Below are positions 1 to 64,000 of a DNA stretch of 64,000 nt, one piece after another. Made by a program: the position numbers and the translations under genes. Origin of the DNA: an uncultured Gammaproteobacteria bacterium. Lineage in GTDB: Bacteria > Patescibacteriota > Patescibacteriia > Patescibacteriales > UBA12465. Positions within the stretch are counted from its first letter, which is position 1. Each line of letters starts with the position of its first letter. The notes below the pieces were generated by a model. The model did not search any database, had not been told where the DNA came from, and was given only the letters and a program-made list of their open reading frames with translations. The stretch spans positions 49,750-113,749 of the forward strand of contig CAZCQW010000001.1 of assembly GCA_964500975.1 (NCBI GenBank), in the 5' to 3' direction.

Positions 1-661
1 TAAATAAGGGCGCCCATAAAGCAATTAAACAATTTCAAAAATATTTTTTTAAAGTCAGTCATAATAACACTAGAAATTGTTGGGTTTTAAAAGGCGACAT
101 TAGAAAATTTTTTGCCAGCATTGACCATGTTATTTTGTTGGATATTTTAGAGGATTATGTTCCTGATAAAGATATTTTAGAATTACTTGGAAAAATTATT
201 AGTAGTTTTAAGACCGGAATTAAAAATAAAGGTTTGCCGCTGGGAAATCTAACTTCCCATCTTTTTGCCAATATCTATTTAAATAAATTTGATCAGTTTA
301 TAAAACATAAATTAAAAGTTAAATATTATATTCGTTACGCCGATGATTTTGTTTTGATGTCCGATAATAAAGAATATCTTAAAAATCAAGTTTCTTTAAT
401 CCAAGATTATTTGCTAATAATCTTAAGTTAGAACTTCATCCTAATAAATTATTTTTAGAAACCATTTCTTCTGGTGTTGATTTTTTAGGTTGGGCCCATT
501 TTCCTGACCACCAAGTTTTACGCGGAGCCACAAGAAGAAGAATGTTTAGAAAAATTAGTAAAAATTCCAAAGAAGAATCTTTAAATTCATACTTAGGTTT
601 GCTTAGTCACGGTAATGCTAAAAAGTTGCAAGCAATAATTATCACAAAAAAAAGTGGTTAA
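1..661 (+). pseudogene. DGR-type (diversity-generating retroelement-like) reverse transcriptase; 5' end cut by the window edge and interrupted by a 1-nt frameshift
   Basis: Reading from nt 3 gives ..WVLKGDIRKFFASIDHVILL..GLPLGNLTSHLFANIYLNKFDQFIKHKL..YIRYADDFVLMS (RT motifs with a YADD catalytic box). This ORF stops at 431. Another frame continues with ANNLKLELHPNK..GVDFLGW..LR to TAA 659-661. The shift lies in the T-run of gattatttgct at about 411-420. Confidence 0.7.
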
Positions 662-671
662 CTCTGTTTTT

Positions 672-1595
672 TTATTTAAGTAATTTTTGATTATATTTAG
701 CCAGTTCACATCTTACTTTTCCTTCCATATCGTCGCGAGACACAGAGCCAGAGTTATTTAATATTTTTTCTCTATTAAAAGTTAAGAAATTATTTAGTTC
801 GAGGACCCAATCTTTCATATACATTAGTCTTTCTTTAGCGCTTTGTAGTTCGGCGTATGACAAAAATTGTTCAACTAATAAGTTTAAAAGTCTCAGCTCC
901 AACTCAGCCAAATAGTTCTTAGCTACCTCGGCTTGATCACGGGTAATAATCTCACCTTTGAAGTTAGTTAAACCAAGATATTCGTCATTACTATCTATTC
1001 GGTTAAACACAATTTCGGCGGCCGTTAGTCCAGTAATAGCATAATGAAATTTATTCTGTACCATGGCAAAAAATTGCTTAGCATAATCCACTTTAGGACT
1101 ATAATCAACACTAGTAGCAAAAATATCTTTGATTTTCTGATAAAAATTAGCCTCTGAAGTTCTAATTTTTCTGATTCTTTCCTCGAGTTCTTGGAAGTAC
1201 GGATGTGCTACTTGCCCATTAGATAATCTGTCGTCATCCATTACAAAACCTTTGATGATATATTCTTTTAACTTTTGGGTGGCCCAGATGCGAAACTGGG
1301 TGCCACGAATTGAGTTAACACGGTAGCCAACAGAGATAATGGCATCTAGGTTATAATGCTTAGTCACGTAGTTTTTGCCATCTGAAGCAGTTAGGAAGTA
1401 ATCCTTCATAACTGAATTTTCGCTAAGTTCAGCCTCATTAAACACGTTCTGTAAATGAATACCAATGTTTCTAAGACTGCACCCAAATAACTCAGCCATT
1501 TGATTCTGAGTTAACCACAGCGTTTCATTCTTCAATTTAACCTCAATTTTTATTTCCCCACTCTCCGAACTGTAAATAATGATTTGATTGTTCAT
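672..1595 (-). CDS. RhuM-family virulence-associated protein
   Basis: 307-aa ORF. The N-terminal part (..KNETLWLTQNQMAELFG..RNIGIHLQNVF..DAIISVGYRVNSIRGTQFRIWATQKLKEYIIKGF) matches the conserved RhuM family pattern from memory. Confidence 0.75.
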   Translation of the reverse strand: MNNQIIIYSSESGEIKIEVKLKNETLWLTQNQMAELFGCSLRNIGIHLQNVFNEAELSENSVMKDYFLTASDGKNYVTKHYNLDAIISVGYRVNSIRGTQFRIWATQKLKEYIIKGFVMDDDRLSNGQVAHPYFQELEERIRKIRTSEANFYQKIKDIFATSVDYSPKVDYAKQFFAMVQNKFHYAITGLTAAEIVFNRIDSNDEYLGLTNFKGEIITRDQAEVAKNYLAELELRLLNLLVEQFLSYAELQSAKERLMYMKDWVLELNNFLTFNREKILNNSGSVSRDDMEGKVRCELAKYNQKLLK

Positions 1596-1599
1596 AACT

Positions 1600-1629
1600 T
1601 TAAACTTAATTAATAATAATTAAGTTTAA
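1600..1629. promoter_or_regulatory. 30-bp palindrome (12-bp perfect arms ttaaacttaatt / aattaagtttaa, 6-nt centre), 4 nt upstream of the RhuM start codon
   Basis: Direct reading of the sequence. The arms at 1600-1611 and 1618-1629 are exact reverse complements. Confidence 0.4.
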
Positions 1630-1658
1630 CAAAAGACATATGAAAATTTCATAAAGAA

Positions 1659-1685
1659 CAAAAAAATAGACAATTTTGTGTCTAC
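1659..1685 (-). terminator. Rho-independent terminator for the minus-strand operon that ends at 1716
   Basis: On the minus strand: tagaca-caaaat-tgtcta hairpin followed by a T7 run. Confidence 0.6.
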
Positions 1686-1715
1686 TTATGGTTTACCAAC
1701 TTGTTTTTTTAAATT

Positions 1716-2213
1716 CTACAAATCCGCAACAATCTTCAGCTCTAAATTTTTAGTATCAGTTTCTAAAATCGCAAAAGTAGCAGAGTTAAATATACCGGCT
1801 AAATTTCCTGGGTTAGCGATAATGGTTTTGCCATCATTTTCTATCCAAGGTTTATGAGTATGTCCGTAAAAAATAAAGTCTAAGGTAAGTGGGGCTAATT
1901 CTTTAGCTTTTTTAATTTTTTCCGGCTCATGACAATAGGCAATATTTAAACCAGCTAGTTCAGTAATCGCAATTTCGCCGTGATAGTTTATGTTAGAAAA
2001 CTTGCTTAAATCTTTTTCGTTATATAGATCAGCATTGCCTGAAACAATAAAAATCTCGCCTAAAAAGTTTTTAGCGAGATTTTTAATCGTATTTAAATTA
2101 GTAATGTCACCACAGCAAATAATTTTACTTACCTCTCTATCTTTAAGATAATCTAAACAATTTTTTAGATTAGTCAAATTATCATGAATATCAGAAATAA
2201 TCGCAATTAACAT
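1716..2213 (-). CDS. Metallophosphoesterase, YfcE/MJ0936-like phosphodiesterase
   Basis: 165 aa with the calcineurin-like motif series SDIHDN .. GDI .. GNAD .. GHTH. Confidence 0.8.
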   Translation of the reverse strand: MLIAIISDIHDNLTNLKNCLDYLKDREVSKIICCGDITNLNTIKNLAKNFLGEIFIVSGNADLYNEKDLSKFSNINYHGEIAITELAGLNIAYCHEPEKIKKAKELAPLTLDFIFYGHTHKPWIENDGKTIIANPGNLAGIFNSATFAILETDTKNLELKIVADL

Positions 2214-2214
2214 A

Positions 2215-2778
2215 CTATTTCTTAGCGCGTAATTTTATCTCATATGTCATCTGCTCTAACTTACGTAAATGATCATATTTAGTGCGTAAATATCCGGTCA
2301 TATCAAAGTCAATTAACTGGCCCATGATATCTTCGGCCAATTTTTTAATTTTTGCTACCTCAGAAAACTTTCCGCTCGCAGCTTGATTAGTCGCATAACG
2401 AACTAATTCGCCAATCATATCACAAATACCACCTAAGTATGATTCGTAATCAAGTGTTAAGCCTTTAACTGCTTCAATTGGTTTATTTTTAACAACTAAA
2501 TATAAAGTTTTTCCTTCTAAATATTCTTCAGCCGCCGCTTTATAAGCACCTTCGCGGTGAAGTCTTTCAAAACCAAATCTTTCTTCTAAATTTTTTAAAG
2601 CTTTTTCTATTTCAGAAATTTTGACTTCGGCCACTTTAAAATCTTGACGCTGTAAAGCGAATATTGTTTTTTTAGCCTCGAATAAAATATTGTTTGATGC
2701 GCTAATAATTTGGCGACGTTCTGACTCGTTAGCTTGGTAGTCTTTTTTTAATTGAATTAGAAATTTATCATTAATCAT
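2215..2778 (-). CDS. Translin-family-like / hypothetical helical protein
   Basis: The ORF track starts at 2814. I prefer the ATG at 2776-2778 (MINDKF..), because 2787-2810 is occupied by GC hairpins. The family call rests only on my recollection of COG2178-like sequences (..YLGGICDMIGELVR..). Confidence 0.4.
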   Translation of the reverse strand: MINDKFLIQLKKDYQANESERRQIISASNNILFEAKKTIFALQRQDFKVAEVKISEIEKALKNLEERFGFERLHREGAYKAAAEEYLEGKTLYLVVKNKPIEAVKGLTLDYESYLGGICDMIGELVRYATNQAASGKFSEVAKIKKLAEDIMGQLIDFDMTGYLRTKYDHLRKLEQMTYEIKLRAKK

Positions 2779-2786
2779 ATACGTAG

Positions 2787-2801
2787 TCCGCCTTGGGCGG
2801 A
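2787..2801 (-). repeat. GC-rich 15-nt mini-hairpin (minus-strand sense TCCGCCCAAGGCGGA)
   Basis: 6-bp GC stem with a 3-nt loop, 8 nt upstream of the ATG at 2778. An extra complementary arm at 2806-2810 allows an alternative pairing. Confidence 0.6.
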
Positions 2802-2826
2802 TATGTCCGCTCAAGGAAGGTGTTAT

Positions 2827-5800
2827 TTAAATTACTCGAAAAACTTCCTCGATACTAGTTTCTCCGTTTAAGGCTTTCAAAATACCATCTTGAAGCATGG
2901 TAATTGAACCATCTTTAATTGCGGCTTGCTCGACCTCGAAGTCAGTCGAATTTTCTTTTAAGATTAAAGTTTGAATTTCTGGTGTCATTGAAATTGTTTC
3001 ATACAAACCAAGGCGACCCTTATAGCCAATATGACCACATTTTTCACAACCAGCGCCGTGATAAAAAGTTAGCTTTTCTGGAATTATAATTTCGGGGTTA
3101 TTTATTTGAGCTAAATTTTCTTTTACTCGTTTTAGGTCTTCTGGCGATATTTCAACTTCCTTTTTACAGTATTGACAAATTTTTCTAACTAAACGTTGTC
3201 CGATCGTAAACTCAATAGCGTTAATAAGTGTTTGTCTATCTAGACCAAGTCCTGCAAAACGAGAAATAGCTCCAGCGGCACTATTTGCGTGAATAGTAGA
3301 TAAAACTAAATGTCCAGTTAAGGCGGCATCCATAGCTATTTTAGCAGTTTCGGAGTCGCGAATTTCTCCTATCATCATGATGTTCGGATTTTGGCGAAGC
3401 AAAGAACGGATGGCAGCCGCAAAAGTATATCCGCTCGCCTCATCAATTTGAGTTTGCATTACCCCGGGCAATTGATATTCTATCGGATCTTCAATTGTAA
3501 TTATTTTAACGTCAGGTTTGTTTAACTTGTTTAAAATACTGTAAAGAGTGGTTGTTTTGCCGCTACCAGTTGGTCCTGTTGTAAGAATGATTCCGCGAGT
3601 TTTAGTTATGGCCTTGTTTAAAGATTTCAAGGCGACTGAATTAACGCCTAGGTCTTCAGTTTTTAAATCAATAGCGTTTGTAAGTAAAAGTCTAATAACA
3701 ATTGTTTCTCCATAACCACCGGCAATAATTGATAAACGACAATCCATTTTTCTGTCAGGAAGATAAATATTGAAACGCCCATCAAATGTGGCTCGTTTAA
3801 CGTTAGTAGCCTCACCGGCAAGAATTTTTATTTCCGAGAGAAGTGGTAAGTAACTTGTTTTTGGTAGTTTGAAAAAATCATGTAAAACTCCATCAATTCT
3901 AAATCTAATTGTGACATCTTTTTCTGTTGGCTCGATGTGAATATCGCCTGCGTTATTGAAAACGGCGAGCGACATCACTAGTCTTATTAGTTCAGTGCTA
4001 GGTATTTTTTTAACTTTTTCAGAAATGCTTTCTATGTCTTTGCTTAATTCCTCTGCCTTTAAATAATCTTCTTGTTTAACCTTTACTCCTCGTCCCATCG
4101 TTTGAGAAATCACGATATCATAAAGCTCGTCTATGTAATCAAAATTACCAATAACACGATAGACTTCGTCGAGTGATGTTTGCCCTTCTAGCACCTTTAA
4201 AACTCCATCCTGAAGCATGGTAATCATTCCATTTTCAATGGCTTGTTGTAAAATCTTAAAAGAAGGTGCGCTGTCTATTGTTAATTGTTTTATTTTATCA
4301 TCCATGACAAAAACCTCGTAAATGCCCAAACGACCTTTATAGCCTATAAAATTACATTCATCGCAGCCTTCGCCGGCTTTATAAATATTCGGGATTAAGG
4401 TTGGTATATCAATTCCAGCCTTAGGAGAAATAACTGATAAAATTTTATTGATTTTTTCATCTTCTTCTGCGCTTAAAGTGTGTTCCAGACGACAGTTTGG
4501 GCAAAGCTTTCGCAATAGGCGCTGACCGACAACTGCGTTTATAGAAGGAACTAAAAAATATGGTTTAACCCCCATGTCTATTAATCGAGGGATAACCCCT
4601 GAAGCATCATTGGTGTGAAGAGTTGATAAAACTAAATGGCCGGTTAGAGATGCTTGCACGGCAATTTCAGCTGTCTCTAAATCTCTAATTTCTCCAACCA
4701 TAACTACATTTGGATCTTGTCTTAAAACAGATCTAAGTCCATCAGAAAAAGTATAACCATGTTTAGTATCAACCTGGCTTTGGTTTATTCCCTTTAGCTG
4801 ATATTCCATTGGATCTTCTAATGTAATTATTTTAGTGCCTGGTTGGTTTAATTTATTAATTATCGCATAAAGAGTTGTGGTTTTTCCGCTGCCAGTTGGG
4901 CCAGTTGTTAAAATTAGTCCGTTTGGCTTGGCAATTTCTTTTTGAAGTATTGGAATAATTTCCGGTCTAAAGCCTAGGCTGTCTAATTCAAGCGCAGCAG
5001 TCGATGAGTCCAGTAAACGCATAACAACGCTTTCTCCGAAAGCAGTTGGTAAAAACGAACTACGAACATCTATATTTTTGTTACTTAGGTGAATTACGTA
5101 TCGCCCATCTTGAGGTTTGTTGTTAACATTGATTTTTACATGAGCTAACATTTTTAAACGAGAAATAATCTTCTTCCATTTATCTCTGTTAATAATGGCT
5201 GCTTCTTGTAGTACTCCATCTATTCTTAGTCTAATAACAACTCCAGATTCCTCTGCTTCGATATGAACATCGCTTGCTCTTGCTTTTAGCGCGGTTGCTA
5301 AAATAAGAGTTACTACATCACTGATATTGACCTCATTAATTTTGTAATTAAGATTTTTATAACTAGAAATATCGGCCTTAAATTTCTCAAGGCTTGTTTC
5401 GCTTATTTCGATGCCACTCTCATATCGTTTTACTTTTGGCACGTTTTTGTATTCCTCAAGTGCGCAACTAAAACTATTTTCTGAAATGAGATAAGCTCTA
5501 CCGCTAGTAAAGTATCTTTCATTTAGATCGCTTAGCAAGTCCATGGCCTCGCTAGTTTTTTCCAAAAGACCTAGTCGTATGTTTTTTCCGTCGTAGTAAA
5601 AACAAACAACCTTTAACTCAAGAGCAATATCTTCAGGTATTAGAGATATGGCCTCCGGGCTAACAGGAAAACCTACAAGGTTAACATAATCAAGCCCGAT
5701 TAGCCTGGCTTGACTTTCAGTTTTCTTTTCTATGTCTTTAAGTTTTATCTCTTCTTGTTTTTTAGCAAAAAGACCGGTGACGCTATCTTCGTCATCGGTT

Positions 5801-5838
5801 GGGTTTATGAGGTTATTAATCGAAGTAAGATTGCTCAT
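2827..5838 (-). CDS. pilB: Tandem-fused double PilB/GspE-type type IV pilus / T2SS assembly ATPase
   Basis: A 1003-aa ORF with one N-terminal GspE_N/MshEN-like domain followed by two complete ATPase cores. Walker A GPTGSGKTTTLY occurs twice. Walker B/Asp boxes are VVMVGEIRD and IMMIGEIRD. His boxes are TGHLVLSTLHTN and TGHLVLSTIHAN. There are two tetracysteine clusters (CPNC..CDEC and CQYC..CEKC). Confidence 0.9.
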   Translation of the reverse strand: MSNLTSINNLINPTDDEDSVTGLFAKKQEEIKLKDIEKKTESQARLIGLDYVNLVGFPVSPEAISLIPEDIALELKVVCFYYDGKNIRLGLLEKTSEAMDLLSDLNERYFTSGRAYLISENSFSCALEEYKNVPKVKRYESGIEISETSLEKFKADISSYKNLNYKINEVNISDVVTLILATALKARASDVHIEAEESGVVIRLRIDGVLQEAAIINRDKWKKIISRLKMLAHVKINVNNKPQDGRYVIHLSNKNIDVRSSFLPTAFGESVVMRLLDSSTAALELDSLGFRPEIIPILQKEIAKPNGLILTTGPTGSGKTTTLYAIINKLNQPGTKIITLEDPMEYQLKGINQSQVDTKHGYTFSDGLRSVLRQDPNVVMVGEIRDLETAEIAVQASLTGHLVLSTLHTNDASGVIPRLIDMGVKPYFLVPSINAVVGQRLLRKLCPNCRLEHTLSAEEDEKINKILSVISPKAGIDIPTLIPNIYKAGEGCDECNFIGYKGRLGIYEVFVMDDKIKQLTIDSAPSFKILQQAIENGMITMLQDGVLKVLEGQTSLDEVYRVIGNFDYIDELYDIVISQTMGRGVKVKQEDYLKAEELSKDIESISEKVKKIPSTELIRLVMSLAVFNNAGDIHIEPTEKDVTIRFRIDGVLHDFFKLPKTSYLPLLSEIKILAGEATNVKRATFDGRFNIYLPDRKMDCRLSIIAGGYGETIVIRLLLTNAIDLKTEDLGVNSVALKSLNKAITKTRGIILTTGPTGSGKTTTLYSILNKLNKPDVKIITIEDPIEYQLPGVMQTQIDEASGYTFAAAIRSLLRQNPNIMMIGEIRDSETAKIAMDAALTGHLVLSTIHANSAAGAISRFAGLGLDRQTLINAIEFTIGQRLVRKICQYCKKEVEISPEDLKRVKENLAQINNPEIIIPEKLTFYHGAGCEKCGHIGYKGRLGLYETISMTPEIQTLILKENSTDFEVEQAAIKDGSITMLQDGILKALNGETSIEEVFRVI

Positions 5839-5841
5839 AGC

Positions 5842-6819
5842 TTATTTTTTTCGGAAAAGTCGCTCTAACTTAGAAGCCCCTTTATTTTCATTAAGTTTAA
5901 TGTATAAATCAGTCCAACTTGCTACTTGAAAACTTGTTAAAATTGACCCAAATACGGTTACAGCGACTATGCATAAAATAATTACTAAAATAGCTAACCA
6001 GTTAATTGAAAATACTAAGCCTAGCCAAATAAACGGAAAAGCAACAATCGCTAAAGAAATCAAAATCACCACGCTACTAAAGAAGCTAATTAAAAAAAGC
6101 AGCATAGCCAACTCCAGGCTGATTAGCCAATTATTTAAAAATAATTTATAAGCCTTCTCAAAAGAATTAATGATTGATTTATTTTCTAAAACCCTTGCTG
6201 ATATCGCATATTTAACTATTAGAGATAGTGATAAGGCAATTGGGACAAAGATTGTAAATAGGATAGTGTAGGCAATAGTAAGAATTAAACTATCACTTAT
6301 AACCATAAAAAGAAGCGGCAAACTAATAATGAAGAAGGAGAAACTAATTAAGAGTCTGATTAAAATATTTAAACCTAAAACACTCCAAAAATGCTCATTT
6401 CCGACTGCTAAACCGCTGCGAATACTGGAGTCTGATGCTTTCTTTTTTGCGCTTAATATTCTTTTTATTCTATCAATTAGAGCTGCCTGAGAGCTGACGG
6501 CGAACCAAGTTATGGTTACGATTAAAGTTAAAGCTAAAAGAAGTATGGTAAAAGAATTAATAATAACAATTATGTTCTGACTAAATAGGTCTATTAGGCC
6601 AAACCAAATTTTTTGACCTAATTCGCTTATGGCAAGCAGGGAATTTAATCCTTGATAGGATCCATTTACAACGCCGTTACTAAATACTTGGGTGATGTAT
6701 CTGTATTCCATAGACCCTCCGGCGACCGTTAAAGACGCAAAAAGACCGAAAAACCATAAATATTTATGAGTCCAGACAATGACCCAGGCTTGTTTTAAAA
6801 TTGAGCGATAAGAGAACAT
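5842..6819 (-). CDS. Polytopic membrane protein of unknown function (about 3 nt upstream of the double PilB gene, same strand)
   Basis: 325 aa with multiple long hydrophobic segments. No family recognised. Confidence 0.6.
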   Translation of the reverse strand: MFSYRSILKQAWVIVWTHKYLWFFGLFASLTVAGGSMEYRYITQVFSNGVVNGSYQGLNSLLAISELGQKIWFGLIDLFSQNIIVIINSFTILLLALTLIVTITWFAVSSQAALIDRIKRILSAKKKASDSSIRSGLAVGNEHFWSVLGLNILIRLLISFSFFIISLPLLFMVISDSLILTIAYTILFTIFVPIALSLSLIVKYAISARVLENKSIINSFEKAYKLFLNNWLISLELAMLLFLISFFSSVVILISLAIVAFPFIWLGLVFSINWLAILVIILCIVAVTVFGSILTSFQVASWTDLYIKLNENKGASKLERLFRKK

Positions 6820-6932
6820 ATTTTTTTAAAATTAATTGAAAAACTTAATAAAGTCTGATATTATTATAACATAATTTTATAATTATCACCAAGCATTAAA
6901 TCAATAAGTAGCACAATTTTTAATATTCTTTT

Positions 6933-8633
6933 ATGTTAACAACCCTAGATAACTTAAAGCAGCAAATTATTAAAGAATTAAAACTCAAAGAAGCCGTTTT
7001 TTCTTTTCCGCCTAGTAGCCTTTTGGGTGATTTAAGTCTCGCTTGTTTCGAGTTGGCCAAAGAAAGTAAAAAAAATCCGGCTGATATGGCAACCCAGTTA
7101 GCTAAAGAACTAAATGATCAAAAAAAATTAAAAAAATACTTTAGCGACATAAAAGCTGCCGGGCCCTATCTTAATTTCTTTATTAATCAAGAATATTTGG
7201 CTAATAGGGTTATTACAGGGATTAAAAGAGCGAAAAAAAAATATGGTTTTAATAATTTAGGTAAATTTAAGGGGGTAATGATTGAATATTCAAATGGCAA
7301 CACTCATAAAGAATATCATGTTGGTCATTTAAGAAATATTTCTTATGGGGACGCTGTTAATCGTTTGTTAAAAGCTAACGGGTTTAACTCTATTCCAGTT
7401 TCTTATATTAATGATTTTGGCATCCATGTCGCAAAAACTATCTGGAATTGGCAAAGGAACGATAAATATAAAAAAAGCCAAGAAGAAAAAGGATATTTAC
7501 TAGGAAAATGCTATAGTGAAGCCGCCCAAGAGTTGATCAGTAATCCCGAATATAAAGATGATATGGTTAAGATTATGAAGGAAATTGAGAGTCGCGAAGG
7601 GGTGTCTTATGCTCTTTGGCAGGAAACGAGAGAGTGGAGCATAAAATATTTTAATTCTATTTATAAAGATTTAGGTATAAAGTTTGATCATATTTTTTAT
7701 GAAAATGAATATATCGATGCCGGTCTAAAATTAGTTAAAGAATTGACAGATTCAGGCCAATTAGTTAAAAGTGAGGGGGCAATAATTGCTAATTTAGAAA
7801 ATTATAAATTGGGAGTTTTGCCGGTTATTAGAACTGATGGCACCGCACTATATCCAGTTGCTGATTTAGCGCTTGCTCAGGCCAAGTTTAAAAACTATAA
7901 AATATCTGAATCTATATACGTGGTTGATGTTCGTCAAAGTTTATACTTTCAACAATTAGCTAAAATCTTTGAGTTATTAGGCTATAAACAAAAAGTTAAG
8001 CATCTTGGTTATGATTTTGTGACCTTGCCCGATGGTATGATGTCATCTAGAACTGGAAATGTTATTACTTATGAGGACTTGAAAGTTAAAATATTGGATA
8101 AGTTGTTCCAAGAAACAAAAAAACGTCATGAAGATTGGACAGACGATAGGGTTCGTCAGGTAGCCTGGAGTTTAATGATTTCAACTATCAAATTTGAAAT
8201 GTTAAAAGTAAGTGCGGATAAGATTATCGTTTTTAATATTGAAGAAGCTTTACGTTTTGATGGTTATACGGCCTGTTATTTGCAGTACGGATATGTCCGC
8301 TTGAAAAGCATTGTTCGCAAGGAATCTTTTAATTTTTTTGCTGGTCCAGTTAGTTTGGATGAGTTAAAAGAAGTCAAAGAGAAGGAGCTGCTAATTAAAT
8401 TGGCTCGCTATCCAGAAATTATTAAATTAGCTAGCGAAAAGTACAATCCAAGTGAACTTGCTAAATATTTATTTGAGCTGGTACAATTATTCAACGATTA
8501 TTACCATAATATAAACATTTTAAAATCGGAGCCTAAAGTTAGTCGGGCTCGTTTAGCTCTTGTTAAAGCAATCGCTCAAGTTTTAAGTAACGGTTTTGAT
8601 ATTTTGGGTCTAAAAATAATTGAAGAAATGTAA
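6933..8633 (+). CDS. argS: Arginine--tRNA ligase
   Basis: 566 aa with a class I HIGH-type motif (HVGHLRN) and a typical ArgRS C-terminal DALR-like region. Confidence 0.9.
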   Translation: MLTTLDNLKQQIIKELKLKEAVFSFPPSSLLGDLSLACFELAKESKKNPADMATQLAKELNDQKKLKKYFSDIKAAGPYLNFFINQEYLANRVITGIKRAKKKYGFNNLGKFKGVMIEYSNGNTHKEYHVGHLRNISYGDAVNRLLKANGFNSIPVSYINDFGIHVAKTIWNWQRNDKYKKSQEEKGYLLGKCYSEAAQELISNPEYKDDMVKIMKEIESREGVSYALWQETREWSIKYFNSIYKDLGIKFDHIFYENEYIDAGLKLVKELTDSGQLVKSEGAIIANLENYKLGVLPVIRTDGTALYPVADLALAQAKFKNYKISESIYVVDVRQSLYFQQLAKIFELLGYKQKVKHLGYDFVTLPDGMMSSRTGNVITYEDLKVKILDKLFQETKKRHEDWTDDRVRQVAWSLMISTIKFEMLKVSADKIIVFNIEEALRFDGYTACYLQYGYVRLKSIVRKESFNFFAGPVSLDELKEVKEKELLIKLARYPEIIKLASEKYNPSELAKYLFELVQLFNDYYHNINILKSEPKVSRARLALVKAIAQVLSNGFDILGLKIIEEM

Positions 8634-8650
8634 AAGGAATTAAGAGTAAT

Positions 8651-8666
8651 GTTCGCCGAGGCGAAC
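8651..8666 (+). repeat. GC-rich mini-hairpin (gTTCGCCGAGGCGAAc), a variant of the TCCGCC/GGCGGA family
   Basis: Lies between the argS stop and the glyQS start, 11 nt upstream of the ATG at 8678. Confidence 0.5.
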
Positions 8667-8677
8667 TATGTAACTAT

Positions 8678-10066
8678 ATGAAAAAAAGTGAAAAAGATAA
8701 TTTAATGGATAAAATTGTTTCGCTCTGTAAGCGTCGTGGTTTTGTTTTCCCCTCTTCAGAAATCTATGATGGCTTTGCAGCTGTTTACGATATGGGCCCG
8801 TATGGCGTTGAGCTCGCAAATAATATTAAAAAAGAATGGTGGAAAGCTATGACGCAGCTTCGTGACGATATTGTTGGACTTGATTCCGCTATTTTTATGA
8901 GCCCAAGAGTTTGGGAGGCATCAGGTCACGTCAAAGGTTTTTCTGACCCACTAACTGAATGTAAAAAATGTCATAGTCGTTTACGCCTTGACAGTTTATT
9001 AGAAGATGCGGGAATTATGGCGGATGAAAAAATGAGCGAAGAAGAAATAAATCAAATATTTTCTGATAATAAAGAAAAAATTAAATGCCCAACTTGCGGC
9101 GAAAAAGATTTTACTCCGGGAAAGAAATTTAATTTATTAGTTCAATCAAATTTGGGAAATTTTACGAGCGATTGGTCTAAAGATCCAACGTACTTACGTG
9201 GTGAAACTTGTCAGGGAATTTATACCAATTATAAAAACGTTTTAGACTCTACTCGTGTTAAAATTCCTTTTGGTATTGCGCAGATTGGTAAAGCTTTTAG
9301 AAATGAAATTACTGCTCGTCAATTTATTTTCCGTACTCGTGAATTCGAACAAATGGAAATGCAATATTTTGTAAAAGAAGAAGGTGAAATGGATCATTAT
9401 GACGCTTGGAGAAAGACAAGATGGAATTTTTATTTGGATTTAGGTTTTAAAGAAGAAAATTTAAAATGGCATAAACATGAAAATTTAGTTTTCTATGCTA
9501 AGGAGGCATATGATATTGAATATAATTTTCCTTTTGGCTTTAAAGAGTTAGAAGGAATTCACGCACGCGGTGATTATGATTTGTCTGTTCATAGTAAGGC
9601 GTCTGGTAAAGAATTAAATTATTTAGATCCAGTAACGAATGAAAAATTTATTCCTCATATTGTGGAAACTTCAGTTGGCGTTGGAAGAACTTTTTTAGCA
9701 GCCTTAACTGAGTTCTATCGTGAAGAAGAAAGTGAAGGCGAAACTAGAGTTGTACTTGCTTTTCCTGCGCGTTTAGCCCCAATTAAAATAGCTGTATTCC
9801 CATTGCTAAAAAATAAACCAGAATTAGTATCTAAGGCGCGTGAGGTCTTCGATGCTTTAAAGAAAAATTGGCGCTGCGAGTTTGATGACAATGGAAACAT
9901 TGGAAAACGTTATCGTCGTCAGGATGAAATCGGTACTCCATTTTGTGTTACGATTGATTTCGAAAGTTTAGAAAATGGAGAAGTGACTGTTCGTCATCGC
10001 GACGAGATGACTCAAGAGAGAATAAAAATTTCTGAGCTTGAAAATTATTTCCGTCTAAAAATTTAA
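8678..10066 (+). CDS. glyQS: Glycine--tRNA ligase (dimeric class II type)
   Basis: 462 aa. The N-terminus ..IVSLCKRRGFVFPSSEIYDGFAAVYDMGPYGVEL.. is characteristic of GlyQS. Confidence 0.9.
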   Translation: MKKSEKDNLMDKIVSLCKRRGFVFPSSEIYDGFAAVYDMGPYGVELANNIKKEWWKAMTQLRDDIVGLDSAIFMSPRVWEASGHVKGFSDPLTECKKCHSRLRLDSLLEDAGIMADEKMSEEEINQIFSDNKEKIKCPTCGEKDFTPGKKFNLLVQSNLGNFTSDWSKDPTYLRGETCQGIYTNYKNVLDSTRVKIPFGIAQIGKAFRNEITARQFIFRTREFEQMEMQYFVKEEGEMDHYDAWRKTRWNFYLDLGFKEENLKWHKHENLVFYAKEAYDIEYNFPFGFKELEGIHARGDYDLSVHSKASGKELNYLDPVTNEKFIPHIVETSVGVGRTFLAALTEFYREEESEGETRVVLAFPARLAPIKIAVFPLLKNKPELVSKAREVFDALKKNWRCEFDDNGNIGKRYRRQDEIGTPFCVTIDFESLENGEVTVRHRDEMTQERIKISELENYFRLKI

Positions 10067-10131
10067 TAGTAAAAAATATTTTTTAGAAAAAAAATAAAAA
10101 TAAATATCATTTCGAATATAAATAAATAAAA

Positions 10132-10168
10132 ATTCCTTGAGAAAAAAAATCTTGAGGAATTTTTTTTT
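10132..10168 (+). terminator. Rho-independent terminator of glyQS
   Basis: attccttgag / cttgaggaat stem (two G-U pairs), A-rich loop, then a T9 run. Confidence 0.6.
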
Positions 10169-10187
10169 AAAAAAAATGGAAAAAGTA

Positions 10188-10216
10188 TTGCTACTTAATT
10201 TTAATAGATGTATAAT
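10188..10216 (+). promoter_or_regulatory. Sigma70-like promoter (TTGCTA - 17 nt - TATAAT)
   Basis: Hexamers read directly at 10188-10193 and 10211-10216, upstream of the small basic-protein gene. Confidence 0.5.
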
Positions 10217-10298
10217 AATTATAAGATACAAAAAAAATAATTTAAAAAATTTTTTTCGGTATAAAAAAATTAATTTACTTACGAAAGGGGGTGAGTTT

Positions 10299-10403
10299 AT
10301 GAAAAAGAAAACTGCTAAAAAAGTTGTAAAAAAAGTTGCAGCTAAAAAACCAGCTAAGAAAGTTGTAAAGAAGGCTGTTAAAAAAGTTGCTAAGAAAAAA
10401 TAA
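10299..10403 (+). CDS. 34-aa Lys/Ala-rich basic microprotein (histone H1-like / KKxA repeat)
   Basis: MKKKTAKKVVKKVAAKKPAKKVVKKAVKKVAKKK, preceded by a strong SD (aaagggggtgagtttATG). The upstream part of track ORF 10137-10403 is homopolymer-rich intergenic DNA. Confidence 0.6.
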   Translation: MKKKTAKKVVKKVAAKKPAKKVVKKAVKKVAKKK

Positions 10404-10461
10404 CTCTATTTAAAATTTATTAATTTTTAATTAGTAAATTTTATTAGTTTAAAAATTATAC

Positions 10462-10494
10462 AAAAAGCGTTCTGCGGAATCAGAGCGTTTTTTG
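10462..10494. terminator. Bidirectional terminator between convergent genes
   Basis: gcgttctg-cggaat-cagagcgt hairpin flanked by an A-run (5') and a T-run (3'). Confidence 0.5.
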
Positions 10495-10497
10495 TAT

Positions 10498-11370
10498 TTA
10501 AAAATATTTTAAATAATAAAAAAGGACTGTTCGAGATTGAACAGTCCAGGCGTCTTTGTTTGTTTTTTTGCTTAGCGCTTTATTTGCGCTTAAACAATTT
10601 AAGTTTTGGTTTGAAAACCGGAACTTCTTCCACTTCTTCGGATTTTTCAGAAGAAACTTTAACCACTTTTTTAATTGTAGTTTTGGTTTTTCTTCGATTA
10701 CTGGTTTGGTGATTTTTTTTGCTTCAGCGGCAGGTGCTTCGGACATAACAGAAGCGGGAGTGATTGGTGCGACAGGTTTTTCAATTTTTTTTCTTTCCAT
10801 CGTTTTAATTTCGATGGTTTCGAATCTGATACACATGTCAGTTTCCGGAATTGATACTTCGCCGTTAATTCCTAGGCTTGGAACACCTAGTCGCAGCGCT
10901 TTGTCGCATTGGCTTTGACCGATTTGTGCAATTACATCGATTATTACTGTTACCTCGCCGGTCAATAAATCTTTTTTTTCTTTGATCACCACAGTACACG
11001 GTAATTCTTTCCCCAGGTCAGCTTCGTTCACCATGAAATGGCGAATTACACTTGGTTTTACTTTCCCGTCGTCATCACGGCGCATAAAGTCGCCATGCAC
11101 GAAATGGTCGGGGATACTTAAAAAATTTAAGCCAGTTTTTTCTTCATTCAAAACAGCAATTTCATGCGGCGGCACGAATTTCAAATATTTTGCGGTCGCC
11201 GATGGAATTCGAACGCAAACGTTAAAAACCTCTATGACCTGTTGAAAACTTGCAGCAACAAAAATTTTGTCTTTGCCGATGGCTGCTTTACGCGCCATTT
11301 CAATTATTTTTACAGTTTCAGGACTTGCTACATAAGTAGCTTTTTTTACGGGATTCTCTGTTACATTCAT
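10498..11370 (-). CDS. Hypothetical protein; the C-terminal tail is probably out of frame
   Basis: 290-aa ORF with no family recognised. Its last ~55 aa (WLKFLLKNPKKWKKFRFSNQN..) look like mistranslated Lys-rich sequence. A 1-nt shift in an A-run near 10687-10691 instead gives ..EEKTKTTIKKVVKVSSEKSEEVEEVPVFKPKLKLFKRK*, ending at 10580. Confidence 0.45.
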   Translation of the reverse strand: MNVTENPVKKATYVASPETVKIIEMARKAAIGKDKIFVAASFQQVIEVFNVCVRIPSATAKYLKFVPPHEIAVLNEEKTGLNFLSIPDHFVHGDFMRRDDDGKVKPSVIRHFMVNEADLGKELPCTVVIKEKKDLLTGEVTVIIDVIAQIGQSQCDKALRLGVPSLGINGEVSIPETDMCIRFETIEIKTMERKKIEKPVAPITPASVMSEAPAAEAKKITKPVIEEKPKLQLKKWLKFLLKNPKKWKKFRFSNQNLNCLSANKALSKKTNKDAWTVQSRTVLFYYLKYF

Positions 11371-11588
11371 GATTTCTCTTATTTGATTGTTTATTTTATT
11401 TATTTATTTTTTAAAGAATTTGTCAAAGCTATGTATAAGATAACTTCGATTAATCACTATATCATATTTAATTATATATGTCAAGAGTTGGGAGCGTTCA
11501 TAATCTTTAGATATTCTTCATAGAGTTTTATATATAATGTCTTTTGCTTCATTATTTAGAGTTTATCATTGTTTGTTTAGAGATATAT

Positions 11589-12416
11589 ATGTCTAAAAAG
11601 AAATCTAATCTAATAATTGCCAGCCTTTTTTCAGGTCTATTTTTGTTATTTTACGTAATATTAAACATAAAAAATTACATAAATATGAGTGAAATAGCCT
11701 TTTTCGACGTTGGGCAAGGAGACTCTTCTTTAATAAAATTGCCTAATAATAAGCTAATTTTAATAGACGGCGGGCCGGACAACCTCGTTGTAAATCGAAT
11801 TGGCCGCTATTTGCCCTATTATCAGCGCAAAATTGATTATGTGGTCCTAAGTCATTATCACGATGATCATATTGTGGGTCTAATTGAAATTATAAATCGC
11901 TACGATATTGGAACACTCGTATATATGGGTGGTTCAAAAAAATCCAAATTTATGGATATTTTGTTAGATAAGGCTAAGCAGAAAAATATACAAATAACCC
12001 CTCTTATAAATAGTATGAAGATTAACTATCAAGAAAATTGTTCGATTAACCTGCTTAATCCACTATCTTTAAAAGTAAAAGTGGACGATAATAATTCAAT
12101 TGTCGTTAAAGTGTCTTGCGGAAAGATGCAGGCAGTTTTCATGGGTGATAGTAATATAAGTGTAGAAAAAGCTCTTTTAAATGGCAACATAAATTGGAAG
12201 ACAAATATATTTAAGGCCTCACATCACGGCTCAAAAACTGCTAATAGTGAGGAATTTTTGAAAGCTATGAATCCAAATTTAGTAGTTATACCTGTTGGCC
12301 AAGATAATCGTTTTAATCATCCGAGTCCTGAGGTTATAGACAGACTTAATGGTTTGAATATTGAGTATAAACGGACGGATGAACTTGGCAATATTGTTAT
12401 ATCTAGCACGAATTAA
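11589..12416 (+). CDS. ComEC/Rec2-related metallo-beta-lactamase domain protein (TM anchor + MBL domain only)
   Basis: ..FFDVGQGDSSLIKLPNNKLILIDGG..SHYHDDHIVGL..ASHHGS.. is the ComEC C-terminal MBL signature. One N-terminal hydrophobic helix is present, but no competence/DUF4131 channel domain. Start chosen at the ATG at 11589. Confidence 0.7.
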   Translation: MSKKKSNLIIASLFSGLFLLFYVILNIKNYINMSEIAFFDVGQGDSSLIKLPNNKLILIDGGPDNLVVNRIGRYLPYYQRKIDYVVLSHYHDDHIVGLIEIINRYDIGTLVYMGGSKKSKFMDILLDKAKQKNIQITPLINSMKINYQENCSINLLNPLSLKVKVDDNNSIVVKVSCGKMQAVFMGDSNISVEKALLNGNINWKTNIFKASHHGSKTANSEEFLKAMNPNLVVIPVGQDNRFNHPSPEVIDRLNGLNIEYKRTDELGNIVISSTN

Positions 12417-12421
12417 AAACA

Positions 12422-12450
12422 TTGACATATTTATTCAAATATGATATTCT
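12422..12450 (+). promoter_or_regulatory. Sigma70-like promoter (TTGACA - 17 nt - TATTCT)
   Basis: Read directly from the sequence, upstream of the gene at 12534. Confidence 0.45.
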
Positions 12451-12453
12451 AAT

Positions 12454-12477
12454 TTATCAAAGTTTTAACTTTGATAA
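12454..12477. promoter_or_regulatory. 24-bp palindrome (ttatcaaagtt-tt-aactttgataa), operator-like, immediately after the -10 element
   Basis: 11-bp perfect inverted arms read directly from the sequence. Confidence 0.45.
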
Positions 12478-12500
12478 TGTTATTTAAAAATATAAACCCA

Positions 12501-12515
12501 TCCGCCCGACGCGGA
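12501..12515 (+). repeat. GC-rich 15-nt mini-hairpin (TCCGCCCGACGCGGA)
   Basis: Lies in the 5' leader, 18 nt upstream of the ATG at 12534. Confidence 0.5.
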
Positions 12516-12533
12516 GTAAAAAACAAATAAATC

Positions 12534-13478
12534 ATGAAAAAAACTTTTATTTTCTTTATCGCTCTCGTTGCCTTTTTTGTGGCAAACGAAGTAAATGCGC
12601 AGGCGCGCGTTACTAATACAACTCCTAAGGACGTCGCAATTAAGGCGGCTAATGGAAATGGAGAGGTAATGATAAAGGCTTATGATAAAGCCAAAGTTTC
12701 ATTTGCTCCATCTTCTGGGGTGTTTTCTTTCGATTTGTATTCGTACGAAGGAGTGAATGAACGCTACGTTGCGTCATTTACAAAAAATGTAAAAAATAAG
12801 GAAGTTCAGATTACAACTAAAGACTTAACGGGTGAAAATCAAGAAGCCCCGGTAAAAACAAAAGAAACAACGCCTCCGCCAGTCAAAGAAGTTGAGGTAG
12901 TTACTTATCTGAATACTAGAACTACAAATATAGAATTGACGAACTCGTCTGATTTTAAATTTGTGGTTTTAAATGGCCCGTTTGCTGGGATGGCTCTAGC
13001 GCCCGGTCAATCATCTATTAAGCCCGTCTCCACGCCAACTGGATTGTTAGAAATGACCCTGAAACACGATGTACAACCGGAAAATACTAACCCACAAAAC
13101 AGTGGGAAAACTGCCCATGGACGCAGTTATAGGCAATCAGTATATTCTGGCATTATTGTAGAGGATCAAAAAAAGTTAGAAATTAAAAATGAAAACCTAA
13201 CATTTTTTGAAGGAAAACTGGTAAGAACAATGGCAATGTCATTGATTCCCCAAAAGATTGTGTTCACTGCCGGCCCTTGGAAAGGACAAGCATTAACCAA
13301 TAGAAGTTACACTTCAAAAGCAGATTTGTCAGAAGGCTTCAACTCATTTTCCATCCAGTATGTCGGTTCTGATGGCTTGAAATATCAGGCCGATATAGAG
13401 GTAATTGTAACGCCTCGCGATAGACCTTTGATATTCCGGGAAACGGACATCAAAAATAAATTGCGAATTAAGCAATAA
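12534..13478 (+). CDS. Secreted hypothetical protein
   Basis: 314 aa with an N-terminal signal peptide (MKKTFIFFIALVAFFVANEVNA/Q). No family recognised. Confidence 0.6.
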   Translation: MKKTFIFFIALVAFFVANEVNAQARVTNTTPKDVAIKAANGNGEVMIKAYDKAKVSFAPSSGVFSFDLYSYEGVNERYVASFTKNVKNKEVQITTKDLTGENQEAPVKTKETTPPPVKEVEVVTYLNTRTTNIELTNSSDFKFVVLNGPFAGMALAPGQSSIKPVSTPTGLLEMTLKHDVQPENTNPQNSGKTAHGRSYRQSVYSGIIVEDQKKLEIKNENLTFFEGKLVRTMAMSLIPQKIVFTAGPWKGQALTNRSYTSKADLSEGFNSFSIQYVGSDGLKYQADIEVIVTPRDRPLIFRETDIKNKLRIKQ

Positions 13479-13565
13479 CAAAGTTACTACACAAAATTTC
13501 ATAAAGGCTTCCCCTTAAAAGGAGGTCTTTTTTATTATAATTAGCGTATATATACATATCTTTAA

Positions 13566-13594
13566 TTGACCGCCCAGAGTCATTTTGCTATACT
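13566..13594 (+). promoter_or_regulatory. Sigma70-like promoter (TTGACC - 17 nt - TATACT)
   Basis: Read directly from the sequence. Confidence 0.5.
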
Positions 13595-13608
13595 AAAATT
13601 AAGGTTAA

Positions 13609-14280
13609 ATGACCTATTTTTATTGTAAAAGATATATGATTATTACTTTTCTTGGGCACTCATGTTTTAAAATTCAGGACAAAATTGGTCCAGACGGTGT
13701 TACTTTGGTAACGGACCCTTTTAATAAGGAAACTGGCTTAAAGGTTCCTAATTGTGAGGCAGATATTATAACTGTTTCTCATGACCATAAAGACCATAAT
13801 AATGTAGACGCACTTCGCGGAAATTCTTTTGTTGCGTCTTGTGCTGGTGAATATGATTTTAAAAATGTTTTAATAGAGGGGATTGATTCGTATCACGATG
13901 AAGTAAAGGGGAAAGAGAGAGGGTTTAATATAATGTATAGAATTGAAATTGATGATATTTCCGTTGCCCATCTTGGTGACTTAGGGAGTATTTTAGATAA
14001 CTCTCAATTAGAAAAATTAGTTGGTACTGATGTGTTGTTAATCCCGGTTGGTGGAAAATATACGTTAGACGCTAAAAAAGCAGTTGAAGTAATTTCTCAA
14101 ATTGAACCAAGAATTGTCATTCCTATGCACTATAAAACCGAAGGTTTAAAATATGATCTTGATCCAATTGATAAATTTGTTAAAGAACTTGGTTTAACTC
14201 CTAGCTATGAAGAAAAATTAAAAATTTCCAAAAAAGATCTTCCTCAAGAAGAAATGGAACTAGTAATATTAAGTATTTAA
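13609..14280 (+). CDS. MBL-fold metal-dependent hydrolase (UPF0173-like)
   Basis: ..ITFLGHSCFKI..SHDHKDHNN..; the alternative start ATG at 13636 (MIITFLGH) fits homologs better. Confidence 0.75.
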   Translation: MTYFYCKRYMIITFLGHSCFKIQDKIGPDGVTLVTDPFNKETGLKVPNCEADIITVSHDHKDHNNVDALRGNSFVASCAGEYDFKNVLIEGIDSYHDEVKGKERGFNIMYRIEIDDISVAHLGDLGSILDNSQLEKLVGTDVLLIPVGGKYTLDAKKAVEVISQIEPRIVIPMHYKTEGLKYDLDPIDKFVKELGLTPSYEEKLKISKKDLPQEEMELVILSI

Positions 14281-14284
14281 ATTT

Positions 14285-14887
14285 ATGATGCATCCAAAAA
14301 AAGAACAAACATTTGTTATGCTAAAACCAGATGCTGTGCAACGTGGTTTAGTTGGTGAAATTATTGAAAGAATAGAGAAGACTGGTTTAAAATTAGTTGC
14401 TTTAAAAATTACTAATGCAACCGAAGACCAGCTCTGGAAACATTATAATAAAGATGATGAATGGTATTTAAAAAAAGGAACTAATACTATTAAAAATAGA
14501 ACTGATTTAGGAATGCCAACCGAAAAAGAAGCGCTTGAGTATGGCAAAGACATTATTCGCGCTCTTGTTAAATTCATGAGTTGCGGTCCAGTTGTCCCTA
14601 TGATTTGGGAGGGGAATCAAGCGGTTGGAATCGTTAAAAAAATTGTTGGCGCTACTGAGCCCTTGTCTTCTGATAGTGGCACTATTCGTGGTGACTATAC
14701 TTTAGATTCATATGAATTAGCTAGTCTTGATGATAGAGCAGTTCGAAATTTAGTTCATTGTTCTGATCCAGTTGAAGATGCGGCTCGTGAAATTCCAATT
14801 TGGTTTACGAGCGAAGAAATAATGAAGTATCGCTTAGTGGCTGAACAAATTTTGTACGATGTAAATTTAGATGGTATTAAGGAGTAG
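14285..14887 (+). CDS. ndk: Nucleoside-diphosphate kinase, long variant with internal insertion
   Basis: ..EQTFVMLKPDAVQRGLVGEIIERIEKTGLKLVALK..GATEP..GTIRGDY..NLVHCSD (catalytic His context). It is 200 aa, versus about 140-150 aa for typical NDKs. Confidence 0.85.
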   Translation: MMHPKKEQTFVMLKPDAVQRGLVGEIIERIEKTGLKLVALKITNATEDQLWKHYNKDDEWYLKKGTNTIKNRTDLGMPTEKEALEYGKDIIRALVKFMSCGPVVPMIWEGNQAVGIVKKIVGATEPLSSDSGTIRGDYTLDSYELASLDDRAVRNLVHCSDPVEDAAREIPIWFTSEEIMKYRLVAEQILYDVNLDGIKE

Positions 14888-14902
14888 TTTATTTTTTAGA
14901 AA

Positions 14903-15418
14903 ATGAATATGGAGAACGAGCAAGAGAAAAAAAACTTTTTAATTAAAGTTGGGGTGGGGACTATTATGTCTTTAATCTTAATTTTTTGGGTATTAAATGC
15001 TAAAAATGTTTTTCTTAGTGGAAGTGAAGATGTTAAGTCGCCTGATGAAGTGACGGCTTTGAAAAATGATTTTATTGAAACGATTGATAGTATGGGAGAT
15101 GGTTTAAATGAGGTTAAAAAGACTGGTGCGGAGTTAACGCTTGCTAGTAGCTCCTTGATTAATGAATTAATTATTGAAACTGGTAAAATAGTTTCGTCTA
15201 GTACTGACCTTGCAACAAGTAGTACAGAAAATAATATTAAACCCCAAGCTACTTCTAGTAGCTCTTTTCCTAGTATTCCGCTAGTCGATCCTGCCGTTAA
15301 AAAAAATACAATTAACTGTCCTGCTTATATAAATTGCATGCCAACAATTGAGCCAACTCGTTCTCAACCTTGTCAGATTCCAGCTGGTTGCGAAGGAATA
15401 ACACAAATAGCCTATTAA
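14903..15418 (+). CDS. Membrane-anchored hypothetical protein with a Cys-containing C-terminus
   Basis: 171 aa with one N-terminal TM helix, a Ser/Thr-rich middle and a C-terminal ..INCPAYINCMP..PCQIPAGCEG... Confidence 0.5.
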   Translation: MNMENEQEKKNFLIKVGVGTIMSLILIFWVLNAKNVFLSGSEDVKSPDEVTALKNDFIETIDSMGDGLNEVKKTGAELTLASSSLINELIIETGKIVSSSTDLATSSTENNIKPQATSSSSFPSIPLVDPAVKKNTINCPAYINCMPTIEPTRSQPCQIPAGCEGITQIAY

Positions 15419-15427
15419 TTTTTATTT

Positions 15428-17964
15428 ATGTCTAAAACAGATAAAGAAAACAAAGAAAATATTCAGGAAGATGCCCAAGAAGAGGATGTTAAAGTAATCC
15501 CCAACTCTCGTCGTCAAACAGAATATGGAATTATTGAAGACCAACCTTTGGTTGATGAAATGAGTAAATCTTATCTTGAATATGCAATGAGCGTTATTGT
15601 TTCTCGCGCTTTGCCTGATGTTCGCGATGGTTTAAAACCTGTTCATCGTCGTATTTTATTTGCGATGTGGAGCATTGGTTTGCGCGCTAATGTTAAATTT
15701 AGAAAGTCAGCGACTGTTGTCGGTGAAGTTTTGGGTAAGTATCATCCTCATGGCGACTCAGCTGTTTATGAATCCATGGTCCGTATGGCTCAAGATTTCT
15801 CCATGCGTTATCCACTTGTTCGTGGTCAGGTAACTTTGGGTCTATGGACGGCGATAGTGCGGCGGCTATGCGTTATACTGAAGCTAAACTCTCTACTATT
15901 TCCGAAGAAATGCTTTATGATATTGATAAAGATACAGTAGATTTTATTCCTAATTATGATGGTAGTCATAAAGAGCCACGTGTTTTACCAGCGAAATTAC
16001 CAAACTTATTATTAAACGGAACCATGGGTATTGCCGTTGGTATGGCAACTAATATTCCACCGCATAATTTGCGTGAATTGGCCGATGCGATTGATTGCTT
16101 AATTGAAAATCCGGAAGCAAGTATTGAGGATTTAACAAAGTTTGTTAAAGGTCCTGATTTCCCGACTGGCGGTATCATATACGATAAAAAAGCAATTCTT
16201 GAGGCTTATGCTACTGGTAAAGGTGGTATTGTTTTACGTGGTAAGGCTGATATCGAAGAAATGAAGGGTGGAAGTTTTCAAATTATTATTTCCGAAGTTC
16301 CTTATCAGGTTAATAAGGCGGATCTTGTTGAAAAAATTGCTGATTTAGTGAAAGATAAAAAAATTGAAGGTATTAAAGCTTTGCGCGATGAGTCTGATAA
16401 GGATGGTGTTCGCGTGGTGATGGAGCTTAAAAAAGATTCATACCCAAAAAAGATTTTAAACAGTTTATATAAGCACACATCACTGCAGACGACTTTCCAT
16501 CTTAACATGTTGGCGCTTGTTGATGGCATTCAGCCCAAGGTTTTAACTTTAAAAATGATCCTTGAGGAATATATTAAACATCGTCAAGAGATTGTTCGTC
16601 GTCGCACAGAATTTGATTTGAATAAAGCAAAAGATAGAGCCCATATCTTAGAGGGCTTAATGATAGCTTTAAAGAATATTGATGAGGTAATTAAAACCAT
16701 TAAAGCTTCCAAAGATAAAGAAATTGCTAAAGCTAATTTAATTAAGAAATTTAAATTATCTGAACGCCAAGCAGTTGCAATTTTAGAAATGCGTTTACAG
16801 AATTTAGCTAACCTAGAACAGTTAAGAATTGAAACCGAGTGGAAAGAAAAAATGGCTTTAATTAAAGAGCTTGAAGCAATTCTTAAATCAGTCGCCAGAA
16901 TGTTGAAGATTGTTAAAGATGAACTCCGGTCTTTAGTTGATAAATTTGGTGATGAAAGAAAAACTAGTGTAGTTTCTCATGCGGTTGGTGAATTTAATAT
17001 GGAGGATTTAGTTCCTAATGAAGAAACTGTAGTCATGATGACTCGCGATGGTTATATTAAAAGATTAGAACCAGATACTTTCAAAGTTCAGGCTCGTGGC
17101 GGTAAGGGTGTAATGGGATTAACTACAAAAGAAGAGGATACAGTTGAATTCATGTTCACATCCCAAACCCATAACGATGTTTTATTCTTTACGACCAAGG
17201 GTAGAGCATTTCAATTAAAAGTTTATGAAATTCCTCAAGCATCTCGCGTTGCAAAAGGAACTCCAGTTGTTAACTTTCTTCAGTTAATTGGTGGCGAGCA
17301 GATTTCATCTATTTTACCGCTAGATAAAGCTGTCTTTAGTAAATATCTTTTCTTTGCGACTGAAAAAGGTTTGGTAAAGAAAGTCGAATTAGCTGCTTTC
17401 TCTAACGTTCGTCGTTCCGGATTAATCGCGATTAAAATTAAAGATGATGATAAATTAATTTGGGTTAAGCCTACTTCTGGCAGTGACCATATTCAACTTG
17501 TAACTGCTAACGGCCAAGCAATTAATTTTAAGGAAACAGATGTTCGCGATATGGGTCGTGGTGCAGCCGGTGTTCATGGTATTCGTTTACACAAAGACGA
17601 TAAAGTTATTGGTATTGGTATTGCCAAAACCGATAAAGAGAAAAAAAGAAATTATCAGATTTTAACTATCATGGCTCATGGATTTGGTAAAAGAACTGAG
17701 TTAAGTTCTTATAAAGTTCAGGGTCGTGGTGGTAGTGGCATTAAAACCGCCAAAGTAACCGATAAGACCGGCAAGATTACTAACGCTTTCCTAGTGAACG
17801 CTGATTCAATGGAAGATAGGGATTTAATTATTATTTCCGAAAATGGCCAAGTAATCAGAACTCCATATAAAACTGTTAGCGTTCTTGGTCGCGATACCCA
17901 AGGGGTTAGAATTATGAGATTTAAGGAGGATAATGATAGGGTGGCTGGGGTTACCTGGGTCTAG
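15428..17964 (+). pseudogene. gyrA: DNA gyrase subunit A, split into two ORFs by a single-base frameshift
   Basis: ORF1 ends ..MRYPLVRGQ and then leaves the frame. ORF2's frame reads [21 protein letters not shown]... The sequence cgtggtcaggtaactttgggtctatggac lacks one G of the expected cag-ggt-aac at about 15829-15830. Confidence 0.9.
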
Positions 17965-17998
17965 TTTACGTATATAGGAAGATTTATTAACAAAATAT

Positions 17999-18496
17999 AT
18001 GAAAAATTTTATTAATGAAAATATCGGAAAAGATATTAAGAAGAATTTGAAAGAAAATATAAAGCCAAAAAAATTCCTAAAAGATTTTAAGGAGTTCGCC
18101 GTGAAAGGGAATGTGGTTGATTTAGCTGTCGCGGTTATTATTGGCGGTGCTTTTGGCAAAATTGTGTCCTCTTTAGTCGCTGACGTAGTTATGCCCTTAG
18201 TTAGTCTTTTAATTGGCGGGATAAGTTTTTCGAGCTTAAAATGGGTAATGAAGGAGGCTGTATTAGATGAAACTGGCGCAATAGAAAATGCGGCTTTAAC
18301 CATGAATCTCGGCGCCTTTCTCCAAAATATTTTTGATTTTTTAGTAATTGCGGTTGCAATTTTCTTCATGGTTAAACTTATCGGTCGCTTAAAGGCTAGA
18401 TTGGCTAAAGAAGAGGCCGTAGAAGAAAAGAAGCCAACTCCTTTAACTAAAGATCAGGAATTGTTACTTGAGATTAGAGACCTCTTAAAAAAATAA
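17999..18496 (+). CDS. mscL: Large-conductance mechanosensitive channel
   Basis: ..FKEFAVKGNVVDLAVAVIIGGAFGKIVSSLVADVVMP.. is the canonical MscL TM1 region. Confidence 0.9.
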   Translation: MKNFINENIGKDIKKNLKENIKPKKFLKDFKEFAVKGNVVDLAVAVIIGGAFGKIVSSLVADVVMPLVSLLIGGISFSSLKWVMKEAVLDETGAIENAALTMNLGAFLQNIFDFLVIAVAIFFMVKLIGRLKARLAKEEAVEEKKPTPLTKDQELLLEIRDLLKK

Positions 18497-18502
18497 ATTA
18501 AA

Positions 18503-19636
18503 ATGAATACAACTATTTTAATTTTTATTTCAGTGTTGATTTTGGCTGGCATGGTGGCGGTAATTTTTTTATTACTGAAACGTAAAGAAAATACTGGTGG
18601 TGATATAAAACTTGATGCACTCGCTGAGCGCTTAATTCAACAATCAGAAAAATTGTCCCAACTATCTACTCAAAATAGCGAATTGCGTCAGGAGTTAGAT
18701 AAAAAATTATCAGAAACACATAGAACTAATCAGGAACAGTTTGGTCAAACAACTAGAATTGTTCAAAATATTAGCGCACAATCCGCTAAATTAATTTCCG
18801 ATGTGACTGAAAAACTTACAAAGCTTGATGAAACCAATAAGCAGGTTGTAAATTTTTCCGCTCAACTTCAAAACCTACAAGATATTTTAAAAAATCCAAA
18901 ACAGAGAGGTGTTTTAGGAGAATATTTTTTAGAAGAGACTTTGAAAAATGTTTTGCCTCCAGGTTCTTATCAGATGCAATATAAAATGGGTAAGGATGAA
19001 AAGACGGGTAAGGATTTAATTGTTGATGCGGTAGTTTTTGTTAAAGATAAGGTTATTCCAATTGACGCGAAGTTTTCTTTGGAAAACTATGAAAGGATTT
19101 TAAATGCGACTGATAGCGAGTCACGAGAAAAATTTGAAGCTATTTTTAAACAGGATTTGAAAAATAGAATTGATGAAACTGCTAAGTATGTTTTGCCAGA
19201 AAGAAAAACAATGGAATTCGCTTTCATGTTTATTCCGTCGGAAGCAATCTATTACGATTTGTTGGTTAATAAAGTTGGCGCCGTTAAGGTAAATACGCGC
19301 GATTTAATCGAATATGCTTTTCGTGATAAGAAAGTTATTATTGTCTCACCTACTTCTTTTCTGGCTTATCTTCAAACAGTTTTGCAGGGCTTGAAGGCAA
19401 TGCAAATTGAAGAAAAAGCCAAGGAAATAAGGGTAAATATTGAAAAATTAGGTAAGCACATGAATAGTTATGATGACTTTATGAAGAAGCTCGGCGCCAG
19501 TATGTCGACTACAGTTAACCATTATAATAACGCCTATTTGGAATTTAAAAAGATCGATAAAGACGTCACAAAGATTACTGACAAGGAAAGTAAAATTGAG
19601 CCTTTAAAAATAGATAGACCGAAAAATGTTTCCTAG
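18503..19636 (+). CDS. rmuC: DNA recombination protein RmuC
   Basis: 377 aa with an N-terminal TM helix, a coiled coil, and then ..KQRGVLGEYFLEETL..VIPIDAKF... Confidence 0.85.
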   Translation: MNTTILIFISVLILAGMVAVIFLLLKRKENTGGDIKLDALAERLIQQSEKLSQLSTQNSELRQELDKKLSETHRTNQEQFGQTTRIVQNISAQSAKLISDVTEKLTKLDETNKQVVNFSAQLQNLQDILKNPKQRGVLGEYFLEETLKNVLPPGSYQMQYKMGKDEKTGKDLIVDAVVFVKDKVIPIDAKFSLENYERILNATDSESREKFEAIFKQDLKNRIDETAKYVLPERKTMEFAFMFIPSEAIYYDLLVNKVGAVKVNTRDLIEYAFRDKKVIIVSPTSFLAYLQTVLQGLKAMQIEEKAKEIRVNIEKLGKHMNSYDDFMKKLGASMSTTVNHYNNAYLEFKKIDKDVTKITDKESKIEPLKIDRPKNVS

Positions 19637-20525
19637 TGAAATAAAAACTGAAAAACAAATGAAAGAGGCAATCACTGGCGTGATTGTTTTCTTTGATTTA
19701 TTTGATTATCCCTTAAGCGATTTTGAAATTTGGAAGTTTCTTGATAAAAAAATTGATTTTTTAGTATTGAAGAATGAACTGTTTAATCTAAGTGAGATAG
19801 AAAGCAAAGAAGGATTTTTCTTTTTAAATGGTCGGTCAGAAATAATCATAAGCCGAAAAAAAAGACATAATTACACACAGCGAAAAATAAAAATTGCTAA
19901 GCGTTTTAGTAAAATGTTTAGCGTCTTGCCTTGGGTTAAGACTATTATTCTGTCTAATTCAATTGGCCAGTTTAATTTACGTGACGGGAGTGATATTGAT
20001 TTTTTTATAATTACCTCTCCTCATCGAATCTGGCTAACAAGATTTTTTTGCGCCGGTCTCGCCGCCCTTTTAAATAGTCGTCCAAAATTAAATAATAAAC
20101 GGGATAAGATTTGCCTAAGCTTCTATATTACGACCGACCACTTAAATCTTGATAGTCTGAAATTGCCAGAAAGTGATCCTTATTTTTTTTACTGGCTTAG
20201 AAGTTTTATTTTGTTGTATAATAGAGATAATGTTTATGAAAAATTCTTAGAAGCAAATAATTTAACAATTCCTGGTGCTCGCTGTCAGATTTATTCTAAT
20301 AGAAAAGAGATTGTAAAACAAAGTAATGCTTTTAATGTATTTGAAGAAATATCAAAAAAAATTCAATATATAATTATGTCGCCAGTTCTAAAAAAGGCGA
20401 TAAATAATTCGATCGGTGTGGTTATTAATGACAACATTTTAAAACTTTATCTTCTTGATAATCGTCAAGAATATGCAAAAAAATATGGAAACAGGCTTGA
20501 GCAAATTTTTAAGAAAAACAATTGA
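19626..20525 (+). CDS. Hypothetical protein with a possible Pol-beta-type nucleotidyltransferase motif
   Basis: 299 aa. ..LRDGSDIDFFIIT.. resembles the GS..DxD NTase motif. The family assignment is weak. Confidence 0.35.
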   Translation: MFPSEIKTEKQMKEAITGVIVFFDLFDYPLSDFEIWKFLDKKIDFLVLKNELFNLSEIESKEGFFFLNGRSEIIISRKKRHNYTQRKIKIAKRFSKMFSVLPWVKTIILSNSIGQFNLRDGSDIDFFIITSPHRIWLTRFFCAGLAALLNSRPKLNNKRDKICLSFYITTDHLNLDSLKLPESDPYFFYWLRSFILLYNRDNVYEKFLEANNLTIPGARCQIYSNRKEIVKQSNAFNVFEEISKKIQYIIMSPVLKKAINNSIGVVINDNILKLYLLDNRQEYAKKYGNRLEQIFKKNN

Positions 20526-21786
20526 ATATTTGGGCTATCTTTTTATTTTTATTTTGCCGTGGCAGGTAAAGTTAATTCTTAGGCCAGGAGAAACCAATTA
20601 TTCAGAGATTGGTCTGTATTTTAGTCATATTCTATTGTTAATTATTTTAGCTTTATTTTTATTTTTCCGTCTCAAGTTAACTGAATGTAGATATAATAAT
20701 CGCACTATCATGTATTCTGCTGCTGCTCTAGCTGCATTTACTTTAGTGTCCATTTTTTTTGCGCCGGATAAATTGTTGGCTTCTTATCATTATTCTATTT
20801 TTGTATTAGCTTTTTGCTTATTTTTTATTATTCGAATCGGTACAGAACCGCAAAATTATCAAGAAACATTATTTAATAAAATTAGTATAGTCTACATATT
20901 TCTTACTAGCATTCTCTTCCAGGCAAGTTTAGGTATATACCAATTCTTAACACAAAGCTCCTTTTCTTTTAAATATTTGGGCTTAGCTCTTCATAATCCA
21001 GATACTTTTGGAGTCGCAGTGGTTGAAACGGCTAATGGGCGCTGGTTGCGAGCTTATGGAGGAATGGATCACCCAAATATTTTAGGAGGCGTTCTAGCCA
21101 TTTCTTTAATAATGGCGGCGTATTTGCTGGCTAAAAAGAAAATGCTAAACAATCATGCACAAGTTTGGACTTCTGTATTTTTGTTTGTTTTTTATTTTAT
21201 TTCTCTTTATGCCTTGTTTTTTACTTTCTCGAGAACTGCTTGGCTTGCATTTGTTGTTGGCCTAGTCGTTCTATTAATTGAGTTAATCATTAATCGTGAT
21301 AAATGGATAATTGGTCGGTTTGTTGCCCTTCTTTTTTTCTCAGCTCTTTTACTTATGATTGCAACCGCTCCATTTCAAGACTTAGTAATGACAAGATTAA
21401 ACGCTGAAAGTCGGTTAGAGCAAAAATCAATTGATGAAAGAGCTTCTTATATTTCCGACTCAGAGGCTTTAATTAAGCAAAATCTTATAACGGGGGTGGG
21501 AATTGGAAATTATAGCGTGACAACTAGTTTGGAAGATGGTAACAAAAAACCAGCTTGGAGTTATCAGCCGGTTCATAATTCTTACTTACTTTTCTTGGTT
21601 GAAAATGGTTTATTTTCATTTGTTGCTTTGTTGGTTTTTCTATTTTTCTTAATTCGCAATGGTCGCCGCGAACTATTTACCTTAGCAATTTTTATTCCTC
21701 TACTAATCTTAATGTTTTTTGATCATTGGTTGATTAGCTTGCCTTTTGGAATTTTATTTTTATTTTTATTTTTAGGATTAATTTGA
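20473..21786 (+). CDS. O-antigen ligase / Wzy_C-family polytopic membrane protein
   Basis: About 12 hydrophobic segments, and ..FTFSRTAWLAFVVGL.. is typical of the Wzy_C loop region. Start is uncertain (20455, 20473 or 20485). The ORF ends with TGA. Confidence 0.7.
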   Translation: MQKNMETGLSKFLRKTIEYLGYLFIFILPWQVKLILRPGETNYSEIGLYFSHILLLIILALFLFFRLKLTECRYNNRTIMYSAAALAAFTLVSIFFAPDKLLASYHYSIFVLAFCLFFIIRIGTEPQNYQETLFNKISIVYIFLTSILFQASLGIYQFLTQSSFSFKYLGLALHNPDTFGVAVVETANGRWLRAYGGMDHPNILGGVLAISLIMAAYLLAKKKMLNNHAQVWTSVFLFVFYFISLYALFFTFSRTAWLAFVVGLVVLLIELIINRDKWIIGRFVALLFFSALLLMIATAPFQDLVMTRLNAESRLEQKSIDERASYISDSEALIKQNLITGVGIGNYSVTTSLEDGNKKPAWSYQPVHNSYLLFLVENGLFSFVALLVFLFFLIRNGRRELFTLAIFIPLLILMFFDHWLISLPFGILFLFLFLGLI

Positions 21787-22004
21787 TATTCTTTTTGAAG
21801 TATGAGGAGATCGGTTTCTAAATCTTTTAAGATTTTATTTAAGATGGCTGAATTAGGGTAGTCATCTTTTTTAATTTGCTCTTTGACTAGGCTTAAAACT
21901 GCGGCGATAGTTCCAAAGTAATCATTATTTTCAACATGAAATTTTACGCTAGCCTCATCGTTCACATAAGAGGGGGATTGTTTTAGCTGGTATTTTTTGA
22001 GCAT
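21723..22004 (-). CDS. Small hypothetical protein
   Basis: 93-aa ORF filling the gap between convergent neighbours. Its 3' end overlaps the previous gene by about 60 nt. Confidence 0.3.
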   Translation of the reverse strand: MLKKYQLKQSPSYVNDEASVKFHVENNDYFGTIAAVLSLVKEQIKKDDYPNSAILNKILKDLETDLLILQKEYQINPKNKNKNKIPKGKLINQ

Positions 22005-22044
22005 ACAAAAATTATGGATTAATTGAGTGGTTACTTGTAATTAA

Positions 22045-22761
22045 CTAAATAATGCTCGCAAATTTATTCTTGCCGATTATTAGATGGTCTAAAACTTCAA
22101 TATCTAAAATACGACCAGCCTCTATTAATTTATTAGTAATTTCAACATCAGCTTTAGTCGCTTTTAATATCCCTGAAGGATGGTTATGGGCAATAATTAT
22201 CGCTGCAGCCGAATATTCTAAAGCTGGGCGAAAAACTTCACGTGCCTGAATAATTGAGGCGTCAAGCGTTCCTATGGAGATTACTTCGTCGTGAATTAAT
22301 TGATAATGTGTATTTAAATATAAACCTCGAACTTGTTCTTTGTTCAGTGTTCCCATATCCTTAAGATGGGCATGAGCTTGTGCGGCGGTACGGATTGTAA
22401 TTGATCCGCCTGGTTTTTTTTGATAAAAACGACGACCAAGTTCAAAACAGGCGACTATCTGACAGGCCTTGGCTTGAGGAATATTTAAATCCTTTTCTAT
22501 TATTTTAGGGTCTTTTTGATAGGCAATGCCTTTCTCGCCATATTCACGAAGTAATCGACTAGCCATTGAGAAAACTTCTTCTTTTTTAGTTCCAACCCCT
22601 AAAACAATCGCTAAAAGCTCAATAGAGCTCAGGGCTCCGGCTCCATTTTCAATCATCTTTTCACGAGGTTTCTCCTCATCTGGCAAATCTCTGACGGCCA
22701 GGATTTTATACTGTTTACCGTGGTTTAAAACAAAATTTTTATCGCTTATTTTATAAGACAT
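22045..22761 (-). CDS. radC: RadC-family JAB/MPN-domain protein
   Basis: 238 aa with an N-terminal HhH-like region and the C-terminal JAMM motif ..IIAHNHPSG... Confidence 0.85.
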   Translation of the reverse strand: MSYKISDKNFVLNHGKQYKILAVRDLPDEEKPREKMIENGAGALSSIELLAIVLGVGTKKEEVFSMASRLLREYGEKGIAYQKDPKIIEKDLNIPQAKACQIVACFELGRRFYQKKPGGSITIRTAAQAHAHLKDMGTLNKEQVRGLYLNTHYQLIHDEVISIGTLDASIIQAREVFRPALEYSAAAIIIAHNHPSGILKATKADVEITNKLIEAGRILDIEVLDHLIIGKNKFASII

Positions 22762-22860
22762 AGAGTTGTTATTAATAAAAAGAGGGAATCTGACCTCGTC
22801 TTTAAATTATAGCAAAAATGTGATAAATTTAGAACATCCTTAATAGATTATAATAGATAC

Positions 22861-24126
22861 ATGAATATTTATAAAAAAGTCATTTTAGCAAATAAATTAC
22901 CGGTTTTTTTTGTGCCGATTAAAGATACTAAGATTTCTACTATTTTAGTCATATTTAAGACTGGTTCTAAATACGAAACTCGTGAAAATAGTGGCCTGGC
23001 TCATTTTATAGAGCACATGTTTTTTAAAGGCACTAAAAAAAGACCTAACACTTTGGCTTTATCTAGTGACCTTGATTCTTTGGGAGGAGAATTTAATGCA
23101 TTTACTTCAAAAGAATTCACTGGCTATTTATTTAAAGTTACAAACAATAAGCTATCTAAGGCTCTTGATATCGCGAGCGACATGTTATTTAACTCTAAGT
23201 TTGCCGCCGAAGAGATCGACAGAGAAAGAGGGGTGATAATTGAAGAATTAAATATGTATGAGGATAACTCTCGTATGCATATCGAAGATATCTTTGAGAT
23301 GTGTTTGTATGGCGACACTCCTGCTGGGCGAGAAACGATTGGTAGTAAAGAAAATTTGCTAAGATTCAAAAGAGAAGATTTTACAAATTTTTTAGAAAAT
23401 CAGTATGGAGCACAGAGCGCTCATGTTATTTTAGCTGGGGCCGTGACGGCTAAGGATAAAAAATTAGTGGTTAAACTTTTTTCGTGTTTTAAAGCTAATA
23501 AACAAATAGAAAAAGAGGCTGTAATCGAAAAGCAATCTAAACCTCAGATAAAAATTTATCCAAAAAAAACTGATCAGTTGTTTTTGTCGCTTGGCGTTAG
23601 AACTGCGAAGATTGATAGCGAAGATGAATTCAAATTAAGATTACTTTCAATTATTCTTGGCGGATCAATGAGTTCTCGCTTGTTTATTAATTTGCGGGAA
23701 AGAAGTAGCTTGGCCTATTTCGTAGCCACTCATACTGAATTTTATTCTGACTGTGGATATTTAACAACCGAAGCCGGAGTGCCTATTGCTAAAATTGAAG
23801 GCGCCATAAAAATTATCTTAAAAGAATATAAAAAAGTTTCTCAAGAGTTAATTCCGGCCTCTGAAATACAAAGAGCTAAGGATATTTTACAAGGCAAGGT
23901 TTTACTTCAGTTAGAGGCAAGTGATGACGTGGCTTATTGGTATGGACAACAAGCGCTTTATAGAAAAAAGCCTTTAACGCCCATAGACCTGGTTAAGACA
24001 ATAAATAAAATAAAACCCTCTGAACTTCGAGAGACGGCTAAAAAATATTTTATTAATAAGGGCTTGAATTTGGCAATTATTGGCAACGTTAGTGAAAAGA
24101 AAATAAAATCTATTTTCAAATTTTAA
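22861..24126 (+). CDS. M16-family (pitrilysin/insulinase-like) zinc peptidase
   Basis: 421 aa with the inverted zinc motif HFIEHMFFKGT (HxxEH). Confidence 0.85.
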   Translation: MNIYKKVILANKLPVFFVPIKDTKISTILVIFKTGSKYETRENSGLAHFIEHMFFKGTKKRPNTLALSSDLDSLGGEFNAFTSKEFTGYLFKVTNNKLSKALDIASDMLFNSKFAAEEIDRERGVIIEELNMYEDNSRMHIEDIFEMCLYGDTPAGRETIGSKENLLRFKREDFTNFLENQYGAQSAHVILAGAVTAKDKKLVVKLFSCFKANKQIEKEAVIEKQSKPQIKIYPKKTDQLFLSLGVRTAKIDSEDEFKLRLLSIILGGSMSSRLFINLRERSSLAYFVATHTEFYSDCGYLTTEAGVPIAKIEGAIKIILKEYKKVSQELIPASEIQRAKDILQGKVLLQLEASDDVAYWYGQQALYRKKPLTPIDLVKTINKIKPSELRETAKKYFINKGLNLAIIGNVSEKKIKSIFKF

Positions 24127-24141
24127 TATTTAAATTTTAAA

Positions 24142-27100
24142 ATGAAATCAGAATTACTTGCAAAATTGAATAAAGCTCAAGAAGCAGCCGTTACTCACGA
24201 TAAGGGCCCGCTTTTAATTGTGGCTGGCGCTGGAACAGGGAAAACCACGGTTTTGATTAATCGCCTGGCGTATTTAATTATGGAGAAAAAAGTTCCTAGC
24301 GATGAAATTTTATTATAAACATTTACAGAAAAAGCGGCCGGAGAAATGGAAGAGCGCTCAGATAAGATTCTGCCTTACGGTTATACAGATTTATGGATTA
24401 ATACTTTTCATAGCTTTGGTGAACGCTTGCTTCGTGAACATGCTCTTGATATTGGTTTAAGTGCTAATTTTAAACTTCTAACCGCCACTGAACAATGGGT
24501 TTTAATTAAGAAAAACTTAGAGCGTTTTAATCTTGATTATTATAAGCCATTAGGCAATCCAACCAAGTTCATTTCCGAATTAATTAGACATTTCTCTAGA
24601 TTAAATGATGAGAATATTTCGGTATTAGAATATGTTAAGTACGCTGATAGCTTGGAAAATGTTGAGACGACTGAAGAAGAGGAGAGTGATGAAGACGGGG
24701 ATGGTGTACTAGAAAATAGTCGTGTTAAGGAGCTCGCTCAAGCTTATCAAACCTATAAAAAATTATTATTAGAAAATAATTATTTAGACTTTGGTGATTT
24801 AATTGTTTATACAATTAAATTATTTAAAGAAAGACCAAATATTTTAAAATATTATCGTTCTAAGTTTAAGTATTTAATGGTTGATGAATTTCAGGATACA
24901 AATTTATCTCAATATGAATTAGTAAAGCTATTAGCAGCACCTGATAATAATTTAGTTGTGGTCGGTGACGACGACCAAGCTATTTATAAATTTCGCGGTG
25001 CCTCAATTTCTAATATCATGCAGTTTAAAGATGATTTCAAGGACGCGAAAGAACTTGTTTTGACAGAAAATTACCGTTCCCGCCAAGAAATTTTAGATCA
25101 TGCCTATAAATTTATCCAAAATAATAACCCTAATCGTTTAGAAGATAAATTAAAAATTGATAAGCGTTTAATAGCCAAGGGCGATGTTAATAAAAAAACA
25201 AAAAAAGAACCGGCCTTAAAGTTTTATAATTTTGAAAACGCTGCTGATGAAGTTGCTTTTGTGGCTCAGAAAATTTCTGAAACTTATGATAAGAATCAGG
25301 AAAAAGGTGAGGAAGTTTTGTGGTCTGATTTTGCAATTTTAGTCCGTGCTAATGATACCGCCGATGCCTATGTTAAAGAATTAAATCGCTATAATATTCC
25401 TAATCAGTTTATGTCTTGGCGTGGTTTGTATTATAAGCCGTTAATTTTAGATATTTTAGCTTACTTGCGTCTCCTAGATAATTATCATGAATCATCGGCA
25501 CTATTTCGCGTTTTAAATATGGAAATATTTAAAGTTTCTCATTTAGATCTAGTGACAATTAATAAGATGGCCGCTCGTAAAGTCTGGTCATTGTATGAGG
25601 CGCTATATAATATTGATAAAATACCTAATGTTAGCGAAGAGAGCTATAAAAATATTAAAAAGTTGCTAGACTCAATCGCTCGTCATTCTTTACTTGTCGC
25701 GACTCAGAAACCAACTAAGATATTTCTAACCTTTGCTTATGAATCAGGGCTGCTTGAAGGGCTTGATCACGATAGAGACTTAGAATTATATTCCTATTTA
25801 AATCAGTTCTACCAAAAGATTAAACGTTTAGAAGAAAGTGAGCCTGATTTAAGATTAAAAGATTTTCTAAGTATTATAAATTTAGAATTAGAGGCGGGCG
25901 AAACTGGATCCTTGAAGTTAGATTTTGCCGATAATGAAACAGTTAAGATTATGACGGTTCACGGCTCTAAAGGTCTAGAGTTCAAATATGTTTTTATTGT
26001 TAATTTAGTTGATAAGAAATTTCCTACTATTGCGCGAGGGGAAAAAATATCCTTGCCAGACGCTTTAGTTAAGGAAAATACTTTAAGTACGGCCGATTTT
26101 CATTTAGAAGAAGAGCGTCGTTTATTTTATGTGGCTGCAACTCGTGCAAAAGAAGAACTTTATTTAAGTGGTGCTAAGGATTACGGCGGCGTTAGAGAAA
26201 AAAAGCCGTCACGTTTTATTGCGGAAATGGAACTCACGAGTTCAGTTCTGCCCGAGTTAAAGCTTTCACAGAAGAATGAATTTCTACGTGATTTACATTA
26301 TTTAAATTCACGTGAAATCGTCGTTAATAATGAAAAAATGGCCGCTGAGAAATATCCCCTTCCGGAGAAATTTTCTTTTTCTCAGTTAGCGGCTTTTTCA
26401 ACTTGCCCGCTTCAGTATAAATTTGCCTTCGTTTTAAAAATCCCCGCTTCAACCGATAAATCCAGTCTAATTTTTGGTCGAGTTCTTCACAATACTTTGT
26501 ATAATTTCCTATTGCCAGTTCTAAGTGAGCGCCAAAAAATGGAAGGAACGCTGTTTGGTGATTTAGAAAGCGGAGAGAGTAAAAAGAAAATTTCAGAGTA
26601 TTTAAATGAGAAAAGACTCTTAGAAATTTACGAAGAATTCTGGGTCGCCGATGGTTATGATACTAAAAAGGAAAGGGAGGATTATAAAAAGAAGGGTTTA
26701 GACGCTCTTCATAAATTCTGGGTTAGCTATAGCGCTAATCCACCTAAAGAAATTTTCTTTTTGGAAAAAAAGTTTTCCTTTAAGATTGAAGGCGATATTA
26801 TTAAGGGCGCAATTGATAGAATTGATAAACATGTTGACGGTAGTCTAGAAATTATTGATTATAAAACCGGAAAAACTAAAACTAAGTTAGCTTATTCCGA
26901 GAAGCGCCAGTTAATTCTTTATCAATTATTTATTGAAGAATTTTTGCGCGTTAAAGTTAGTGCCTTAAGTTATTACTATTTAGAAAGTGGAGAGAAATTT
27001 ACTTTTACTGCTACCGCTAAAGATATTACTAAATTGAAATTAGAAATTAGAGATGAAATTGCCGCTATTAAGAAACGCGATTTTATACCAACTCCATCTC

Positions 27101-27153
27101 CAATGTGTGGCTTCTGTGATTTTAATTCAATTTGCGAATTTAAACAGCGTTAG
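24142..27153 (+). pseudogene. UvrD/PcrA-type helicase fused to a C-terminal PD-(D/E)XK (RecB/AddA/Cas4-like, Cys-cluster) nuclease; contains an in-frame TAA
   Basis: The ATG at 24142 opens MKSELLAKLNKAQEAAVTHDKGPLLIVAGAGTGKTT..DEILL. TAA at 24316-24318 then interrupts it, and TFTEKAAGEMEER.. continues in the same frame. The C-terminus carries ..CPLQYKF.. and ..CGFCDFNSIC... Confidence 0.85.
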
Positions 27154-27167
27154 ATAAACTAAATTAT

Positions 27168-28187
27168 ATGGATACAAACGACCGATTAATTAGTCCGATT
27201 GAAAGACGTGGCGATGAGCAGCTTGATTTATCTTTGCGTCCAAAAACTTTGAAAGAATATATTGGACAAGAAAAAATAAAAGCTAATTTAGAGATTACTA
27301 TTGCCGCTGCTAAAAAAAGAAACGAACCAATTGAACACGTGTTATTATACGGTGCCCCAGGACTTGGTAAAACTACCTTAGCACATGTTATTGCTAATGA
27401 AATCGGGGCTAATATTAGAATTACTTCTGGCCCGGCAATTGAAAAAAGTGGTGATTTAGCCGCTATTTTAACTAATTTAGAAGCGGGTGATATTTTGTTT
27501 ATTGATGAAATTCATAGACTTCATAAAACAATTGAAGAAATTTTATATCCGGCCATGGAAGACTATGCACTTGATATTGTAATGGGCAAGGGGCCAAGTG
27601 CAAGAACTTTGCGTTTAGATTTGCCGAAATTTACAATTATCGGCGCAACTACTTTAGCGAGTTTATTGTCTGCACCGCTGCGTGACCGTTTTGGTATTAC
27701 TCATCATTTAAATTTTTATGAAACAGGGGATATTGAAATGATTATTAAGCGTAGCGCAAAAATTTTGGGAGTAGAAATTGAAGATGATGCAAAAAATGCA
27801 ATTGCCACTCGCAGTCGCCGCACACCACGTATTGCTAATCGTCTACTGAAACGCGTTCGTGATTATTGCGATGTTAAAGGGGATGGGAAAATTACTTTGA
27901 AAGATTGTTTAGAAGCATTTAATATGTTAGAAGTTGATGGACTAGGACTAGACTTAATTGATAGAAGAATTCTAGAGACAATTGCCAATAAATTCAAAGG
28001 CGGCCCGGTTGGTTTAAATACACTTGCTGCATCAACGGGCGAAGAAATGGATACGATTGAAAATATGTATGAACCATACTTGATGCAACTTGGCTTTCTA
28101 GATAGATCGCCACGTGGTCGTGTTATTACTCATTTAGGGTATGAACATTTAGGTTTAAAAGTTCCGGGCGTAGATAAGTTATTGTAA
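27168..28187 (+). CDS. ruvB: Holliday junction branch migration ATPase RuvB
   Basis: 339 aa, ..[30 protein letters not shown]... Confidence 0.95.
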
Positions 28188-28193
28188 ATATAA

Positions 28194-28790
28194 ATGAATT
28201 ATAAAATTGTAATCGGAATATTAGCCGCTGCAATTGGTTTTGTTGGCTATATACCATATTTTAGAGACATTTTTTTAAAAAAAACCAAGCCACATTTTTT
28301 TTCTTGGTTTATTTGGACGCTTATTAGCGGTATTGCTTTTCTTGCACAAATAGATGAAGGGTCGGGGTCTGGCGCCTGGGTTGTTGGCTCAAGCTCGATA
28401 ATATGCTTTTCAATTGGCGTATTAGCTTTATTTCAGGGAGAAAGAAAAATTACCTCATCGGATTGGATATCTTTATCTGGGGCTTTAATTGGTTTAATAT
28501 TATGGCAAGCAACACAAAACCCATTACTAGCAATTATTTTTGTAACCATTGCTGACGCTCTTGCATTTGTTCCATCTTTTAGGAAAGCCTATTATAAACC
28601 ATATGAAGAAACGGCTATAACCTGGTTAGTATCTTCTTTTAAATTTATTCTCGCTCTTATTGCGACTGAAACCTACAGTTTAACAACCGTGTTGTATCCG
28701 CTATCACTTGTTCTAACTAATGGAAGTTTTCTAGCCATGCTTTTAATTCGTCGCAAAATTTTGAGTAAAGTTCAGATTAAAGATGTTTAA
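28194..28790 (+). CDS. Integral membrane protein, unknown function
   Basis: 198 aa with about six hydrophobic helices. Confidence 0.55.
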   Translation: MNYKIVIGILAAAIGFVGYIPYFRDIFLKKTKPHFFSWFIWTLISGIAFLAQIDEGSGSGAWVVGSSSIICFSIGVLALFQGERKITSSDWISLSGALIGLILWQATQNPLLAIIFVTIADALAFVPSFRKAYYKPYEETAITWLVSSFKFILALIATETYSLTTVLYPLSLVLTNGSFLAMLLIRRKILSKVQIKDV

Positions 28791-28847
28791 TGGGTAGATA
28801 AATTATTATAAACAAATTAGTGATTTAAAAAGGTATTTTAAATCCAG

Positions 28848-28864
28848 GTTTTGCGAAGCAAAAC
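28848..28864. other. Small hairpin gttttgc-gaa-gcaaaac
   Basis: 7-bp perfect stem with a 3-nt loop, read directly from the sequence. Confidence 0.5.
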
Positions 28865-28887
28865 AAACATTGAAACATAGGGTATGA

Positions 28888-28933
28888 GCCATAGAGACTA
28901 TTTTTTAAGAATTTAAAAAATAGTCTCTATGGC
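28888..28933. repeat. Perfect 21-bp inverted repeat with a 4-nt spacer (gccatagagactattttttaa-gaat-ttaaaaaatagtctctatggc)
   Basis: The arms at 28888-28908 and 28913-28933 are exact reverse complements. The element ends 23 nt upstream of the queA start. Confidence 0.8.
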
Positions 28934-28956
28934 GAATCCAGTTTACATGGTTATAT

Positions 28957-30009
28957 ATGACAACGCTCGTCTCCGACTTTGATTACAATTTGCCACCTGA
29001 GCTAATTGCTCAAAAACCAGTCAGACCGCGAGACCATTCGCGGCTTTTGTTGTTGAATAAAAAAACAGGTGAAATAAATCATAAACATTTTTATGATATT
29101 GTTGATTATCTTAAAAAAGGCGACCTAATTGTTTTAAATAATTCAAAAGTTTTTCCGGCTCGTCTGCATGGTCACAAAAAAGAAACTGGCGGCGCAATAG
29201 AAATTTTTCTTCACAAGAAATTGTCTAAAAATACTTGGGAATGTTTGCTAAAAGGAAAAGTAAAGGAAGGCCTGGTTATAACTTTAACAAAGAATTTAGA
29301 AGCTGAAGTAAGTAAAAATAATAATAATGGAACTTGGCAGGTAACTTTTTGTTTAAGTGGTGAAAAATTTTGGTCAGCTATTAATAAAATTGGAGAAGTG
29401 CCTCTGCCGCCTTATATAAAGCGTGATACACAAAAAAATAGTGATAAAAATAATTATCAAACCGTGTTTGCGGCAAAGAATAAAATTGGTTCAGCTGCCG
29501 CCCCAACTGCTGGTCTCCATATGACTGCTAGCCTTTTAAAGAAAATTAAAGCTAAAGGCGTAAAAGTAGTAGAGCTTACGCTACATGTTGGCATGGGTAC
29601 ATTTGCTCCTATGAAAACAGAAAAAATATCCGACCATATTATGCATAGTGAGTTTGTCGAAATTAATGCGTCGACTTTAAAAGCCGTCTTAGCGGTTAAA
29701 AAAAATAATGGTAGGGTTATCCCGATTGGAACAACTAGTTGTCGTTCTTTAGAATCCGTTGATTGGAAAAAAATTGCAAATGATAAACAAGTAAAATTAG
29801 AATCGTTCTGGACAGATATTTTTATTCATCCGGGTTACAAGTTTAAAGTAGTTGACGCTCTAATTACAAATTTTCATTTACCAAAATCAACTCTATTAAT
29901 GCTTGTTAGTTCTTTGGCGGGCGAAAAAGAGATAAAGCGAGCCTATCAGGAGGCGGCTGAGAGTGGTTATCGCTTCTTTAGTTACGGCGATGCAATGTTT
30001 ATTTATTAA
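28957..30009 (+). CDS. queA: S-adenosylmethionine:tRNA ribosyltransferase-isomerase
   Basis: 350 aa, ..FDYNLPPELIAQKPVRPRDHSRLLLL... Confidence 0.9.
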   Translation: MTTLVSDFDYNLPPELIAQKPVRPRDHSRLLLLNKKTGEINHKHFYDIVDYLKKGDLIVLNNSKVFPARLHGHKKETGGAIEIFLHKKLSKNTWECLLKGKVKEGLVITLTKNLEAEVSKNNNNGTWQVTFCLSGEKFWSAINKIGEVPLPPYIKRDTQKNSDKNNYQTVFAAKNKIGSAAAPTAGLHMTASLLKKIKAKGVKVVELTLHVGMGTFAPMKTEKISDHIMHSEFVEINASTLKAVLAVKKNNGRVIPIGTTSCRSLESVDWKKIANDKQVKLESFWTDIFIHPGYKFKVVDALITNFHLPKSTLLMLVSSLAGEKEIKRAYQEAAESGYRFFSYGDAMFIY

Positions 30010-30029
30010 TATTAGCTAAAAAGAAGGAT

Positions 30030-30058
30030 TTGATTTTTTTGTTTTTTTCTGGTATACT
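30030..30058 (+). promoter_or_regulatory. Sigma70-like promoter (TTGATT - 17 nt - TATACT)
   Basis: Read directly from the sequence, upstream of lepB. Confidence 0.5.
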
Positions 30059-30125
30059 TTGGCATATTGTTACTACTATGCTTTATGATTTATTGCATAA
30101 TAGATTAGTAAAATTTTATTAAATT

Positions 30126-30695
30126 ATGAAAAAATTTTTTCTCTTTGTTTGGGAGATTCTCAAGGTTAGCTTAGTTTCGGCTGCTATTATTATTCCGATT
30201 AGATATTTTTTGATTCAACCATTTTTTGTTAAAGGTGCTTCAATGGAGCCAAATTTTCATGATCAGGAATATTTGATTATTGATGAGTTAAGTTATCGTT
30301 TGGGTAATCCAGTGCGTGGCCAAGTGATTGTTTTTCGCTATCCTCGAAACCCTCAGGAATATTTTATTAAAAGAGTAATTGGCTTGCCCGGAGAAGAAGT
30401 GCAGATCAAAGATGGTGTAGTGACAATTTTTAATAATGATCATCCTGAAGGATTCTCGCTTAATGAAAGTTATCTGCCATCCGACTTGTCTACTTATAAT
30501 CAAAGCGAGGAAAGAGTTGTGGTTGGTATAGATGAATATTTTGTTCTTGGTGATAATCGTAGCGCCTCAAAAGACTCAAGGTATTTTGGACCAGTCGATA
30601 AGAGTTTTATTATCGGCAAGGTGCTGTTTAGAGGTTGGCCTTTTAATAAAGTCGCTTTTTTTGGTCAATCTTATTGGCCTCAATATAATAATTAA
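30126..30695 (+). CDS. lepB: Signal peptidase I
   Basis: 189 aa with ..GASMEPNF.. (Ser box) and ..GDNRSASKDSRYFG... Confidence 0.9.
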   Translation: MKKFFLFVWEILKVSLVSAAIIIPIRYFLIQPFFVKGASMEPNFHDQEYLIIDELSYRLGNPVRGQVIVFRYPRNPQEYFIKRVIGLPGEEVQIKDGVVTIFNNDHPEGFSLNESYLPSDLSTYNQSEERVVVGIDEYFVLGDNRSASKDSRYFGPVDKSFIIGKVLFRGWPFNKVAFFGQSYWPQYNN

Positions 30696-30700
30696 TTCGT

Positions 30701-32086
30701 ATGCCTAGACATAAAAAAATAATACCAGAATCAAGCCCTAAAAAATCCGAAGGAAGTGAAAAGGTTACTCCGCGTCTTTTGGGAATGAAAGATATCGTTG
30801 GTTCTGAGCAGATTTGTCACGATTTTGTTGTCAATAAAGCTTTGAATTTGGCAAAACTCTATAGTTTCGCTTCCATTAAAACCCCTGTAATTGAGAGTTT
30901 TTCCCTCTTTAAAAAATCTTCTCGAAAAAATAATGATAAAGAATTCTATTTTGTTGAAGCGGAAAAAAGTGAAAAAATTATTTTACGTCCAGAATTGACA
31001 CAAGGAATTGTGAGAGCCTATATTGAAAATAATTTGGGTGAAAGTGGTTTGCCGGCTCGTCTTTTTTCATTGGGTTCTATTTTTCGACATGAAAAACTTC
31101 AATCTGGTCGCTACCGTGAATCTACTCAATTTGATTTAGAAATTATTGGAGAGAAAAAAGCGATGGCTGAGGCAATCTTAATCACAATTGCGCATAATTT
31201 TTTTGAAGAATTAAATATCGGGACACAACTTCAGATCAACAGCATCGGTTCGGCCGATTGTCGTAAAGAGTACGGCAATAAATTAACCGCTTTTTATAAA
31301 GAAAGAGGGCGTCGTTCAAAGTTATGTAATTCTTGCAAAAATAATTTAGGGAAAAATTGTTTAAGTTTATTAGATTGTAAAGAAGATGTTTGTATTAAAT
31401 TAAGAGAAGAGGCTCCACAAATAGCTGACTATTTATCAGATGAGAGTCGTGAACATTTTACAAAGACTTTAGAATTTTTAGACGAGTTAAATATCGCTTA
31501 TAACTTTAATCCTTATTTAGTGCGTGGTTTAAATTACTATAACGATACAATTTTTGAGTTCTGGCCAATGAATGAAGAGGGCGTGGCTCAAGGGAAAATT
31601 GCTCTTGGTGGCGGTGGTCGTTATGACTCTTTAGTCGAGGGTTTAGGAGGAAATTCCGTGCCTGCCGTTGGTTTGGCGCTTGGCATTGAAAGAACAGTAT
31701 CTCGCTTAAAAGATAAGCACCTTTTGACAAATCCAGAAGAAGAAGATATAGTATTTATTGCTCAGCTGGGCGACCAAGCAAAACTCAAAGCTTTACAGTT
31801 ATTTCAGGAATTAAGACGCGCTGGATTTAATGTTCGCCAGTCATTTGCCTCAGATAGTTTAAAAGTTCAACTTGAGGAAGCGATTGCGATGAAAGCTAAA
31901 ACTGCTTTAATTTTAGGGAAAAAAGAGATAATGGATGGAACTATTTTGATGAGAGAGATGGATTCAAGTGCTCAAGAAACCGTTGTTTATAAAAAAATTA
32001 AAGAGCGATTAGCTAAAAAAGATAAATTAGTCGAGAAAAGATTAAATAATAATAGAAAGGAAGGAGGGTTATATGGCGGATTTTAA
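30701..32086 (+). CDS. hisS: Histidine--tRNA ligase
   Basis: 461 aa with class II motifs and ..LVRGLNYYNDTIFEF..GGGGRYD... Confidence 0.9.
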   Translation: MPRHKKIIPESSPKKSEGSEKVTPRLLGMKDIVGSEQICHDFVVNKALNLAKLYSFASIKTPVIESFSLFKKSSRKNNDKEFYFVEAEKSEKIILRPELTQGIVRAYIENNLGESGLPARLFSLGSIFRHEKLQSGRYRESTQFDLEIIGEKKAMAEAILITIAHNFFEELNIGTQLQINSIGSADCRKEYGNKLTAFYKERGRRSKLCNSCKNNLGKNCLSLLDCKEDVCIKLREEAPQIADYLSDESREHFTKTLEFLDELNIAYNFNPYLVRGLNYYNDTIFEFWPMNEEGVAQGKIALGGGGRYDSLVEGLGGNSVPAVGLALGIERTVSRLKDKHLLTNPEEEDIVFIAQLGDQAKLKALQLFQELRRAGFNVRQSFASDSLKVQLEEAIAMKAKTALILGKKEIMDGTILMREMDSSAQETVVYKKIKERLAKKDKLVEKRLNNNRKEGGLYGGF

Positions 32087-32306
32087 AAGAAAGCCTGGAG
32101 AAAGTTTCGAAAGTTTCTTAAGAAAATTTAAGAAAGGCTTAAAAAATAGCAAAAAACTTGAAAAAGCTAGATCTAAACAGCATCTTGAATCGAAGCACAC
32201 AAAAAGGCTTCAGAAAAAGTATGCTTTAACTAGCTTAGCTTTAAGTAAGAAAAATGAACACTTAAGACGTATTGGCAAATTACCAGAAAGTACAATGAGA
32301 TCATAA
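32073..32306 (+). CDS. rpsU: 30S ribosomal protein S21
   Basis: 77-aa basic protein (..ESFESFLRKFKKGLKNSKKLEKARSKQHLESKHTKR..) with a strong SD (ggaaggaggg). Its start overlaps the hisS end. Confidence 0.7.
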   Translation: MADFKRKPGESFESFLRKFKKGLKNSKKLEKARSKQHLESKHTKRLQKKYALTSLALSKKNEHLRRIGKLPESTMRS

Positions 32307-32323
32307 TTAATGATTTGTAGATT

Positions 32324-32356
32324 TAAAAAATCCTCCTATTTTAGGAGGATTTTTTA
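32324..32356. terminator. Bidirectional rho-independent terminator (aaaaaa-atcctcct-atttt-aggaggat-ttttt)
   Basis: 8-bp perfect stem flanked by A and T runs. It overlaps the last codons of the minus-strand rel gene. Confidence 0.75.
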
Positions 32357-33813
32357 ATACCAGGAATAAAACGCTTAATTTTTTCAAAGCTTGATTTTTT
32401 CGCAAATTGCTTTATTCTATCACGGGCTCGCCTAGTTTTAGCAAACTTTAGCCAGTCTTTGTTTGGAAATTGACGATTTTTTTCGATAATGATTTGAACA
32501 AGGTCGCCGTTTTTTAATTCCTGGTCAAGTTTTCCTAATTTGTCATTAATAATAACGCCCGAAGCTTTGTTGCCAATATTGCTATGAACAGCATAGGCAA
32601 AGTCAATTGGGCTAGCTCCTTCAGGTAGCTCAAATACATCTCCTTTTGGAGAAAAAACAAAAATTCTGTCCCGGAAAATATCCATTTTAATATTTTTTAC
32701 AAGCTCGTTAGTGTTGGTAATTTCTTTTTGGATATCAATTATTTCTTTTACCCATTCCGGCGGTTGGTAGCTAGTATGACCCTTTTTTGATTTATAGTAC
32801 CAGTGAGCCGACAAACCATATATGGACTCTTCATGCATCTCTTGGGTTCTGATTTGAAATTCCGCTAACTTACCATCAGGCCCAAAGATGGTTGTATGAA
32901 GAGATCTATATCCGTTCGGTTTTGGCACTGCAATATAATCTTTGAAACGATTGGTTTTAGGTTTCCATAGAGTGTGGATTATACCCAAAACTTTGTAGCA
33001 ATCATTAACGCTAGCAACGATAATTCTTAAGCCGAAAACATCATATATTTCATCAAATTCCTTGTCTTTTTCTTGCATTTTTTTATAAATGCTATATAAG
33101 TGTTTAAAGCGTGCTTCGATATCATAGGAGGTGCCCATTTCTTCTAATTTTGGGATTAAGATATCTTTAATTTTTTTGAAAAATTGATTGCGCTCTACTT
33201 TTTTTTCAACTTCATATTTATATTCAATTTCGTGAAACTTATCGGGGTATAAATATTTAAAACAAATATCTTCCATCTGCCATTTTAAACGACCTATTCC
33301 AAGGAGACCTGCGATTGGCGCATAAATTTCTAAAGTTTCTTGAGCGATTCTTTTTTGTTTTTCTGGTGGCAAGCTTTCTAGGGTTCTTAAGTTGTGCAAG
33401 CGATCACAAAATTTAATAAAAATAACGCGCAAATCGCTCGTCATTGCTAAAAACATTCTTTTTAGGTTTTCTCTATAGCGCTCAATTCCGCGATATTTAA
33501 TTGTTCCAAGTTTTGTTACGCCGCTAACTAAGTTGCGAACATCATTTCCAAACAATGCCTCTATCTCATCTAAATTATGTTCGGTGTCTTCTGAGACATC
33601 ATGAAGAATCCCCGCTGTAACAGTTGCTAAATCAGCTTTAATTTCAGCTAGTATGTAGGCCGTATGTAATGGGTGCTGGATATACAATTCTCCGTCTTTT
33701 CTCATTTGGCCAGCGTGAGCCATTTCGGCAAAACGAAAAGCTCTTTCCAGTACAGAAATATCTTCGCCAGGATTGTTCTCTGAGAATTTTTTTATTATCC
33801 TTTCTATCGTCAT
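32341..33813 (-). CDS. rel: RelA/SpoT-homolog (p)ppGpp hydrolase/synthetase, short form (HD + synthetase + TGS; no long C-terminal regulatory region)
   Basis: 490 aa with an HD motif (..HPLHTA..ILHDVSEDT..), a RelA_SpoT synthetase region (..YRSLHTTI..) and a TGS-like end (..VFSPKGDVFELPEGASPIDFAY..). Confidence 0.85.
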   Translation of the reverse strand: MTIERIIKKFSENNPGEDISVLERAFRFAEMAHAGQMRKDGELYIQHPLHTAYILAEIKADLATVTAGILHDVSEDTEHNLDEIEALFGNDVRNLVSGVTKLGTIKYRGIERYRENLKRMFLAMTSDLRVIFIKFCDRLHNLRTLESLPPEKQKRIAQETLEIYAPIAGLLGIGRLKWQMEDICFKYLYPDKFHEIEYKYEVEKKVERNQFFKKIKDILIPKLEEMGTSYDIEARFKHLYSIYKKMQEKDKEFDEIYDVFGLRIIVASVNDCYKVLGIIHTLWKPKTNRFKDYIAVPKPNGYRSLHTTIFGPDGKLAEFQIRTQEMHEESIYGLSAHWYYKSKKGHTSYQPPEWVKEIIDIQKEITNTNELVKNIKMDIFRDRIFVFSPKGDVFELPEGASPIDFAYAVHSNIGNKASGVIINDKLGKLDQELKNGDLVQIIIEKNRQFPNKDWLKFAKTRRARDRIKQFAKKSSFEKIKRFIPGIKKSS

Positions 33814-33840
33814 AAAACTGTTTTTCTTTTTTTATCTTTA

Positions 33841-33849
33841 TGTTATAAT
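33841..33849 (+). promoter_or_regulatory. Extended -10 element (TGT-TATAAT) upstream of the giant-protein operon
   Basis: Read directly from the sequence. The -35 region is poor (tttttc). Confidence 0.35.
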
Positions 33850-33907
33850 TAAGGTAAATAAAGTATATCAAAATAGTCAATAATTATAAAGTTTTTAATC
33901 TTTTAGC

Positions 33908-36676
33908 ATGACAAAAAAAATTAAATTAATTCTCTTCTTTTTTGGCCTAGTTGCCTTGGTAGCTGGAGCTAATTTTGTGTCTGCTCAAAACACTGATGAC
34001 ACTTTTGGAATAGAAACAACAAACAACACTCTAAGCGGTTCGCTTGGTCAGGCTAATGCTAGCCCTATAGAAATGGCTGGTCGTGTTATTCAAGTCGTTC
34101 TAAGTTTTTTAGCTTTACTTGCACTCGCTTTAACTATATATGCCGGTTTTTTATGGATGACCTCTAATGGCGATAAAGATAAAATAGAACAAGCGCAGAA
34201 AATTTTACGTAATGCATTGATAGGTTTGGTTATTATTTTAACCTCATGGGGAATAACAAGCTTTGTTATAAGTAGATTGTTCGGCGCTGTTACTGGTAAC
34301 GGAGGTTCTGGCTCAAATACTAATAATAATTTTTCTAATCCAGGTATAGGGGCTATCGGTGCCTGCACAGTTTCCTCTTTTTATCCCGAGAATAACCAAA
34401 AAGATGTTGCTAGAAATAGTTCTATTATTGTGAGTTTCAAAGAAGAGATTAAAGCTGATAGTGTTTGTGTTAACAGTCTTAATTCACCTTGCGTCTGCGG
34501 ATCGGTTGAAGGTGGTAAGACTTGTAGTTTAATTAATCCAAAAGTAATAAGAATTTTCAAAAGAGATTTAGGGGATGCTTGTTCTAATACCTCTTGTCCT
34601 GAAATCAACACGAACGTAATTGATGTTTCTGCTTCAATTTCGAATGATAAAAAAACTTTAATTTTAATGCCCTTAACATATTTAGGAAATCAGACTGATA
34701 ATTTTTTGTATTCGGTAAAAATTAATGATGGATTAAAAAAGATAGACGGATCTTCAATGTTTAAAACTTGTAGCACTAATTACTTCTCTTGGAGTTTTGA
34801 GGTAAGTAGTCGCCTAGATTTGACTCCGCCTCAGATTGAATATGGGATGATGTTTCCCCGACCTGATAATCAAAAAGATGTACAAAATGAAATATCTATT
34901 GCTGTGCCAGCTCGCGCTTCAATAGCTGTATCGTCTTGTCCGAATGTTTATAGCAGTTCGACAATTATTAGTGTTGACTCTATTGCTAATAGTCCTAAGG
35001 CTTCCGCCTCCGCTCTTAATTATCAAGGAAAAATTACTAAGTTTAAGGTCGTTGTGTCCCAAGACTCAAAAGATAAAGTTAGGCTTTTTGATGGGAATGA
35101 TGATTTAAATCTTTTGGGTGTAGCAGATTTTGATGATCAAGGTTTTGCTAAATTTAATAATTTTTTTATCTTCAAGGCTTCCGAGAGAGAGCTTGGAAAT
35201 GCTTGGATGGTAGAATTGAGTCCTGAAAAATTGGCTGATTTTTTGAAAATTAATGATCAGGCATATATTTTTACAAACGGTTCTAACGGAAATAATAATA
35301 TTATAGTTCCAGAAAATTGTAATCCGGTCCTAATGGCAAAAGCTATTAAGGAAACCTTGAGTGGAGATCCTGTTATAGATCTTAACGATGCGATTGTTGG
35401 AAGCTCCATTGATTTAGCTGCCAAGGTAGCTGGCGTCAAGGGTAATGATATTGTTATTGAAACAAGTAATCAAAGCGCATTCCAGATTCAACCTTTTAAA
35501 GGCGGCGTCGATAGAAAGGATTTAGCTCAAGTAATTGATAAGCGAGACGTGCCAATGAACACGGTTATTCAAATAAATTTTAATGAACCAGTTAATCCGT
35601 TAAAAGTTTCTGGCCTCGCCGCTGAAGTTAAAGATTATATTAAGGTTGTTAATAATAATTCTACAAGCTCTAAGTCTGGCGGTGAGAGTTGCGAAAACGA
35701 CTTAGATTGTGATTCGTATAAATGCGAAGGAGTGGTTAATAGTAAAAAATGTATAGGTGATTATGTTGATGGTCGGTTTTTAGTTAGTAATAATTATAAA
35801 ACCCTTGAATTTATTTCAAACAATGAATGCGGGGTTAATGGTTGCGGCGAAAAAGTTTATTGCCTGCCAAAAAATAGTGTGTTGGCGGTTGAACTTAAAT
35901 CAGCTGATTTAAGAACTTGTGAAAATGATAATGATTGTGTCGCCCTAACGCCATTTATAAAATGTCTTCCCGCACCTTTAGGTTTAAACTATAAAACCTG
36001 CCAAAACTCTGATAAAAAAAACTATCCAAGTTCAGGCTCAAGTTTAAATGGAATTATTGATATGTCATTGAATTCTCTTGATGGCGATAGAGATGAGGCT
36101 TCAGACGGACCAGTTAGCTTTTATAGTGATAATTATGTTAGCACGAATCCTGCAAATATTAACAAAAAAGATAATTATCGTTGGCATTTTTACGTTAATG
36201 ATCAAATGAACTTAACATCGCCAAGTATTGAACTTGTTCAACCAGCTCAAGGAGATACTGGGGTGAACTTAGCAAACCCTATTAAAATAACATGGAACGC
36301 TCTCATGATGAATAGTACCTTAGTTACTGGGAGCGCGTTTATTGATAATGGAAAAGAAAAAGTAGAACACAAGCTATTGGGCATAAAAAGTTCAGCTGAA
36401 AATGCTTTTGGTTATTGGATTAGTAATGAAAATATTGATACCGCTGATAATGGACCATTAGACGGAGAACCTGACAAAACAATTACTTATATTAATCATA
36501 CTGCTTTTTCAGAGTCGATAACTTATAAGGCTCAGGCTGGGTCAGGTATTAAAGATATTTATCAAAATTGCTTTAAGCCTAGCGCGGGCGTTGGTTGTGA
36601 AGTTAGCGAAACTAATCCTTCTTGCTGCTTTGGACAAGCCACAAGCACACTAGGAGCTAACCGAAGTTGTAACTAG
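33908..36676 (+). CDS. Giant surface protein A: signal peptide + TrbC/VirB2-like two-helix hairpin + Ig-like (SbsA/Big_5-like) and Cys-rich modules
   Basis: 922 aa. It starts with a signal peptide (MTKKIKLILFFFGLVALVAGANFVSA/Q). Next comes ..VIQVVLSFLALLALALTIYAGFLWMTSNGDKDKIEQAQKILRNALIGLVIILTSWGITSFVISRLF, followed by a G/N-rich linker. Repeats of the type ..YPENNQKDVARNSSIIVSFKEEI.. follow, along with Cys-rich stretches (CENDLDCDSYKCEG..). Confidence 0.75.
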   Translation: MTKKIKLILFFFGLVALVAGANFVSAQNTDDTFGIETTNNTLSGSLGQANASPIEMAGRVIQVVLSFLALLALALTIYAGFLWMTSNGDKDKIEQAQKILRNALIGLVIILTSWGITSFVISRLFGAVTGNGGSGSNTNNNFSNPGIGAIGACTVSSFYPENNQKDVARNSSIIVSFKEEIKADSVCVNSLNSPCVCGSVEGGKTCSLINPKVIRIFKRDLGDACSNTSCPEINTNVIDVSASISNDKKTLILMPLTYLGNQTDNFLYSVKINDGLKKIDGSSMFKTCSTNYFSWSFEVSSRLDLTPPQIEYGMMFPRPDNQKDVQNEISIAVPARASIAVSSCPNVYSSSTIISVDSIANSPKASASALNYQGKITKFKVVVSQDSKDKVRLFDGNDDLNLLGVADFDDQGFAKFNNFFIFKASERELGNAWMVELSPEKLADFLKINDQAYIFTNGSNGNNNIIVPENCNPVLMAKAIKETLSGDPVIDLNDAIVGSSIDLAAKVAGVKGNDIVIETSNQSAFQIQPFKGGVDRKDLAQVIDKRDVPMNTVIQINFNEPVNPLKVSGLAAEVKDYIKVVNNNSTSSKSGGESCENDLDCDSYKCEGVVNSKKCIGDYVDGRFLVSNNYKTLEFISNNECGVNGCGEKVYCLPKNSVLAVELKSADLRTCENDNDCVALTPFIKCLPAPLGLNYKTCQNSDKKNYPSSGSSLNGIIDMSLNSLDGDRDEASDGPVSFYSDNYVSTNPANINKKDNYRWHFYVNDQMNLTSPSIELVQPAQGDTGVNLANPIKITWNALMMNSTLVTGSAFIDNGKEKVEHKLLGIKSSAENAFGYWISNENIDTADNGPLDGEPDKTITYINHTAFSESITYKAQAGSGIKDIYQNCFKPSAGVGCEVSETNPSCCFGQATSTLGANRSCN

Positions 36677-36721
36677 ATCATTATAATAGTTTTATTGTAG
36701 AGAGATTTTAAGAATAAAAAA

Positions 36722-39700
36722 ATTTTAAAAAAAATATTTGCCTTCTCTCTGTTAGCTGGCACTTTTCTTTTTTCTCAACTTGTTTTTGCTCAAGATTTTG
36801 GATCAGCTGAAGTTAGTAATGGTTTAAATGGAGTTCTTGGTGAAACAACTGATCCGCGCAAAGTAGCGGGTAGGATAATTAATTTTGCTTTAGGTTTTTT
36901 GAGTCTGATTGCGCTAGTACTCATGATTTATGCTGGCTTCACTTTGATGACTTCAAGTGGAGATGAGTCAAAAGTTGAAAAAGCAAAAAGCACTTTGAAA
37001 AACGCTCTTATCGGTTTAATAGTTATTTTAATTTCTTGGGGGGTGACAAGTTTTATTATTACACGTTTAAGCAACACAGATGTTAACGGTTCAGACCCTT
37101 GCACGAGTGGAGAAACTCGATCTTGTGGTTGTGGTGGAACAATGTCTTGCGTTGACGGTTCATTTAGCGATTGTATTGGTTCAGACCCGGGAGATTGCGC
37201 TAATCCACCAGCTAGTTGTGATTCTAGCGGAGCTCCTGGTTGTCAAAAACTTAATAGAATTTGCTCTTCTGGGTATTTCTGTGACGACAGTTGTTTGTGT
37301 CAGACCCAAGGAAAGCGCGGCGATTCCTGTGATAGTAATTTAAATAATACAACTTGTGATTTAGACAATGACCGTTGTGGTGAATATTTAACCTGTAATC
37401 CTAGTACTTGTTTGTGTGATGGTCCGCCAGTAATTACAAGCCTTAGCCCTCTTGGTGGTTTTTGTAGTAATAATATAAATAAAGCATGTCAAAAAGATAC
37501 TGATTGCGGTGAAAGTGCTTATTGTAATCTTCAAAACGCTAACGGGGCAGTTAGTAATTTCATAACAATTTCCGGGAAAAATTTTGGCGAATATTCTTCA
37601 GGCTCAAGCAAACTCATTTTTCTAGGTAGCACAAAGAGTGCGGAAGCGGTTTCTCCGGCTGTTATAAATTCAAAATGTATAAATTTTTGGACAGATACTC
37701 AAATTATAGTAGCAGTTCCTCAAGGCGCCGAAAATGGTCCTATTAAAATTATTAATAAAGACGGCTTGGAGGACATAACTAACAATGAAGTTGGACCAAA
37801 GATCTTGGATTTTGTTGTTAATAATATTAAGCGACCAGGTCTTTGTAGCATAGACCCTGTTCAGGGTTCTTTGAGCACGGAAGTTAATTATCAAGGGGCT
37901 AATTTATATTTAGGTAAAGCATATTTTGGAAATTACACAAACAATGTTAACGGCTTGAATTCAAACTTTACTAATGCGGCTGGATTATCGGGTGTTGCTA
38001 GTACGCCTAATATTAAAGAAGGGGATTCTGGAAGCTTTGTTCAGACAGAGATTAATGGAACAACTCAAAAGAGTAATTATCTTAGGTTTGTTAAATCTCC
38101 AGAAGAGGGCGATGGACCATATATTATGTCTTTCTCTCCGAGTGAGGGCGCCCCAGGTCAATATTTAAGTATTATTGGTTCTGGTTTTGGAAATATTAAA
38201 GATCTTAGCAAAGTTTTTTTTGTTAGTGGTCTTGATAAAATTGAGGCATCTTATTCTTTTCCAGTTATTTGCGTTAATTCTGTTTGGACTAACAACCAAA
38301 TCATTGTTAAGGTTCCGGCTAATTTAGTTAATGGTGGGTATAGTCTAGAAATTCAGTTGGCGAAAGAAACTATTACTACTCAAAATTTAAATCCAAATTT
38401 ATTTACTGTTAAAACCAATCTTCCTCTTAAGCCAAGTTTATGTAAAATTAATCCCGAAAAAGGATCCGTATCTACGCCAGTTTCTTTTTGGGGGGAGTAC
38501 TTTGGATCAGAAGGGTCTCAGGTTTTAGTTCAATTTAATTATGCTAAAAATGTTAGTGGTCTAGTTAAAAAGGAAAAAGATTCCCAAACCACTAACGCAA
38601 GTGTCCCTCAAGGAGCGGTGACTGGTCCAGTTAAGATTGTAAAATCTGGTCTTGGTGGGAATGAAATGAATTTTTCTGTTTCCGAGTGTAAAAACAATGA
38701 CGATTGTAGTGGTAAGACATGTTGCCCTCAAAATACATACCGTAAGGGTTTATGCGTTTCAAGTTTAGACGAGTGCTTCGTTGATATAAAAACATCTGTT
38801 TTTGAATGGAGTTTTAGCACTGATCTAAATGGAAACAAACCAAAATTTGATAGTTGTATTGGTATTTCAAAATATTCAGGATCATGCTATCAGGGAAATA
38901 TGTGTCCAAATAGTCCAGGAGCCTGTTCTTCTCTTGATGCTGGTTATGATAAAGTTGTTGGTTCTTGCGACTTAAGCTGTGAAGCAATTAATTCCTGTAA
39001 AGGAAATAAATGTACTTATAATGAAAGTGTTGACCGGTGTGTGGCTAAGTCTCCTGAGAATTGTGATTTACCGCTAACTATAACATTTTCAGAAACTGAT
39101 TATGAAAATAAATTAGATAAACCTTATACTACTGAGAAATTTTGTAACAGCAATCTTAAATGGGAAATAACCTCTCCTTTGTCTTGTCCGAAAGGCTGGA
39201 CTAGAGGAGCTTCTAATAGTTGCGTTCAAGATTCTTCAAGTTGTGGTCTCTGCGAAAGTAATTTTGCTTGTCAGAAGATTGGTAATATTAACAAATGCGT
39301 TTCTGACGAATTATGCAAAGACAAGGGTGCTAGTTGTTTTGATAATTTAAGTAGCCCTTTTGAGCTTGATAATTGCGTTGTTAAAGTCGAGCCAGCTTGT
39401 GAATGTTGCTGTCGAATTGGAAAGGATGCTGAAGATTGTTGTGCTCCTTTAACTTGTGCGGGAAAATGTGGCTCTGATGTTAAAGCTAGTACAAATACAT
39501 ATGGATCTTGTTCTGGATGTGCTGCAGTTGGAGATACTCAGGAAGAGCATGATGCGGCCTGTAATTGTTCTAATGCGAGTGGTAAATTTTGTAGCATAAG
39601 TTCAGAAAATCCTCAGGGCATATGTACTGATTGTGCGGGAATAGATAATCAAGCAGAATGTGGTGATCATTCAGCTACTTGTTGTTTTGATTCAAATAGA

Positions 39701-42439
39701 ACTGCGACAACAACCGATGATGTTTGCCGAAGTATCGCATCTAGTACAGTTATAAGCACCGTTAAGACTGATGAGAACTATGGTTACTGTGGCTATTTTG
39801 CCTGCGATGCTGGTTCTCCAAAAAAATGTATTACCGATACTTCTCTAAGAGTTGCTCCATATAGCATGAAGCAAACTTGTATTGATTCATGCCCTAAAGA
39901 AGGTGAAGATATTTGTCGTGAATTTAAAACTAAAGAGTCATGTTCGGCTGAGCCTACCTGTTGTTTTGATAGTAAGAAAAAGCAATGTAAATCCGGTAAT
40001 CAAATTGCCTTGGGTGAGTCAGCTGGTTACTGCGCTTATTATGATTGTAATAAGGCTCCTTATGATACTAAACAGTGTAATACTATAGCTAGCACAACAG
40101 GAAAGTTTGTTGATCAAAGCAAATGCGCTGAGAAATGTGCCAACCCTGATGATGGCGCTGGGTTAGGTTGTGTTAGTGCTACAAATAAAGATGCTTGTGA
40201 TTTTAATTTATGTTCCGATGATAAGTTGAGTTGTCTTCAGGACACTGGGCTTGCAGGTGTTTTTCCTGGCTGCGGAACTTGTTGTTGTCAGCCAGCGATT
40301 AATGGTCAAGCTGATTCCTGTAAGACTGCTGCGACTCCAGATTTAACTTGCAAAGCAGATCAAGGTTCTTGCAGTGGCGCTAGTCGAGGTTTGTGTTGTG
40401 GTTGTAAGAGCGATGGTGATTGTGGGTCAGAAACAACAACCGGGTGTGGCTTTGACACATGTTGCAAAGCTAGACCAAAAGTTTCTTCAACTTCACCTGC
40501 AATTTCAGCGACAAATGTTTGTCGCAATGCGGCCATAAAGATTAGCTTCGATCAAAAAATGGATGCCAGCAGTTTCGTTAATAACTTCTTATTATTTGAG
40601 GAAAGAAATTATCAAGATGGTGTTTGTCCTAGTGGCTCATTCTTAGCTAGTGCGGATATTATTGAAGAAATAAATAGAGCTAAGAACAAAAATTTCATAG
40701 TCCGTCTTTTTGAAAAAATTAATCTTAAAATTTCATCAATTTTTAATACTAATAAAAAAGCTTTGGCTTTAGCACCTAATGCGGATAAGCTATACTGCTC
40801 AGTTTCAGGCCAAGTTAGCTCAGAGGAAGGAGAATCTTCAAGTAGCCTAATTTTTTCACCTGAAAGAGTGCTATCACCAGCAGCGGTTTATTTTGTTGTT
40901 ATTGGTGGCGATGAAACACTAGAAAGTCAGAGCGGCGTTTTGAGCTCGGCTAAGATTGGTATGAATGGTGGTGGATTTAGAGAGTCAAATTTAAATGTTT
41001 TAGTTAACCCTATTAGTTTTAATGGAAAAAAATATAATAATGCTTACAGTTTTCAATTTAGAACTTTGTCTAGTCAGGGCGTTTCAGCTGGAATTTGCGC
41101 AATTGATCATGTTAGCTTGAAGCCAGAATCATATTTATTTAAAACCACGGTTAATGATCTGAATGAGAAAGACGATAATAGTGACTCTAGTTTTGATACC
41201 GTCAGCGATTCAGACAAAGTATTTACAGCAGGCGCTTATAGTTTTGGCAACCAATTGCTTTCTCCAGTTAGTGGTTATAATTGGGAGTGGAATTGGGTTT
41301 TAGGCGACCCAAAGGTGATTGGAATTTCTACTTCACCAACTAATTTGAGTTCATTTAATAAATTAATTGTTGCTCAAACCGGAGTCACTGATAGTCAAAC
41401 TAAATTAACTGCCATGGTTAACATGGATAAATATACTAAGAATTGTGGCACTACCTGCAACGCATTTACTGTTGGTGATAAGGAGTTAGCAGCCAGTGAT
41501 ATTTATGTTTTTGTTTGTGCAAATCCTTGGCCAGCCGTTAATGCTAATGGAAGTTGGAATCCATGGTCAGATGCGGGGAATAATTGTTCAAATAATAATG
41601 GCTCATGCGAAACATACAATTATAAATTCTATTATTGTCGTGATGCTGGTGGCCCTGGAACAAGTGATGATTTGCCGGCCATAAGTAATAATCCTATATC
41701 TTTGAGTGGAAATTTACTTTGTAATAGTAATAATGCTCCTTGTGTTAGTCCGGCTGGAGTTAATTCAAGTTGTGATAACGGCAAGGGAGTTTGTGTATGG
41801 AGCGTTCTTAAGGAATCATATTTCTTCCGTGAAGCTTTGCCTAATGGTGCAGTTATTAAAGAAATTAAAGACATGCAAACAGGCGGCGCGGTTCAGCTAA
41901 AGTGGGAGTCTCCTAGCGCTGGAATAAGTTCATATAAAATTTATTATTTAAAATCAGGTAAAGGTGCGATGTTATCTAAGGAATTTCCTGCTGCTCAGCC
42001 AGTTTGCGCACCTTCGGGGCAAGTGTTTACTTGTGCAGCTCAAATTGTTGGATTAGTGGATGGTCAGGAGTATATATTTAAGATTAGCGCTGTTTCTACC
42101 AATAAAACAGAAAGTAGTTTTTCTGAAGAGCTAACAGTTAAATCTAGTGATAAAATTCCTCCTGTAGCGCCATCTAACTTCAATGCCACCTCAACCACGG
42201 CTCAGTTTAAATTTTCTTGGCAGGCTGACGTTGATCCGAATGTATTTTATCGCTTATATCATGGTACTGTGTCGCAAAAATATGGAGAATCCTTTGATTC
42301 AAAACCAGGAGCGAGTAGTCTAAGTCTAGACAAGTCTTTATTTAAGTCAAAGAATAACTATTTTTCTTTATCCGCAATTGATATAAGTAAAAATGAAAGC
42401 ATAAAATCAAGTGAAAAAACTTTGTTAATTTCAAATTAG
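36722..42439 (+). CDS. Giant surface protein B (about 1900 aa): signal peptide + TrbC/VirB2-like hairpin + about 4 IPT/TIG-like domains + very long Cys-rich region + Ig-like + 2 FN3-like domains; start codon unresolved
   Basis: The track ORF starts at TTG 36899. The same frame is open from 36701 and encodes ..KKILKKIFAFSLLAGTFLFSQLVFA/QD (a signal peptide) with no ATG/GTG/TTG; ATT at 36722 is the nearest candidate. TIG-like repeats: ..PPVITSLSP..ISGKNFG.., ..PYIMSFSPSEGAPGQYLSIIGSGFG... FN3-like C-terminus: ..PPVAPSNFNATS..FSWQAD..YRLYHG... Confidence 0.7.
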   Translation: MLKKIFAFSLLAGTFLFSQLVFAQDFGSAEVSNGLNGVLGETTDPRKVAGRIINFALGFLSLIALVLMIYAGFTLMTSSGDESKVEKAKSTLKNALIGLIVILISWGVTSFIITRLSNTDVNGSDPCTSGETRSCGCGGTMSCVDGSFSDCIGSDPGDCANPPASCDSSGAPGCQKLNRICSSGYFCDDSCLCQTQGKRGDSCDSNLNNTTCDLDNDRCGEYLTCNPSTCLCDGPPVITSLSPLGGFCSNNINKACQKDTDCGESAYCNLQNANGAVSNFITISGKNFGEYSSGSSKLIFLGSTKSAEAVSPAVINSKCINFWTDTQIIVAVPQGAENGPIKIINKDGLEDITNNEVGPKILDFVVNNIKRPGLCSIDPVQGSLSTEVNYQGANLYLGKAYFGNYTNNVNGLNSNFTNAAGLSGVASTPNIKEGDSGSFVQTEINGTTQKSNYLRFVKSPEEGDGPYIMSFSPSEGAPGQYLSIIGSGFGNIKDLSKVFFVSGLDKIEASYSFPVICVNSVWTNNQIIVKVPANLVNGGYSLEIQLAKETITTQNLNPNLFTVKTNLPLKPSLCKINPEKGSVSTPVSFWGEYFGSEGSQVLVQFNYAKNVSGLVKKEKDSQTTNASVPQGAVTGPVKIVKSGLGGNEMNFSVSECKNNDDCSGKTCCPQNTYRKGLCVSSLDECFVDIKTSVFEWSFSTDLNGNKPKFDSCIGISKYSGSCYQGNMCPNSPGACSSLDAGYDKVVGSCDLSCEAINSCKGNKCTYNESVDRCVAKSPENCDLPLTITFSETDYENKLDKPYTTEKFCNSNLKWEITSPLSCPKGWTRGASNSCVQDSSSCGLCESNFACQKIGNINKCVSDELCKDKGASCFDNLSSPFELDNCVVKVEPACECCCRIGKDAEDCCAPLTCAGKCGSDVKASTNTYGSCSGCAAVGDTQEEHDAACNCSNASGKFCSISSENPQGICTDCAGIDNQAECGDHSATCCFDSNRTATTTDDVCRSIASSTVISTVKTDENYGYCGYFACDAGSPKKCITDTSLRVAPYSMKQTCIDSCPKEGEDICREFKTKESCSAEPTCCFDSKKKQCKSGNQIALGESAGYCAYYDCNKAPYDTKQCNTIASTTGKFVDQSKCAEKCANPDDGAGLGCVSATNKDACDFNLCSDDKLSCLQDTGLAGVFPGCGTCCCQPAINGQADSCKTAATPDLTCKADQGSCSGASRGLCCGCKSDGDCGSETTTGCGFDTCCKARPKVSSTSPAISATNVCRNAAIKISFDQKMDASSFVNNFLLFEERNYQDGVCPSGSFLASADIIEEINRAKNKNFIVRLFEKINLKISSIFNTNKKALALAPNADKLYCSVSGQVSSEEGESSSSLIFSPERVLSPAAVYFVVIGGDETLESQSGVLSSAKIGMNGGGFRESNLNVLVNPISFNGKKYNNAYSFQFRTLSSQGVSAGICAIDHVSLKPESYLFKTTVNDLNEKDDNSDSSFDTVSDSDKVFTAGAYSFGNQLLSPVSGYNWEWNWVLGDPKVIGISTSPTNLSSFNKLIVAQTGVTDSQTKLTAMVNMDKYTKNCGTTCNAFTVGDKELAASDIYVFVCANPWPAVNANGSWNPWSDAGNNCSNNNGSCETYNYKFYYCRDAGGPGTSDDLPAISNNPISLSGNLLCNSNNAPCVSPAGVNSSCDNGKGVCVWSVLKESYFFREALPNGAVIKEIKDMQTGGAVQLKWESPSAGISSYKIYYLKSGKGAMLSKEFPAAQPVCAPSGQVFTCAAQIVGLVDGQEYIFKISAVSTNKTESSFSEELTVKSSDKIPPVAPSNFNATSTTAQFKFSWQADVDPNVFYRLYHGTVSQKYGESFDSKPGASSLSLDKSLFKSKNNYFSLSAIDISKNESIKSSEKTLLISN

Positions 42440-42459
42440 TTTGAATACGATTTTAAAAT

Positions 42460-45400
42460 ATGAAAAAAAATAAATTAATAATTTTGTGTAGTCTTTTTGT
42501 TATATCTATTTTATTTTTTTCCACTAAGAATTCTTTTGGGCAAATAAATCCAGCACTTGAACTAGAAGGTGGTGACGCAATTGCTGTTAGAATAATACCA
42601 AATCCAGAACATTATAGTATTTCACGTTGGTATGAAAGTCGCGGTTTTCAAGGTTCGCCACAGAGTCTTCGTATTGATGGTTATGAGGCAATAAGAGATG
42701 GTCGCACAGTCTATGTTAATGCTGCCAATGTTAAAGGGAAAACCATTTTTACAAATGTTTATCTAATTTCCTATAATCAAGACCCTTCTATTAAAACAGT
42801 AGATATTCTTGGTCAAATAGTTAAAAATTGGAAATTTAATACAGATTTAAAAGAGAGTCTTAGTCCAGCGCCAAGCTGTCAGATATCTTCTTTGAGTTGT
42901 TCCAGTTCTGATGATTGCTCTTCTGATCAATTTTGTTCTCAATCTGGTTTAGCTTCCAGTTCTTGCCAGTTAAAAGAAGTTAAAAATTGTTTAGTTGACT
43001 CTGACTGTCCTCAAAGTTTTTATTGTAATAGTGTAAAGTCGAAAATTGTTCGCGACATTGAAAGAATAAGCAAAATTTCTGAACTAAAAGAAATAATTAA
43101 TAATTATAAGACGACAAGAGGTCTGTATCCTGTTTTAGAGGCAGGGACGTATTTGCGCGGTCAGGCTATTTCTACTTGGCCAAGCTGGAGTGAAATATTT
43201 TTACCTGAGCTAGGAACAGATAAAAAATTTGTTGATCCAATTAATCGACTGGGTTCATGTCCTGGTTATGACGAGCAAACCTGTTGGGATAAAAATAGAA
43301 AACTTTTTTTTAGTTCGACTAGCGGAAATTTAATCTTGCCATACGCTAGTTATGCCATGGTTTATAAAACAAATAATGGCCTTGACTATAATCTTTGTGC
43401 GAGCATGGAAACAAAATCATCGACGGCTGACTTGGGTTTTAGCTTTTCTCCAGCCATAGCACAAGACAGTAATTGTATTTCTGATACAGGAGTTATTTCT
43501 GGATCATCAATAGTTAATACTCCGCCTCGATTAATTAGCGCTAGTTTGGTTGGTGAGACTGGTCAAGAATTCAATGGCTCTTTAGAGTTTTTTGATGACC
43601 AAAACAATCCGATGACTTGGAGTATTAATGTTTTTGGAAATCCAAAAGTAGATAGCGGTTGGAGTGAGAATCCAGTTTTAGTTAATACTAGTAATCCTAA
43701 TAGAAAGCGCATTTATGCTTCAAGAGCCGGCGATCCAATTAACTACCCGATGTCTATTTCTGTAAATGATGGACAAGGAGGAGTCTATTCTACAACGACA
43801 AATATTAAAATTTTAAATCAAAAACCCGTAATTGAGGCTAGTGATTTTGAGTATAGCTTGGGTTTTAATGATATTTTTTCTTATAGTTTTTATTTTTCAA
43901 GCAATTCGATTGATAATTATCAGTCTGCTTTTTCGCTAGCCCGTCTTAATGGTAACAATCCTTTTAGTCTTTTGAGTTTATCAAAATCAGTTGTTCCGGC
44001 TGGCCCCGGTCGGTATAAGGTAACCTACAGTGGAGATGTAAAAAATGCTCAAAGCGGAGCGCCTAGCAGTGAGGATAATTATCAAATTACGGTCAAAGAC
44101 AAGTACTATTGGTTGTCAAATGATGCGAGTGTAAAGAATTTTAAAATAACAATTAAAAATAATCCCCCAGCTTTAAATTTTAGTTGTTCTAATTTTAATC
44201 GCGTAAGAGATGGCTATTCTTGTTTAATAGGTCCAGCCCAAAGTTTGGGCAAACAAATTAATTATTCAACAAACAGTAATTTTGCCGGTTTGTATTTAAA
44301 CACACAAGGAGACTCAGTTTTTTTACTATCTCAGGCAACAAATCTAACCGGAAATATTTCCAGCTCAACTATAACTATCTCGGCTTCAAATCAAAATGGA
44401 GCTTCAACTCAAAAATCATTTAAATTAGAACTAAAAACTTTTTGTGGTGATGGAATTAAGCAGACGCCAAATACCGAAGCTCGAGGTGGAATGTTTAATG
44501 ACGGTAACGAGGATTGTGATGGACTTTCAGGAATTAGCTTAACTGCGAATGGAAGCAGTGCAAAGTCTCAATATGCCTGTACAACCATAAATTCTGCAAC
44601 GCCAAACCCAATTACAAGCGGGAATTATTGTATTTTTCAGTCGCCTGTTAAGGGGGGTGGTTTTTGTGGCGATACTTTTTGTACTGTTCAGATAGAGAAC
44701 AAAGATAACTGTCCAGCTGACTGTGTTTCGTCGTGTGTTCCGAATTGTTCACGACTTAATAATGATTGCGGAGATGATGGTTGTGGAGGATCGTGTGGAA
44801 CTTGTCAGACAGGCAAAGATGAGTGTTACGGTGGAAAATGTTGTTCTCCAAAATCAAAAATTGAAATTTTAAACTACATGCCTGCAGTTATGACAGGCGC
44901 TAACTTTAGTATTTATTTAAATGGCAAGAAACCTTCATCTACTCCGGCTTCTAGTGGTTCAAGTGTGCAAATTATCCCGGGCTCATATGATGGTCTAATC
45001 TCTCATGGTAAAAATGTTTTAGCAATTAAAGCTTCGGGTTTTAAAGATTATCAGAATGCCCTTATTACTTCTTTGACACAGTCTTCGTATGTTGAAAAAA
45101 ATATTTGTCGTCACGTTACGACTGATGATTTAAAGAATTGGAAATGCACTAACGCCCCCTTAGTCGATGGTACTGGTAAGCTTTGGTATGATTTAGATTA
45201 TAATGATTCTTCTTGGACGGTGCCAAATTCAGGTTTTGCAAATTCATATGCTAATATTTGGTCTAATGACTATAATGTGACCGGTCCTTTTGATAAAGTG
45301 TTAGATTCTTATTGTCGCTATTCTTTTGTGGGTGATGTTTATAATAATGATTCATGTAAACCAGAATCAATAAATAAAGAGTGTGGCCCAAATAAGTGTG

Positions 45401-46752
45401 GAGGATTTTTTAGACCAAATAATTGTTCAATAAATAATGTAGGAAACATGAAGTTTGCGTGTAATGATTCTACTAATTTATGTGAGTGCGCAAACAAGGT
45501 GACCTGCAATAATGGCAAGCCTCTTGGATCTGAGGGGTCTACTTGCGGTAAGTTTAGTGATAATTGCGGAGGGACTAATTCCTGTGGTTATAATTGTGGA
45601 GTTGGTCTGTATTGTAATCTTCCTGATAATACAGAAACTAAACTTTTTTATACCCTTTCTGGAAAGCTCTCGCATATCCAGTTTCTTAATAACGCCTGTA
45701 ACGTTGGTAAACCTTATAATACCTGTATAAAAAAATGTTGGAACAAAACTTTTGAGTTATCAATGGAGATGAGACAAGGCGATGTCCCTGAAACCAATAT
45801 TTGTAAATTAAAAGAGATAAATGATAATCCAAAATGCGATTATAATCCCAATCCAACTTGCCCTACTAGTTGCTCAATTAAAACGCCAGTTAATTCAGTT
45901 AGTCTAAGCAATGGAGTAAAGGATAGTTGTTGGACAAAGACTGTGTTGTTTGTTAAGTCTGGTTGGAAGAGTAGAAAAAATTGGATCTGCTCTAGTGGAA
46001 ATACAGCGTCAAAGAAATGGTTTTATGATGATGTTTGCAACTCCTTAGGATATAAAGTAAACGATAATGGTGATTGCGGAGTTTGTCAGCCTAATTGTGT
46101 TGGAGCTAGTTGTGGTGCTGATGACGGTTGTGGTGGTATATGTTTAAGAGGCGCTTGTCTCAGTAATGAGGTTTGTTCAAACGGCTCTTGCACAAATTGT
46201 AGCGCTAACTGCGATGGCAAGGCTTGTGGTGAGCCTGATGGTTGTTCTGGGCTTTGTTCTTCTGGCATATGTGATTTAGGAGAAAGTTGTGAGAATAATA
46301 ATTGTGTTTCTTGCACTTCAAATTGCGATAATAAAGCTTGTGGCGCAAGCGATGGTTGTGGCGGAAAATGTATGTCAGGTAGCTGTGCGGCAGGTGAAAC
46401 GTGTGTTGAGGGTTCGTGTGTTTGTGTTAAAAATTGCGATAATAAAGCTTGTGGCGCAAGCGATGGTTGTGGCGGAAAATGTAATGGCTCTTGTAGCCCC
46501 GGAAAGACGTGCCAAAATTATGAATGTGTTACAAGTACTTGCACTCCAGATTGCACTAATAAAGCTTGTGGTGCCTCAGATGGATGCGGCGGAAAATGCG
46601 CCGGGGGCTGTGGAGATTATGAAATGTGTATAAAGGGGTCATGTGTTAAAACCTGGTTATGTAAAGGAATTGGGCCACTATGTTTAGCGGCTGAAAAATT
46701 TACTGATTGCGTTGCTCCGTGCCAAATTGAATGGGTAGAGATAAATAAATAA
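42460..46752 (+). CDS. Giant surface protein C (1430 aa): signal peptide, pseudopilin-like segment, cadherin/Ig-like domains, Myxococcus-type Cys-rich repeat, C-terminal tandem Cys-repeat array
   Basis: Signal peptide MKKNKLIILCSLFVISILFFSTKNSFG/Q. Other elements are ..RDIERISKISELKEIINNYKTTRGLYP.., ..NTPPRLISASL..MSISVNDGQGG.. and ..FCGDGIKQTPNTE..DGNEDCDG... There are five or six CxxNCxxKACGASDGCGGKC units at the C-terminus. Confidence 0.75.
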   Translation: MKKNKLIILCSLFVISILFFSTKNSFGQINPALELEGGDAIAVRIIPNPEHYSISRWYESRGFQGSPQSLRIDGYEAIRDGRTVYVNAANVKGKTIFTNVYLISYNQDPSIKTVDILGQIVKNWKFNTDLKESLSPAPSCQISSLSCSSSDDCSSDQFCSQSGLASSSCQLKEVKNCLVDSDCPQSFYCNSVKSKIVRDIERISKISELKEIINNYKTTRGLYPVLEAGTYLRGQAISTWPSWSEIFLPELGTDKKFVDPINRLGSCPGYDEQTCWDKNRKLFFSSTSGNLILPYASYAMVYKTNNGLDYNLCASMETKSSTADLGFSFSPAIAQDSNCISDTGVISGSSIVNTPPRLISASLVGETGQEFNGSLEFFDDQNNPMTWSINVFGNPKVDSGWSENPVLVNTSNPNRKRIYASRAGDPINYPMSISVNDGQGGVYSTTTNIKILNQKPVIEASDFEYSLGFNDIFSYSFYFSSNSIDNYQSAFSLARLNGNNPFSLLSLSKSVVPAGPGRYKVTYSGDVKNAQSGAPSSEDNYQITVKDKYYWLSNDASVKNFKITIKNNPPALNFSCSNFNRVRDGYSCLIGPAQSLGKQINYSTNSNFAGLYLNTQGDSVFLLSQATNLTGNISSSTITISASNQNGASTQKSFKLELKTFCGDGIKQTPNTEARGGMFNDGNEDCDGLSGISLTANGSSAKSQYACTTINSATPNPITSGNYCIFQSPVKGGGFCGDTFCTVQIENKDNCPADCVSSCVPNCSRLNNDCGDDGCGGSCGTCQTGKDECYGGKCCSPKSKIEILNYMPAVMTGANFSIYLNGKKPSSTPASSGSSVQIIPGSYDGLISHGKNVLAIKASGFKDYQNALITSLTQSSYVEKNICRHVTTDDLKNWKCTNAPLVDGTGKLWYDLDYNDSSWTVPNSGFANSYANIWSNDYNVTGPFDKVLDSYCRYSFVGDVYNNDSCKPESINKECGPNKCGGFFRPNNCSINNVGNMKFACNDSTNLCECANKVTCNNGKPLGSEGSTCGKFSDNCGGTNSCGYNCGVGLYCNLPDNTETKLFYTLSGKLSHIQFLNNACNVGKPYNTCIKKCWNKTFELSMEMRQGDVPETNICKLKEINDNPKCDYNPNPTCPTSCSIKTPVNSVSLSNGVKDSCWTKTVLFVKSGWKSRKNWICSSGNTASKKWFYDDVCNSLGYKVNDNGDCGVCQPNCVGASCGADDGCGGICLRGACLSNEVCSNGSCTNCSANCDGKACGEPDGCSGLCSSGICDLGESCENNNCVSCTSNCDNKACGASDGCGGKCMSGSCAAGETCVEGSCVCVKNCDNKACGASDGCGGKCNGSCSPGKTCQNYECVTSTCTPDCTNKACGASDGCGGKCAGGCGDYEMCIKGSCVKTWLCKGIGPLCLAAEKFTDCVAPCQIEWVEINK
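46084..46650 (+). repeat. In-frame tandem array of ~37-39-aa Cys-rich units within protein C; two units share a 52-nt perfect identity
   Basis: aattgcgataataaagcttgtggcgcaagcgatggttgtggcggaaaatgta occurs identically at 46321-46372 and 46432-46483 (111-nt period), with diverged copies on either side. Confidence 0.85.
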
Positions 46753-46764
46753 AAATATTAAAGT

Positions 46765-47064
46765 ATGAATAAAAAAAATATTATATTTTTAATTTTTGGC
46801 GCCGTAATTATTTTTGGCATAATTTCTTTAATCGTTTTTATGTACCAAAAAAATAATAAAGAAAATAATTTTAATATTTCTCCTATAGAAAAAAAATTTG
46901 TCCCAGATTTTCTAAGCTCTGAAGAGAAGTCTAAGTTAGGGATATCAGATGAAATTAAAATTCAGGTTATGGCGCGTGATGAAAATGGTCAAGTAAAAGT
47001 TTATCGCGCAATAAAGAATGATTCAGATATTGTTAATCCAGATCAAGTGGAGGTAGTTAGATAG
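46765..47064 (+). CDS. Small N-terminally anchored membrane protein
   Basis: 99 aa with a TM helix (IIFLIFGAVIIFGIISLIVFMY). It starts 13 nt after protein C. Confidence 0.5.
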   Translation: MNKKNIIFLIFGAVIIFGIISLIVFMYQKNNKENNFNISPIEKKFVPDFLSSEEKSKLGISDEIKIQVMARDENGQVKVYRAIKNDSDIVNPDQVEVVR

Positions 47065-47090
47065 ACATATAAATATATATATATTGTGAC

Positions 47091-47119
47091 TGGTCAACTT
47101 CAAATTTATTCGCTATAAT
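47091..47119 (+). promoter_or_regulatory. Possible internal promoter (TGGTCA - 17 nt - TATAAT)
   Basis: Read directly from the sequence. It is preceded by a short (TA)n tract. Confidence 0.35.
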
Positions 47120-47147
47120 TTAAGTATTAATAAATTTTACAAAAGAT

Positions 47148-47876
47148 ATGTTTAATAATCTTAATAATGAGAGTAATGGCGGTCATAACGCAGTTGATGA
47201 TATTTTTGCGGAGACTGATAAAACCAATGTTAGTGTAGCGCCAAATAATATTGAAATCCATCATGTTGGCCTTACTTCTGATATTGAAAATTTAAAGTTT
47301 TCAAAAAACGAAGAAAACGTTTCTGCTCCTAGTCCAGTAAATAAAAATTATTTGAGAATTATTATTATCGTTGTTCTTTTGTTGGCTGTTTCTGCTGGAG
47401 CTTATTTTTCCTATCTCCAGTTTTTTTCTGGCACTGAAAAAACAGAAGTAGCTAAAACGCCAAAGGTTGATACTCCAGCACCAGTTATTTCAAAAACTGA
47501 AGATAATAATTTTGTTTCAGTTATTCCAGGAGTTGGCTCCAGCACCGCAACTACTTCTGTTGATATTACCCCCTCATCTACTTTAGTTGTGGACAATGAA
47601 ACCATTCTAGGTCAATCATCAACAACTGAAGAAATAAAAGAAACTATTGATTCAGATGGAGACGGTCTAAGTGATGATGAGGAACTATTAGCCAAAACAA
47701 ATCTTAACGTTATCGATACCGATAATGATGGCTTAAGCGATTATGAAGAGTTGAGAATATATTTAACCAACCCTATTCTAGCTGATACAGATGGTGATAG
47801 TTATTTAGACGGAGTTGAAATTAAGGGTGGCTATGACCCAAAAGTTAAAGGCGCTAAGTTGCCTGGAAACAACTAA
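47148..47876 (+). CDS. Single-pass membrane protein with thrombospondin type 3-like Ca-binding repeats
   Basis: 242 aa with a TM helix (IIIIVVLLLAVSAGAYFSY), an S/T-rich linker, and then DSDGDGLSDDEE..DTDNDGLSDYEE..DTDGDSYLDGVE... Confidence 0.7.
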   Translation: MFNNLNNESNGGHNAVDDIFAETDKTNVSVAPNNIEIHHVGLTSDIENLKFSKNEENVSAPSPVNKNYLRIIIIVVLLLAVSAGAYFSYLQFFSGTEKTEVAKTPKVDTPAPVISKTEDNNFVSVIPGVGSSTATTSVDITPSSTLVVDNETILGQSSTTEEIKETIDSDGDGLSDDEELLAKTNLNVIDTDNDGLSDYEELRIYLTNPILADTDGDSYLDGVEIKGGYDPKVKGAKLPGNN

Positions 47877-47988
47877 AACTCTTTCTGTTTTATTTTTTAT
47901 GCTCGTTAATAATAATAAAATCATTCAATCCAGGATTGGATTAGGGGTTTTTTCAGGAAGAAAATCATTATCCCTGAATCTTCACACC

Positions 47989-48096
47989 ATGCCGCAAACA
48001 ACTACTAGTAATTGGAAAAAGTGGTTGTTTTTGGGTTTTGCTATTTTATTAATTTTTGCACTTGCCTCTGTGGCCATTTATTATATTAGCGCTTAA
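47989..48096 (+). CDS. Possible 35-aa single-TM microprotein
   Basis: MPQTTTSNWKKWLFLGFAILLIFALASVAIYYISA. Its stop is 3 nt before the next ATG. The longer track ORF 47815-48096 overlaps the previous gene. Weak support. Confidence 0.25.
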   Translation: MPQTTTSNWKKWLFLGFAILLIFALASVAIYYISA

Positions 48097-48099
48097 GCT

Positions 48100-49140
48100 A
48101 TGTTTAATCTTAGAAAGAGCAATAAGCAAACACTTCAGTCGCCGGAAATTATTGAACAAATTAATAAAGATTTGCTAGTTAGAAACATGCCCAATGCTAA
48201 TAAATTGGTTGGAACCGGTTCGCCTATTTCTATGACCAGCTCTCTTGAGAAAAATATTATTTCGCCAGCTGGAGCTGAAAAAAATAATAAACACCAAACC
48301 GTTGGGCTTGTTATTGTTATAGGAGGTTTTATTCTAATTGGCGTTTTAGTATATTTAAGTTATGTTTTTATTATAAAAAATCAGCTTCAACCAGCTAAGG
48401 AATCAGTTAAGGAGGTAAATAAAGTTTTAGTTAATGTTGACGGCGGTAATGCGGCGACTAGTAGCCAGGATATTATTAATCCTATAGTCGACGCATCCTT
48501 ACTAATTCCTTCAACAACCGTTGAAGTTGCAAGCTCAACTCTTTTAGAGGACGTGACTGAAGACACTAATCAGACCGAGGAAGCTCTAGCTCCAATTTTG
48601 GATATGGATGGGGATGGCTTGAATAATGAGGAGGAATTAATTTTAGGTACAAGTATTGAATTCCGAGATTCAAATAGTAATAATTATCCGGATTTAGTTG
48701 AAATAAATAATGGTTATAATCCAAGTGGCGCCGGACATTTAAACAGTAATTCAGGCTTAAAAAAATACACTAACGAAAAGCTTTCTTATTCCTTATTGTT
48801 TCCTTCGAGCTGGGAAAATAGCTCGTTAAATGATGATTCGGTGGTTATTTTTAACACGCCAGATGATTCAATTATTCAAATTTCTGTTCAAGAAAATTCC
48901 GAAAAACAAAGTATATTAAATTGGTATAGCGCTTTATTTCCGCAGGCCATGCTAACGTATGATAGATTAATTTCTACCGATTCTTGGACTGGCGTATTTG
49001 GGGAGGATTTTTTAAACTTCTACCTAACCGATAAGGATAAAAATAATATTTACACAATTTCTTACATTCCGGCTGTTAGTGGTCGCGTGGTTTATCCGAA
49101 TATTTTTAAATTAATGATAAATTCTATATCGATAAAATAA
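48100..49140 (+). CDS. Single-pass membrane protein with a TSP3-like repeat and a C-terminal globular domain (related in architecture to 47148-47876)
   Basis: 346 aa with a TM helix (VGLVIVIGGFILIGVLVYLSYVFII) and ..DMDGDGLNNEEE..DSNSNNYPDLVEINNGYNP... Confidence 0.65.
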   Translation: MFNLRKSNKQTLQSPEIIEQINKDLLVRNMPNANKLVGTGSPISMTSSLEKNIISPAGAEKNNKHQTVGLVIVIGGFILIGVLVYLSYVFIIKNQLQPAKESVKEVNKVLVNVDGGNAATSSQDIINPIVDASLLIPSTTVEVASSTLLEDVTEDTNQTEEALAPILDMDGDGLNNEEELILGTSIEFRDSNSNNYPDLVEINNGYNPSGAGHLNSNSGLKKYTNEKLSYSLLFPSSWENSSLNDDSVVIFNTPDDSIIQISVQENSEKQSILNWYSALFPQAMLTYDRLISTDSWTGVFGEDFLNFYLTDKDKNNIYTISYIPAVSGRVVYPNIFKLMINSISIK

Positions 49141-49161
49141 ATAAATTTTAGAAATAAACTT

Positions 49162-49195
49162 AAAAAAATGAGGCTGTTTAAAGCCTCGTTTTTTT
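49162..49195. terminator. Bidirectional rho-independent terminator (aaaaaaa-tgaggct-gtttaa-agcctcg-ttttttt)
   Basis: Read directly from the sequence, between the convergent 48100-49140 gene and clpP. Confidence 0.75.
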
Positions 49196-49199
49196 AAGT

Positions 49200-49778
49200 T
49201 TATTTTTTGATTATTTTATCAATTATTCCGTAAGCCTTGGCTTCTTCAGCGCTCATATAGTAATCTCTATCACTGTCTCTTTCAACTTCGTCAGCCTTCT
49301 TTCCTGTGTGGGTGGCGATAATCTTATTTAATCTATCTTTGGTTTTTAAAATATGATTAGCATGAATTTTAATGTCAGACGCCTGGCCCTCTGTACCGCC
49401 CATAACCTGGTGAATCATTACTTCGCTATTTGGAAGAGCAAATCGTTTGCCTTGCTCTCCAGCAGCTAACAAAACTGAGGCCATGGACGCCGCCATGCCA
49501 ACACATATCGTTGAAACTGGTGATTTTATGTATTGCATGGTGTCGTAAATTGCTAGACCAGCCGAAACTGAACCACCTGGAGAATTAATGTAGAATTTAA
49601 TGTCTTTATCGCTATTTTCAGCGTCAAGAAAAAGAAGTTGGGCGATTACAATGTTTGCGGTGTGATTATCAATAGCTTCGCCCAGGAAAATAATTCTATC
49701 CTTTAAAAGACGGGAGTAAATATCATAAGCCCGCTCAATTTGACCTTCTTTTTCGATGACTGTGGGTATTAATGGCAT
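49200..49778 (-). CDS. clpP: ATP-dependent Clp protease proteolytic subunit
   Basis: 192 aa, ..[44 protein letters not shown]... Confidence 0.95.
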
Positions 49779-49789
49779 AGTTTTGCTTG

Positions 49790-49804
49790 TCCGCCCGGGG
49801 CGGA
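49790..49804 (-). repeat. GC-rich 15-nt mini-hairpin (minus-strand sense TCCGCCCCGGGCGGA)
   Basis: Lies 11 nt upstream of the clpP ATG. No other SD-like purine tract is present in the leader. Confidence 0.6.
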
Positions 49805-49860
49805 TGATTAATTAATATGCTAATTATAAGTATAAATGGCTTTTTTGTAAATAGTAACAC

Positions 49861-49889
49861 TTGATTTTTATTTTTAACTATTCTAATAT
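49861..49889 (+). promoter_or_regulatory. Sigma70-like promoter (TTGATT - 17 nt - TAATAT) for secDF
   Basis: Read directly from the sequence. Confidence 0.45.
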
Positions 49890-49958
49890 TTTAGAATCAT
49901 ATGCTAATATAAAATAAAATCGGTTATTTTAGGCCGATTACATTTTTTTCATAATATT

Positions 49959-51509
49959 ATGTCATTTACGCAAAAATTCTCGAAATTGTCTGTTCGAGCC
50001 AAAGCCGGGTGGATTTTAGGAGTTATTATGATTTTTACTGTTGCAGTTATTTTAACTGTTGGTGGTAATGTTTATAATAATTTTGCTAGAAATATCGCCA
50101 AGAAGACTAATCAAATCGTTTCTTTGCCTTTGGTTAAAGAGATTCCTTTTAGTCTTGGCTTAGATCTTCAAGGAGGAACTCATTTAGTTTATCAAGCTGA
50201 TGTTAAAAGTATTCCTGAAAATGATAGAGCTGGCGCTTTAGAAGCAGCTCGTGATGTTATTGAGCGTCGTGTTAACGCCTTTGGGGTTAGCGAGCCGGTT
50301 GTCCAAGTAAATCAGGGCATCAATGGTGAATATCGAATTATAGCCGAGCTTGCAGGAATCAAGAATGTTGAAGAAGCAATAAAATTAATTGGTGAAACCC
50401 CTATTTTAGAATTTAAAGAACAGGGAACGGGTGTGATTACTCAAGGAGGTAATGCTTCAACTACCGCTGAGTTAACTCAAGACTGGAAAAATACTGAACT
50501 GACTGGAAAATATTTAAAAAGAGCCACTATACAGTTTAATCAGAATGATGGCTCACCAGAAGTTAATTTAGAATTTAATGATGAGGGCGCTAAAATGTTT
50601 GAAGATATTACAGGGCGCAATATTGGAAAACCAGTTGCTATTTTTCTTGATGGCTATCCTATTAGCATGCCGACTGTTAATGACAAGATTACTGGCGGTT
50701 CTGCTAGTATCTCTGGTCGTTTTAACGTTGAAGAAGCCAAGCTTCTTGTTAAACGTTTAAACTCTGGTGCTTTGCCAGTCCCAATTAGCCTTATTTCTCA
50801 AAAGACGGTTGAGGCTAGCTTGGGTTCAAAATCAATTGATAATAGCATGAAGGCTGGTTTGATTGGATTGTTACTTGTTTCTATTTTCATGATTATATAT
50901 TACCGTCTACCTGGTGTTTTATCGGTTTTGTCTTTGCTTGTTTATGGGTTGACTGTTTTAGCTATTTTTAAAGCCCTGCCAGTCTGGTTGTCTTTAATTT
51001 TAGTGGTTGTTATGATAGGTCTTATTTTCTATACGTTTAGTGAACTTAAAATTTTTAATGGTGGTCTGGCCGTACTTTTCTCTCTAATTGGCATTCTATT
51101 ATTCTTTTATGCGCAACAAGCAGTTACTCTATCATTATCGGGCGTAGCTGGATTTATTCTTTCAATCGGAATTGCTGTTGATGCTAACATTTTAATTTTT
51201 GCTCGTACTCGCGAAGAATTAAAATCGGGTAAATCAGTTAGTCAAGCGGTTGATAGTGGATTTAAACGCGCTTGGCCGTCAATTCGCGATGGAAATGTGT
51301 CGACAATTATTACTTGTTTAATTTTGATGTTTTTTGGAACTTCATCGGTCAAGGGTTTTGGAACAACTTTATTTTTAGGTATTGCAGTTTCTCTATTTAG
51401 TGCAATCGTTATTACCCATACTCTATTTGTTTTAATTTTAGGCGACTGGTTGGATAAGCGCACTTGGTTATTAGGAGTTAAGAAAGCAAAAACAGAAGAA
51501 AATAAATAA
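49959..51509 (+). CDS. secD: Protein translocase subunit SecD
   Basis: 516 aa, ..LGLDLQGGTHLVYQAD.. with a C-terminal 6-TM region. Confidence 0.9.
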   Translation: MSFTQKFSKLSVRAKAGWILGVIMIFTVAVILTVGGNVYNNFARNIAKKTNQIVSLPLVKEIPFSLGLDLQGGTHLVYQADVKSIPENDRAGALEAARDVIERRVNAFGVSEPVVQVNQGINGEYRIIAELAGIKNVEEAIKLIGETPILEFKEQGTGVITQGGNASTTAELTQDWKNTELTGKYLKRATIQFNQNDGSPEVNLEFNDEGAKMFEDITGRNIGKPVAIFLDGYPISMPTVNDKITGGSASISGRFNVEEAKLLVKRLNSGALPVPISLISQKTVEASLGSKSIDNSMKAGLIGLLLVSIFMIIYYRLPGVLSVLSLLVYGLTVLAIFKALPVWLSLILVVVMIGLIFYTFSELKIFNGGLAVLFSLIGILLFFYAQQAVTLSLSGVAGFILSIGIAVDANILIFARTREELKSGKSVSQAVDSGFKRAWPSIRDGNVSTIITCLILMFFGTSSVKGFGTTLFLGIAVSLFSAIVITHTLFVLILGDWLDKRTWLLGVKKAKTEENK

Positions 51510-51520
51510 TAATTAATTAT

Positions 51521-52435
51521 ATGATTTATAAGATATTTCAAAAAAGAAAAATCTTTCTTAGCCTATCAACCCTTGCTGCCGTTGCTTCAATAGTTGCTCT
51601 ATTTACTTGGGGTTTAAATTTTGGAATTGATTTTACAGGTGGAAGTTTAATGGAAGTAGAATTCAAAAACTATAAGCCAAGTGTGACCGAGGTTCAGGAT
51701 AGTTTAAAAGGAATTGATCTTCACGGTTTAGTGATTCAACCAACCGAAAGTTCAGTGATTTTACGTTTTAAAGAAAATACAGAGGATATCCATCAAGCAG
51801 TTTTAGTTGGTCTAAAAACGCTTATAAAAGATAAACCAGAAGTAACTATAACCGAATTGCAATTTGATTCAGTGGGCGCTTCTATTGGTCAAGAACTAAA
51901 GAGTAAGTCGTTTAATGCAACCATGATTGTCTTTATCATGATTATTCTATATATAACTTGGGCATTTAAGGGTGTTTCTCGCCCAGTGTCTTCCTGGAAA
52001 TATGGAGTTGCCGCCATCATTGCCTTAGTTCATGATATTCTATTTATTCTTGGCGTTTTCTCTGTTCTTGGTCATTTCTATGGTATTGAAGTTAATACGC
52101 CCTTTATTGCTGCGGTTTTAACTGTTCTTGGTTATAGTGTTAGTGATACTATTATTGTATTTGATCGTATTCGTGAGAATTTACCTAAGAGCCAAGAAGA
52201 TTTTGAAAATACAGTTAATCGCAGTGTTAATCAAACCTTGACTCGTTCAATTAATACTTCATTTTCCGCTATTTTAGCCCTACTAGCGATTCTTTTCTTT
52301 GGAGGAAGCACAATTAAAGATTTTGCCCTTGCCTTAGTTATTGGAATCGCAGTTGGTACATACAGTTCAATCTTCATTGCTAGTCCCGTCCTTGTTGTTT
52401 GGGAGAAATTAAAGAGATCTAAAAAAACTACTTAA
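51521..52435 (+). CDS. secF: Protein translocase subunit SecF
   Basis: 304 aa, ..GIDFTGGSLMEVEF..VFDRIREN... Confidence 0.9.
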   Translation: MIYKIFQKRKIFLSLSTLAAVASIVALFTWGLNFGIDFTGGSLMEVEFKNYKPSVTEVQDSLKGIDLHGLVIQPTESSVILRFKENTEDIHQAVLVGLKTLIKDKPEVTITELQFDSVGASIGQELKSKSFNATMIVFIMIILYITWAFKGVSRPVSSWKYGVAAIIALVHDILFILGVFSVLGHFYGIEVNTPFIAAVLTVLGYSVSDTIIVFDRIRENLPKSQEDFENTVNRSVNQTLTRSINTSFSAILALLAILFFGGSTIKDFALALVIGIAVGTYSSIFIASPVLVVWEKLKRSKKTT

Positions 52436-52444
52436 GAAAAAAGA

Positions 52445-52459
52445 ACCGCCCAAGGTGGA
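52445..52459 (+). repeat. GC-rich 15-nt mini-hairpin variant (ACCGCCCAAGGTGGA)
   Basis: Lies 9 nt after the secF stop. It shares the CCGCCCAAGG core with the copy at 2787-2801. Confidence 0.45.
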
Positions 52460-52474
52460 CCACGAAAATATATT

Positions 52475-52505
52475 AAAAAATGGGCTGTTTCCAGCCCATT
52501 TTTTA
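52475..52505 (+). terminator. Rho-independent terminator of secDF (atgggctg-tttc-cagcccat + T-run)
   Basis: Read directly from the sequence. Confidence 0.8.
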
Positions 52506-52522
52506 TTTGCTATAATTTTAGA

Positions 52523-54856
52523 ATGAAATACAATTTTAAACTTAGAAGCAGGGAAATTATTGATTTGTTGTTAGAATTTTCATACCTAGCACCAATATTT
52601 ATTATTCCAATTTATTTTTCATTTTTTCTTCCTACTTATAATGTTTTCGAGTTAAGTAAGATTTTTGTTTTTAAAGTTCTTATATATTTTTTGCTACTTC
52701 TTAGTGTTTTGAAAATAACTTTCTTTAGAACTGAAAACTTTTTAGATTTTAATAAAGTAAAGGGCTTTGTTTCAAATTATAAAAGATATTGGCTCCCGCC
52801 ATTAATTTTTATCGTCGGGCTAGGAGTAGGTCTGTTATTTTCCATAAACACTGCTCAGTCATTTTTCGGTTCCTATGATAGACAGGCGGGGTATCTCAGT
52901 TATTTGTTTTACTTTGTATGGTTTGTTTTGTTATTTTATAATATCCGAACACTTAATAATCATCCACAAAATAATCCCGATGATTCTAACTTAAAATTAA
53001 ATATTCACCGCATTTTTTTAGTGGCCGTCTTAGCTTCATTAATTATTTCAGTTTACGGAATTTTGCAGAGACTAGGGATTGATTTTTTAATTTGGCCTGA
53101 GGACCCTTTAATAACTAAAAGAGTTTTTTCTAGTTTTGGGCAACCAAATTTTTTAGCTTCTTGGCTTTTATTAGTTATTCCTCTGGCAGCTTATTTGATG
53201 TCTGAGAGCAAAAAGTTTTTAAATAAATTTTTCTATAGCTTAATTCTGTCTGCTCAGTTAATTTGCCTTTTCTTAACATCTAGTCGCGGAGCGCTAGTAG
53301 CTCTTGTTTTAGCCTTGTTTGCCTTAGCTGCATATTTGCTGAAGAAAAAAGTGGACCAAAAATCTAAAATCATTTTTGGGGCGAGTTTTTTTATAATTTT
53401 TTTGTTAGGTTTATTTATTTTTAGTTTAAATTCCCCTGAAAGAATGGCTGGCTTGACTGATTTTGGAACGGGGAGCGTTGGAGCGAGGGTGAATTATTAT
53501 TTTGCAGCACTAGAAGCTGTTAGTCGCAAACCTTTTTTTGGCTATGGGCTTGATAATGGATCTCAAGCTCTTTTCCCTAATTATCAAAGCGATTGGGGTA
53601 TTCATGCTAATGTTGGGGTTTCAAGTGACAGAGCTCATAATTTAATTTTAGATATTCTCTTGGGGGGTGGATTATTTAATTTAGCTTTGTTCGCTTTGTT
53701 GTATTATTACTTTTTTAACCTTGCTTTTAAAAATATTTCTCAACCTATTTTTAGTAAGCAGTCCTTAGCCTTGCTTGTCGGTGTTTTGGCCTATTTAATT
53801 TCTTTGTTGTTTAATTTTTCTTTAGTGAGTGCAGAAATATATTTCTTCTTGTTCTTGTCTCTTTTGCTTGCTATTAATGTGCGCCAGAACGAAGACGTAA
53901 ATTTAAAAGGAGCACTCGTCGACAATAATCAACTAAGACCTATTAGTTTATTGGGAGTATTAGCGGCCTTTGCAATCTTTGTTCTAATTTGTTTTGGCAT
54001 AAATTACGAATTTAGATTCCTCAAAGCTGATCACTATTTTGGTGCCATGTATAATAATTTAAATAATAAACAATATTTTACCGCACTTACCTTGGCTGAT
54101 TATGTGAATCAGGAAAAGACTAATCCTGTTAATTGTGTCTATTATGACCGTGTGTTAGCGGATATAATTAGTGATGATTATTCTAGCATAGATGATGTAT
54201 TGTCTAGAATGGTAATTAAAAACACATTACAGAAAATTGATAACAGATTAATAGAAAATGGTTACTTAAATATTTTTGTAAAAGGAAAAATAAATTTAGC
54301 TTTGGGTAATTATGTTGATGCAAAGAAATACTTTCAAAAAATTATAGAGATGAGTCCTTATTGGCCAGAGGCCTATGTTCAGCTTGGCGAGGTTTTTGTT
54401 CAAGAAAAGCATTTTAAAGAGGCGATTATTAATTATCAATTAGTTTTAAGAATTTTGCCCGATGTTAATGACAGAAGATTTAATGAAGAGCATCGTAATT
54501 TTTTGAAAAATTATCAAAAAAATATTTTTAAAAAAATAGCCGATGTTTATATTCAGATTTATGATTATGAGAAAGCAGAGAGTTATTATCAATTAGCTTA
54601 TAGTACGAATTTTCAAGATATAAGCTTATTTAAAAATATAGCTGACATCTATTATTTACGAGGAGATTTTTCTAAGGCAATAGAGTATAATTTACGAGGA
54701 GCTAAAAGGGCGCCAAATGATTTTCGCTGGCCCCTATCTCTAGCTATTTTGTATAAAGAAAGCGGTGATAAAATTATGGCTCATGAATATTTTCAAAAAG
54801 CATTTAATTTAGCACCAGAGGAAGAATTATTAATTCAATTAAAAGCTGAATATTAA
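52523..54856 (+). CDS. Wzy_C/O-antigen-ligase-like polytopic membrane protein fused to C-terminal TPR repeats
   Basis: 777 aa with many TM helices. ..LTSSRGALVALVLALF.. marks the Wzy_C region. The C-terminal ~250 aa carry TPR-like repeats (..AKKYFQKIIEMSPYWPEAYVQLGEVF..). Confidence 0.7.
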   Translation: MKYNFKLRSREIIDLLLEFSYLAPIFIIPIYFSFFLPTYNVFELSKIFVFKVLIYFLLLLSVLKITFFRTENFLDFNKVKGFVSNYKRYWLPPLIFIVGLGVGLLFSINTAQSFFGSYDRQAGYLSYLFYFVWFVLLFYNIRTLNNHPQNNPDDSNLKLNIHRIFLVAVLASLIISVYGILQRLGIDFLIWPEDPLITKRVFSSFGQPNFLASWLLLVIPLAAYLMSESKKFLNKFFYSLILSAQLICLFLTSSRGALVALVLALFALAAYLLKKKVDQKSKIIFGASFFIIFLLGLFIFSLNSPERMAGLTDFGTGSVGARVNYYFAALEAVSRKPFFGYGLDNGSQALFPNYQSDWGIHANVGVSSDRAHNLILDILLGGGLFNLALFALLYYYFFNLAFKNISQPIFSKQSLALLVGVLAYLISLLFNFSLVSAEIYFFLFLSLLLAINVRQNEDVNLKGALVDNNQLRPISLLGVLAAFAIFVLICFGINYEFRFLKADHYFGAMYNNLNNKQYFTALTLADYVNQEKTNPVNCVYYDRVLADIISDDYSSIDDVLSRMVIKNTLQKIDNRLIENGYLNIFVKGKINLALGNYVDAKKYFQKIIEMSPYWPEAYVQLGEVFVQEKHFKEAIINYQLVLRILPDVNDRRFNEEHRNFLKNYQKNIFKKIADVYIQIYDYEKAESYYQLAYSTNFQDISLFKNIADIYYLRGDFSKAIEYNLRGAKRAPNDFRWPLSLAILYKESGDKIMAHEYFQKAFNLAPEEELLIQLKAEY

Positions 54857-54873
54857 TTAGCTTTAGTATATTT

Positions 54874-55641
54874 ATGTTTTATTTTTTTTCAATTTTCGCC
54901 TTGTTAATCGGTTTATTGATTGGTAGTTTCTTAAATTGCTTAATTTGGCGTTTGTATAAAGAAGAAAATATCACGGGCCGTTCGTATTGTCCGGTTTGTC
55001 GAAAAAAAATTTCTTGGTATGACAATATTCCAGTTTTAAGTTTTATCTTGTTAAAAGCTAAGTGTCGCCATTGTCATAATAAAATTTCTTGGCAGTATCC
55101 AGTCGTTGAAATTGCTACGTCTATTTTATTTTTCTTGAGTTTTTTAAACAGTTTAAATGAGTATGATTTTACTCTTTCGTTAGCCAAGAGTTGGCTTCTA
55201 ATTATAACTTTAATTATTATTTTTGTTTATGATTTTCGTTGGCAGTTAATTCCGATGACGCTTGTTTGGCCAATGTGCGTTGTATTTTTTGTTTTAAACA
55301 TTCTTCTCGGTTTTTCTTGGTTAACAGTTTTAATTTCTGGACTAATTGCCGCTGCTTTCTTTTTGGTTCAGTATATAATAACTAAGAAAAAAGGTTTAGG
55401 GGAAGGTGATATTTGGTTGGGTCTACTTTTGGGCTTAAGTTTCCCAAGTTTTAGTCAGCTACTTTTAATTTTAGTTTTGTCGTATAGTGTCGGCGCCTTG
55501 GCTGGTATTTTCTTAATTAAATTTAAGAAGGAAAGCGGTAAGACAAAGATTGCTTTAGGTCCATTTTTAGCCTTTGGGGCTATTATTACCCTAATTTGGG
55601 GAGAGAAAATAATTAGTTGGTATCTTAACCTTTTTTATTAG
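54874..55641 (+). CDS. pilD: Prepilin peptidase (A24 family)
   Basis: 255 aa with ..CPVCRKKISWYDNIPVLSFILLKAKCRHCHNKISWQYPVVE.. and catalytic Asp contexts (YDFRW, GEGD). Confidence 0.9.
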   Translation: MFYFFSIFALLIGLLIGSFLNCLIWRLYKEENITGRSYCPVCRKKISWYDNIPVLSFILLKAKCRHCHNKISWQYPVVEIATSILFFLSFLNSLNEYDFTLSLAKSWLLIITLIIIFVYDFRWQLIPMTLVWPMCVVFFVLNILLGFSWLTVLISGLIAAAFFLVQYIITKKKGLGEGDIWLGLLLGLSFPSFSQLLLILVLSYSVGALAGIFLIKFKKESGKTKIALGPFLAFGAIITLIWGEKIISWYLNLFY

Positions 55642-55735
55642 TTAAAATAATTGTTATATTTTTAGAAATTTTGTATAATATTAAGAGCAATTAAAAACTC
55701 TAAATTGTTTTATTTTTATTTAATTCATCATAACT

Positions 55736-56992
55736 ATGAAAGATAATATTATTGCCGGCCTTGATATCGGTTCAACTTCAATTCGGCTGGTAATCGGTCA
55801 AAGAATCGCAGGTCTTGCTGGCGAAGAAATTCAGATTATAGGGGCAGTGTCTGTTCCTACGGCCGGCGTTAGTCGCGGTATTGTAAACAGCATTGAAGAA
55901 ACAACTTCTTCAATTTCTGCTTGCTTAGAAAAGGCTGAAAGACTGGTCGGCGTGCCAATTGGTCGCGTTTGGGTTGGTATCAACGACCCCCACATTAAAT
56001 GTGAGCGTTCTAAGGGTGTGGTTGCGGTTGGTCGCAGTGATGGTGAAATAAATGAAAACGATGTTAATCGTGCGATTGAAGCTGCGCGCGCACTAGCCGT
56101 CCCAGTTAACTACGAAATTCTTCATGTTATTCCAATTAAATTCGCAGTTGATAATCAAGGCGATATTAAAGATCCAATTGGCATGAACGGTATTCGTTTA
56201 GAAGTTGAAACTTTAATTGTTCAAGGTCTAAGCACACAAATAAAAAACTTAACTAAAGCTATTTATAGAACGGGGCTTGAAATTGAAGATTTAGTTCTTG
56301 GTCCTCTAGCTGCTTCTGAAGCCGTTCTAAGTACTAAACAAAAAGAACTAGGTGTCGCAATTGTAAACCTAGGATCGTCCACTACTTCTTTAGCAGTTTA
56401 TGAAGAAAGAAATTTAATTCATACTGCAATTTTACCAATTGGTGCTGAACACATTACCGCTGATATCGCGATTGGACTTCGTTGCCCAATTAATTTAGCG
56501 GAAAGAATTAAACGTGAATACGGAAATGCGATTCCTGATGAAATGGATTCTAAGGAGGAAATCGATGTTAGCCAACTAGTTAAAGAGGAAGAAATTAATG
56601 ACGATATTAGTCTCATCTCTCGCAAGTATGTTTCCGAAATTATTAATGCTCGCGTAGAAGAGATTTTTGAAAAAGTAGATAGTGAATTTAAAAGAATTGA
56701 TAGATCTGGAATGTTGCCAGCTGGGGTAATTTTTGTGGGCGGTGGAGCTAGTCTTGAAGGACTCGTTGAATCGTCAAAAAAGAAATTAAGATTACCAGCG
56801 GCTATCGGTCAAGCTAAAAATATTAATGTTGTAATTGACAAGGTAAAGAACCCAGAATTTTTGACTGCACTTGGCTTAGTTATCTGGGGAAGTCATACCG
56901 AGGGAGAAGTTAGTGGTAATAAATTCTCCAATAGTTTAGGGGGGATTTTTGAAAAAACCAAAGGCTTATTTAGTAAAATAATGCCTAAATAA
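55736..56992 (+). CDS. ftsA: Cell division protein FtsA
   Basis: 418 aa, ..[16 protein letters not shown]..; actin-like fold motifs, directly upstream of ftsZ. Confidence 0.9.
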
Positions 56993-57012
56993 TAATTAAA
57001 AAAGATAATTTT

Positions 57013-58206
57013 ATGGCTGAAGTTAAACCAGAAATTGAAACATTTGCAAAAATAAAAGTAGTCGGCGTTGGCGGCGGTGGCGGTAGCGCTATTAACCGCA
57101 TGGTTGCTAATGGGATTAGAGGAGTAGGCTTCGTAGCCATTAATACAGATATCCAGGCTTTACACTATAATAAAGCAAACGAAAAAATTCATATCGGGAA
57201 GACTGTTACTAAAGGTTTAGGCGCGGGCATGAATCCAGATCTAGGGAAAGGTGCGGCTGAAGAATCACAAAACGAAATTAAAGAAGCTTTGAAGGGTTGT
57301 GATATGGTTTTTGTAACTTGTGGTTTAGGTGGTGGAACTGGTTCTGGCGCCTCTCCGGTCGTTGCCCAAATCGCGAAAGAAATGGGAGCTCTAACTGTTG
57401 CGGTTGTAACTAAACCGTTTATGTTTGAAGGTGGACAAAGAAAAAATATTGCCGATCGCGCTTACGCTGAGCTAGCTGATAAGGTTGATACGATTATTAC
57501 TATTTCAAATGATAAATTACTTCAGGTTATTGATAAAAAAACTTCTTTACTTGAAGCTTTTAAAATTGCCGATGATGTTTTACGTCAAGGTGTTCAGGGT
57601 ATCGCTGAAATTATCACTGTTCCTGGTATTATCAACGCCGACTTCGCCGATGTAAAAGCAGTTATGTCTAACGCTGGATCCGCTTTAATGGGAATTGGTA
57701 TGGCAACTGGTGAAAATAAAGCCGTTGAAGCTGCTAAGGATGCGATTAACTCGAATTTACTTGATATGTCTATTGATGGTGCTCGCGGAATTGTATTTAC
57801 AATTACTGGTGGCCCTGAATTAAGTATGACTGAAGTCTCTGAAGCTGCTAAGGTTATTACTTCAGCTGCTGATGATGACGCTAAGATTATCTTTGGCGCC
57901 GTCATTGATGAGAAGATGAAAGACCAAATCAAGATCACAGTCGTTGCTACGGGCTTTGACGGCCGCGGCAAGAGCCAGAAGACTGAAATGACGAAGTCTT
58001 ATACCCCTAACTCATTTATCGTCGAAAAGGAGGTTGAGCATGAGCCAAGCACCTCTATGGTAAATACAGAAGATAAGAGTAAAGCTAAATTTAACGTCTT
58101 TAAAAATATCCCAGTTAAACCAGCCTTAGAAAGAAAGGCAGAGAAGCCAGTTAATGAAGATGATGATTTAAGCGTCCCAGCTTTTATTCGGAAGAAAATG
58201 GGTTAA
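57013..58206 (+). CDS. ftsZ: Cell division protein FtsZ
   Basis: 397 aa, ..[29 protein letters not shown].. (tubulin signature), with a conserved C-terminal peptide ..[12 protein letters not shown]... Confidence 0.97.
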
Positions 58207-58231
58207 TTAAATTTTTTTAAAAAGAACATAT

Positions 58232-58261
58232 AAAAAAGTCAGCCAAATAGGCTGATTTTTT
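58232..58261 (+). terminator. Rho-independent terminator of ftsAZ (tcagcc-aaata-ggctga + T-run)
   Basis: Read directly from the sequence. Confidence 0.75.
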
Positions 58262-58266
58262 GTATC

Positions 58267-58295
58267 TTGACAAATATTTATATTAGTGCTAGACT
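58267..58295 (+). promoter_or_regulatory. Sigma70-like promoter (TTGACA - 17 nt - TAGACT)
   Basis: Read directly from the sequence. Confidence 0.45.
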
Positions 58296-58364
58296 TCAGT
58301 AGTTGCATTAATTATTGATGTAACATAAACAAAATATTCTTTAACAATTTAAAAAAAATTAAAC

Positions 58365-59372
58365 ATGTTAAGCGTTCTATTTTTCGTATTTGGCGCCCTT
58401 CTTATGGCGTTGTTCTTTTTTTCAAAAAGTGGATTAGAAATAGGTGGTACTGGAGTGGTTAAATCAATGGAAAAAAAACCACGATTCGCGATACTTATTG
58501 CGGCAATTTCACTTTTTTTGTTATCGTTTGGAACAATAAAGATTATTCCAAGCGATTCACGCGGATTACGCTTTACGTTCGGAGCAATCGCAGATAAACC
58601 ATTGCAACCCGGAATACACTTTAGCGCACCATTTATTCAGGCCATTGAAACCGTTACACTCCAACCCATTGAAGTTGAGACTGACATTACGGTGGACGAA
58701 GAGGGCGCGATAACTCGCGACAATCAGACCATCGGCGCACAGCTAGCTCTTTTTTATGTTTATAAAGAAAATGAGTTGCCTGTAATGTGGAAAAGCTACG
58801 GTGAAGAAAAATTGAAAAGTATTATCCTGAAATCAATGACTGAAGCCTTTAAAGCACAAGTTGGACGATATGATATTTTTGTTTTACCGATATCACAAGA
58901 CAGTATACGGATAAAAACGTTGCGACAGATTAGGTTAATGGTGGCTAACTACCCTGTGTTAATAACTGAGTTAAAAATAACAAATTACGATTGGTCGGCT
59001 GACTTTGATAATCAAATTAAGACGACAATGAACCGATCTCAGCAGGTTAAGCAAAAAGAGCAAGAAAAGCTTATGGCTGAGCAAGAAGCACAAAAGGGCG
59101 TTGTTCAGGCGACTGCCAGAAAACAAATTGCTATTACTGATGCCGAAGGAATAAAAGCGGCCGCCCAATTAAAAGCAGATGCAAAAGCTCTCGAAGGAGA
59201 GGGAATCCGGAAATACAATGAGTCAATTGCTAAAAACATTGACTTAGAAATACGTCTGCGAACATTGAGAATTGAAGAAATAAGGGTTCAACGTTGGAAC
59301 GGACAATATGTTCCACAAAACAACTACACGCCGATTCCAATTCAGAATGGCGGTATACTAGGTATAAAATAA
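58365..59372 (+). CDS. SPFH/Band 7 (prohibitin/HflC-like) domain membrane protein
   Basis: 335 aa with N-terminal TM helices, then ..IIPSDSRGLRFTFGAI..PGIHFSAPFIQ.. and a coiled-coil tail. Confidence 0.75.
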   Translation: MLSVLFFVFGALLMALFFFSKSGLEIGGTGVVKSMEKKPRFAILIAAISLFLLSFGTIKIIPSDSRGLRFTFGAIADKPLQPGIHFSAPFIQAIETVTLQPIEVETDITVDEEGAITRDNQTIGAQLALFYVYKENELPVMWKSYGEEKLKSIILKSMTEAFKAQVGRYDIFVLPISQDSIRIKTLRQIRLMVANYPVLITELKITNYDWSADFDNQIKTTMNRSQQVKQKEQEKLMAEQEAQKGVVQATARKQIAITDAEGIKAAAQLKADAKALEGEGIRKYNESIAKNIDLEIRLRTLRIEEIRVQRWNGQYVPQNNYTPIPIQNGGILGIK

Positions 59373-59425
59373 TCCCGGTAACTTCGCAAATCTAAAATTT
59401 TTCGAACTTAGGCTCTAAAAAGCCG

Positions 59426-59455
59426 AAACCCGATTTCAAAAAAATCGGGTTTTTT
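59426..59455 (+). terminator. Rho-independent terminator (aaacccgattt-caaaa-aaatcgggttt + T-run)
   Basis: 11-bp perfect stem, read directly from the sequence. Confidence 0.8.
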
Positions 59456-59530
59456 AATACTCAAAACAATTTTATTTTTTTCTGTGGATAAGTTTAAAAT
59501 ATATTCAGTTTTTTATTAATTTTAGCTCAA

Positions 59531-59559
59531 TTGACCAGGGGTTTTTATTTTGCTAAAAT
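59531..59559 (+). promoter_or_regulatory. Sigma70-like promoter (TTGACC - 17 nt - TAAAAT) of the nrdR-nrdD-nrdG operon
   Basis: Read directly from the sequence. Confidence 0.5.
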
Positions 59560-59569
59560 TGATAGTACA

Positions 59570-59615
59570 TACAACATTTAGTGGTTAGTTCTTTAAACAG
59601 CCACAAAATGTGGGA
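59570..59615 (+). promoter_or_regulatory. Two candidate degenerate NrdR boxes (tacaacatttagtg and cacaaaatgtggga), centres about 32 bp apart
   Basis: By-eye comparison with the published NrdR-box consensus acaCwAtATaTwGtgt gives about 11/14 and 9/14 matches to its 14-nt core. The sites lie between the promoter and the nrdR ATG. Confidence 0.3.
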
Positions 59616-59631
59616 TTTCACTACAAAATCT

Positions 59632-60090
59632 ATGAAATGTCCAATTTGCTATTATCCCGACACAAAAGTCGTGGATTCACGGGTTGCGCCCGACGGATTA
59701 TCTATCCGAAGACGTCGCGAATGTTTGAAATGTAGCTTCAGATTTTCAACTTATGAAGAAATAGAACTCCTGGATTTAGTGATTGTTAAAAGGGACGGTC
59801 GTCGGGAATCATATAGTCGCGAAAAAATGGTTAGCGGACTAAAGAAATCCTGCGAAAAGAGACCGATTACTGACGATAGATTTAAAAAATTAATCCATTC
59901 AATAGAAAGAGACCTTCAGAGACTAAAAGATGCTGAAATAACTTCTCGCCAGATTGGCCAAGTAGTTATGAAGAATCTTAAGAAAGTTGATCAGGTTGCT
60001 TATATCCGCTATGCCTCCGTTTATGAATCCTTTAAGGATGCTCGTGAATTTCAAAAAGAGTTAAATAAATTAATTAAGGAGAAAAAATAG
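59632..60090 (+). CDS. nrdR: Transcriptional repressor NrdR
   Basis: MKCPICYYPDTKVVDSRVAPDGLSIRRRRECLKCSFRFSTYE.. (Zn ribbon + ATP-cone). Start moved to the ATG at 59632; track ORF 59581 begins with GTG. Confidence 0.9.
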   Translation: MKCPICYYPDTKVVDSRVAPDGLSIRRRRECLKCSFRFSTYEEIELLDLVIVKRDGRRESYSREKMVSGLKKSCEKRPITDDRFKKLIHSIERDLQRLKDAEITSRQIGQVVMKNLKKVDQVAYIRYASVYESFKDAREFQKELNKLIKEKK

Positions 60091-60091
60091 T

Positions 60092-62149
60092 ATGTCTGAA
60101 ATGATAAGCAAACTAATCAAACGATCGGGAGAAATCGTAGATTTCGACCAAGACAAAATTGTTAAAGCTGTCTATAAAGCCGCTGTTTCAGTTGGCGTTG
60201 ACGATAAGCATCTTGCTAAAAAACTTGGCGATCAAGTAATAATTAAAATTATTAGCAAGTTTCATAAAAATAGTATTCCAGCGGTTGAAGAAATTCAAGA
60301 TGTTGTTGAAGAAGTTTTAATTGAAAACAAATTAACCAAGATTGCTAAAGCTTATATTATTTATCGTGACCAACATCGTCAAATCAGAGATATTAACAAT
60401 GCCACCGCTGACGAAAAATTAATGGAAGATTATTTAGGTCGCGGCGACTGGCGTTTGAAAGAGAATAGCAACATGAGCTTTTCTGTTCAAGGCTTAAATA
60501 ATTATATTGCTTCTGCTATTTCCGCTCGCTACTGGTTAAATAAAATGTATCCTGAAAATATCCGCCAAGCTCATGTTAATGGCGATATGCACATTCATGA
60601 TTTGGGTTTGCTTGCCCCATATTGCTGTGGTTGGGATTTAAAAGATTTATTAATCCGCGGTTTTAAAGGTGTTGACGAAAAGGTCCAAAGTTTACCACCA
60701 AAACATTTCCGCAGTGCCTTAGGTCAGATTGTTAATTTTTTCTATACTATGCAGGGCGAAGCCGCTGGCGCTCAAGCTTTTGCTAACTTTGATACTTATC
60801 TTGCTCCGTTTATCCGTTATGATGGCCTAACTTATAAAGAAGTTAAACAAGGTCTTCAAGAATTCATGTTTAACATTAATGTTCCAACTCGCGTTGGTTT
60901 TCAAACTCCATTCACTAACGTTACTTTAGACGTTACCCCATCCCCAATGATAGGTGAGGAAAGTGTAATTATTGGTGGTCAAGTAATGCCAGAAAAATAT
61001 AAAGATTTCCAAGTGGAAATGGATATGTTTAACCAGGCTTTTGCTGAAGTTATGTTAGCCGGGGACTCAACTGGTCGTGTATTCGGTTTCCCAATTCCTA
61101 CTTATTGTATTGATAAAACCTTTGAATATGATAGAGAGTGTCTAAAGCCAGTTTGGGAGATGACCGCTAAATACGGTATTCCATATTTTTCAAATTTCGT
61201 TAATTCCGATATGAATCGTGATGATGCGCGTTCAATGTGCTGCCGTCTTCGCTTAGATAATCGTGAACTTAGAAAACGTGGCGGTGGTTTATTTGGTGCC
61301 AATCCTTTAACTGGTTCACTTGGTGTTGTAACTATTAATCTTGCTCGTCTTGGTTATTTGTCAAAAGATAAAGAAGAGTTTAAAACCAGATTAGTTCATT
61401 TAATGGATTTAGCTAAAGAGTCTTTAGAAATTAAGAGAAAAATTGTTGAAAAGTTTACTGAAGATAGATTATATCCTTATTCAATGTTCTATCTAGATAA
61501 TATTCGCGCTCGTTTTGGCTCTTACTGGAAAAATCATTTCTCAACTATTGGTATTAACGGTATGAATGAAGCCGTATTAAACTTAATGGGTAAAGATATT
61601 ACTACTCCCGAAGGTCATGCTTTCGCCGCTGAAACTTTAGACTTCATGAGAGAGAGATTGATGGATTATCAAAACGAAACCAATGATCTTTATAACTTAG
61701 AAGCGACTCCTGGCGAAGGATGTACTTATCGTTTTGCTAAAAAAGACCAGCAGCTTTACCCAGGCATTATCTGTTCTAATACTGAAGCGGTTAAAAAATT
61801 TGGTGCTGACCCATACTATACAAACTCAACTCATTTACATGTAAATTATACTGACGATATTTTCTCCGCGCTTGATTTGCAAGATGATTTACAAACTAAA
61901 TACACTGGTGGCACAGTTTTACATGGTTATTTAGGTGAACGTTTACCAGACGGCGATACAGCTAAAAAATTAGTAAAGAAAATCGTTGATAATTATAAAC
62001 TTCCATATTTCACTATTACTCCGACTTTCTCAATTTGTCCTAAGCACGGTTATCTTTCCGGTGAACATAAATTCTGTCCTAAATGTGATGAAGAAATTGG
62101 TTACAGCGAAAACGTAGAAGATATTAGAGAGGCTAATCAAAGCGTCTAA
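60092..62149 (+). CDS. nrdD: Anaerobic (class III) ribonucleoside-triphosphate reductase, large polypeptide lacking the glycyl-radical C-terminus
   Basis: 685 aa with an N-terminal ATP-cone, ..SMCCRLRLD.. (active-site Cys loop) and a C-terminal Zn-ribbon-like CPKH..CPKC. It ends at TAA 62147-62149 without an RVxG[YW] motif. Confidence 0.9.
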   Translation: MSEMISKLIKRSGEIVDFDQDKIVKAVYKAAVSVGVDDKHLAKKLGDQVIIKIISKFHKNSIPAVEEIQDVVEEVLIENKLTKIAKAYIIYRDQHRQIRDINNATADEKLMEDYLGRGDWRLKENSNMSFSVQGLNNYIASAISARYWLNKMYPENIRQAHVNGDMHIHDLGLLAPYCCGWDLKDLLIRGFKGVDEKVQSLPPKHFRSALGQIVNFFYTMQGEAAGAQAFANFDTYLAPFIRYDGLTYKEVKQGLQEFMFNINVPTRVGFQTPFTNVTLDVTPSPMIGEESVIIGGQVMPEKYKDFQVEMDMFNQAFAEVMLAGDSTGRVFGFPIPTYCIDKTFEYDRECLKPVWEMTAKYGIPYFSNFVNSDMNRDDARSMCCRLRLDNRELRKRGGGLFGANPLTGSLGVVTINLARLGYLSKDKEEFKTRLVHLMDLAKESLEIKRKIVEKFTEDRLYPYSMFYLDNIRARFGSYWKNHFSTIGINGMNEAVLNLMGKDITTPEGHAFAAETLDFMRERLMDYQNETNDLYNLEATPGEGCTYRFAKKDQQLYPGIICSNTEAVKKFGADPYYTNSTHLHVNYTDDIFSALDLQDDLQTKYTGGTVLHGYLGERLPDGDTAKKLVKKIVDNYKLPYFTITPTFSICPKHGYLSGEHKFCPKCDEEIGYSENVEDIREANQSV

Positions 62150-62216
62150 AAAACTTTAAAAAGCCCAGTTGTAATTTTAGTAAACTTAATTTATAATTTA
62201 AATAACAAGTAAAAAT

Positions 62217-62357
62217 ATGAGTCCAATTCAAACACAAAGACAAGAATGTATTGTTTACAGCCGAGTCGTTGGCTGGTTAACACCGGTTAAGAATTATAAT
62301 CCCGGTAAAGCATCTGAATACAAGGATAGAAAAACATTTAAGGTTTGCGCCGAGTAA
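62217..62357 (+). CDS. 46-aa stand-alone glycyl-radical peptide corresponding to the NrdD C-terminus
   Basis: Hand translation: MSPIQTQRQECIVYSRVVGWLTPVKNYNPGKASEYKDRKTFKVCAE*. SRVVGW..NPGK..E..DRK matches the NrdD glycyl-radical loop region. The ORF is not in the track (too short) and is in a different frame from nrdD. Confidence 0.75.
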   Translation: MSPIQTQRQECIVYSRVVGWLTPVKNYNPGKASEYKDRKTFKVCAE

Positions 62358-62372
62358 TCAGATTTTACGCTT

Positions 62373-63098
62373 ATGATTATTGGAGGTTTAGAGAAGTTAA
62401 CTCTTCTTGATTACCCCGATCATTTAGCGGCCATAATCTTTACCCAAGGTTGTAATTTTCGTTGTCACTTTTGCTACAACCCAATGCTTGTCCTGCCCCT
62501 AACGGGAGAGGATTTAAAAATAAAAAAAGAAAAAGGTTTTTCTCCGCTTTCCACTGAAGACCTTTTTCTTTTTTTGAAGGAAAGATTTGGACGCCTTGAA
62601 GGGGTCGTTATAACAGGCGGGGAGCCAACCATGCACCCAGACCTGCCGTCTTTTATTAAGAAAATAAAAGATATTGGTTATTTAGTTAAGTTAGATTCTA
62701 ATGGGACAAATCCAGAAATGCTTAAAGAATTAATTAAAGAAAAACTAATTGATTATATTGCCATGGATTTAAAAGCGCCACTTGATAAATATGAAGAAAC
62801 TATTGGCGTTAAACTTGACTACAACAATATCAAAAAAAGTGTTAAAATAATAACTGAGAGTGGGCTACCGTATGAGTTTAGAACGACGGTAGTGCCAGGA
62901 CTTTTAGTTTCAGATGATTTTGATAAAATGGGAGAACTAATTAAAGGTGCTTCGAAGTGGTATCTCCAGAATTTTAAATCTGATACTGACTTAGTTGATG
63001 CGAGTTATAAACAGCAAAAAGGTTACACCGCTCGCGACATGAAAGCTTTTGCGGAAATTGGAAAGAAATACGTTGGTCTTTGTGAAGTTAGAGGCTAG
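62373..63098 (+). CDS. nrdG: Anaerobic ribonucleotide reductase activating enzyme (radical SAM)
   Basis: 241 aa, ..LTLLDYPDHLAAIIFTQGCNFRCHFCYNP.. (Cx3Cx2C). Confidence 0.9.
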   Translation: MIIGGLEKLTLLDYPDHLAAIIFTQGCNFRCHFCYNPMLVLPLTGEDLKIKKEKGFSPLSTEDLFLFLKERFGRLEGVVITGGEPTMHPDLPSFIKKIKDIGYLVKLDSNGTNPEMLKELIKEKLIDYIAMDLKAPLDKYEETIGVKLDYNNIKKSVKIITESGLPYEFRTTVVPGLLVSDDFDKMGELIKGASKWYLQNFKSDTDLVDASYKQQKGYTARDMKAFAEIGKKYVGLCEVRG

Positions 63099-63113
63099 TT
63101 AAAATAATTTAAT

Positions 63114-63386
63114 ATGTTAGTTCAAGAATATAAAGAAAAATCTGAAACAGCCAAGGCTCCTGATGTAAATAATTCAGAGGCCATTATTAATTTACTTCAA
63201 CTTAATTTGGAGAAGACCGAAGAAATTTTAAAAATTTCACAAGAAACAAAAAATTATGTTAAGTGGCAGAGAATTTGGAGTGTTTCGCGTTTAGTTTTTA
63301 TCATTGCTCCTATTATTTTAGGTTTCTTGTATTTGCCGTCCTTATTAAAAGATCTTTTTTCATCTTATCAGTCATTACTTCAATAG
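63114..63386 (+). CDS. Small hypothetical protein with a C-terminal TM helix
   Basis: 90-aa ORF, ..IWSVSRLVFIIAPIILGFLYLPSLL... Confidence 0.45.
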   Translation: MLVQEYKEKSETAKAPDVNNSEAIINLLQLNLEKTEEILKISQETKNYVKWQRIWSVSRLVFIIAPIILGFLYLPSLLKDLFSSYQSLLQ

Positions 63387-63408
63387 TTTTGATTTATCTT
63401 AGATTTTT

Positions 63409-64000
63409 ATGGATAATATTGCCGTTTTTGCTCAAACAACTTATAGAAACGAATTCAAAAAATTTGGTATTAAAACTGACGACAGACGCCGTCATATGTA
63501 TTTGATTGGGAAAACCGGTATGGGTAAATCAACAATCTTGGAAAACATGATTATTGATGATATTCGCGCTGGCCATGGTGTGGCCGTTGTTGATCCGCAT
63601 GGCGACTTAGCAGAAAAAATAATCGAGTATATTCCTGATAACAGAATTCAGGATGTTGTCTATTTTAATCCAGCGGATATAAATTTCCCAATTGCATTTA
63701 ATATCGTTGAGCAGGTAGAGCCTCATTTGCGTCATTTAGTTGCCTCGGGATTAATCGGTGTTTTTCAAAAATTGTGGGCTGATTCTTGGGGACCACGTTT
63801 AGAATATATTTTACGTAATGCTATTTTAGCAATTTTGGATTTTCCCGGTTCGACTATTCTGGGCGTTGTTAGAATGTTGTCCGATAAAAATTATCGTAAA
63901 CGCGTTGTTGCAAATATTAAAGATCCAGTTGTGAAAGCTTTTTGGGAAAAAGAATTTTCTGGTTATGCCGATAAGTTTGCTTCCGAAGCAGTATCTCCTA
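63409..64000 (+). CDS. VirD4/TraD/TrwB-like type IV secretion coupling ATPase (N-terminal ~197 aa; runs off the window)
   Basis: Hand translation from the ATG at 63409: MDNIAVFAQTTYRNEFKKFGIKTDDRRRHMYLIGKTGMGKSTILENMIIDDIRAGHGVAVVDPHGDL..LVASGLIGVFQKLWADSWGPRLEYILRNA... Walker A is GKTGMGKST. The ORF is absent from the track because it has no stop inside the window. Confidence 0.6.
   Translation, partial: MDNIAVFAQTTYRNEFKKFGIKTDDRRRHMYLIGKTGMGKSTILENMIIDDIRAGHGVAVVDPHGDLAEKIIEYIPDNRIQDVVYFNPADINFPIAFNIVEQVEPHLRHLVASGLIGVFQKLWADSWGPRLEYILRNAILAILDFPGSTILGVVRMLSDKNYRKRVVANIKDPVVKAFWEKEFSGYADKFASEAVSP

What the first reader, a model, noticed from the sequence alone, without database searches (positions are those of the whole stretch)
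60092..62357. Split class III ribonucleotide reductase: the glycyl-radical loop is a separate 46-aa ORF (a GrcA-like 'spare part' arrangement)
NrdD (685 aa) ends right after its C-terminal Zn-ribbon-like CPKH..CPKC without the glycyl-radical motif. After 67 nt, an unannotated ORF (62217-62357) encodes MSPIQTQRQECIVYSRVVGWLTPVKNYNPGKASEYKDRKTFKVCAE. This is the RVxG[YW] radical loop plus the conserved N-x-GK..E..R tail that is normally the last ~40 aa of NrdD. The activase nrdG follows 15 nt later. I checked the spacer by hand and found stops in all three forward frames between 62147 and 62201 (TAA 62147, TAA 62194, TAA 62199). No single or double indel can therefore fuse the two ORFs, which argues against a simple sequencing error. 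Pyruvate formate-lyase has a known stand-alone radical-domain protein (E. coli GrcA/YfiD) that can replace the oxygen-damaged C-terminus. I am not aware of an equivalent described for class III RNR. The alternative is a decaying nrdD.
Basis: partly seen in the sequence, partly recalled or inferred. Interest (0 to 1): 0.7.

Follow-up and report, generated by a model that had tools for sequence, protein, structure and literature searches.

The report
Two-piece anaerobic ribonucleotide reductase
In this bacterium and more than a hundred relatives, the enzyme that makes DNA building blocks without oxygen has its radical-carrying tip encoded as a separate, strongly conserved 46-residue protein, an arrangement I found no description of for this enzyme class.

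Summary
nrdD (60092-62149, 685 aa) stops 20 residues after its Zn ribbon. A 67-nt spacer with stops in all three frames follows. A 46-aa ORF (62217-62357) then encodes exactly the missing glycyl-radical segment (Pfam NRDD positions 530-562 of 562), and nrdG starts 15 nt later.

It is not an error or a decaying gene:
- All 120 closest NrdD homologues end at the same point.
- 136 species genomes carry the small ORF; every locus examined whose upstream DNA was held has the nrdD / small ORF / nrdG order.
- Spacers are 18-193 nt and occur in all three relative frames.
- dN/dS of the small ORF is about 0.03.
- One viral contig has the small gene upstream of its truncated nrdD, which excludes read-through or recoding.
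- Fused relatives (about 57% identical) read CPKC-TIKQP-CEVYSR.

Best reading: an obligate two-subunit class III RNR whose radical loop is a detachable peptide, activated by NrdG and probably transcribed with it from a promoter in the spacer. It is a replaceable part but not a "spare": the large subunit has no loop of its own. Docking by AlphaFold was uninformative.

In passing I found many orphan NrdD-type radical peptides on phage contigs. A 2026 review says spare-part proteins are known only for formate lyases.

The parts
59581..60090 (+). nrdR (transcriptional repressor of nrd genes). This is the mechanical ORF; the likely true start is the ATG at about 59632 (MKCPICYY...). It ends 1 nt before nrdD.
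   Evidence: Pfam Zn_ribbon_NrdR 2.4e-20 and ATP-cone 1.6e-19. The nrdR-nrdD order is conserved in L001 and L004.
60092..62149 (+). nrdD large subunit, 685 aa: ATP-cone (residues 8-96), catalytic barrel with finger-loop Cys pair C383/C384, Zn ribbon C649-P-K-H652...C662-P-K-C665, then a 20-residue tail (DEEIGYSENVEDIREANQSV) and TAA. It has no glycyl-radical loop.
   Evidence: Pfam NRDD positions 1-529/562, E 7e-181. NF006126 at 1024 bits. All 120 closest homologues end 8-33 aa after CPKC. Catalytic and Zn residues are invariant against fused relatives. The model has the class III RNR fold, TM 0.6-0.74.
62087..62146 (+). C-terminal tail of the large subunit (residues 666-685). It has no counterpart in fused NrdDs. 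Its first six residues, D-E-E-I-G-Y, are conserved across split lineages and the rest is variable.
   Evidence: Alignment with fused relatives shows a 25-aa insertion, DEEIGY...SV + MSPIQ. The tail motif is shared with L093, which is 61% identical. No detectable homology to the Gly loop.
62150..62216 (+). 67-nt AT-rich spacer with stops in all three frames. It contains a sigma-70-type promoter-like site: TTGTAA 62169-62174, 17 nt, TATAAT 62192-62197, ending 19 nt before the ATG.
   Evidence: Stops. Promoter-like site with 10 of 12 matches. The same TTGnnn-16..18-TATAAT architecture occurs in 42 of 82 unique spacers against 6.2 +/- 2.4 in shuffles. No terminator and no Rfam hit. Spacer length is 18-193 nt across loci.
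62217..62357 (+). Small subunit, 46 aa: MSPIQTQRQECIVYSRVVGWLTPVKNYNPGKASEYKDRKTFKVCAE. Predicted glycyl-radical residue is G19 (codon 62271-62273) in R16-V-V-G-W20. C11, Y14, N28, G30, K31, E34 and R38 are invariant.
   Evidence: Pfam NRDD positions 530-562/562. 136 stand-alone homologues of 41-65 aa. Invariant columns. dN/dS about 0.03 with saturated synonymous sites.
62373..63098 (+). nrdG, the radical-SAM activase (241 aa), 15 nt after the small ORF.
   Evidence: TIGR02495 NrdG2 5.3e-63, Pfam Radical_SAM 3.9e-26. The gap from the small ORF to nrdG is 2-18 nt in 58 of 86 loci.

Best explanation
This is an obligately two-subunit class III (anaerobic) ribonucleotide reductase.

- The 685-aa NrdD supplies the ATP-cone, the catalytic barrel with the thiyl-radical cysteine, and the Zn ribbon.
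- The 46-aa protein supplies, in trans, the beta-hairpin that carries the radical glycine (G19) and the short helix that normally forms the last ~40 residues of NrdD.
- NrdG, encoded 15 nt downstream, abstracts the hydrogen from G19. It acts either on the free peptide or on the peptide bound to NrdD.
- The loop sits in the barrel opposite C384 and starts catalysis as in single-chain NrdD.
- The small gene and nrdG are probably also transcribed from their own promoter in the spacer, so the radical peptide and its activase can be made independently of the large subunit.

Shown: the split, its conservation, its selection, its gene order, and that it cannot be repaired by recoding.

Inferred: assembly in trans, activation by NrdG, and the benefit. 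Two benefits are plausible. Oxygen cleaves the chain at the radical glycine, so only a 46-residue peptide would need replacing rather than a 685-residue enzyme. An untethered loop would also reach the activase without the large domain movement that single-chain enzymes need.
For: 1. Complementary profile coverage: positions 1-529 and 530-562 of Pfam NRDD.
2. All 120 closest NrdDs (85-97% identity) lack the loop and end at the same place.
3. 136 species-level genomes encode the small ORF. All 85 related loci examined that include the upstream DNA show an nrdD stop, a spacer of 18-193 nt in relative frames 0, 1 and 2, an ATG of their own, then nrdG. One of them is a complete chromosome, CP066698.1.
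4. The small ORF is under very strong purifying selection: pN 0.06, pS 0.77, median dN/dS 0.03, third-position entropy 1.19 against 0.17-0.22.
5. Catalytic and Zn-site residues of the large subunit, and the loop residues of the peptide, are invariant against 59 naturally fused NrdDs. The only difference is a 25-aa insertion that holds the stop and the start.
6. A second lineage (L093, 61% identical, RVVGY-type peptide) has the same break and the same D[DE]EIGY tail.
7. Viral contig L154 has the small gene upstream of a truncated nrdD that ends CPKCEAEG*.
8. A conserved promoter-like motif lies in the spacer and the small ORF is tightly linked to nrdG.
9. Precedent from the literature: PFL-AE installs the radical on the free proteins YfiD and Y06I, which then form a complex with oxygen-cleaved PFL (PMC8683613).
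Against: - There is no direct evidence that the peptide is translated, binds NrdD or carries a radical.
- AlphaFold2 on the concatenated chain gave only pLDDT 40-50 for the peptide and 35-45 for the finger loop. A naturally fused control was equally poor (43-64), so this neither supports nor refutes docking.
- I could not scan whole genomes for a second, intact nrdD or another RNR class.
- The promoter evidence comes from related sequences that are not independent, and about half the spacers lack the motif.
- The selective rationale (cheap repair, easier activation) is inference only.
Confidence: 0.8

Rival explanations
1. Sequencing or assembly error, or a recently inactivated (decaying) nrdD; the 46-aa ORF is just the out-of-frame remnant.
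For: A single locus with a stop shortly before a conserved motif is what a pseudogene looks like. NCBI and JGI annotate the small ORFs merely as short 'anaerobic ribonucleoside-triphosphate reductase' entries.
Against: The same break occurs in independent assemblies of 136 species, including a closed chromosome. dN/dS is about 0.03 on the small ORF. The large subunit is 76-97% conserved, with all catalytic residues intact. The start codon and N-terminus MSP... are conserved.
Confidence: 0.01
2. The two ORFs are joined during expression into one canonical NrdD chain, by programmed frameshifting, stop-codon read-through, translational bypassing, a small intron or protein splicing.
For: Phage T4 has both a group I intron in nrdD and translational bypassing in gene 60 (my own knowledge). 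Inteins do occur in these nrdD genes, for example P0192, P0240 and P0385.
Against: - The spacer has stops in all three frames.
- Spacer length is 18-193 nt and the relative frame is 0, 1 or 2 across loci, with no conserved sequence apart from the promoter-like motif and the start context.
- There is no Rfam family hit.
- The flanking peptide segments (8-39 aa and about 9 aa) are far too short for a split intein.
- In L154 the small gene precedes nrdD.
Confidence: 0.02
3. A true GrcA-like spare part: the genome has another, intact NrdD elsewhere, and the 46-mer only rescues it after oxygen damage. The truncated NrdD next to it would be inactive or have another role.
For: Orphan NrdD-type peptides unlinked to nrdD exist in a cellular contig (L089/L090) and on phage contigs, so the peptide can be carried on its own. 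I could not search whole genomes for a second nrdD.
Against: The truncated NrdD is itself under strong constraint, keeps every catalytic residue and sits between nrdR and the peptide-nrdG pair in every locus. The closest 120 homologues in a 5.8-billion-protein database are all truncated, so close intact paralogues are not evident. These genomes are small; the closed chromosome is 977 kb.
Confidence: 0.05
4. The peptide is not a catalytic part. It acts as a regulator or decoy substrate of NrdG, for example a radical buffer or an inhibitor, while the truncated NrdD obtains its radical in some other way.
For: Nothing here shows physical assembly, and modelling was inconclusive.
Against: No glycine-independent route to the thiyl radical is known for class III RNR. 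The peptide conserves exactly the residues that are invariant in the fused enzymes' loop and helix, not just the activase recognition motif.
Confidence: 0.04

Closest known systems
Canonical single-chain class III RNR (NrdD with NrdG): E. coli, phage T4, Thermotoga maritima, Prevotella copri, Streptococcus thermophilus; and the fused NrdDs of other Patescibacteria (Nealsonbacteria, Parcubacteria DG_74_2)
   Same: Same family (NF006126 at 1024 bits). Same fold (Foldseek E 1e-30 to 1e-20, TM 0.6-0.74). Same ATP-cone, finger-loop cysteines, Zn ribbon, loop motif and NrdG2 activase.
   Different: The radical loop and terminal helix are on a separate 46-aa polypeptide. Relative to fused relatives (CPKC-TIKQP-CEVYSRIVGY) there is a 25-codon insertion that carries a stop, a spacer and a new start.
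GrcA/YfiD of E. coli and Y06I of phage T4 (autonomous glycyl radical cofactors, 'spare parts' for pyruvate formate-lyase)
   Same: A small stand-alone protein that carries only the glycyl-radical segment of a glycyl radical enzyme, presumably activated by that enzyme's own activase and working in trans (PMC8683613; PMC13450708).
   Different: - GrcA is homologous to the PFL C-terminus, whereas this peptide matches only Pfam NRDD.
- GrcA is 127 aa with a disordered N-terminus, against 46 aa here.
- GrcA coexists with a PFL that has its own loop and replaces it after oxygen cleavage. Here the large subunit never has a loop, so the peptide is obligatory.
- The 2026 review says spare parts are known only for formate lyases.
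Other naturally split RNRs: Pseudomonas aeruginosa class II NrdJa/NrdJb (PMC4520616); Aeromonas phage Aeh1 NrdA split by the homing endonuclease gene mobE (my own knowledge)
   Same: An RNR catalytic subunit encoded as two adjacent genes that must assemble non-covalently.
   Different: Those are classes II and I, and the breaks lie elsewhere in the protein. Here the break isolates precisely the radical cofactor-bearing element, and no mobile element occupies the gap (spacer 18-193 nt).
Multi-subunit glycyl radical enzymes with small accessory subunits (benzylsuccinate synthase beta/gamma, 4-hydroxyphenylacetate decarboxylase gamma)
   Same: A large glycyl-radical-enzyme barrel subunit working with one or more small polypeptides (PMC12590467 listed; the rest is my own knowledge).
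   Different: In those enzymes the radical glycine stays on the large subunit, and the small subunits are FeS or regulatory proteins. Here the small subunit is the radical carrier.

Membership tests
Class III ribonucleotide reductase (NrdD/NrdG) | NrdD catalytic barrel domain | tested here: met
   Pfam PF13597 E 7e-181. NF006126 at 1024 bits against a cutoff of 548. Foldseek top hits are all class III RNR structures.
Class III ribonucleotide reductase (NrdD/NrdG) | Finger-loop cysteine that becomes the thiyl radical, and the C-terminal Zn ribbon | tested here: met
   C383/C384 (MCCRLRL) and C649, H652, C662, C665 are invariant in the alignment with 59 fused NrdDs. Assigning C384 as the radical cysteine is by homology, not by test.
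Class III ribonucleotide reductase (NrdD/NrdG) | Glycyl-radical motif RVxG[YFW] at the C-terminus of the same polypeptide as the barrel | tested here: not met
   Absent from the 685-aa protein and from all 120 closest homologues. Present instead on the separate 46-aa ORF (R16-V-V-G19-W20).
Class III ribonucleotide reductase (NrdD/NrdG) | Cognate radical-SAM activase encoded alongside | tested here: met
   nrdG 62373-63098, TIGR02495 NrdG2 5.3e-63. It is adjacent in all related loci.
Class III ribonucleotide reductase (NrdD/NrdG) | Glycyl radical formed on the conserved Gly, and NTP reduction | not testable with these tools
   Needs anaerobic reconstitution, EPR and an activity assay.
GrcA/YfiD-type spare-part protein | Small autonomous protein consisting of a glycyl-radical segment | tested here: met
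   46 aa with its own ATG and stop. 136 stand-alone homologues of 41-65 aa.
GrcA/YfiD-type spare-part protein | Sequence homology to the PFL C-terminal glycine-radical domain | tested here: not met
   The Pfam scan at E <= 1 returns only PF13597 (NRDD) for the 46-mer.
GrcA/YfiD-type spare part protein | Backs up a full-length enzyme that has its own radical loop | tested here: not met
   The partner NrdD has no loop in the window or in any of the >200 relatives examined. A second, intact nrdD elsewhere in the genome could not be excluded.
Gene split by a mobile element (homing endonuclease, intron, intein) | A mobile-element ORF or structured intron RNA between the two halves | tested here: not met
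   The spacer is 67 nt here and 18-193 nt elsewhere, with no ORF and no Rfam match.
Programmed recoding (frameshift, bypass, read-through) | Fixed frame relationship and conserved recoding signals between the two ORFs | tested here: not met
   Relative frames 0, 1 and 2 all occur. Spacers vary in length and sequence. There are stops in every frame. Gene order is reversed in L154.

The most novel reading that the evidence does not exclude
NrdD-type autonomous glycyl-radical peptides form a widespread, previously unrecognised class of exchangeable 'radical cartridges'. In many Patescibacteria the cartridge is the only radical loop the RNR has. It may be replaced after each oxygen hit and supplied from its own promoter together with the activase. 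Many phages carry just the cartridge, either the ~45-aa minimal form or an 80-130-aa form with its own Zn ribbon. They would use it to re-arm the host's split or oxygen-cleaved NrdD and keep dNTP synthesis running during infection. That would make these the first spare-part proteins for a ribonucleotide reductase and a new kind of phage auxiliary metabolic gene.
Probability: 0.35. Interest if true: 0.9.

Novelty: new variant of a known kind. Interest (0 to 1): 0.8.

Why it matters
Glycyl radical enzymes are destroyed by oxygen because the chain is cut at the radical glycine. For more than twenty years the only known countermeasure has been the GrcA/YfiD spare part for pyruvate formate-lyase, and reviewers have openly asked whether other such enzymes have equivalents.

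This locus is a natural, strongly selected case in the essential enzyme of DNA precursor synthesis. The radical-bearing element has been made a separate, cheaply replaceable 46-residue subunit across a large part of the candidate phyla radiation.

It offers three things:
- a minimal, genetically defined substrate for studying how an activase installs a glycyl radical and how the loop enters the barrel;
- a possible explanation of how tiny-genome anaerobes tolerate oxygen fluctuations;
- a lead to what may be a large family of phage-borne RNR spare parts.

It also matters for annotation. The small ORF is often unannotated or called a fragment, and the large ORF is scored as a complete NrdD.

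Tried and rejected
- **Structure test.** AlphaFold2 on the concatenated NrdD + 46-mer, with 59 fused homologues as the alignment, gave mean pLDDT 72 but only 40-50 over the peptide and 35-45 over the finger loop. The control on a naturally fused NrdD (P0401) with the same alignment was equally weak there (43-64). The docking test is therefore uninformative, not negative.
- **Alignment artefacts.** MAFFT placed the small peptides on 'GRVFGFPIP' inside the barrel (A3). When many truncated rows were present it aligned the fused enzymes' RIVGY to the tail's EEIGY (A4). I discarded both alignments. The correct alignment came from fused rows only (A5).
- **Tail as a degenerate duplicate of the Gly loop.** This was suggested by the A4 artefact and by overlapping HMM envelopes. 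I rejected it: real tails score no better than shuffled tails against a Gly-loop HMM.
- **NrdR boxes.** No match to the canonical box with up to 3 mismatches in the window.
- **RNA families.** No Rfam hit in the spacer.
- **Shine-Dalgarno analysis.** Only 7 of 79 small-ORF upstream regions have an SD-like motif. The motif is equally rare upstream of nrdG and, with a less reliable start call, nrdD, so this says nothing either way.
- **Viral status of the RVVGW-type orphan loci (L098-L112).** PHROG scans found only collagen-like 'tail fibre' repeats, a glycosyltransferase, RtcB and an RNA-binding protein, with no hallmark genes. I do not claim these are phages.
- **Literature.** Five searches and four papers searched by keyword turned up no description of a split NrdD or an NrdD spare part. 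The library lacks most subscription journals, so absence is not proof.
Full report
**1. The observation**

- nrdR, 59581-60090
- nrdD, 60092-62149 (685 aa)
- a 67-nt spacer
- a 46-aa ORF, 62217-62357
- a 15-nt gap
- nrdG, 62373-63098

NrdD ends ...CPKHGYLSGEHKFCPKC-DEEIGYSENVEDIREANQSV*. It has no RVxG[YWF] motif.

Against Pfam NRDD (562 positions), the large protein covers positions 1-529 (E 7e-181). The 46-mer covers 530-562 (E 6.7e-7, above the gathering score). The two products therefore tile the family model exactly. NCBIfam assigns the large protein to NF006126 (1024 bits) and the downstream gene to TIGR02495 NrdG2 (5e-63).

The small ORF is in the +1 frame relative to nrdD.

**2. Is it real?**

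- A search with the 46-mer against 5.8 billion proteins returned 136 hits. The 120 listed are all stand-alone proteins of 41-65 aa, from NCBI, JGI, ENA and Logan assemblies. Where named, the organisms are mostly Falkowbacteria and Parcubacteria, with one Methylomirabilis label.
- The consensus is MSPIxTxRQECIVYSRVVGWLTPVKNxNPGKASEYKDRKTF, with 16 invariant positions.
- A search with the large protein returned 120 homologues at 85-97% identity. Every one stops 8-33 residues after CPKC and none has a glycine-radical motif.
- A scan of one genome per species found the small ORF in 136 species. I examined the 80 loci returned plus six loci from metagenome look-ups. In all 85 for which the upstream DNA was held, an nrdD stop is followed by a spacer of 18-193 nt. 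The small ORF occurs in relative frame 0, 1 or 2, has its own ATG, and nrdG follows. One locus is a closed 977-kb Falkowbacteria chromosome, CP066698.1 (L014).
- Over 34 codons and 84 distinct nucleotide sequences, synonymous sites are saturated (pS 0.77). Non-synonymous differences are rare (pN 0.06), and the median dN/dS is 0.03.

Sequencing error and gene decay are excluded.

**3. What exactly differs from an intact NrdD?**

Other Patescibacteria (Nealsonbacteria, Parcubacteria DG_74_2) have single-chain NrdDs of 704-708 aa. They are 55-59% identical to the window protein. Their junction reads ...SICPVHGYISGEHFYCPKC-TIKQP-CEVYSRIVGYLRPVQQWNLGKQQEFKERKEFKV.

Aligned to these, the window's two products match end to end except for a 25-residue insertion. 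The insertion is DEEIGYSENVEDIREANQSV | MSPIQ, and it lies in the 5-residue linker between the last Zn-ribbon cysteine and the conserved cysteine that precedes the loop.

The following residues are invariant across split and fused forms:
- large subunit: C178, C383/C384, C649, H652, C662, C665
- peptide: C11, V13, Y14, R16, V18, G19, N28, G30, K31, E34, R38

A second split lineage has the same break and the same D[DE]EIGY start to its tail. This is L093, probably Buchananbacteria-like to judge from a close (90%-cluster) relative of its peptide. Its NrdD is 61% identical to the window's and its peptide is RVVGY-type. The split is therefore old. A single origin for these two lineages is the parsimonious reading, but that is inference.

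The tail is not a degenerate copy of the loop.

**4. Can expression rejoin the halves?**

No.
- Frames and spacer lengths vary freely, and every frame has stops.
- Nothing in Rfam matches the spacer.
- The flanking segments are too short for a split intein.
- Most tellingly, viral contig L154 has a family-A DNA polymerase gene followed by the small ORF (3226-3375, NRDD positions 530-562). Only after that comes nrdD (3378-6425: ATP-cone, NRDD positions 99-528, a LAGLIDADG intein). That nrdD ends CPKCEAEG*. With the small gene upstream, the two products must act as separate polypeptides.

**5. Expression signals**

The spacer holds TTGTAA-17 nt-TATAAT (62169-62197), ending 19 nt before the ATG. 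On its own this is no more than chance in AT-rich DNA.

However, a TTGnnn-16..18-TATAAT site (at least 4 of 6 matches in the first hexamer, at least 5 of 6 in the second) is present in 42 of 82 distinct spacers. Shuffled spacers give 6.2 +/- 2.4, with a maximum of 13. The first hexamer is TTGTAA in 35 of the 42. The loci are related, so this is suggestive rather than proof.

There is no terminator after nrdD. The gap between the small ORF and nrdG is 2-18 nt in 58 of 86 loci.

My reading is that nrdR-nrdD read-through transcription is supplemented by a second promoter driving the peptide and its activase. Shine-Dalgarno motifs are rare upstream of all three genes, so their absence here says nothing.

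**6. Mechanism**

The best-supported model is a heteromeric NrdD. The peptide provides the radical hairpin in trans, NrdG activates it, and catalysis proceeds as in canonical class III RNR.

Two established facts about the superfamily make this plausible:
- The PFL activase installs the radical on the free proteins YfiD and Y06I, which then form a complex with oxygen-cleaved PFL. From my own knowledge, it also acts on short PFL-derived peptides.
- In single-chain enzymes the radical domain must swing out of the barrel to reach the activase (my own knowledge).

Oxygen cuts the chain at the radical glycine. With a split enzyme the loss is a 46-residue peptide. That benefit is inferred.

Modelling could not test docking. 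The concatenated chain has the class III RNR fold. It shows the expected hairpin (697-702 / 705-708, with G704 at the tip) and helix (714-721). But pLDDT is only 40-50 there, and a naturally fused control is no better.

**7. Relation to what is known**

The locus meets every testable criterion of class III RNR except that the radical motif is not on the barrel polypeptide.

It resembles GrcA/YfiD in being an autonomous radical peptide, but it fails two defining features. It is not PFL-type, and it does not back up an enzyme that has its own loop.

[quoted passage not shown] The 2021 JBC paper raises spare parts for other glycyl radical enzymes only as speculation. Five literature searches found no split NrdD. 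The held library is incomplete, so prior description elsewhere cannot be ruled out.

**8. Beyond the window**

An exhaustive profile-free search of 1.84 billion cluster representatives gave 901 hits. Of the best 150, almost all are Met-initiated proteins of 40-130 aa with the motif CEVYSRVVGY..P...WN.GK..E..DRK.F. They are much more diverse than the window's group. Some carry their own CxxC...CxxC ribbon.

In IMG/VR, at least 511 viral contigs encode a relative of the segment. Of the best 80, 72 are small ORFs with no nrdD core and no nrdG within 6 kb. Several sit in unmistakable phage contexts:
- L158, between the terminase and portal genes
- L161, among portal and head-morphogenesis genes
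- L143, next to primase and helicase genes

A cellular example lies next to mraZ-rsmH (L089).

These orphans are candidates for true NrdD spare parts or for phage supply of the host's cartridge. I did not establish what their hosts' NrdDs look like.

**9. Verdict**

The arrangement is a new architectural variant of a well-known enzyme, conserved across a large bacterial radiation, and I found no published description of it.

Confidence that the peptide is a functional, separately translated radical subunit: about 0.8. Confidence in the oxygen-repair rationale is lower.

Noticed in passing
IMG/VR loci L098-L177; e.g. L158:5911-6141, L161:5746-6156, L143:5695-6108, L123:5947-6111: Orphan NrdD-type glycyl-radical small ORFs (40-133 aa) occur on viral contigs, with no nrdD core or nrdG within 6 kb in 72 of the best 80 loci. 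At least 511 viral contigs encode a relative of the segment. L158 sits between the terminase and portal genes. L161 lies among portal and head genes. L143 is next to primase and helicase genes. These are candidate RNR 'spare parts', analogous to T4 Y06I for PFL.
   Followed up: partly
L113, L126, L130, L131, L143, L146, L161, L163, L165, L166, L174, L176; proteins P0254, P0266, P0299, P0313, P0364, P0388: There is a second architecture of stand-alone radical protein: 80-133 aa with its own CxxC...CxxC Zn ribbon followed by the Gly loop (Pfam NRDD positions 483-562 in L161). In these the break point lies before the ribbon rather than after it, which suggests independent origins.
   Followed up: partly
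L154:805-6425 (IMGVR_UViG_3300000477_000201): A viral contig carries a split NrdD in reversed gene order: polA, then the small radical ORF (3226-3375), then nrdD (3378-6425). The nrdD contains a LAGLIDADG intein and ends CPKCEAEG*.
   Followed up: yes
L089:5001-5147 and L090:4167-4313 (protein P0255): A 48-aa NrdD-type radical peptide lies directly after mraZ-rsmH in a cellular-looking contig, seen on 14 contigs, with no nrdD or nrdG nearby. The location and state of that organism's nrdD are unknown.
   Followed up: no
window 62211-62222 and the same position in 79 related loci: The two bases before the small ORF's ATG are almost fixed (A at -2 in 90%, T at -1 in 97%; also A at -6 in 86%), giving ATATGAG, although the rest of the spacer is variable. 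The reason is unknown. It may be an initiation context for a short-leader mRNA.
   Followed up: partly
C-termini of large and small subunits in related loci (e.g. L041, L056, L057, L069, L077, L078, L083; window small ORF ...KVCAE): Many large-subunit tails end in cysteine pairs (ERCSTC, SSCCEA, ETCCQG). Many small subunits end with one to three cysteines (ACSE, KQFC, DCNC, GCGSCGCDK). This recalls the redox-active C-terminal cysteine pairs of class I and II RNRs. The window's own tail has none.
   Followed up: no
window 63114-63386 and 63400-64000; L001:5917-8123; L004:5917-7959; L093:5926-6165: A conserved hypothetical gene of about 80-92 aa follows nrdG in the window, L001, L004 and L093; the window's product has a hydrophobic C-terminal half. 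In L001 and L004 a TraG/VirD4-like coupling ATPase (TrwB_AAD_bind) comes next. The window has an incomplete P-loop ORF at that position, and L093 has a release-factor gene instead. The link to the nrd genes is unexplained.
   Followed up: no
Proteins P0192, P0206, P0240 (split clade); P0385, P0456, P0468, P0481, P0497, P0500 (fused clade): Oversized NrdDs occur in both the split and the fused Patescibacteria clades. Five carry intein or LAGLIDADG Pfam hits; the other four (P0192, P0206, P0468, P0481) are inferred from length alone. In P0385 a 403-aa LAGLIDADG intein sits at ...GSLTG|C...GN|SIGVV, just after the finger loop.
   Followed up: partly
Record titles of loci L008, L009, L015, L019-L022 and others: Many genome records that carry this typically Patescibacteria locus are titled 'uncultured Gammaproteobacteria bacterium' (MAG TPA_asm series), and single ones are titled Planctomycetota or Bacillota. 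These are probably mislabelled or mis-binned records rather than real taxonomic spread.
   Followed up: no
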